From Candidatus Heimdallarchaeota archaeon (GTDB lineage: Archaea > Asgardarchaeota > Heimdallarchaeia > Heimdallarchaeales > Heimdallarchaeaceae): a stretch of DNA of 28,289 nt. Positions 1-28,289 of the stretch are shown piece by piece. The stretch covers positions 1-28,289 of the forward strand of contig JAEOSZ010000065.1 of the NCBI GenBank assembly GCA_016840095.1, in the 5' to 3' direction. Within the stretch, counting starts at the first letter, position 1, and the number at the start of each line of letters is the position of its first letter. A program made the translations under genes and the position numbers. Below the pieces are notes generated by a model. It ran no database searches. It saw only the letters and a list, made by a program, of their open reading frames with translations, and was not told where the DNA came from.

Positions 1-2
1 CT

Positions 3-284
3 AAACCCTATATAGGACAAAGATGTGGTGGAGAAACGCAAGAAAATATTGGGGATATCATCTTATATAAAAAGGATAAATGGGATGGACTAGTTCACCT
101 CTATCCATTTACTTGTATGCCTGAGATCATTACCCGAAGTATAGCTCCTCAAGTAAGTAAGGAGTATGATATGCCTTTCTTATCTTTAGTTATCGATGAA
201 CATACAGGTGAAGCAGGATTTCAAACAAGACTTGAAGCCTTTGTTGATCTGCTACGTCGAAAGAAAAAGAAAATAGTAACATGA
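3..284 (+). CDS. 3' end of a 2-hydroxyacyl-CoA dehydratase / CoA-enzyme activase-associated protein (truncated by window start)
   Basis: Not in the ORF track; my translation from position 3 reads KPYIGQRCGGETQENIG...GLVHLYPFTCMPEII...PFLSLVIDEHTGEAGFQTRLEAFVDLLRRKKKKIVT*. PFxCMPE and DEHTGEAGxxTRLEAF are typical C-terminal motifs of this family. Confidence 0.8.
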   Translation, partial: KPYIGQRCGGETQENIGDIILYKKDKWDGLVHLYPFTCMPEIITRSIAPQVSKEYDMPFLSLVIDEHTGEAGFQTRLEAFVDLLRRKKKKIVT

Positions 285-287
285 TGA

Positions 288-1466
288 CTAATGATTTGAT
301 TCTACCCTTATTATTTGCTCTAATCTTCTTATTAGTTGTTCCCATTCTTTTTCTTTTTTCAGCACTTTTAGATCATCTCGATTGTTTAAATTATCTAGCA
401 ACCTCGCAGGATTTTCTACACCTAAATCTATGGACTTGTTGAATATTTGAATAGATTTCCCAAGCTCTTTGTTTCTAGCAAGAATTACTGCATATAATAA
501 CCAATGACTAACTTGTGCTCTTTCATGTTTAACTGCTTTTTCTATATAGTTCAAACCTTCCTTGGGTTGATTGAGATAGAGAGCTTTGTACCAAGAATTC
601 TCTATAAGATTTTGAAATTCATCGAAACAACCAACAGCAGCTGTATAGTTCTGAATCTTCTTTAGTCCTGCTTTCTCAGCTGTTTTCCAAGAAGCATCAT
701 TATGTTCACTACAATGCCATCCAAGTTCTAACTTATTTTCAATGCAATATTCAATAGCAGCTGAAACAACCAAAGTCGCAAATCCTTTTCTTCTGTATGA
801 AGAAATGGTTCCAATACCCATTTCTATCTTATCTTCTGTTGCCCAGTCAGCCATACCATAACTAACAATTTCAAGATCATCTTTTACTAAACAAAATCCA
901 AAACCTCTAGCAAGAAAATCTTCTGTTGACTTCCAGCTTTCTTTAATCCAGTTGGTCACTTCTTTGAAATTCTCCAAAGAATCTCTCTTTAAGAAATTTG
1001 AATCAACTTTTTCCATAGAAAACCCTACATCTATTAGTTTTCTCCAATTGGGAATCTTGAGTTTTTCTAACTTATAATGACATCTTTTTAGTTCTATATA
1101 ATCTTTGAAACCAAAATCCTCTTCAATTTTCTTGTTCCATTTATCATCATCGTAATAAATAACCCATTCATTATTGTTGAACTCTGGATTTGTTTCTGCA
1201 CCTAGTTTCTCAGCTTCAGGAAATATGATTTCTTGAATAATTTTACTTATATGCTTGTTAAAATCCCTATTGTCTGGATCTCCAGCTAAATACGAACTCC
1301 AGCCATTATCTACCAGTAAACCTGACTGTGGTTGTTCCTTGTTGTCTACCCAAACTCTTCCTTCAGAATCTCCATTAATCACAGCTAAACTATTGAGATT
1401 AAAGAAAACTCCTTGAAACAAGTTCTTTACTCTTTGAAATTCTGATTTTTTTATCTCTTCGATCAC
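288..1466 (-). CDS. GNAT-family acetyltransferase (GNAT_acetyltran/PF12746-like) with C-terminal TPR-like helical extension
   Basis: Acetyl-CoA-binding motif YRRKGFA, plus GFGFCLV, IEMGIGT and WHCSEHNDASWKTAEKAG. The last ~110 aa are helical/TPR-like. GTG start with GGTGA SD at 1474-1478. Confidence 0.85.
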   Translation of the reverse strand: MIEEIKKSEFQRVKNLFQGVFFNLNSLAVINGDSEGRVWVDNKEQPQSGLLVDNGWSSYLAGDPDNRDFNKHISKIIQEIIFPEAEKLGAETNPEFNNNEWVIYYDDDKWNKKIEEDFGFKDYIELKRCHYKLEKLKIPNWRKLIDVGFSMEKVDSNFLKRDSLENFKEVTNWIKESWKSTEDFLARGFGFCLVKDDLEIVSYGMADWATEDKIEMGIGTISSYRRKGFATLVVSAAIEYCIENKLELGWHCSEHNDASWKTAEKAGLKKIQNYTAAVGCFDEFQNLIENSWYKALYLNQPKEGLNYIEKAVKHERAQVSHWLLYAVILARNKELGKSIQIFNKSIDLGVENPARLLDNLNNRDDLKVLKKEKEWEQLIRRLEQIIRVESNH

Positions 1467-1700
1467 TTTTTCATCACCGTTTTGAGGAGAGTGATAATGA
1501 TTCTGACGTAATTAAATGCTCAAAAGGTTTTGAAAACAGGCTTCTTTGTTACTGAGTTATACAGCTGTTAAAGGTGTCAATGTTCTCTCTTTGACAATTT
1601 GAGAATCCAATTTACTATCACTTTGAATCATATAATCACTGACACCTCCATTGTGTGTTTTACTAAAATGAGAATGTTATACTTATAATTCTTTTCTTTC
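1467..1700 (-). promoter_or_regulatory. Promoter plus ~190-nt structured leader (candidate translational attenuator) of the GNAT gene
   Basis: BRE/TATA at about 1700-1682. Complementary segments found by hand: 1649-1637 with 1582-1570; 1596-1591 with 1580-1575; 1640-1625 with 1503-1490; 1497-1490 with 1478-1471 (covers the GNAT SD); 1528-1519 with 1486-1476. Confidence 0.5.
1557..1631 (-). CDS. Putative 24-aa leader peptide (MIQSDSKLDSQIVKERTLTPLTAV) upstream of the GNAT gene
   Basis: ATG at 1631 and TAA at 1557-1559. Strong SD GGAGGTG (1649-1643) 11 nt upstream. TATA-like TTATAAG (1688-1682) with purine-rich BRE-like GAAAGAAAAG just upstream. Confidence 0.5.
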   Translation of the reverse strand: MIQSDSKLDSQIVKERTLTPLTAV

Positions 1701-1704
1701 GAAA

Positions 1705-2409
1705 TTATTCTCTGAAGAAGTCAGTTATTCTCTTTTGTCTATATTTCTTATAGACTCCACCTTCATTACTCCATGAAATTCCTTCAGCTTTTTCAGGAGT
1801 TAGTGGAATACCCTCAGTGTCTCTTTGAATTATTGATTTTACTTCAGAATACCCTTGGTAACTATACCCGAAATTTACTACAGCTTCATTAGCTGCTTCT
1901 CTTACTTCTTGTTTGTTGTAATGCAAAGCAGCTGTCAAAGGAATTATTGCTTCTGGATCTTTTAATTCTTTGAGAGCAGCTATAAGAGATTTTACAGCAG
2001 GTTCACCAATTTTTTCCAAAGCATAAACAGCATACTCTCTAACTATATCTTCCTCTTCTTCATCCTTGAGTGTAGCAATCAATGGAGCAATTGCTCTTTT
2101 GTTTCCAATCTTACCAAGTGTTTCAACTGCACAAACTCTTACTCTACTTTGAGAATTGCTCAATTCAGATATGAGCTGTGGGACAGCTTTTGAACCAATT
2201 TTTGTAAGAGCTTTTGATGCTACAAAACGAATGTCTTTATCTTCATCTCTAAGAGCAATAATCAGAGGATCTATAACAGGTTCACCAAATTTTATGAGTG
2301 CATTGACTGTTCTGGAAATTGTTCTTGTATTCTTATCTTTCAACTCTGAAATTAGAGCCAGAATATCTCCAGTATTCTCAAACTTTTCAATGTACTTATC
2401 TACACTCAT
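1705..2409 (-). CDS. HEAT-repeat (PBS-lyase type) protein with C-terminal PIP-box-like motif
   Basis: Repeated LIxALxDxDxxVRxxAxxALxKIG units; the C-terminus ends in QKRITDFFRE. Confidence 0.85.
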   Translation of the reverse strand: MSVDKYIEKFENTGDILALISELKDKNTRTISRTVNALIKFGEPVIDPLIIALRDEDKDIRFVASKALTKIGSKAVPQLISELSNSQSRVRVCAVETLGKIGNKRAIAPLIATLKDEEEEDIVREYAVYALEKIGEPAVKSLIAALKELKDPEAIIPLTAALHYNKQEVREAANEAVVNFGYSYQGYSEVKSIIQRDTEGIPLTPEKAEGISWSNEGGVYKKYRQKRITDFFRE

Positions 2410-2513
2410 AATAATTCCTGCTTAGGATAAAGGTTGAACCGACAATATAATTTCTTTTTCAACCACTATATAAAGAGATTCCCTTGTCTTACTAACTATA
2501 TATAATACGTTAA

Positions 2514-2559
2514 TTTGTTTTATACAAAGTAATCAGTACTGATTTTAATATAAAACAAA
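2514..2559. repeat. Imperfect inverted repeat / hairpin in the intergenic region
   Basis: TTTGTTTTATA (2514-2524) and TATAAAACAAA (2549-2559) enclose the perfect palindrome AATCAGTACTGATT (2531-2544). Confidence 0.7.
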
Positions 2560-2619
2560 AAAAAATAGAAGGAGAGTTTCTTTTCTTCTCTCTTCGTACT
2601 GCTTTAGTTTCTTATGAAC

Positions 2620-2639
2620 ATAGAAAGCTAGCTTTCTAT
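2620..2639. repeat. Perfect 20-bp palindrome overlapping the stop codon of the 2636-3592 gene (possible terminator or 3'-end element)
   Basis: ATAGAAAGCTAGCTTTCTAT equals its own reverse complement. Confidence 0.75.
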
Positions 2640-3592
2640 TTTTTTGTTGAATCCTTTTTCTTGATTTTATCACGAACAAATTGTGATGGTTTAACTAAAG
2701 TAACAGAAACAAGTTTTGCCATAGGTTTTTTATCTGGCCATATAGTTTCATAACCAATTACCATTACTATTAGTCCTGCTGAAACTGCACTGAATATAAT
2801 CGTAAGTGTCTTATAAATAGCTAACTCAGCAGGAATTTCTGACTCTCCCCATACTAGATGTACTCTATATGTGAAACCAGTACTAGTGTCAAAAGCTTCT
2901 GAGAGCCAACCATCTCCAACTCTAATTTGTGTAACTGAATCAACTTCTAGATAGATATTGGGTGAATCCAAAGGTGAAGGAATTTTGCAACATAGTTCCA
3001 TGAGATCAAAGAGAATTATAGGTGCATTCGGATCTTCTACTATCGATTGTGAAACAACTGATGAATGTGAATTTTGTAATTTCACAGGTAACATAGGCAT
3101 AGGTCCCCAGCAGTCTTGATCATCACAAAAACCAAATCCTCCTCCTCCGCCACCTCCTTGTTTAATAGTAGGCATCGTTGAAATAAATTTATCGTTTATT
3201 GGCTCAATTATAATCCAATTATGACATTCATTCTTAAACATGTCATCGCTAATTACAAATTCAATATGTTGAGCGTCTACTATTGTTACATTGCAATAGG
3301 TAGAATTCCAACCTTTATACGCAATTAAATCTGAATTACTGTAAGTATCGTTTTCAGCAAGATGGGAAATAGTATAATTTGTTATGGTAGATTTATCCTC
3401 ACATATCTTTCCAGTCATTAATCCTGAACTCTGAAAGTCTGTTATGTTGAAAGTTATTTCAGGAGCAGACGAATCACTCGCATTCAATGATGTTCCATTG
3501 TCAACAGCTTGTATAGACATTTTAGAAGAAGACAAAAGAACAAATACTGAGATTATTATCAAGATTCCAAGAATTTTATGAGTTTTTTTCAT
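2636..3592 (-). CDS. Secreted, C-terminally membrane-anchored surface protein of unknown family (paralog A; Ig-like segments plus poly-Gly/CDDxxCWGP motif)
   Basis: Signal peptide MKKTHKILGILIIISVFVLL, several NxS/T sequons, two DxxAPxI segment starts, C-terminal TM helix and basic tail. Aligns by eye with 6124-6957. Confidence 0.75.
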   Translation of the reverse strand: MKKTHKILGILIIISVFVLLSSSKMSIQAVDNGTSLNASDSSAPEITFNITDFQSSGLMTGKICEDKSTITNYTISHLAENDTYSNSDLIAYKGWNSTYCNVTIVDAQHIEFVISDDMFKNECHNWIIIEPINDKFISTMPTIKQGGGGGGGFGFCDDQDCWGPMPMLPVKLQNSHSSVVSQSIVEDPNAPIILFDLMELCCKIPSPLDSPNIYLEVDSVTQIRVGDGWLSEAFDTSTGFTYRVHLVWGESEIPAELAIYKTLTIIFSAVSAGLIVMVIGYETIWPDKKPMAKLVSVTLVKPSQFVRDKIKKKDSTKK

Positions 3593-3630
3593 AATGCATA
3601 TGCTATTACATCTAACTACTTAAATTTTGT
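3593..3630 (-). promoter_or_regulatory. Archaeal TATA promoter, leaderless transcript of paralog A
   Basis: ACAAAAT-TTAAGTA (TATA-like at 3623-3617) lies exactly 24 nt upstream of the ATG, with no SD. Confidence 0.55.
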
Positions 3631-3781
3631 GCATAATGGATATTTTACCAATTTTTACCTTGAATCTTTGTATTTTTTCTTTTTTTATGTGAAATATCTC
3701 TTCTACAGTTGTAATTTTCTTAAAAAAAGGCAATTTTTATATTTAGGAAAGAGACATACATTTTTGTTTGAGGATTTCTGA

Positions 3782-6079
3782 ATGTCCGGTGATTTAGATG
3801 ATATCTTAGAAGAAATTGATTTTCTCCATAAAGATGGAAGATTCACTATTGCTTTAGAGAAAATAGAAGACACTTTAGAAACCCTCTGGCAAGACGACTT
3901 TAATCCGGAAATTATACTAAAGTTCAACATTAAGAGACTATCAATTTTAGTTGAAGCTAAAGAGTTTGATAGTGCTCAACTACTATTTGAACAGCTGACA
4001 GACGATATTGAGGAACTTGATTTAGGTTTCTTTCATATAGATATTCTTTTAGAAAAATCACTGATATGTTCTAATCTAAGAAAGTTTGAAGACTGTGAGG
4101 TTTATCTCCAACAAGTAGAAGATGCTTTATCTCTATTTAAAAGAGGTGAGAGTGAATCCTTTCTTCAAAGAAAAGCTAGGTTTAGCAAGGTTAAAGGAAT
4201 TCATAATTTTCTTGCATATAATTTTATGGAAGCTATAGAATCTTTTGAAGAAAGTCTAAAAGTGAGTAGAAAACTGGAAGATGTGTATGGAATCGCAGAC
4301 AGTTTATTATGGACTGGAAAATCTCTTTATTATCTAGGAGAATATGAAACAGCAGCTAGTTTTTGGGATCAAAGCTATGAAATTTTTAGAGATCTTGACC
4401 TGAAAAGACCTGTTGCTGATTATTATATGTATCAAGCTGGAGCTTATTACAATCAAGGTTTATTGAGTCAGGCTTTAGAAACAGTTAGTAAGAGTCTTAC
4501 CATTTATGAAGATTTAAAAGATGAAGTTTCTCTCGCCATTGCATATCATAGAATTGGATATATCTATAGGCATTCTGGAAATCATGAAAAAGCACTTGAG
4601 AATTACTTTAGAAGTAAGTCAATTTACGAGAAAAAAAACCTAGTACATGAGAAAGCAAAAGCAATCTTAGATATTGCAGGTATAAATCAAGATTTGGGAG
4701 AATATGATGTAGCTTTACAAGGATTACACGAATACCACAAAATCAAAAGAGATTGTAATGATATCCCAACCGTTGGAATTGCTCTTAATAATATTGGACG
4801 ATTATACTTAACTCTTGGAGAGTTAGATGAAGCTGAAGAAAGTTTTAATGAAGCATTAGAATTAATTAAACAACACGATAGAGCAGAATCTCTAAGTAAT
4901 ATTTACTATTCTCTTGGACTTCTATCTCAACAAAAAGGAGATTTAGAGGGATCATCAAAATATCTTTTGCAAAGCCTTCAATTGAGAGAAAAAATAAACA
5001 AGGTTTATCTAATCTCCCATTCATTAAAACACCTAATTCAAGTTAATCTGAATTTAAAACTAACAAAGATAGCTGAAGGATTCTTAAATAAACTGAAGTT
5101 TCTAGCAAAAGAAACAGAAAATCCAAACATAGCACGGCTATTTAGATTAGCTGAAGCTATTTTTCTGAAAGATTCAGGCAGTGAAAGAGACATTCAAAAA
5201 TCTGCTGTTCTGTTTGAACAACTAGCAAGAGAGGAAGCAGTTGAATCCAATGTTACTGTTGAATCACTACTTAACTTGACAGAGATTTTAATTTGGGAGA
5301 TTTCAAAAACTGGAAATGAGGTTATACTTGAGGAAATTAATGAAAACCTTGACAAGCTTGAGGGAATTGCTACAAGACAAAACTCATTTGTTTTACTTAT
5401 TGAAGTAATGCTTCTAAAAGCAGAAATTGCCTTAGTTGAGCTCAAAGTAGAAGAAGCTCAACTAATTTTGACTGAAGCACTTACTATTGCGGAAGAGAAA
5501 AAAATAATTCAACTAGCTATTAGAATCTCAAACGAATATGATGACTTGTTAGAACAGTTAGATATGTGGGAAGATTTTACAATGAAATTACCATCTATAG
5601 CCGAAAAATTAGAACTTTCCCATATTGAAGATAGATTAAAACAAATCGTTGGAAGAAGATCAGTTCTAGGACCAGAAGTAGAAAGCGAAATTGAACTTCC
5701 TATAATGTTTCTTATACAATCGAAGGAAGGAGTAATTCTCTATTCTGAATATTTTGATGAAGATATGGGTGAAAGAATTTATGATGATGTTTTAATATCC
5801 ATTAAAGAATCCTCTACTAAATTAATTGCTAATAAGCAAGTTAGAGTGAAAACAAAGGAGTTCACCTTTTTAGTAAATGAATTTAATGGAATACATATTA
5901 GTTATATCTTTGTAGGAAAGTCGTACAATGGAGTAATGAAGTTAAATAGGTTTTTTGAGTTAATTAAAATAGAAAAAGAGTTAAGGAATCTAATTGAGAA
6001 TGCTTCTAAAAACAATCAATCTTTGAACCATGAAGAGAGAATTAGAATATCTAAACATGTTGAGGATATATTCACATGA
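3782..6079 (+). CDS. Long tetratricopeptide-repeat protein with possible C-terminal longin-like domain (Asgard-type)
   Basis: Many ~40-aa TPR units (e.g. IAYHRIGYIYRHSGNHEKALENY, IALNNIGRLYLTLGELDEAEESFNEAL). The tail PIMFLIQSKEGVILYSEYF...FTFLVNEFNGIHISYIFVG has a longin-like beta/alpha pattern, which is inference. Confidence 0.85.
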   Translation: MSGDLDDILEEIDFLHKDGRFTIALEKIEDTLETLWQDDFNPEIILKFNIKRLSILVEAKEFDSAQLLFEQLTDDIEELDLGFFHIDILLEKSLICSNLRKFEDCEVYLQQVEDALSLFKRGESESFLQRKARFSKVKGIHNFLAYNFMEAIESFEESLKVSRKLEDVYGIADSLLWTGKSLYYLGEYETAASFWDQSYEIFRDLDLKRPVADYYMYQAGAYYNQGLLSQALETVSKSLTIYEDLKDEVSLAIAYHRIGYIYRHSGNHEKALENYFRSKSIYEKKNLVHEKAKAILDIAGINQDLGEYDVALQGLHEYHKIKRDCNDIPTVGIALNNIGRLYLTLGELDEAEESFNEALELIKQHDRAESLSNIYYSLGLLSQQKGDLEGSSKYLLQSLQLREKINKVYLISHSLKHLIQVNLNLKLTKIAEGFLNKLKFLAKETENPNIARLFRLAEAIFLKDSGSERDIQKSAVLFEQLAREEAVESNVTVESLLNLTEILIWEISKTGNEVILEEINENLDKLEGIATRQNSFVLLIEVMLLKAEIALVELKVEEAQLILTEALTIAEEKKIIQLAIRISNEYDDLLEQLDMWEDFTMKLPSIAEKLELSHIEDRLKQIVGRRSVLGPEVESEIELPIMFLIQSKEGVILYSEYFDEDMGERIYDDVLISIKESSTKLIANKQVRVKTKEFTFLVNEFNGIHISYIFVGKSYNGVMKLNRFFELIKIEKELRNLIENASKNNQSLNHEERIRISKHVEDIFT

Positions 6080-6123
6080 AAACTAACTAAAGTCATCTTT
6101 AATAAAGAAAAAAAAGGAAGCTC

Positions 6124-6957
6124 TTAGTGTTTGAATTTCTTTCGTTTAACATATAATGCAATGATTGCTATGAAAAAGAAACTACTAAAAGCAAAATAAG
6201 AACTTTCTAAAGTTGGTGTTGGGATATCCTCCTCAGCTGACCAAGTTATGTTAATCCATTGTTCAATTCCTTCCGTATTATTGGCAAAATATGATTTCAT
6301 TTCTGGATAAATGTCTACATCAGTATTATTTACACCTGATTCATAATCGGTATGATTTAGATAAATGACGTTTCCACAACATGGAAAACTAGTTAAATCA
6401 AAGAAAGCAGTCGGAGCTGTAGTATCAGTAACAATTGTATGAAGTTCATAATCATTTAGATTGTTAAAATGATTAGGTTGTAGAGGAACTGGTCCCCAGC
6501 AATGTATATCATCGCAGAACATGAATCCTCCACCACCACCTGCACCTCCAGGTTGGTTAATTGTTGGATTTGGAGTTGGTGCAACACCATCATTAGTTGC
6601 TTCTATGTAAAGATAATTGTGATATCCAGTTATTTGATTAAAAGCTGTATTTGCATTGATTTGAAATTCGATAAGGTTTAAAGTATTTGTAGTGTAAATC
6701 AGAGATGGTATTGTTGAGCCATTTAGTAAAATTTGATGATTGTATATATTAGAATCATCTTCAATTATTGAACCAAAGATTTCTCCTGTTGCGTTGTAGG
6801 AAGAAATATTTAGAAGAATTGTAGGAGCTGAGAAATCAATAATGTCAGTAGAATTAATTTCTTTATTTTCTCTAAAATCTTCCAAAGCTAAACTATCCTT
6901 TGGTGTAAACAAAGCAAGGAGAATTAATAGACATGAAATTGCTACTATTTTTCTCAT
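6124..6957 (-). CDS. Secreted, C-terminally anchored surface protein (paralog B of 2636-3592)
   Basis: Signal peptide, DFSAPTI and DTTAPT segment starts, GGAGGGGGFMFCDDIHCWGPVP, CC, a PTPT linker, then TM helix and KRKKFKH (CTERM-like sorting tail). Confidence 0.75.
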   Translation of the reverse strand: MRKIVAISCLLILLALFTPKDSLALEDFRENKEINSTDIIDFSAPTILLNISSYNATGEIFGSIIEDDSNIYNHQILLNGSTIPSLIYTTNTLNLIEFQINANTAFNQITGYHNYLYIEATNDGVAPTPNPTINQPGGAGGGGGFMFCDDIHCWGPVPLQPNHFNNLNDYELHTIVTDTTAPTAFFDLTSFPCCGNVIYLNHTDYESGVNNTDVDIYPEMKSYFANNTEGIEQWINITWSAEEDIPTPTLESSYFAFSSFFFIAIIALYVKRKKFKH

Positions 6958-6995
6958 AATATCTACTTTAGACCTTTCAAATACTTAAGGATTGT
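6958..6995 (-). promoter_or_regulatory. Archaeal TATA promoter, leaderless transcript of paralog B
   Basis: ACAATCC-TTAAGTA (TATA-like at 6988-6982) lies exactly 24 nt upstream of the ATG, the same geometry as paralog A. Confidence 0.55.
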
Positions 6996-7042
6996 CTTCA
7001 CAAGTCATTAAATAAAAATCTTTAACGTAGAGAGTAAGACCT

Positions 7043-8584
7043 TTACTTTTCAACATTAAATTTACTTAATCTTATTTCAAAAACTGTGCCATGAGGTTCA
7101 TTATCTAGAACTTGAATTGAACCACCATAGGATTCAATAACAATTTTAGCTAAAAACAATCCCATCCCACTTATTCCTTTTTCTGAACCTCTATAACCTT
7201 GCTGAAAAATTAATTCTTTATTTTCTTCAGAAATTCCTGCACCATTATCACTAATATTAATTACTATTTTGTCTTCTAGTTCCACTATCTTCACCTCTGA
7301 ATCTACGTCCTCCCCCGCATGCTGAAATGAGTTTTGGATTATATTGAACAAAATTGGGTAGAGTAATCTATTTGCCTTGACCTTGATACTTGGAGGATAG
7401 GGGAGAATAGTTATATTTTCAAAAGATTCTAAAACATTTTTTATAATGTCGATGTCAATTGATTGTATCTTAAGTGACTCAAGCAGCTTTGATTCAGATT
7501 TGATAATCTCCAATCTTTCAGCAACAACATCTACTCTGCTTAATGCTCTATCAAGAAATTCTCGTTTGTTGGTCTCTTCAAAAAGTTCAACTCCACTTTG
7601 AATGACAACTAAATCATTTAACAGATCATGACGGAGCAAGGAAGTTACAGTTACTAGATCTTTGGCAAAAATATTCATTTCCTCATAGAGAATTTGATAT
7701 TGTTTTCTTTCTTTATCCATCTCAAAAAGAGTTAGAGGTTTCTCATATCTTTCTAGCATAGTAAAAATTCCAATAACAAACAATGCGTAAAAAATGTTGT
7801 AAAGAAGATCAGGCATAGCACCTACTTCATAAATATCATTAGCCCAGAAATAGCCTTTAGCTGCGTCACCAGCTAGCTTGAAAAACCAAGCACCAGCGAT
7901 TGTTATCCAGAAAAATGGAGTTCTTACTTTCCGTGTAAGATATATGAAAACACAAGAAGTCGCCAGAATATCTAAATTGATGATCATTGTTATTGCTGAA
8001 TAAGCTATACTTGCATAATCCTGAGAGGCTACAGCACTAGAAATAAAAGAAGAAATTATTGGAGACATGAAAATTACTATCATTATAGTTATGAATAGAC
8101 TGCCTAGTTTTACTCTTCTTGGAGCATATTTCTCTGTTTTTCTAATTTGACTAATTAATAGTACATAGAGCGGTATCATTCCAACTAGATAATGTATATA
8201 AATGAAAATCAGATATATATTGTAATAGGGAATAGAAATTAGATTTAATTTGTAATCAAATATACTAACAAAAGTATGTACCTCAGTTAGCAAGAAAAGT
8301 AGTAAAGTAAAACCAAGTGCAAATAAATATTTTCTATCTAGTTTCTCTTTCTTGAAAACAAAAACAATCAAAATAGATAATGCAGAAGTTAGTATAACGA
8401 TTTTATAGATTGGAATGAAGTAATAATCTACTGATGACTTGAGGAAAATTGGTATTATACCAACAATCAAAGTTACAGCAGCTAGTACAGAACTAAGATT
8501 TCTCCTCCATGCTTTCATCAATAATATACTCTCATCCTCAGTTTTAACTTTAAGGATGGATGCAAAAGAATTTGTATGTTTCAA
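7043..8584 (-). CDS. Membrane-bound sensor histidine kinase (multi-TM input, HisKA + HATPase_c); real start may be the ATG at 8518
   Basis: About 8 TM helices; H-box LRHDLLNDL, N-box NIIQNSFQHAG, G1 ISDNGAGI, F-box IFQQG, G2 SGMGLFL and GTVFEI. Confidence 0.92.
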   Translation of the reverse strand: MKHTNSFASILKVKTEDESILLMKAWRRNLSSVLAAVTLIVGIIPIFLKSSVDYYFIPIYKIVILTSALSILIVFVFKKEKLDRKYLFALGFTLLLFLLTEVHTFVSIFDYKLNLISIPYYNIYLIFIYIHYLVGMIPLYVLLISQIRKTEKYAPRRVKLGSLFITIMIVIFMSPIISSFISSAVASQDYASIAYSAITMIINLDILATSCVFIYLTRKVRTPFFWITIAGAWFFKLAGDAAKGYFWANDIYEVGAMPDLLYNIFYALFVIGIFTMLERYEKPLTLFEMDKERKQYQILYEEMNIFAKDLVTVTSLLRHDLLNDLVVIQSGVELFEETNKREFLDRALSRVDVVAERLEIIKSESKLLESLKIQSIDIDIIKNVLESFENITILPYPPSIKVKANRLLYPILFNIIQNSFQHAGEDVDSEVKIVELEDKIVINISDNGAGISEENKELIFQQGYRGSEKGISGMGLFLAKIVIESYGGSIQVLDNEPHGTVFEIRLSKFNVEK

Positions 8585-8668
8585 GAGTTCAAATCAAAAA
8601 AATCAACTGAAAATAAGGTAGTACAAGAAATATTTTTAAAATCTCGTTGTTAGACTTCATTGATATAA

Positions 8669-9562
8669 ATGACTACACATAAAATTTCAATGAAAGATGT
8701 AGTGTTCAAAGCTGATCCAGAAAATAAGCCAGTTTTAACAATTGAATCTGGAGATACAGTAGTTTTTGAATGTAAAGATGCTTTCAATCAAGTGATTCAA
8801 AAACCTGAAGATTTACCAATTGATTTTGATATGGAAACAATCAATCCTGCAACAGGCCCAGTATATGTTAAAGGTGCAGAACCAGGAGATACTCTTGAAG
8901 TTCATATCCTCGACGTAGATGTAGCTGAACAAGGATCATGTTGTATTATTCCTGACTTTGGATTCTTAGCTCCTGAATATACTGAACCTTGGACAAGGAT
9001 TATACCAATTAAAGATGGTTATGCTATTTTCAGCAATAAAGTAAAGATACCAATTGATCCTTTTCCAGGTACTCTTATTGTGGCACCAGTTGAAGTTACT
9101 CATAATCATGGAACATTAATTCCTAAGGAATATGGTGGAAACATGGATTCAAAGGCTTGCACTGCTGGAACAACTGTGTATTTACCAATTTTCGTTGAAG
9201 GAGCTTTGTTCGGTGTTGGTGATGTTCATGCAGTTCAAGGTGATGGAGAAGTATGTGGAACAGCTGTTGAAATAGATGCAGATGTAACTATCAAATTCAT
9301 AGTTAATAAGAAAAAGAAAATCGAACGACCTCACTATGAAACTGCAGAGCATTATATGACTACTGCTTGGGGAGAAACTACAGATGAAGCATGTAAAATT
9401 GCTCTCAGGGATATGGTAAATTGGATTGTTGAAGAGAAAGGTCTTACAAAAGAAGAAGCTTATGCTCTCTGTAGTTGTGTAGTTGATATGAGGATTAGTC
9501 AATTAGTAGATATAACTCCAGGAGTAAGAGCAGTTATACCAAAATCAATATTTGTAGAATAA
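8669..9562 (+). CDS. Acetamidase/formamidase family protein
   Basis: Motifs NPATGPVYVKGAEPGDTL, PFPG, GGNMD, GDVHAVQGDGEVCGTAVE and ISQLVD. Confidence 0.93.
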   Translation: MTTHKISMKDVVFKADPENKPVLTIESGDTVVFECKDAFNQVIQKPEDLPIDFDMETINPATGPVYVKGAEPGDTLEVHILDVDVAEQGSCCIIPDFGFLAPEYTEPWTRIIPIKDGYAIFSNKVKIPIDPFPGTLIVAPVEVTHNHGTLIPKEYGGNMDSKACTAGTTVYLPIFVEGALFGVGDVHAVQGDGEVCGTAVEIDADVTIKFIVNKKKKIERPHYETAEHYMTTAWGETTDEACKIALRDMVNWIVEEKGLTKEEAYALCSCVVDMRISQLVDITPGVRAVIPKSIFVE

Positions 9563-9661
9563 GTATCCAGAAAGGTAATGTATCTAATATGGAATTAAAG
9601 TCTCAGATATATTATGCAAATAGCAAAGACTTATTTTGCTTAAGTTCTAGGTGAGTCTGAA

Positions 9662-10483
9662 TTGAGTAGTAGAAGATCCAAACTGTTAAGATCCAATGCA
9701 ACAACTATTGTCATAATATTATTAGTTGTAGTTTTTGCTTCGGTTCTAGCCCCCAAAAAAGAGCAATTTATTGTTATTAACTCAGATGCAGATTTTCAAG
9801 CTTTTGCTTCATCTGGCAATGGAACGATGGAAAATCCTTTCATTATCGAAGACAGGATAATTGCAAATGAAGCAACCAAAGCTATTTCTATTTCAAATAC
9901 TACAAATTTCTTTGTTATAAGAAATTGCTATATAGCTGATAATATCGGTTATGGGATTTATTTAGAAGATGTAGCTAATGGTACTGCATTAATTGAATAT
10001 AACCTTGTTATTAATCATGAAATTGGAATCACTTTGAAAAATTGTAATTTTGTAGAAATTATCAACAATACTTTTATTGAAAACTATAATGCTATTGATT
10101 TATTCGAATCTGTGAACAATACTATTTCATATAATAGCTTTTCAGAGAATACAAATGGTATCATTATTAGTGACTACAGCAGTAAAAACACTGTTTTATA
10201 TAATCTCTTTGAAAACAGTACTAGCTGGAGTATAAGTATTCTTGATTTTAGTAACAACAATACTATTCATCACAATAATTTCCTAAATAATAATTTAGGA
10301 GGGATAAGTCAAGCATCAGACAATTCAAGTTTCAATGTTTGGTATGATTTAATAACTTTTGAGGGTAACCATTGGAATGATCTTCTTAATTCAAATTATA
10401 CTATAGCTGGTTCAGCTAATAGTGTTGATCTTTACCCCTTGAATGATCCGGTTCAGCTTGCTATCTCGAGGAGTTATAGCTGA
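9662..10483 (+). CDS. Secreted right-handed parallel beta-helix (NosD/CASH-like) surface protein
   Basis: N-terminal hydrophobic segment, GNGTxxNPFIIE cap, Asn-rich GIxLxxSxNNxIxxNxF repeats and GNHW...DLYPL cap. TTG start with GGTGA SD. Confidence 0.85.
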   Translation: MSSRRSKLLRSNATTIVIILLVVVFASVLAPKKEQFIVINSDADFQAFASSGNGTMENPFIIEDRIIANEATKAISISNTTNFFVIRNCYIADNIGYGIYLEDVANGTALIEYNLVINHEIGITLKNCNFVEIINNTFIENYNAIDLFESVNNTISYNSFSENTNGIIISDYSSKNTVLYNLFENSTSWSISILDFSNNNTIHHNNFLNNNLGGISQASDNSSFNVWYDLITFEGNHWNDLLNSNYTIAGSANSVDLYPLNDPVQLAISRSYS

Positions 10484-10567
10484 TTAAAATGTTTGACAAA
10501 AATGATTCTCTTCTATGGGAAATCAATCACAATTTGACCAAATAGTTAAATAATACTTCAAAACCAG

Positions 10568-11965
10568 ATGACTATGGCTGAAAGAATCATCTCTTTTGAT
10601 ATTCTTCGAGGATGGGCAATTATTGGTAACTTGATGGTTCATACCTTTATGTTAGTTAGTCAAGTTGAAGGAATTGCTGAAACAGCTCCTGAGAATCTTG
10701 ATGTTTTCGGTTACATCTTGATGGGTTTAGTTGTTGTTTTTGGTCATTGGCGAGGATTGTTCTTACTGATCAGTGCTTGTGTTCACATGTTTATTATGCA
10801 AGCTAAACTTAAGAGAGGAATTAGAAGAGAGGTGATTTTAGTTCAAGAGTTAATGAAAGGCTTACTACTCTGGTTATGGGCAATGTTTTTCTATGTCTTT
10901 CTAGCACAATGGCAACTTTCGAAGGAATGGGTAGAAACTGGAACATCATCTATAGAATGGCAGAACATATATCATGCAGATCAATTTGCTAATATTGCTT
11001 GGGCAATTATAATATCAGCTATTCTATTTTACATTCTTACTTCAAACAAAAAGACTCAGAAACCCTTAATAATGACAATTGTTTTTGCAATTGTTGGTTG
11101 CTTGTTTATTTTCCCAGCACCAGCTGCTTATCAAGCTGGAAATGCCTTTTGGGGAGTTGATTTACATGGATCAGGACGTTTAAGTAAAATTGGCGATAAA
11201 GGTTGGTGGGATTACATCTTAAGAATGTTAGGAAATAATTTTCTTGCAACGGAATCTCCTTTGATGCCACACTTTGGATATAGCGCAGTAGGTTCAATTT
11301 TGGGTATCTATATTTCTCAGGATAAGAAACCTAAAAAAGAAAAATTCCTTCTCTGGGGATATGGTCTTTCTGGAGTATCTATCATATTTGGTGTTATTTG
11401 GTTATTTGCAGTTGATAAAATTCCAGCTAATCCATTTGATCTAGTTATATTCCATGCTCATCCAACTTGGTTTGTTTTTGTAACGATAGGTATGTTAATG
11501 TTTGTAGTTGTGGGCTTATTCCATGGACATGAATATAATGAAAAGGTAAACTGGGAGAAGAGACTCAAATGGTCAAGATTTAGTAGAAGAGTTGGATTCC
11601 TTTCTCTATCTGTTTATTCCTTTGCATCAATTCAGGCAGTATTAAGAGTAGTCTTGCATTATATCTTTCCGAATCAAGGTTTTAGAACACTGTGGGGTTT
11701 GAATACAGGAATGACTTTCTTCTTGATAATTCTAGAAATAAGCTTATGGTTTGGAATTCTTTGGTTATGGGAAAAATGGAATTTCAATTTATCATTGGAA
11801 TGGCTGTTTGCATTGATATTGAAAAGACCTTTTCAGCGGAAAATGAAGGACAAACCAAAACTATTTGGTGACTTTCTTGATATCAAAGGAAAAGTAATCA
11901 ATGTTACACCTGAGCACTGGGTAGAAAAATTACCTGAAATGACTGCTATTAAAAGGGAAACATAA
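10568..11965 (+). CDS. Polytopic membrane protein, DUF1624/HGSNAT-like (transmembrane acyltransferase superfamily)
   Basis: N-terminal RIISFDILRGWAII...H motif, LFLLISA, SLSVY, LEW near the C-terminus and about 10-11 TM segments. Confidence 0.65.
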   Translation: MTMAERIISFDILRGWAIIGNLMVHTFMLVSQVEGIAETAPENLDVFGYILMGLVVVFGHWRGLFLLISACVHMFIMQAKLKRGIRREVILVQELMKGLLLWLWAMFFYVFLAQWQLSKEWVETGTSSIEWQNIYHADQFANIAWAIIISAILFYILTSNKKTQKPLIMTIVFAIVGCLFIFPAPAAYQAGNAFWGVDLHGSGRLSKIGDKGWWDYILRMLGNNFLATESPLMPHFGYSAVGSILGIYISQDKKPKKEKFLLWGYGLSGVSIIFGVIWLFAVDKIPANPFDLVIFHAHPTWFVFVTIGMLMFVVVGLFHGHEYNEKVNWEKRLKWSRFSRRVGFLSLSVYSFASIQAVLRVVLHYIFPNQGFRTLWGLNTGMTFFLIILEISLWFGILWLWEKWNFNLSLEWLFALILKRPFQRKMKDKPKLFGDFLDIKGKVINVTPEHWVEKLPEMTAIKRET

Positions 11966-11981
11966 AAGGAATCTCTTCCTT

Positions 11982-12434
11982 TTAATTCATCAAGAAGGGT
12001 ACCCCAAAAGCAAAAGGTATAACAAATATTATCCCCCAGAATAACAACCATATTCCAATTGGAGCAAAGATCTGAAGAATAAAGCTTTCTCTAGCAGCTT
12101 CTCTTTCAGATTCTGATACACGATCATCTGCAGAAGATCTACTTCCTGTAGAAATTAATCTACTTGCAGTTGCAGATGCAAGTTTATCTTTTCCTCCTAA
12201 TAGAATGAAGCTAACTGCTATCATACCTATACCTATTTTTCCACAAAGTGAGAGCGTTGCTGTCCAATCTCTAATAACCAACCAAACAATTAGTGGGATT
12301 AATAGATAGAAAAACGACCAAATTGAACCTACAATCAAAAAACTAAAAACGTCTTTCTTTGTTGTTGGGGTTTTTTCATCTTTTTTAGCCGCAACTGATT
12401 CTTCAGCGATTTTCTTTCTTAAACTTGATTCCAT
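11982..12434 (-). CDS. Hypothetical membrane protein (about 3 TM)
   Basis: Hydrophobic segments separated by a polar Ser/Arg loop; no recognisable motif. Confidence 0.65.
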   Translation of the reverse strand: MESSLRKKIAEESVAAKKDEKTPTTKKDVFSFLIVGSIWSFFYLLIPLIVWLVIRDWTATLSLCGKIGIGMIAVSFILLGGKDKLASATASRLISTGSRSSADDRVSESEREAARESFILQIFAPIGIWLLFWGIIFVIPFAFGVPFLMN

Positions 12435-12488
12435 AGTCTATCCTAGAAGCTTACAATTCTTAGAATAAAAGGTTTTGGTGACACAATT

Positions 12489-13340
12489 TCAGAGTTTATT
12501 CCAAAACTCTTGATCAGGATGAGTTATTTCTTTTTGAATACTCTTATCATGCCAGCAGAAATCACAATACTCATCGTGTTCCATAATGGTCTTCTCTCTT
12601 GTAAGAGTGAAGTTTTTGTTAACCATTCTAGCATGACCATAATCGTTTATACAAGCTGTTAGATAAGCTATTTCAGTATCTAAATTCTTATCAAAACTTT
12701 CCAGAGCTTCAACAATCATACATCTATCTATCCTACAAACAGCTTTTCCTTCTTCCAATTTGAACAGAGAATAAACATGTGTATTGGGAAATGTATTTCT
12801 GTACAATTCTACCATGTCATCGACACTAGTCATTGAAGGTTTCATATTCTTAGGAGGAGTTGTTCGAACATCTGTGAATTCTTTGTAGATCTTAATTGCA
12901 TCATTTCTAGGAATAGTTTCTGCGAGTGCCTGAAGACTTAGGTAAAGAGGAATTTTACTTCCTTTGAATCGATCAAACTCAGAAATTTCGAATTTGTCCG
13001 ATTCAGGTTGAGCATTATATTTAGTCAAATTAAAAGAAAATTCAATTATCTTTCTATACTTCTCTAAAAGCTTTGGAAACTTATGAATAGCATCAAGTTC
13101 TATTGTCTTTTCATATTCAGCAAAATAATTGTATTCCTCCCCAGAATCTACTAAGACCTTGTCATATCTATCTTCCAGCTTTTCAATATAGGAATCAAGG
13201 ATGTTGTCATGATTTTTTTGTATATATTCTATAAATTCATCTAATTGGTAAATTATGTATTTTATTAAAGTCTTAACATCAATAATGCTGGAATAATCTT
13301 CTTTGTACTTATCAATTCTTTCAGCTTTCATATCAAACAC
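12489..13340 (-). CDS. L-2-amino-thiazoline-4-carboxylate (ATC) hydrolase-like / V4R-related protein; likely start is the ATG at 13331
   Basis: C-terminal RIDRC...ACINDY...FTLTREKTIMEHDEYCDFCW matches the ATC_hydrolase Cys pattern. An AAGGTG SD precedes ATG 13331. Confidence 0.75.
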   Translation of the reverse strand: MFDMKAERIDKYKEDYSSIIDVKTLIKYIIYQLDEFIEYIQKNHDNILDSYIEKLEDRYDKVLVDSGEEYNYFAEYEKTIELDAIHKFPKLLEKYRKIIEFSFNLTKYNAQPESDKFEISEFDRFKGSKIPLYLSLQALAETIPRNDAIKIYKEFTDVRTTPPKNMKPSMTSVDDMVELYRNTFPNTHVYSLFKLEEGKAVCRIDRCMIVEALESFDKNLDTEIAYLTACINDYGHARMVNKNFTLTREKTIMEHDEYCDFCWHDKSIQKEITHPDQEFWNKL

Positions 13341-13379
13341 CTTCTTATTCCAGCACTAATAAATCTTCCATACAAACAT

Positions 13380-14567
13380 CTAACTATTCATTGTATATTG
13401 AGCATATTTTTCAGTGAGTAAACTTACAGCTTCTTCTATATCTTCTTGATAGACTCTTTCTCCATCTTTGAAGTAATCTAACAAATTCCATTTGAGAGAA
13501 TAAGCATCATTGAAATTGATAGAAGGTAAATCCTTCTTCAATAATCTATTTTGAATCTCATCTAACAAGAGTTCTAAAGATGAAGACAATTCTCTTTCTA
13601 TTCCTGGACATGAAAAATCTAATTCGATACTAAAATGATTATCAGATTGTTGATGAATCAGAAAAGGATAACTAAAACAGCTTAAAGGTTTGGAATCATG
13701 AATGTTACATAATCCAGTCTCTTTATTGTGAAAAACACATAAGCCTTGTTCTTGATTCAAAGCTAACTGGTAATCAATAATGACACCTTCCTTATTCTTT
13801 GAGAATAATATAGGATGACAAAATTCCTCGATTCTTTGATTGGTTTCAGAGGAAATATCAAGTCCTTCAGAAAGAGAGAGACATGCTAGATTTGAAGGAA
13901 AACCAATTCTCAATTTGGTAAACATATCTTGAAATGGTTTGTCATTTACATTGGGAATTGGATTAATTGAATAACTACTCGGTAACTCACACATATTGCA
14001 TGATGTACAAGAAAAACCTATGTCCAAAGGTATTAGAAATTCAAAAAGATTATTAGATGGCTTTCTAATTATTTTCTGTAAAAGAAAATCCTCAATTTTA
14101 TATGTAAGGGAATTTTTAGCAAAGATGTCCGTAATTTGCCTGATTATACTATCTCTTGAATCATCTTTAAACTTAGAAAAAGTTCCTCTGAATACTCTAT
14201 CATTTTTTGGTCTTAATTTCTTCAGTCTATAAAGATCCTCCCAGACTTTTTCTTTTATTTCATTATTTTTGATTAGAATTATAATGCTCCATGAAATGTC
14301 CTTTTTAGAATCACCAACTATTCTTACTAAAATGTCAGTTTCTTGTTCTAGATCAAGGTTCGTCCAATAGTTATCTATTAACCCTTTTTCTGTTTTTTCT
14401 CCAAGAGCTAAACAAGATCCTTTCTCAAGTATAATTTCGTTGACTATTCTTAAAATGAATGGAGAGTAGTTGAAAGAAATTGCATCTAGACTACTACTCA
14501 TGAGTAATTTTTCTAAATCTTCTTCAGCTTTTTGAGCTATTCCTTCATTAATGAGAAGTCTGGTCAT
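13380..14567 (-). CDS. YkgJ-family (CxxCxxCC) Zn/Fe cysteine-cluster protein with a ~200-aa N-terminal extension
   Basis: FSCTSCNMCE ... CVFH...GLCNIHDSKPLSCFSYPF ... CPGI. Confidence 0.8.
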   Translation of the reverse strand: MTRLLINEGIAQKAEEDLEKLLMSSSLDAISFNYSPFILRIVNEIILEKGSCLALGEKTEKGLIDNYWTNLDLEQETDILVRIVGDSKKDISWSIIILIKNNEIKEKVWEDLYRLKKLRPKNDRVFRGTFSKFKDDSRDSIIRQITDIFAKNSLTYKIEDFLLQKIIRKPSNNLFEFLIPLDIGFSCTSCNMCELPSSYSINPIPNVNDKPFQDMFTKLRIGFPSNLACLSLSEGLDISSETNQRIEEFCHPILFSKNKEGVIIDYQLALNQEQGLCVFHNKETGLCNIHDSKPLSCFSYPFLIHQQSDNHFSIELDFSCPGIERELSSSLELLLDEIQNRLLKKDLPSINFNDAYSLKWNLLDYFKDGERVYQEDIEEAVSLLTEKYAQYTMNS

Positions 14568-14651
14568 TATCTCAAAGAACTAGAAAGAGTTTCAAAATAA
14601 TAATTCTTTCCTATGATATAAAAAAGAATGAAATGAAGAAAAACTACAAGA

Positions 14652-15671
14652 TTATTCTTTTTGCTCTACTTTTTGAAAACAATCTTGGCAATAGATTTCT
14701 TTGTCAGCTTTAGGTTTGAAAGGAACTGTAATCTCTTCTCCACAAGTTCGACAAGTAGTCTGATGCATTCTTTTGTTAGCTCTATATGGTCCTGTTCTAT
14801 CACCAAATCTCTCTACTTCTTCTTCTACTACTTCTTGAGTGTTTTCTATTGCAGGGGACGATTTAGTATCATATTTTTCATCTAGAAAACAGGCTTTACA
14901 TAGAACTGGTTTAATCCCAGTTGGCTTGAATGTTACTTGAGTTTCTTTCTTACATTTTGCACAGGTTGCATCATAGAGTTGCTTAGATCTTCCATCAGTT
15001 CTTCTATTGGATCTATCTTGATATCTTGATGAAGATTGTCTAGACGAATATCTTCTTGATTTAGTTTCATCTTGAGGTTTAGTTTGTTGAAAACATTCCC
15101 TACATAAAACAGGTTTTGAACCTGTAGGTTTGAAAGGTACTTGAGTTTCTTTATTGCATTTGGCACATGTAGCATCAAAGAGCTGTTTAGAACCTCCATC
15201 AGTTCTTCTTGATCTATCGTCATATCTAGGTGATGAACGACTAGAGTATCGTTTCCCAGTTGAAGATCCATCTCGTGGTTTTTGATCTTGAAAGCAATCT
15301 CGACATAGTACAGGTTTAGATCCTGTAGGTTTGAAAGGTACTTGAGTTTCTTTCTTACACTTAGCACATGTTGCAGGGAAAAGCTCTTTTGGTCCTCTGT
15401 CTGATTGTCTTCTGTCGGATTGTCCTCTATCAGATTGTCTTCTGTTTCTATCTTGATATCTGCTGGAAGATCCTTTAGGAGGTCGATAATTTGGTCTACT
15501 ACCTGAGCGACTTCTAATTGTCTCTGCCTTTCCACTATCTCTAGAACGATTCTTTGGTCTAGTTCCTGATCTATATTTTGGTTTTTCTCTTGATTTAAAA
15601 CTAGTTTTGGATTTTGATTTATTTGTTGGTTTGAAGTTTTGAGAGCTTCTTACCGCTCTATCTTTTGACAT
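14652..15671 (-). CDS. CxxC-x17-CxxC domain protein (4 copies) with Arg/Ser-rich disordered linkers; putative RNA-binding
   Basis: Three ATCAKCxKETQVxFKPTGxKPVLCxxCF units plus TTCRTCGEEITVPFKPKADKEIYCQDCF. AAGGTGA SD upstream. Confidence 0.88.
   Translation of the reverse strand: MSKDRAVRSSQNFKPTNKSKSKTSFKSREKPKYRSGTRPKNRSRDSGKAETIRSRSGSRPNYRPPKGSSSRYQDRNRRQSDRGQSDRRQSDRGPKELFPATCAKCKKETQVPFKPTGSKPVLCRDCFQDQKPRDGSSTGKRYSSRSSPRYDDRSRRTDGGSKQLFDATCAKCNKETQVPFKPTGSKPVLCRECFQQTKPQDETKSRRYSSRQSSSRYQDRSNRRTDGRSKQLYDATCAKCKKETQVTFKPTGIKPVLCKACFLDEKYDTKSSPAIENTQEVVEEEVERFGDRTGPYRANKRMHQTTCRTCGEEITVPFKPKADKEIYCQDCFQKVEQKE
14885..15385 (-). repeat. Intragenic tandem repeat, three units with period ~201-204 nt
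   Basis: GGTTTGAAAGGTACTTGAGTTTCT occurs at 15127 and 15328, with a variant at ~14923. CCATCAGTTCTTCT also recurs. Confidence 0.85.
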
Positions 15672-15825
15672 GAATATTCACCTTTTACCACAGTATACCG
15701 TAGAAAAGCAATTTAGAAAGACCCATTCCAATTCTGAAAAAAAGAATTCCTATTAACTTTCACACTCTTTAGGATAGTTATCCTATACTGAACTAAGCTC
15801 AACCTTTATTCTCGCTATTTAAATA
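15672..15825 (-). promoter_or_regulatory. TATA promoter and ~120-nt structured 5' UTR of the CxxC-x17-CxxC gene
   Basis: TATTTAAATA at 15816-15825; CAGTATA/TATACTG inverted repeat (15691-15697 / 15784-15790); TAGGAT/ATCCTA hairpin (15770-15785). Confidence 0.45.
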
Positions 15826-15908
15826 CGACGATTTAAGTTCTTAATAAGATAAATAGAAAATTGATTTCTGAAAATAATTATAAATGCTTATGAGCTATTA
15901 TTAGTGGT

Positions 15909-17909
15909 TTGCTAATGAGAAAGAAGAGACTATTAGTTTTACTAATTTTCATTTTGCTATTTTTTAGTAGCTCGAAATATTTAGTAAACTCATTTTTTTA
16001 TCATAAACCAATTGCAAAAATATCCATTAAAACTAACGGTGGAGGAGTTCGTCCTGATTATGCGCTCTTTATTGCAGATTACTTAAAAGAGATTGGGGTA
16101 GAAGTTTCAATAAAAATTGAAGAGTGGGTAGTATTTTTAGGAACTTTATATGAAACTCATAATTATGATTTAGGTGTAGTTGCAATTAGTAGAGGGGGAG
16201 CTATTGTGCAACCACCTTATCTAGGGGATCCTTTTAATTTTAGCAGCTCTTCAAATATCTTTGGGATAGATATAGATTTACCATATGTTAATCAGAGTGA
16301 ACAACTTCTTACTCAGATTGATAATACTACAGATTATGAACAAAGAAAATGCTTATCCAACGAAAGACAACAACTTGTAATGGATAAGATTATCCCACTT
16401 CTTCCTCTATTCGCATCCAAGCATTACACTGCATTATGGTCAAACACTTTAGGTTATGATGCTGAATGGGGAATTGTTGATTCTCTTCCATATATGAGTT
16501 ATGATGGTTTACATAATGGACAACAAGATATAAACGAATTCAAATTGTCTGATGCAAACTGGAAAGAACTAAACCCATTGTTCTCAGATGATAGTTCAAG
16601 TTCATTTATCTCTAGTCTTTTGATGGAACCAATTATTCAGATGAGTCCTGGTTATGAACCATTAAAAACAGGCCTTGTTTATGAATGGGAACAAATAGAT
16701 GATACACATTTTCAATTCTGGATGATGGATGATATATACTGGAATCCGAGCTATAACTCAACTGCTCGGGATGCAAATTCTGTTCCACTAAGTTCAATAT
16801 CTTCAAATGAAATGATGGTTGGTCTAAAAGATGGCTTGACATATAGTGATGGTACAAATATCAAAGTTACAGCTAAAGATGCAGTTTTTACATATCTAAC
16901 CTGGTCTAATTCAGAGATAAGTGAAAGTACAAGCTATCATGAATGGATTAGGGATATTTATATTGATCCTGTAGATGAATTGTCATTCCACATACACATT
17001 GATGGAGATCCAGATACTCCTGAAATTGAGTCTTGCCCAGATATGTGGAACACTCTTCCAACCCTTTGCTTACCTGAATGGTTCTTAAATTCCTCTGATC
17101 CTACTGTTACATACACTGAAGGAGGAGTTGAATGTACTGGTCTATATGCTGATATGATTAATACTCCTCAATGGGAAGTCTTCTCAACTAGTCCTTTTGG
17201 ATGCGGTAAATACTGCCTAGATTACTCTGTAAAGAATTCATTAACTGTTCTGCAAAGATGGGGTGGATGGTATGGTAAAGGTGCAATAACTGGTGAAACA
17301 GGTTTAACTCCTTTCATTGATACCATCATTATTAGGGTTATTCCTGATAGCAGTGCAGAATTAGCAGAGTTCAAAGCTGGGAAACTAGATATTGCTGGAG
17401 TAACCATTTTCTCAGCTGAAAGAAAACAGTTTCAAGCTGATAGCAGATTTACAGTTCATTCTTCAATTAGCAGATATAGCCTTAGTTTTCTATTTTTCAA
17501 TTTGCGAAGACCATTTATTGGAGGTTATAGGAATTTCTATTGGTTAGATGAACCAGGTAAAGAAGATTATACTGTCGGTCTTGCAATCAGAAAAGCTATA
17601 TGCTATGCAATTAATAGAGATGAGATGAATAGAAATTTACATGATGGAGAAAAAGCTATTTCTCATAGTATTCTCTTTCCGAAAACTAGTTACTATTATT
17701 ATGAAGATATTATTAAATACAATTTCAATTTAGAAAAAGCTTCTGATTGGCTTGATGTCGCTGGTTATGGTCTTCCAGAAATAGGTTCTTATCATGGGAT
17801 GCCAATTCTTATAGTTCCATTGATACTTGGAATAGTTCTAGGTTTAGCTATAACTGCTAGTATACTTAATGTAATTACTAAAAACATTAGAAAAAAAAAT
17901 TTCCAGTAG
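15909..17909 (+). CDS. ABC transporter family-5 (OppA/DppA-type) substrate-binding protein, circularly permuted, C-terminally membrane-anchored; likely start is the ATG at 15915
   Basis: Family-5 motifs LNPL, SDG...VTAKDAVFTY, PFGCGKY, FKAGKLD, FFNLRRPF, IRKAICYAINRDE and NLEKASDWLDVAGY. The normally C-terminal block (IADYLKEIGVEV...QQLVMDKIIPLLPLF) is N-terminal here. Signal peptide and C-terminal TM are present. Confidence 0.88.
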   Translation: MLMRKKRLLVLLIFILLFFSSSKYLVNSFFYHKPIAKISIKTNGGGVRPDYALFIADYLKEIGVEVSIKIEEWVVFLGTLYETHNYDLGVVAISRGGAIVQPPYLGDPFNFSSSSNIFGIDIDLPYVNQSEQLLTQIDNTTDYEQRKCLSNERQQLVMDKIIPLLPLFASKHYTALWSNTLGYDAEWGIVDSLPYMSYDGLHNGQQDINEFKLSDANWKELNPLFSDDSSSSFISSLLMEPIIQMSPGYEPLKTGLVYEWEQIDDTHFQFWMMDDIYWNPSYNSTARDANSVPLSSISSNEMMVGLKDGLTYSDGTNIKVTAKDAVFTYLTWSNSEISESTSYHEWIRDIYIDPVDELSFHIHIDGDPDTPEIESCPDMWNTLPTLCLPEWFLNSSDPTVTYTEGGVECTGLYADMINTPQWEVFSTSPFGCGKYCLDYSVKNSLTVLQRWGGWYGKGAITGETGLTPFIDTIIIRVIPDSSAELAEFKAGKLDIAGVTIFSAERKQFQADSRFTVHSSISRYSLSFLFFNLRRPFIGGYRNFYWLDEPGKEDYTVGLAIRKAICYAINRDEMNRNLHDGEKAISHSILFPKTSYYYYEDIIKYNFNLEKASDWLDVAGYGLPEIGSYHGMPILIVPLILGIVLGLAITASILNVITKNIRKKNFQ

Positions 17910-17952
17910 AAGTAATGGTAGGACCTTTTTGTATACTCGTGGTTCTTGGATT

Positions 17953-17994
17953 ATAACCTTGTGACAAAGAAAAGCAACCTTACTGCAAGGTTAT
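17953..17994. terminator. Inverted repeat between convergent genes (candidate bidirectional terminator)
   Basis: ATAACCTTG (17953-17961) / CAAGGTTAT (17986-17994); alternative inner hairpin AACCTT-ACTGC-AAGGTT (17976-17992). Confidence 0.45.
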
Positions 17995-18051
17995 TAGTTT
18001 ATTAACTCTCAAGTTTGAAATAAAAGGAATAAATCTTTCTTTTTGCTTTTC

Positions 18052-18639
18052 TCAAACTTTCAGGATTTCATTGAATACCTCAGGCAATGAATTATCATAG
18101 ATAGAGGTTGTTTTTAACTGCACAGATTCAAGTTTTTCTAAATCAAAATATGTTTGGAAAACTCTCAAGGCTTCTTCCCTGTATTTCTCTTCAATCAAAT
18201 CCTGTTTATGAGCTAATAGTACAATTTTCGGATTATCACTTAGTTCGTATACATTTCTAATAGTTCTTAATAGATACTGTCGAGAGGAAGTATAAGTTCC
18301 AACATTAGTAATGTCAACAACAAAAATTAGAGCAAACACATCCGAAAAAATATGCTCTTTCTGTATTTCAATTGCTTCTTCTAGGAACGAAATTTGACCT
18401 CCTACATCAAAGGTATAAATCTGGTGATCTTTGTAATTGTACAAAGCTCTGTCAAATCTAACTGTTGCATCCAAATCTACTGTACCTTCCGGAGGTCTTT
18501 TCTCAAAAACTGTCTTAACTATGGATGTTTTCCCAGATTGTGATAGTCCTAGAAAAAGAATCTTCTTTCCTCTTGTTCTTTTTTCGATATTCTCTTTTAG
18601 ATTTTCCTCATTTTCTATAGTATCACTTAGATAACTCAT
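18052..18639 (-). CDS. Ras-superfamily small GTPase, Rag/Gtr1-like (eukaryotic signature protein)
   Basis: G1 GLSQSGKTS, G2 DATV, G3 DVGGQ, IFSDVFALIFVVD, G4 HKQD (HKxD as in Rag/Gtr) and G5 TSIY. Confidence 0.88.
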   Translation of the reverse strand: MSYLSDTIENEENLKENIEKRTRGKKILFLGLSQSGKTSIVKTVFEKRPPEGTVDLDATVRFDRALYNYKDHQIYTFDVGGQISFLEEAIEIQKEHIFSDVFALIFVVDITNVGTYTSSRQYLLRTIRNVYELSDNPKIVLLAHKQDLIEEKYREEALRVFQTYFDLEKLESVQLKTTSIYDNSLPEVFNEILKV

Positions 18640-18711
18640 ACATTATCTTCTTTCAGAAAGATAAAAATTTTTCTTAAACTTCAGAAATTTATGATTGAGA
18701 TAAACTATCAA

Positions 18712-19596
18712 TCATCTAAATGTTGGTAAAACCTCTTTTGAAACTTGCTCCATAACTTTCTGTAATTCTTCCTTACCAGGATAATAGAAAATAAATTCCT
18801 CAAATCCTGCTTCTTTATACTTTTCGACAAACTTCACAAAGTTTTCTACTGAATGGAAAATCGAAAAAGCTTCTTCTCCATAAATAAGTATTGAGCGTTT
18901 GATTTCTTTTGGATCTCTTCCAATTTCCGCACAATGAGAATCCAACTTTTCATATCTCTTCATTGTTTTATCAAACATCTCTTTTGGATTCAATCCTCTT
19001 CCTCCATATGAGTTCCAGATATCTGCATACTCAGCTGTGATTCTCAACATCTTGTTTCCCATTGCTCCAATCATAATCGGTGGTCTAGGTTTTTGTATTG
19101 GAGGAGGAAAAATATTTGAATCCTCTAACTGATAATAATCTCCATCAAATTCCTCAATTGATTGATTCCTTAGAAGCTTATCAATAATACCTACTGCTTC
19201 TCTAAATCTTTTTACTCTTTCACCTGGAGAATAATCAGGTAAGCCTACCATAGAAAATTCAACTGTACCAGGTAGACCTGTACCTAATCCTAAAATTAGT
19301 CTTCCATTAGAAATGTGATCAACTGTCATTGCTTGTCTGGCTAACATTGGGGGAAGTCTTAAGAAAATAGAAGTTACTAAAGTTCCTATCTTTATTGATT
19401 TTGTTTCATTAGCCATAGCAGATAAACCAGTCCATCCTTCAAACCAAGGTTGAGTTGGTTGATTGTAAATACAGTAGTGATCAGCTATCCATGCACTATC
19501 AAATCCTAGTTCCTCTACATGCTTCCATCTTCGAACTTCTTCTTTCCATTGACTTCTTTGTAAACAAATAATCCCAAATGATAGCTTGTTAGACAT
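18712..19596 (-). CDS. LLM-class flavin/F420-dependent oxidoreductase
   Basis: ELGFDSAWIADH, GTLVT, TVDHISNGRLILGLGTG, PIQKPRPPIMIG and AEYADIWN. Confidence 0.92.
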   Translation of the reverse strand: MSNKLSFGIICLQRSQWKEEVRRWKHVEELGFDSAWIADHYCIYNQPTQPWFEGWTGLSAMANETKSIKIGTLVTSIFLRLPPMLARQAMTVDHISNGRLILGLGTGLPGTVEFSMVGLPDYSPGERVKRFREAVGIIDKLLRNQSIEEFDGDYYQLEDSNIFPPPIQKPRPPIMIGAMGNKMLRITAEYADIWNSYGGRGLNPKEMFDKTMKRYEKLDSHCAEIGRDPKEIKRSILIYGEEAFSIFHSVENFVKFVEKYKEAGFEEFIFYYPGKEELQKVMEQVSKEVLPTFR

Positions 19597-19678
19597 AGAG
19601 AGAAGAATGATAAAGGACTTATTAGTCTTTTTTAATCATGCCAATAAAATTATAAACTTTGAATCTATCGTTTAAGGT

Positions 19679-20029
19679 ATGAGCGTTAACGAGTTTCTTC
19701 TAGAATTTCACGCCATTGAATCTAGAATAAGTGCTGGACATTTTAAAAGAGGAGAGAAACCATATCAAGATTTTGCCCTAAAAATCTTTGAACAAACAGA
19801 TTGTAAAATGCTAACAGTTGATGATGCTATCAAAGCAGTTGAATTAATGATAGATCTGAATGTAAAACTTCATAATGAATTTATAGAGCTAGGGGAAGGT
19901 GGTTGGTTGTCAACTACATCAAAATACAAAACCATTGGAGGAAAGGAATTAATTACATTTGTAATCTATCCAATGGGTGTTGAAGATCCTCAAGTTGAAC
20001 CAAAGATATGTGTAATTGAAATTCCATAG
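19679..20029 (+). CDS. Hypothetical protein
   Basis: 116-aa ORF filling the gap, with TTATAAA about 22 nt upstream (leaderless); no motif recognised. Confidence 0.65.
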   Translation: MSVNEFLLEFHAIESRISAGHFKRGEKPYQDFALKIFEQTDCKMLTVDDAIKAVELMIDLNVKLHNEFIELGEGGWLSTTSKYKTIGGKELITFVIYPMGVEDPQVEPKICVIEIP

Positions 20030-20148
20030 CTACTCATATACCACACACAACTGTTGTAAATTGAACAAGTGCTATTAATGAATCTATCATTAAAAATGCA
20101 AAAAATATATAACGATATCTAGTTTCTAGTTAGAAGGAGAAAAGAGAG

Positions 20149-20589
20149 ATGAATGAAACAGATGAGTTCCCTCTAGTTGATAAAATAAAAGAACTTGAGA
20201 AACGAATTGATACTATCAAAGTAAGATACAGATTTTCAATTTTAGCTGTACTCTTTTTGCTGTTAATCTGGATTATAGTTTTTCAAACAGCAGATGGCTC
20301 TTATTTTGCTATCCTTGTATCTTGGGGGAGTGCAATAGGATTAGCTTTAGGTAGCTTTGTAGCTATTACAGTGTGTTTTTACATAGTCAAATTCGTTATA
20401 TTCTTAGTTAAACCAGAACCAGGTGCTCCTTTAGTATCAAAAGAAGAAAGAGAAGAAGCTGAATGGGAAAAAGTGAGATTAACTGCATGTCCTAATTGTA
20501 TGTTAGTTTATGATTCTAGAAAAACTGTATGTCCTGACTGTGGTAATAAAACTATTCGAGAGGAGAAGATAGAAGAGTCTGAAAAATAA
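20149..20589 (+). CDS. Two-TM membrane protein with C-terminal zinc ribbon
   Basis: Two hydrophobic segments, CPNC-x10-CPDCG and an AGGAG SD. Confidence 0.75.
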   Translation: MNETDEFPLVDKIKELEKRIDTIKVRYRFSILAVLFLLLIWIIVFQTADGSYFAILVSWGSAIGLALGSFVAITVCFYIVKFVIFLVKPEPGAPLVSKEEREEAEWEKVRLTACPNCMLVYDSRKTVCPDCGNKTIREEKIEESEK

Positions 20590-20606
20590 AACATTATATA
20601 AATTAT

Positions 20607-21434
20607 CTATTTCCATATTCCTTGAAATTCATATCCATTTTTCTTAAGCTTAAACCCTACTGTTTCAGCTGTTTTCTTACTAGGAATATTAGAATCTCTA
20701 CAATGCCAACTAATTCTTTTCATTTCAACTTCTTTACAATGGTTTATTGTCTTTGATATAGTACTTCTTGCTAACCCTTTTTGACGATGTTTTTCATAAG
20801 TTATTACTCCTAGTTCGCATTCATCCATCTGTTTGCTAGCATAGCAGCTAAAGACCACACAAGCAATTTCTTCATCTTTGAAAGTTGCACTATAACCAAA
20901 ACCTCTGGAGAAGTAGTGTTCTTTCTTACTCCATGTTCCCTCTATCCATCCAGGAATAATATTGTAATTTATCAAATCAGATCTCTCAAATAATTCCCTA
21001 TCAATCTTTGCAAATGCATAATCCGATGGTAGTTCAACACTGAAACTATATTCATCTAAATCTTCAAGTACGTAGAAGCACTTTTTGATTTGCTCCAAGT
21101 TATCAAATATCTGATGTAATTTATCAAACAGATGATCTTCACTATGAACTAAAATATTCTTTCCTTGTTTTTCAGGATATCTAGGAAATAATTCAGTTTC
21201 AAGGAAATTTCTCAAAGATTCTATAGCTGAATCATCTATTTCCTTACCTGCCAGATGGAAATTTCTAATGTTTGGATGTAGGAGTAAAGCAACTTTAGGT
21301 AAGTCTATATTATCCACATAAATCTCTCCATCAATAAATCCTTCAAAAATAGATTGAATAGCCAGATAATCCTTTTCTAGATTAGTAAACAAAGGACGGA
21401 CTAATCTGAAATCATTTTGATTCAATCTGTACAT
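20607..21434 (-). CDS. GNAT-family acetyltransferase (PF12746-like), paralog of 288-1466
   Basis: GEIYVDN, RGFGY, ELGVIT, HRQKGLA and WHCRDSNIPSKKTAETVGF. Confidence 0.88.
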   Translation of the reverse strand: MYRLNQNDFRLVRPLFTNLEKDYLAIQSIFEGFIDGEIYVDNIDLPKVALLLHPNIRNFHLAGKEIDDSAIESLRNFLETELFPRYPEKQGKNILVHSEDHLFDKLHQIFDNLEQIKKCFYVLEDLDEYSFSVELPSDYAFAKIDRELFERSDLINYNIIPGWIEGTWSKKEHYFSRGFGYSATFKDEEIACVVFSCYASKQMDECELGVITYEKHRQKGLARSTISKTINHCKEVEMKRISWHCRDSNIPSKKTAETVGFKLKKNGYEFQGIWK

Positions 21435-21549
21435 CAGTTTAAGATATTTTTGAAAATATAAAAGTATTTCAGATAACTACATGCAAAAAAGGAGTAAATA
21501 AGTTTTTAATTTCTTAGTTCAATGCAGTCTATATATTTGGTGAATAGAA

Positions 21550-22341
21550 ATGGTAGTTGAAAGTGATATTTTCAAAGTAATGCATCAAAGAAGATCAATA
21601 AGAAAATTTACTAGTAAAAATATTAGCAAAGAAGATTTTGAAAAAATTCTCAAAGCTGGTTTTAGAGCACCTTTTGCAGCTCAATTATGTAGTTTAGTAT
21701 ATACTTCAGACAAAGAGAAAATGAAAGAGATTAAAGGAATAGGGATTTATCCAACAACAAAGATTCTTATGTTCTTCTTAGTTGATTTAGATAGAATGGA
21801 GAAAATAATGAAACTTAGAGGGCATGAATATAATACTGATGACATGATGACCTTATGGTTAGGCATTCAAGATGTAACATTGGTTATCGAAAATGTGATT
21901 CTAGCAGCTGATGCATTAGGGATGGGTTCAGTTCTACTAGGTGTTGCTCCTCAAAGAGCTGACATACTTTCTGAAGTATTCAATATTCCTAAAAGAGTTT
22001 TTCCTGTTGTGGGCTTATGTTTAGGTTATCCTGATCCTAATGAGGAAACAGAAATCAGACCTAGATATCCATTGAAACATAGTGCTTTCGAAGATTCCTA
22101 TAGAGAACTAGATGAAGCAGAACTAAAGGAATGTATGAAGGAGATGGATGAAGGGTATATTACTCAGGGATACTATATCAAAAATAAAGCAAAGATACCC
22201 CTTCCTGAAGGTCAAAAGGACGATATAGATTATGACAAATATTCTTGGTCAGAACACATTTCAAGAAAAATGATTAAATGGCCAGGTAAACGAGAACCAT
22301 TAATTGATATCATTAGAAGACATGGATTTAGAATTGAATGA
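21550..22341 (+). CDS. Nitroreductase family protein (NfsA/FRP-like)
   Basis: RRSIRKFT, ILAADALGMGSVLLG, PVVGLCLGYP, RPRYP and C-terminal YSWSEH. GGTGA SD. Confidence 0.9.
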   Translation: MVVESDIFKVMHQRRSIRKFTSKNISKEDFEKILKAGFRAPFAAQLCSLVYTSDKEKMKEIKGIGIYPTTKILMFFLVDLDRMEKIMKLRGHEYNTDDMMTLWLGIQDVTLVIENVILAADALGMGSVLLGVAPQRADILSEVFNIPKRVFPVVGLCLGYPDPNEETEIRPRYPLKHSAFEDSYRELDEAELKECMKEMDEGYITQGYYIKNKAKIPLPEGQKDDIDYDKYSWSEHISRKMIKWPGKREPLIDIIRRHGFRIE

Positions 22342-22398
22342 AATCTCAATCTCTAAACAACAGCTTTAATTATAGAACCAATTCTCTGGATTAACAAA

Positions 22399-23448
22399 GT
22401 GGTTACAATGTCCTCTATACAGATTTTTGTAGGGAAAAAAAACGATATCCCTGTACAATATCTTGAACAGTATTTTGCTTTACAACAGCTTCATGAGGAA
22501 GATTTTTTTGGCTTTCTTCCCCCTTCTCTTGATTATTACAGAAATAATTGGACAGTTCCAAGAGAAAAAGGATCTGATTGGATAAATGCAATTGTTGTTA
22601 ATGAAAAAGACCTAGTCATAGGATTTGGGATAGCTATTTGGAGCACAATGTATGAAAATCTAGACAGAGCTTTTTTTAGACTTTATATAACTCCAAAGGA
22701 AAGGAGGAAAGGTATAGGAACACAGTTACTAAAAGAGATGGTAAGCTCTCTTCCTCCAATAATTGAGACACTATATTCTGATGCACCAACAGCAACTCCA
22801 GGAGAATATTTCCTGCAGAATTTTAAGAAGGAATCGAGTTATACTGAAGAAATAATCGTAGTTGATTTAGAAATTATTGATATTCATGAAGTTGAAAAAG
22901 AAGCTAATGAGCAAAAACAACAAGCTCTAAACAAAGGATATGATATTGTTAGAATAGACAATTGCAGCTTTGGGGAATCTTTCGACGAGGAAGAGTTTGT
23001 AGGAATTGTTGAACAAATATGGAATGATATGCCGATAGAAGATCTAGCTGAAGAAGATTTCAATATGACTGTAGAACGTTATAATGCTATATGTGACAGG
23101 AATAAACGAAAAGGTCTAGAATATGTTTCATTTGTAGCTGTTCATTTAGAAACACAAAAACCTGTTGGGTATACAACTTATGCTGTCAACAAGTATCAGC
23201 CTGCAATTTCATGGCAAGATGATACTGGAATTATTCAAGAGCATCGGGGAAATGGATTAGGTTTAGCTATCAAGTATCAGTCTTTGTTAACTTTACTCAA
23301 AGAAACCAAAGCTAAATATTGGAGAACAAGTAGTTCACGAGTCAACAAGCACATGCGAAAGATAAATGAAAAGCTTGGACATAAGCTTTGGCAAATAGAA
23401 CCTGTATATGAATTTGAGAGAAAAATTATCGAGGATATTGTTTTGTAA
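22399..23448 (+). CDS. Tandem-GNAT acetyltransferase; likely start is the ATG at 22408
   Basis: Two acetyl-CoA motifs, RRKGIGTQLL and DTGIIQEHRGNGLGLAIK, followed by NKHMRKINEKLG. Confidence 0.88.
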   Translation: MVTMSSIQIFVGKKNDIPVQYLEQYFALQQLHEEDFFGFLPPSLDYYRNNWTVPREKGSDWINAIVVNEKDLVIGFGIAIWSTMYENLDRAFFRLYITPKERRKGIGTQLLKEMVSSLPPIIETLYSDAPTATPGEYFLQNFKKESSYTEEIIVVDLEIIDIHEVEKEANEQKQQALNKGYDIVRIDNCSFGESFDEEEFVGIVEQIWNDMPIEDLAEEDFNMTVERYNAICDRNKRKGLEYVSFVAVHLETQKPVGYTTYAVNKYQPAISWQDDTGIIQEHRGNGLGLAIKYQSLLTLLKETKAKYWRTSSSRVNKHMRKINEKLGHKLWQIEPVYEFERKIIEDIVL

Positions 23449-23453
23449 TTTTT

Positions 23454-24347
23454 TCAATTCATATGCTTCTTTAGAGTACCTAGGATCTCATCAGCATGAT
23501 TGTATGCTACAGAATAATGTCCTTCTTCAGGAAATGTTTTTGCTACTGCTGCAGGTATTTTTGCAGCTAGTTCTTTTGTAGCAGAAACAGGAGAGAGTGT
23601 ATCAGCTTCTCCATGCCATAAAAATATATTAACTTTTGAAGAGATTTTGTTGAAAGGAATATTCCATGATTTCCCGACTAGTTTCCCTTCATATTTTAGT
23701 CCTCTTAATCCTTGTCTGCATGCTTCACTCTGAGAAGCAAATACTTTATTTTTGAAAACTTCATCCTCAAGTAGTTCATTATCTTTTAGAGCCATTCCTT
23801 TCTTAATACTACGACACAATTTCTCACAAAGTCTTGGATCTCGAAGAAATCTTGAGCGTTTATACCAAAAAATAGATTTGAAAAGCAGAGAAGATCTTGA
23901 AGCAATTCTGAAAAAAAATCGAAGATCTTTTCTTAAACATTGTTTGTGAAAATCAACTGCCCCCAATAAACTGACAGTACAAACGACTGATAATTTTCTA
24001 GGTATTTGATAAGCACAAGCTAGAGCATATGCTCCTCCCGTAGATACACCAACAACTCCAAATTTCTCTATGCTCAGATGATTTGTTAGTTGAACAACAT
24101 CTGAAGGTAAATCAAGAATTTGTCTATCTGGTGAAAAACTCGAGTATCCCATACCTGGTCGATCTATTGCAATAACTCTTATTCCTGACTCTTTTGCTTT
24201 ATTATGTACTATATTTGCTTCAAGTCTAGAACCTGGAAAGCCATGGAAATAGAAAACTGGTTTTCCATTCAAATCTCCATATTCTACAAAAGCAAGTATA
24301 CGGTTATCATCTAAAAGAATTTCTTGTTTAATAGAATCATGAGTCAT
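23454..24347 (-). CDS. Alpha/beta hydrolase
   Basis: FHGFPGSR, DRPGMGYS, nucleophile elbow GVSTGG, WHGEAD and EGH. Confidence 0.92.
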   Translation of the reverse strand: MTHDSIKQEILLDDNRILAFVEYGDLNGKPVFYFHGFPGSRLEANIVHNKAKESGIRVIAIDRPGMGYSSFSPDRQILDLPSDVVQLTNHLSIEKFGVVGVSTGGAYALACAYQIPRKLSVVCTVSLLGAVDFHKQCLRKDLRFFFRIASRSSLLFKSIFWYKRSRFLRDPRLCEKLCRSIKKGMALKDNELLEDEVFKNKVFASQSEACRQGLRGLKYEGKLVGKSWNIPFNKISSKVNIFLWHGEADTLSPVSATKELAAKIPAAVAKTFPEEGHYSVAYNHADEILGTLKKHMN

Positions 24348-24445
24348 TTTTGTCTACTGCCAAAGCTTTGGAACTAATTATATTTCAATTTTTCTAACAA
24401 AAGAGCGTAGAATTTATTAGAAATGTCAGAATTGGTAATAAGAGA

Positions 24446-25966
24446 ATGATAATGAATACTATTCTAAAGAGGAAAAATAGTACTTATTTACTAATAATTT
24501 TAGTTATAATTTTACTTACAAACTATAACTTCAGAATTTTAAGTAAAAGTGAACCAAATAGTAGTAGCTTCATTACTTCATTTTCAGATATATATATAAC
24601 ATCAGATGTAGATTTTCAGAATCTTATGCTTCAAGGAAATGGTACACTAGAAGAGCCATACTTAATAGAGAATTTGGTTTTCACAAATGAGTCAGTAAGC
24701 GGATTTTCAATTTACATAAAAGGAACAACTAAACATTTTTCTATTTTGAACTGCGTTTTTGGTGCAAAAAATGGGGGAATTTATCTTGAAAATATTGCCC
24801 CAAGTACTGCTATAATGGCACATAATAAATTTGGGAGTATTATTGATGAAGAATGCTCAGGAATAGAAATAGCTAATGCTCAGGGAGCTAGAATAGTTAA
24901 TTGCACCTTTGATAGATATTATTACGCTATCTCAGAATACGATTCATTTGAAACATCAATTCAAAACAATAACTTTTTACTATGCAACTATGGTGTATTA
25001 GGTTTTAATATATCTAGTACCAATATAAGTTCAAACTTCATGAGTAAATGTGATAGAGGAATAGTACTCCATGATAGTCCTAATAGTTTTATAACAAATA
25101 ATACTATTATGGCCAGAGGAACTTATCAATCTTTTTCCTCTGATTATACTATCCTAGTTGATGATTGTGATAATACAGAAATTTCTTCTAATTACTTAAC
25201 TGATAGGTTAACTGCTGGTATAAACTGTATTGAATCAGAATACTGTTTCATCTACAATAATTCGATTGACAGAACTACATCTTGTATAACAACTGAATAC
25301 AGCAGTGATTATACAACTATTCTAGAAAATCATTGTACAAGAAGTCTTGGAAATGGTCTTTCGATTTCTGGTTGCGAATTTCTGACTGTTTCTCAAAACA
25401 ACATCTCTGAAAGCTCATCTACTGGTTTATTTCTTGATAATGTAGTCAATTCTATAATCATAAACAATGATTTAGTATCTAGTGGATTTTACGGAATTAA
25501 TTTGAGAAAATCACATGAAGTTGCAATAGGGCAAAATTATATTGCAAGAAATTATATGGGAATATTTTCAGATAATTCTTCATTTTCAGACATATCTTAT
25601 AATTTCTTTCACTATAATACCTTATATGGATTATATCTAGATGTAGATTCTTTTTTCAACAGTGTAGATCATAATGAATTCGTTTATAATAATCTTGATG
25701 GCTTTAGTCAAGGATTTGATTCAGGTGAAGGGAATATTTGGTATGATGAAAACCTAGAGGAAGGTAATTTCTGGACAAATTATGATGAAAAAGATGAATA
25801 TTATGAAATTGATGGATCAGCTCTTTCTCAAGATATTTACCCTTCTGTTTCTGAACATACAAATACAAACACAGCTTCTTCTTTCAGTATATTCTGGTTC
25901 TTGTTCTCCTTTAGTGCTATAGTAGTTGTTATCAAAAATCGTACCAAACGATTGAGTTTTAAATAA
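24446..25966 (+). CDS. Secreted parallel beta-helix (NosD/CASH-like) surface protein with C-terminal membrane anchor
   Basis: Signal peptide, GNGTLEEPYLIE cap, Asn-rich repeats, GNFW...DIYP cap, Thr/Ser linker, TM helix and basic tail. Confidence 0.87.
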   Translation: MIMNTILKRKNSTYLLIILVIILLTNYNFRILSKSEPNSSSFITSFSDIYITSDVDFQNLMLQGNGTLEEPYLIENLVFTNESVSGFSIYIKGTTKHFSILNCVFGAKNGGIYLENIAPSTAIMAHNKFGSIIDEECSGIEIANAQGARIVNCTFDRYYYAISEYDSFETSIQNNNFLLCNYGVLGFNISSTNISSNFMSKCDRGIVLHDSPNSFITNNTIMARGTYQSFSSDYTILVDDCDNTEISSNYLTDRLTAGINCIESEYCFIYNNSIDRTTSCITTEYSSDYTTILENHCTRSLGNGLSISGCEFLTVSQNNISESSSTGLFLDNVVNSIIINNDLVSSGFYGINLRKSHEVAIGQNYIARNYMGIFSDNSSFSDISYNFFHYNTLYGLYLDVDSFFNSVDHNEFVYNNLDGFSQGFDSGEGNIWYDENLEEGNFWTNYDEKDEYYEIDGSALSQDIYPSVSEHTNTNTASSFSIFWFLFSFSAIVVVIKNRTKRLSFK

Positions 25967-26014
25967 AATATATACCAAGATTTTGTTAATTAAGTTTGAA
26001 CATAGTGATTAAGC

Positions 26015-27721
26015 ATGTCTAAGAAAGTTGTAATTATTGGTGGTGTTGCAGGAGGAGCTTCAACTGCAGCACGACTTAGGAGGTTGGATGAAGAAGCTGA
26101 GATTACAGTTTTAGAAAGAGGAGCTTATGTTTCGTACGCAAATTGTGGTCTTCCGTACTATATTGGAGGAGTCATAACAGAAAAAGAAAAGTTAGTATTA
26201 GTCACTCCTCAGAAGTTTTTAGAGCGTTTCAATATCGATGTTAGAATCAACAGTGAAGCTATATCAATAGATCGAGAATCTAAGAAAGTCACCGTAAAAA
26301 ACAGAGAAACAGACGAGGAATATAATCTAGATTATGATGTACTTGTTCTATCCCCTGGAGCTGATCCAATAAGACCTCCATTCAAAGGAATTGATCAAGT
26401 TCCAATTTTCACTCTTAGAACGATTCCAGATACTTACAAAATGGATGATTTTGTGAGTAACAATAATCCTCAAAGTGCAGTTGTTGTTGGTGGTGGATTT
26501 ATAGGTCTAGAAATGGCAGAAAACTTGAAAGAAAGAGGTCTTAGTGTTACTGTTGTTGAATTGATGGACCAAGTTATGATTACTTTAGATAGAGAAATGG
26601 CACAATATGTTCATTACGAATTATATAGACATGATATAGAATTAGTATTAGGAGATGGTGTTGATTCATTTGAGAAAAACGATGCTGGGAAAGCTGTAGT
26701 TATAACTCAAAAAGGTAATAGAATTGAAACTGACATGATAGTTTTAGCAATAGGAGTCAAACCCGAATCACAATTAGCACGAGAATGTGATCTAGAGCTC
26801 AGTCCTCGTGGACATATTGTTGTCAACAAGAAAATGCAAACAAGCGATCCTTGCATTTATGCTGTAGGTGATGCTGTTCAAGTTACGAATTATATAACCG
26901 AGAAAGAAACAGCTGTTCCTTTGGCTGGTCCCGCCAACAAACAAGGGAGAATTGCAGCAAATAACATAGCTGGCGAAACTGAAGAATACGAAGGTGTCTT
27001 AGCAGCAGCTGTTGTCAAAGTTTTCGATATTACAGTTTCTCAAGTAGGACTAAATGAGAAGATGCTGAAGAAAACAGACATCGACTATGATAAAGCTTAC
27101 CTTCATCCGATGAATCATGCGGGATATTATCCAGGAGGTAATAAGCTAGCAGTCAAACTTCTTTTCGAGAAGAATAAAGGTAAAGTACTAGGTGCTCAAG
27201 TTTTAGGAGGAGATGGTGCAGAGAAAAGAATTGATGTTATCTCAACTGTAATTCACTTTGGGGGAACAGTATTTGATCTGGAGAAGTTAGAATTGACTTA
27301 CGCTCCCCCATTCGGATCTGCTAAAGATCCTGTTAACATGGCTGGTTACATTGCTTCCAATATTGTCAAAGGTAAAATGAGATCTTATCATTGGCATGAT
27401 GTTGATGAGCTGTTAGAACAAGGAATTTTTCTAATGGACGTCAGAAGAGATGATGAGTTTGAAGTTGCTACAATAAAAGGAGCAGTTCACATCTCCGAAT
27501 TTGAGATGAGACAAAGATTGAATGAATTGCCACAGGATAAGACAATTTATGCTTTCTGTCAAGAAGGATTTAGAGCTTACATATCTCAGCAGAATTTAGT
27601 GCAGAGGAACTATGATATCCTAAATTTAAACGGTGGATTCAAAACTTATGTTATGGCTACAGCTTCTCAAGAAAAACTTAAGGAAATGACAAATAATCCT
27701 CCATTTAGGATTATTTTCTAA
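26015..27721 (+). CDS. cdr: CoA-disulfide reductase with C-terminal rhodanese domain (CoADR-RHD)
   Basis: GGVAGG FAD motif, SYANCGLPY redox Cys, GGGFIGLE NAD motif, AVGDA, YAPPF, then DVR...FCQEGFRA rhodanese. Confidence 0.92.
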   Translation: MSKKVVIIGGVAGGASTAARLRRLDEEAEITVLERGAYVSYANCGLPYYIGGVITEKEKLVLVTPQKFLERFNIDVRINSEAISIDRESKKVTVKNRETDEEYNLDYDVLVLSPGADPIRPPFKGIDQVPIFTLRTIPDTYKMDDFVSNNNPQSAVVVGGGFIGLEMAENLKERGLSVTVVELMDQVMITLDREMAQYVHYELYRHDIELVLGDGVDSFEKNDAGKAVVITQKGNRIETDMIVLAIGVKPESQLARECDLELSPRGHIVVNKKMQTSDPCIYAVGDAVQVTNYITEKETAVPLAGPANKQGRIAANNIAGETEEYEGVLAAAVVKVFDITVSQVGLNEKMLKKTDIDYDKAYLHPMNHAGYYPGGNKLAVKLLFEKNKGKVLGAQVLGGDGAEKRIDVISTVIHFGGTVFDLEKLELTYAPPFGSAKDPVNMAGYIASNIVKGKMRSYHWHDVDELLEQGIFLMDVRRDDEFEVATIKGAVHISEFEMRQRLNELPQDKTIYAFCQEGFRAYISQQNLVQRNYDILNLNGGFKTYVMATASQEKLKEMTNNPPFRIIF

Positions 27722-27725
27722 TCTC

Positions 27726-28289
27726 TTAGTAAATCTTTGGTATCATCTTGAATTTAGCAATTTCTTTATATTCTTCCCAAAGCTTCCCATATTTCTTCTT
27801 ACAACGTTTTTCATCTCGCCAAGCTCGATGTGTTAGAAGAATCAGCAATGATATGGGTAGAATCACAGGAATGGGTGAGATTACTCCTGTTGTTAGAAAT
27901 ATGAAGAAATATACAAGAATTTCACCAGTATAGTTCAATTTCCTACCTATACCCCAAAATCCTGAAATTAGTATTTTTCCTTCAAGTGCTTTAGCAGGTT
28001 TGAACCATATTTTCACATTCGGATTTCTCTTAAACCTGTATTTCTGTATATTTGATCCTCTAAACATCCACATCGATGCAAAATAGAGTATACAAACTAT
28101 TGGGATCATAAATGTCCAGTAAGGATCTGTTTGATTGACTATAAACCAACCACAAATCGAATAGAAAAATGGTACATAAACTAAATCTCCCCAAACTAAC
28201 ATAAATCCGAAATTTTCTGCCATTACATCCCATGTTGAAAGCATAAATTCTTCCAGAATGTAATGTGTAAAAAGATAGAACCACCAGAA
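27726..28289 (-). CDS. ERG4/ERG24-family sterol reductase homologue (Delta14/LBR/DHCR7-like), 5' part beyond window end
   Basis: The frame stays open to 28289 (FWWFYLFTHYILEEFMLSTWDVMAENFGFMLVWGDLVYVPFFYS). Other motifs: FRGSNIQKYRFK, ISGFWGIGRKLNYTGE and LLTHRAWRDEKRCKKKYGKLWEEY...MIPKIY. Confidence 0.88.
   Translation of the reverse strand, partial: FWWFYLFTHYILEEFMLSTWDVMAENFGFMLVWGDLVYVPFFYSICGWFIVNQTDPYWTFMIPIVCILYFASMWMFRGSNIQKYRFKRNPNVKIWFKPAKALEGKILISGFWGIGRKLNYTGEILVYFFIFLTTGVISPIPVILPISLLILLTHRAWRDEKRCKKKYGKLWEEYKEIAKFKMIPKIY

Follow-up and report, generated by a model that had tools for sequence, protein, structure and literature searches.

A candidate translation-sensing leader family with a short upstream reading frame and competing RNA helices in Heimdallarchaeota

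Results

Genes and features at the locus

The window that we analyzed is a whole stretch of 28,289 nt from a Candidatus Heimdallarchaeota archaeon (GCA_016840095.1, contig JAEOSZ010000065.1), corresponding to contig C48 of a MAG of 3.44 Mb and 33% G+C. In this window, a HEAT-repeat gene and a GNAT gene are separated by a spacer of 238 nt (Table 1). The product of the GNAT gene matches the Pfam domain PF12746 (E 3.5e-32) and the PDB entry 7b3a (E 8.8e-23), and the N-termini of its orthologs align to the same GTG start. The HEAT-to-GNAT synteny is frequent across the genus, with a usual spacer of 4-80 nt that carries a TATA box only. A long HEAT-to-GNAT spacer was also observed in genome G013, which has a 20-nt block (GAGGTGTCAGTGATTAWATG) in common with the window.

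A sequence-only reading of this spacer had proposed that it contains a promoter, the SD sequence GGAGGTG, a 24-codon ORF (hereafter uORF) and a set of five helices (a to e), and all of these were found in place when checked by hand (Table 1). In the window, GGAGGTG is followed by 11 nt, the ATG and the 24 codons. Because the distance from TATA box to transcription start follows a usual spacing in archaea, and because the position of the TATA box is fixed relative to the other parts, a transcription start can be predicted shortly upstream of the SD. A scan for sigma-70 promoters and hairpin terminators was uninformative, the host being an archaeon. We named three strands of the leader: S1, which spans the SD (SD1) and start codon of the uORF; S2, which lies inside the uORF; and S3, which lies further downstream, before the GNAT gene. 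A 20-nt block of S1 (GAGGTGTCAGTGNTTNNATG) is identical in five genomes.

The sequence-only reading also took many genes of this genome to be leaderless, which is a fair description. Indeed, several GNAT paralogs carry a TTATAAGT-type TATA box 25-30 nt before the ATG, as in leaderless genes, and SD-like 4-mers, which peak at -11/-10, are found in a minority of the long ORFs of the window's genome. The usual SD form in the genus is GGTGAT located 4-7 nt before the start codon. The full GGAGGTG heptamer precedes just 4 of the 2284 long ORFs of the window's genome, and the gap between SD1 and the ATG is about 4 nt longer than the SD peak of that genome. Together, the rarity of the heptamer and the longer gap are in line with a site designed for competition and not simply for efficiency.

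Table 1. Positions of the genes, leader parts and helices in the window
Feature	Position	Strand	Remarks
HEAT-repeat gene	1705-2409		upstream of the spacer
Spacer	1704-1467	-	238 nt, between the HEAT-repeat gene and the GNAT gene
BRE-like stretch AAAGAAAAGAA	1699-1689	-	purine-rich, directly upstream of the TATA-like box
TATA-like box TTATAAGT	1688-1681	-	215-222 nt before the GNAT GTG (1466)
Predicted transcription start	1655..1658	-	inferred, 23-26 nt downstream of the TATA box
Strand S1	1625..1649	-	SD1 GGAGGTG (1649-1643), spacer, ATG (1631-1629) and first two codons; switching strand
uORF, 24 codons (MIQSDSKLDSQIVKERTLTPLTAV)	1557..1631	-	stop TAA 1559-1557
Strand S2 CATTGACACCTTT	1570..1582	-	3' arm of the uORF-enclosing hairpin; pairs with 1649-1637
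Two T4 runs	1536-1533 and 1525-1522	-	in the spacer downstream of the uORF stop
Strand S3 GAATCATTATCACTCTCCTC	1484..1503	-	distal complement of S1, 18 bp
Main-gene RBS	1464..1478	-	SD2 GGTGAT (1478-1473) and GTG start (1466-1464)
GNAT gene	288..1466	-	392 aa, GTG start; PF12746 domain and TPR-like C-terminal tail
Helix a	1497-1490 with 1478-1471		8 bp including 2 G-U
Helix b	1503-1490 with 1640-1625		extended by RNAduplex to 18 bp, 1648-1625 with 1503-1484
Helix c	1649-1637 with 1582-1570		13 bp including 3 G-U
Helix d	1596-1591 with 1580-1575
Helix e	1528-1519 with 1486-1476

A family of 28 related leaders

The exact 20-nt block was found in five genomes of the genus, always upstream of a long-form GNAT paralog. 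A covariance model built from these five GNAT-type copies detected a sixth copy, in G009, which presents two compensatory pair changes and lies upstream of a different gene, and rebuilt models then detected further copies upstream of a RIO-domain kinase (Pfam PF01163). The family comprises 28 copies, 5 of which precede long-form PF12746 GNAT genes (that of the window included) and 23 the RIO-domain kinase. The RIO-type copies occur once per genome, in 21 of the 25 genomes of the genus and in both genomes of the sister genus. The window's genome harbors exactly two copies, one on C48 (GNAT) and one on C28:15559-15667 (RIO), each upstream of its gene.

The element is therefore not specific to a GNAT or resistance gene, since most copies precede the kinase. 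The leader does not follow the GNAT orthologs either: the orthologs of the window's GNAT in three other species (G004, G016 and G020) lack the element, as does the ortholog of the G013 GNAT in G012. The protein tree places the five GNATs with the leader in three distinct parts of the long-form clade, each a subclade of its own.

In those other genera of the family, order and class to which the covariance models were applied, no copy was detected. A pattern search of the order allowing 1-2 mismatches returned as many matches as the reversed-pattern control, and its matches were all located in coding DNA without the 3' arm. When scanned for the exact pattern, genome contigs yielded the four known Heimdall contigs and 10 unrelated bacterial matches, and metagenome contigs yielded 28 matches, none of them genuine. 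Because the mismatched and outside-lineage matches represent noise without the 3' arm, the 28 copies constitute a specific family. The copies are related and come from two genera only, so the counts reported here overstate their independence; the genomes are MAGs of 76-95% completeness.

Known types of elements did not account for the family. A repeat or MITE-like mobile element was rejected, as the window sequence is single-copy in G000 (blastn and motif search). In a search of positions 1000-2200 of the window against Rfam 15, the best overlapping matches were far below the gathering score, and a RIO-type copy gave no match at E<=1. We also considered an archaeal C/D box sRNA, a class with a C box RUGAUGA, a D box CUGA, a short terminal stem and a length of 50-70 nt. 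The window does contain GUGAUUA and CUGA, and this candidate was rejected because the two boxes sit inside a continuous, perfect Watson-Crick stem and are not conserved (the RIO type has CAUAG/CUAUG); none of the snoRNA models passed on the window region.

The copies present a common layout composed of a TATA box, GGAGGTG, an ATG, the uORF, the S1:S2 hairpin, a U-rich spacer and a distal S3. The TATA-like box ends 30-32 nt before GAGGTG in 5/5 GNAT-type copies, and the RIO-type copies carry TTTATTAAT at the same promoter distance. The ATG is located 10-12 nt after GGAGGTG in 28/28 copies (11 nt in the five GNAT-type copies), and the homologous uORF frame is open over 19-28 codons in 28/28. The RIO-type uORF counts 26 codons in 19 of 23 copies, and the GNAT-type uORFs 24, 24, 19, 19 and 21 codons. 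In 21 of the 28 copies, the TGAC core is followed 20 nt later by the uORF stop, and TAA, TAG and TGA replace one another at this position. The covariance models did not include the TATA box, nor did they cover promoter distance, ORF length or stop position, yet these agree across copies. The fixed-distance promoter, the strong SD and the open uORF of all homologs support the earlier suggestion that the region is a real leader.

A conserved hairpin encloses the uORF

Helix c pairs S1 with S2. The whole 250-nt leader folds at -46.3 kcal/mol (z -0.84), and 33 of 200 shuffled sequences fold as well. In contrast, the local uORF hairpin formed by helix c reaches -22.4 kcal/mol (z -3.05), and only 2 of 200 shuffles are as good. 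The expectation that the leader would fold better than shuffled AT-rich sequence is thus borne out for the local hairpin and fails for the leader as a whole.

The S1:S2 stem was the sole consensus structure returned by RNAalifold on the RIO leaders. Across 24 aligned copies, in which GGAGGTG and the ATG are invariant, 91.6% of the cells of this stem are paired and three pairs are changed on both sides, bearing in mind that the RIO-type copies were found with a covariance model that rewards S1:S2 pairing. The covariation score was reached by 0 of 500 shuffles, and slid controls gave <=52%. RIO-type stems have AGGUGUCAUAG/CUAUGACACCU as their arms and GNAT-type stems AGGUGUCAGUG/CACUGACAC, and the two types differ by a compensatory swap from GUG/CAC (GNAT type) to UAG/CUA (RIO type). 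In G002, a U-A pair of the stem is replaced by C-G. The 3' arm of the GNAT type, YTGACAYY, pairs with GGUGUCAG and is read in different frames among the five copies. Where one side alone has changed, the outcome is nearly always a G-U wobble, which can pair in sense-strand RNA and nowhere else; the changes in S2 are mostly C-to-U or A-to-G wobbles. Such wobbles on the S2 strand favor a sense-strand RNA over a DNA operator or an antisense RNA. We also considered an inner helix that would join the spacer/AUG1 to the conserved mid-uORF sequence TTTGTTTGC, and rejected it by eye as inconsistent across subgroups.

A second partner for the same strand

Helix b pairs S1 with S3. In the window, the S1:S3 duplex predicted by RNAduplex has a dG of -19.6 (z -2.25; 2.2% of the shuffles equal this value). 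The best downstream partner of S1 was found at the same relative site in 26/26 leaders (21/21 RIO-type and 5/5 GNAT-type), at -44 to -12 before the next start codon. The dG of these duplexes ranges from -10 to -22 over the 26 leaders and from -12 to -22 in the 21 RIO-type leaders. In the RIO type, S3 has the form UUUU(U)GUCUUGACCCCUCU, is located 18-44 nt before the RIO start and is complementary to the entire S1, from GGAGG through AUG. Its lineage variants (UGACCCCUC, UGACACCUUU, UGACAUUUCC, UGAUACUUCC and UAUCCCCUC) preserve the pairing, and the sister genus (g10) presents a 20-bp duplex in which a C:G pair is shifted in both strands. When strands were swapped between leaders, RIO S1 paired with its own S3 at -9.9 vs -4.5 for GNAT S1 on RIO S3, and the window S1 paired with its own S3 at -12.7 vs -6.5 for RIO S1s; no such specificity was seen in 4/5 GNAT-type copies.

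RNAalifold did not return S1:S3 as a consensus, nor any other consensus fold when the hairpin was blocked. S1 hardly varies, so the support for S1:S3 consists mostly of conservation and one-sided changes. In the full-leader MFE structures of the 26 leaders, S1 pairs with S3 in 17 (the window among them) and with S2 in 9, and the two strands therefore behave as near-isoenergetic competitors for S1. S2 is made earlier in time, and S3 is usually the stronger partner. Since S1:S2 and S1:S3 share S1 and S2 lies inside the uORF, the two helices are mutually exclusive, from which we infer a switch between them. Of the competing helices that the sequence-only reading had described, b and c are thus conserved, and a, d and e have no conserved counterpart among the homologous leaders.

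U-rich tracts and access to the main RBS

The spacer that follows the uORF is rich in T. All 26 leaders present a run of at least four T within 40 nt of the uORF stop (background 0.48), and 14/26 present a run of at least five T after the stop (background 0.24). The post-uORF spacer contains 41-54% T in the relatives vs 29% in the window, whose T4 runs are weaker than those of the relatives. No terminator hairpin was found before the U-runs, and the region downstream of the uORF, folded by itself, shows no significant structure.

We estimated the effect of S1 on the RBS of the main gene. In the window, masking S1 drops the probability that the GNAT SD is unpaired from 0.32 to 0.09, and the AUCACU part of S3 then pairs with the GNAT SD through helix a. 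Across the 26 leaders, the accessibility of RBS2 is 0.50 when the leader is free, 0.39 with S1 masked and 0.58 with S2 masked; masking S1 lowers it in 16/26 leaders, a small effect. A conserved hairpin masking SD2 was not found in the RIO-type leaders. In the sister genus, S3 lies 70-270 nt from the kinase start, and the masking of SD2 therefore cannot be the general output of the leader.

Alternative explanations

An alternative to a cis-acting leader is that the module encodes a stand-alone small or dual-function RNA of ~110-200 nt, with its own promoter and an end at the U-runs or at S3, which would act in trans or simply be stable, the GNAT or RIO gene being expressed independently. The stretch from TATA box to S3 is indeed self-contained and well separated from the kinase in g10, the U-runs are present after the uORF stop in every leader, and S1:S3 would close the molecule into a single domain. 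Moreover, G007, G017 and G022 carry another small ORF, without Pfam match, between the module and the GNAT gene. However, the module is always in sense orientation and directly upstream of a gene, and no conserved second TATA box or internal promoter was seen between the uORF and the main gene. The sole promoter of the usual HEAT-to-GNAT spacers sits at the position of the module promoter, and in 20 of 21 leaders the RIO start follows the uORF stop at a nearly constant 85-95 nt. The loops, moreover, vary in sequence, which would be unexpected for a trans-acting seed. We consider a stand-alone RNA unlikely on this evidence, and the cis-acting leader remains our preferred reading.

It could also be that the 19-28 aa product of the uORF is a functional micro-protein and that the hairpin only tunes its translation. 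The conservation of an ORF with SD and ATG in every copy is in line with such a gene, and the RIO-type peptides have F/I-V-C and T-M-T-P-K motifs in common. However, third codon positions are not more variable than the others (entropies of 1.03, 1.02 and 0.94 at positions 1, 2 and 3). The T-M-T-P motif is encoded by the S2 arm, where the replacements (T to A or I, P to S) maintain the pairing and not the chemistry, and the uORF of G002 is frame-shifted while its length is still 26 codons. Finally, the GNAT-type peptides are unrelated to one another and to those of the RIO type, and S2 is read in different frames among them. A micro-protein therefore has little probability in our view; what the leader keeps is the length of the uORF and the position of its stop, leaving the peptide free.

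The sequence-only reading had suggested a drug-inducible attenuator of the erm/cat type, in which a ribosome arrested by a translation inhibitor while reading the leader peptide would free the GNAT RBS. GNAT enzymes include antibiotic-modifying enzymes, and PF12746 is said to include a zwittermicin-resistance protein; the architecture fits as well, with a uORF and the alternative helices a and b in the window. This explanation is nevertheless very improbable, because most copies precede a RIO-domain kinase, which is not a resistance-type gene, and because the peptide is free to vary. Indeed, the lack of peptide conservation and of codon periodicity makes a drug-dependent stalling on the nascent peptide unlikely. 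In addition, helix a is not conserved and orthologs of the window's GNAT lack the leader. Of the translational attenuator initially proposed, the leader, the uORF, helices b and c and the general architecture are retained, and the drug-induced stalling on a resistance gene is not.

Finally, a DNA-level feature (an inverted-repeat operator just downstream of the promoter) or a chance AT-rich complementarity, suggested by the arms forming an inverted repeat near the promoter, by a whole leader that folds no better than shuffles and by the modest individual folding and duplex z-scores of several copies, is hardly probable at all given that the arm changes are mainly G-U wobbles pairing only in the sense-strand RNA, that conservation extends to the ATG, the frame and the stop position, that the element is single-copy and not a repeat, and that the matches to mismatched patterns or outside the lineage lack the 3' arm.

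None of these explanations accommodates the combination of the fixed stop, the sense-strand wobbles, the two partners of S1 and the constant placement of the module directly before genes as well as a cis-acting, translation-sensing leader does. We give this leader about even odds, a modest share of the probability being left unassigned.

Discussion

A proposed mechanism

Our results suggest that the 238-nt spacer serves the GNAT mRNA as its 5' leader and is one member of a lineage-specific family whose leaders act in cis and sense translation, a reading that we hold with middling confidence. The mechanism that we propose builds on the parts of the leader and their conservation, on the covariation of S1:S2 and on the conserved position of S1:S3, and it supposes a predicted transcription start, a translated uORF and a presumed direction and output of the switch. 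Transcription would start ~8 nt before the strong SD GGAGGUG, and S1, which carries SD1 and AUG1, would have two exclusive partners: S2 in the 3' third of the uORF and S3 past the U-rich spacer. If a 30S subunit misses SD1 before S2 is transcribed, S1:S2 would close and the uORF would remain silent. Conversely, a ribosome translating the uORF would cover S2 up to its termination, 4-7 codons further on, after which S1 would pass to S3.

The output of this switch may take one or both of two forms: release of the main RBS from S3 and read-through of the U-runs. In the window copy, S3 overlaps the anti-SD of the GNAT RBS, so the hand-over of S1 would unmask GNAT translation; release of the RBS is plausible there. 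A second output, based on termination, is suggested by the conserved U-runs that closely follow the uORF stop. An uncoupled polymerase might terminate at these runs, either intrinsically or with the aid of FttA/aCPSF1, whereas a ribosome following closely would allow read-through. Termination by FttA/aCPSF1 works with U-tracts in archaea (PMC8716108), and it has been hypothesized that a coupled ribosome keeps FttA out (PMC11616081).

A broader and more speculative interpretation, which we consider rather unlikely, is that the leader is a sensor of ribosome availability. Its strong SD would be contested by mature 30S subunits and by two built-in anti-SD mimics, and the leader would thereby couple the RIO kinase, a small-subunit maturation factor, and, after duplication of the leader, GNATs to the capacity for co-transcriptional initiation. 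The family might then be the first archaeal family of leader-uORF attenuators. The link to the RIO kinase hints at a feedback on ribosome biogenesis.

Novelty and use of the family

In bacteria, the control of genes through leader uORFs and alternative RNA helices is textbook knowledge. To our knowledge, no family of this kind has been defined in archaea, and we know of no example in the Asgard group, whose members are the prokaryotes most closely related to eukaryotes. Our literature search found nothing specific on archaeal leader-peptide attenuation, on SD and leaderless usage in Heimdall or on uORFs of RIO kinases, and no description of this leader family was found in the literature or in Rfam. 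The leader is a candidate for a translation-sensing RNA switch, a type of control that is hardly documented in archaea. The family offers a concrete and predictive model of experiment size (28 members, three named strands, ~200 nt), and it could be used to test whether archaea exploit transcription-translation coupling and FttA-type termination for gene control. For genome annotation, an apparently empty 238-nt spacer would represent functional sequence, and the same leader has been re-used on unrelated genes.

Comparison with known systems

Like riboswitches and other cis-regulatory families of Rfam, the leader is a conserved, structured 5' region located before particular genes. It differs from them in matching no Rfam 15 model and in having variable loop sequences, which give no hint of a ligand pocket. 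An amino-acid attenuator of the trp/his type was rejected, as none of the uORF peptides contains a run of regulatory codons and the U-runs are not preceded by a hairpin.

The position of the uORF stop a few nucleotides before U-rich tracts recalls two bacterial attenuators that depend on coupling, the pyrBI leader and the tnaC/Rho system. A ribosome at or close to this stop would therefore abut the polymerase at the tracts, and in these systems such a geometry prevents termination or the access of a terminator factor. In contrast to them, the Heimdall leaders present no terminator hairpin before the U-run and no regulatory codon runs, and the archaeal factor would be FttA/aCPSF1, for which exclusion by ribosomes is a hypothesis (PMC8716108, PMC11616081).

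A parallel is also found in bacterial and phage mRNAs, in the MS2 coat-replicase arrangement and in the uORF-dependent unmasking of an RBS (cf. PMC8092293, PMC13285730), where an RBS is paired to a distant segment and a ribosome passing through that partner alters which RBS is accessible. In the present family, it is the uORF's own RBS that is paired away, with a choice of two partners.

Finally, the leader resembles the bacterial ermC and cat/cmlA attenuators (cf. PMC5499644) in possessing a uORF with its own RBS and helices that would depend on the position of the ribosome, and the window copy also contains one strand able to mask the SD of the main gene. It departs from them in its unconserved peptide, its prevalence before a RIO kinase, its unconserved SD2-masking helix and its Asgard host. 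The switching strand of the erm and cat attenuators is a segment inside or after the uORF, whereas here it would be the SD-AUG region of the uORF itself.

GNAT genes with and without the uORF leader

The order of the HEAT-repeat gene and the GNAT gene is kept across the genus (window 288-1466; loci L005, L006, L009, L011, L016, L106 and L107), and the HEAT proteins of these loci share 70-91% identity. The GNAT of the window has only ~30% identity to the GNATs found at the same position in other species, and it clusters with non-syntenic GNATs of the genomes G004, G016 and G020. The leader of the window seems to have been retained while the GNAT gene behind it was exchanged.

The window genome carries three further PF12746-like GNAT paralogues, all of them short-form (262-283 aa; see table), and tandem GNAT pairs are present in the genomes G007 and G017. 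Several of the short-form paralogues, in this genome and in its relatives, have a TATA box 25-30 nt upstream of their ATG and appear leaderless.

Two GNAT orthologues lacking the uORF leader (L002 and L004) share a conserved inverted repeat, GGTAACAG...CTGTTAC, whose loop of ~62 nt encloses a TATA-like box; ~45 nt farther upstream there is a TTTTTAAGT box. This repeat may represent a different regulatory element on such orthologues.

In three genomes (G007, G017 and G022), an additional ORF of 36-45 aa (for example, MTQELKLIKIQRCIEDKFVEEFKEYKTIYRKRNSFKIIIGCRKCL) follows the uORF leader and precedes the GNAT gene. Each of these ORFs has an SD of its own, and those of G007 and G017 overlap the GNAT start. 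None of the three matched a Pfam family.

Coordinates of GNAT paralogues, additional ORFs and the inverted repeat
Feature	Location	Strand
Short-form PF12746-like GNAT paralogue	window 20637-21425	(-)
Short-form PF12746-like GNAT paralogue	G000:C11:83903-84706	
Short-form PF12746-like GNAT paralogue	G000:C16:25998-26507	
Additional 36-45 aa ORFs (G007, G017, G022)	L030:1651-1788, L032:962-1099, L036:1653-1763	
Inverted repeat	~200-125 nt upstream of GNAT orthologues of G020 and G016 (L002, L004)	
70-aa CxxC...CxxC ORF	L123:1235-1447 and L155:1649-1861 (-)	

Variation among RIO-type leaders

The RIO-type leader is immediately preceded, on the same strand, by a conserved 70-aa ORF with a zinc-ribbon-like CxxC...CxxC pattern. 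In the sister genus, S3 is followed by UUGGAAUGUGAUUAAAA, a remnant of the RBS of the main genus, in both G041 and G042. The gap from S3 to the RIO kinase start is ~70 nt in G041; in G042 (L163, G042:C204, ~1730-1990), ~200 extra nt that include an open frame are found in this interval.

Individual copies also vary within the leader itself. The hairpin of the G002 copy (L152, G002:C316) presents a U-A pair changed to C-G, plus one wobble. Its uORF undergoes a frame shift before the 3' arm and ends in ...LLWHLKSLV rather than the usual ...TMTPK..., with a length that is still 26 codons. In the RIO-type copy of the window genome (G000:C28, L155, ~15650-15640), a 1-nt deletion converts CATAGA to CATGA, generating a 3-codon mini-ORF (AUG AUA AAA UGA) whose stop overlaps the AUG of the uORF.
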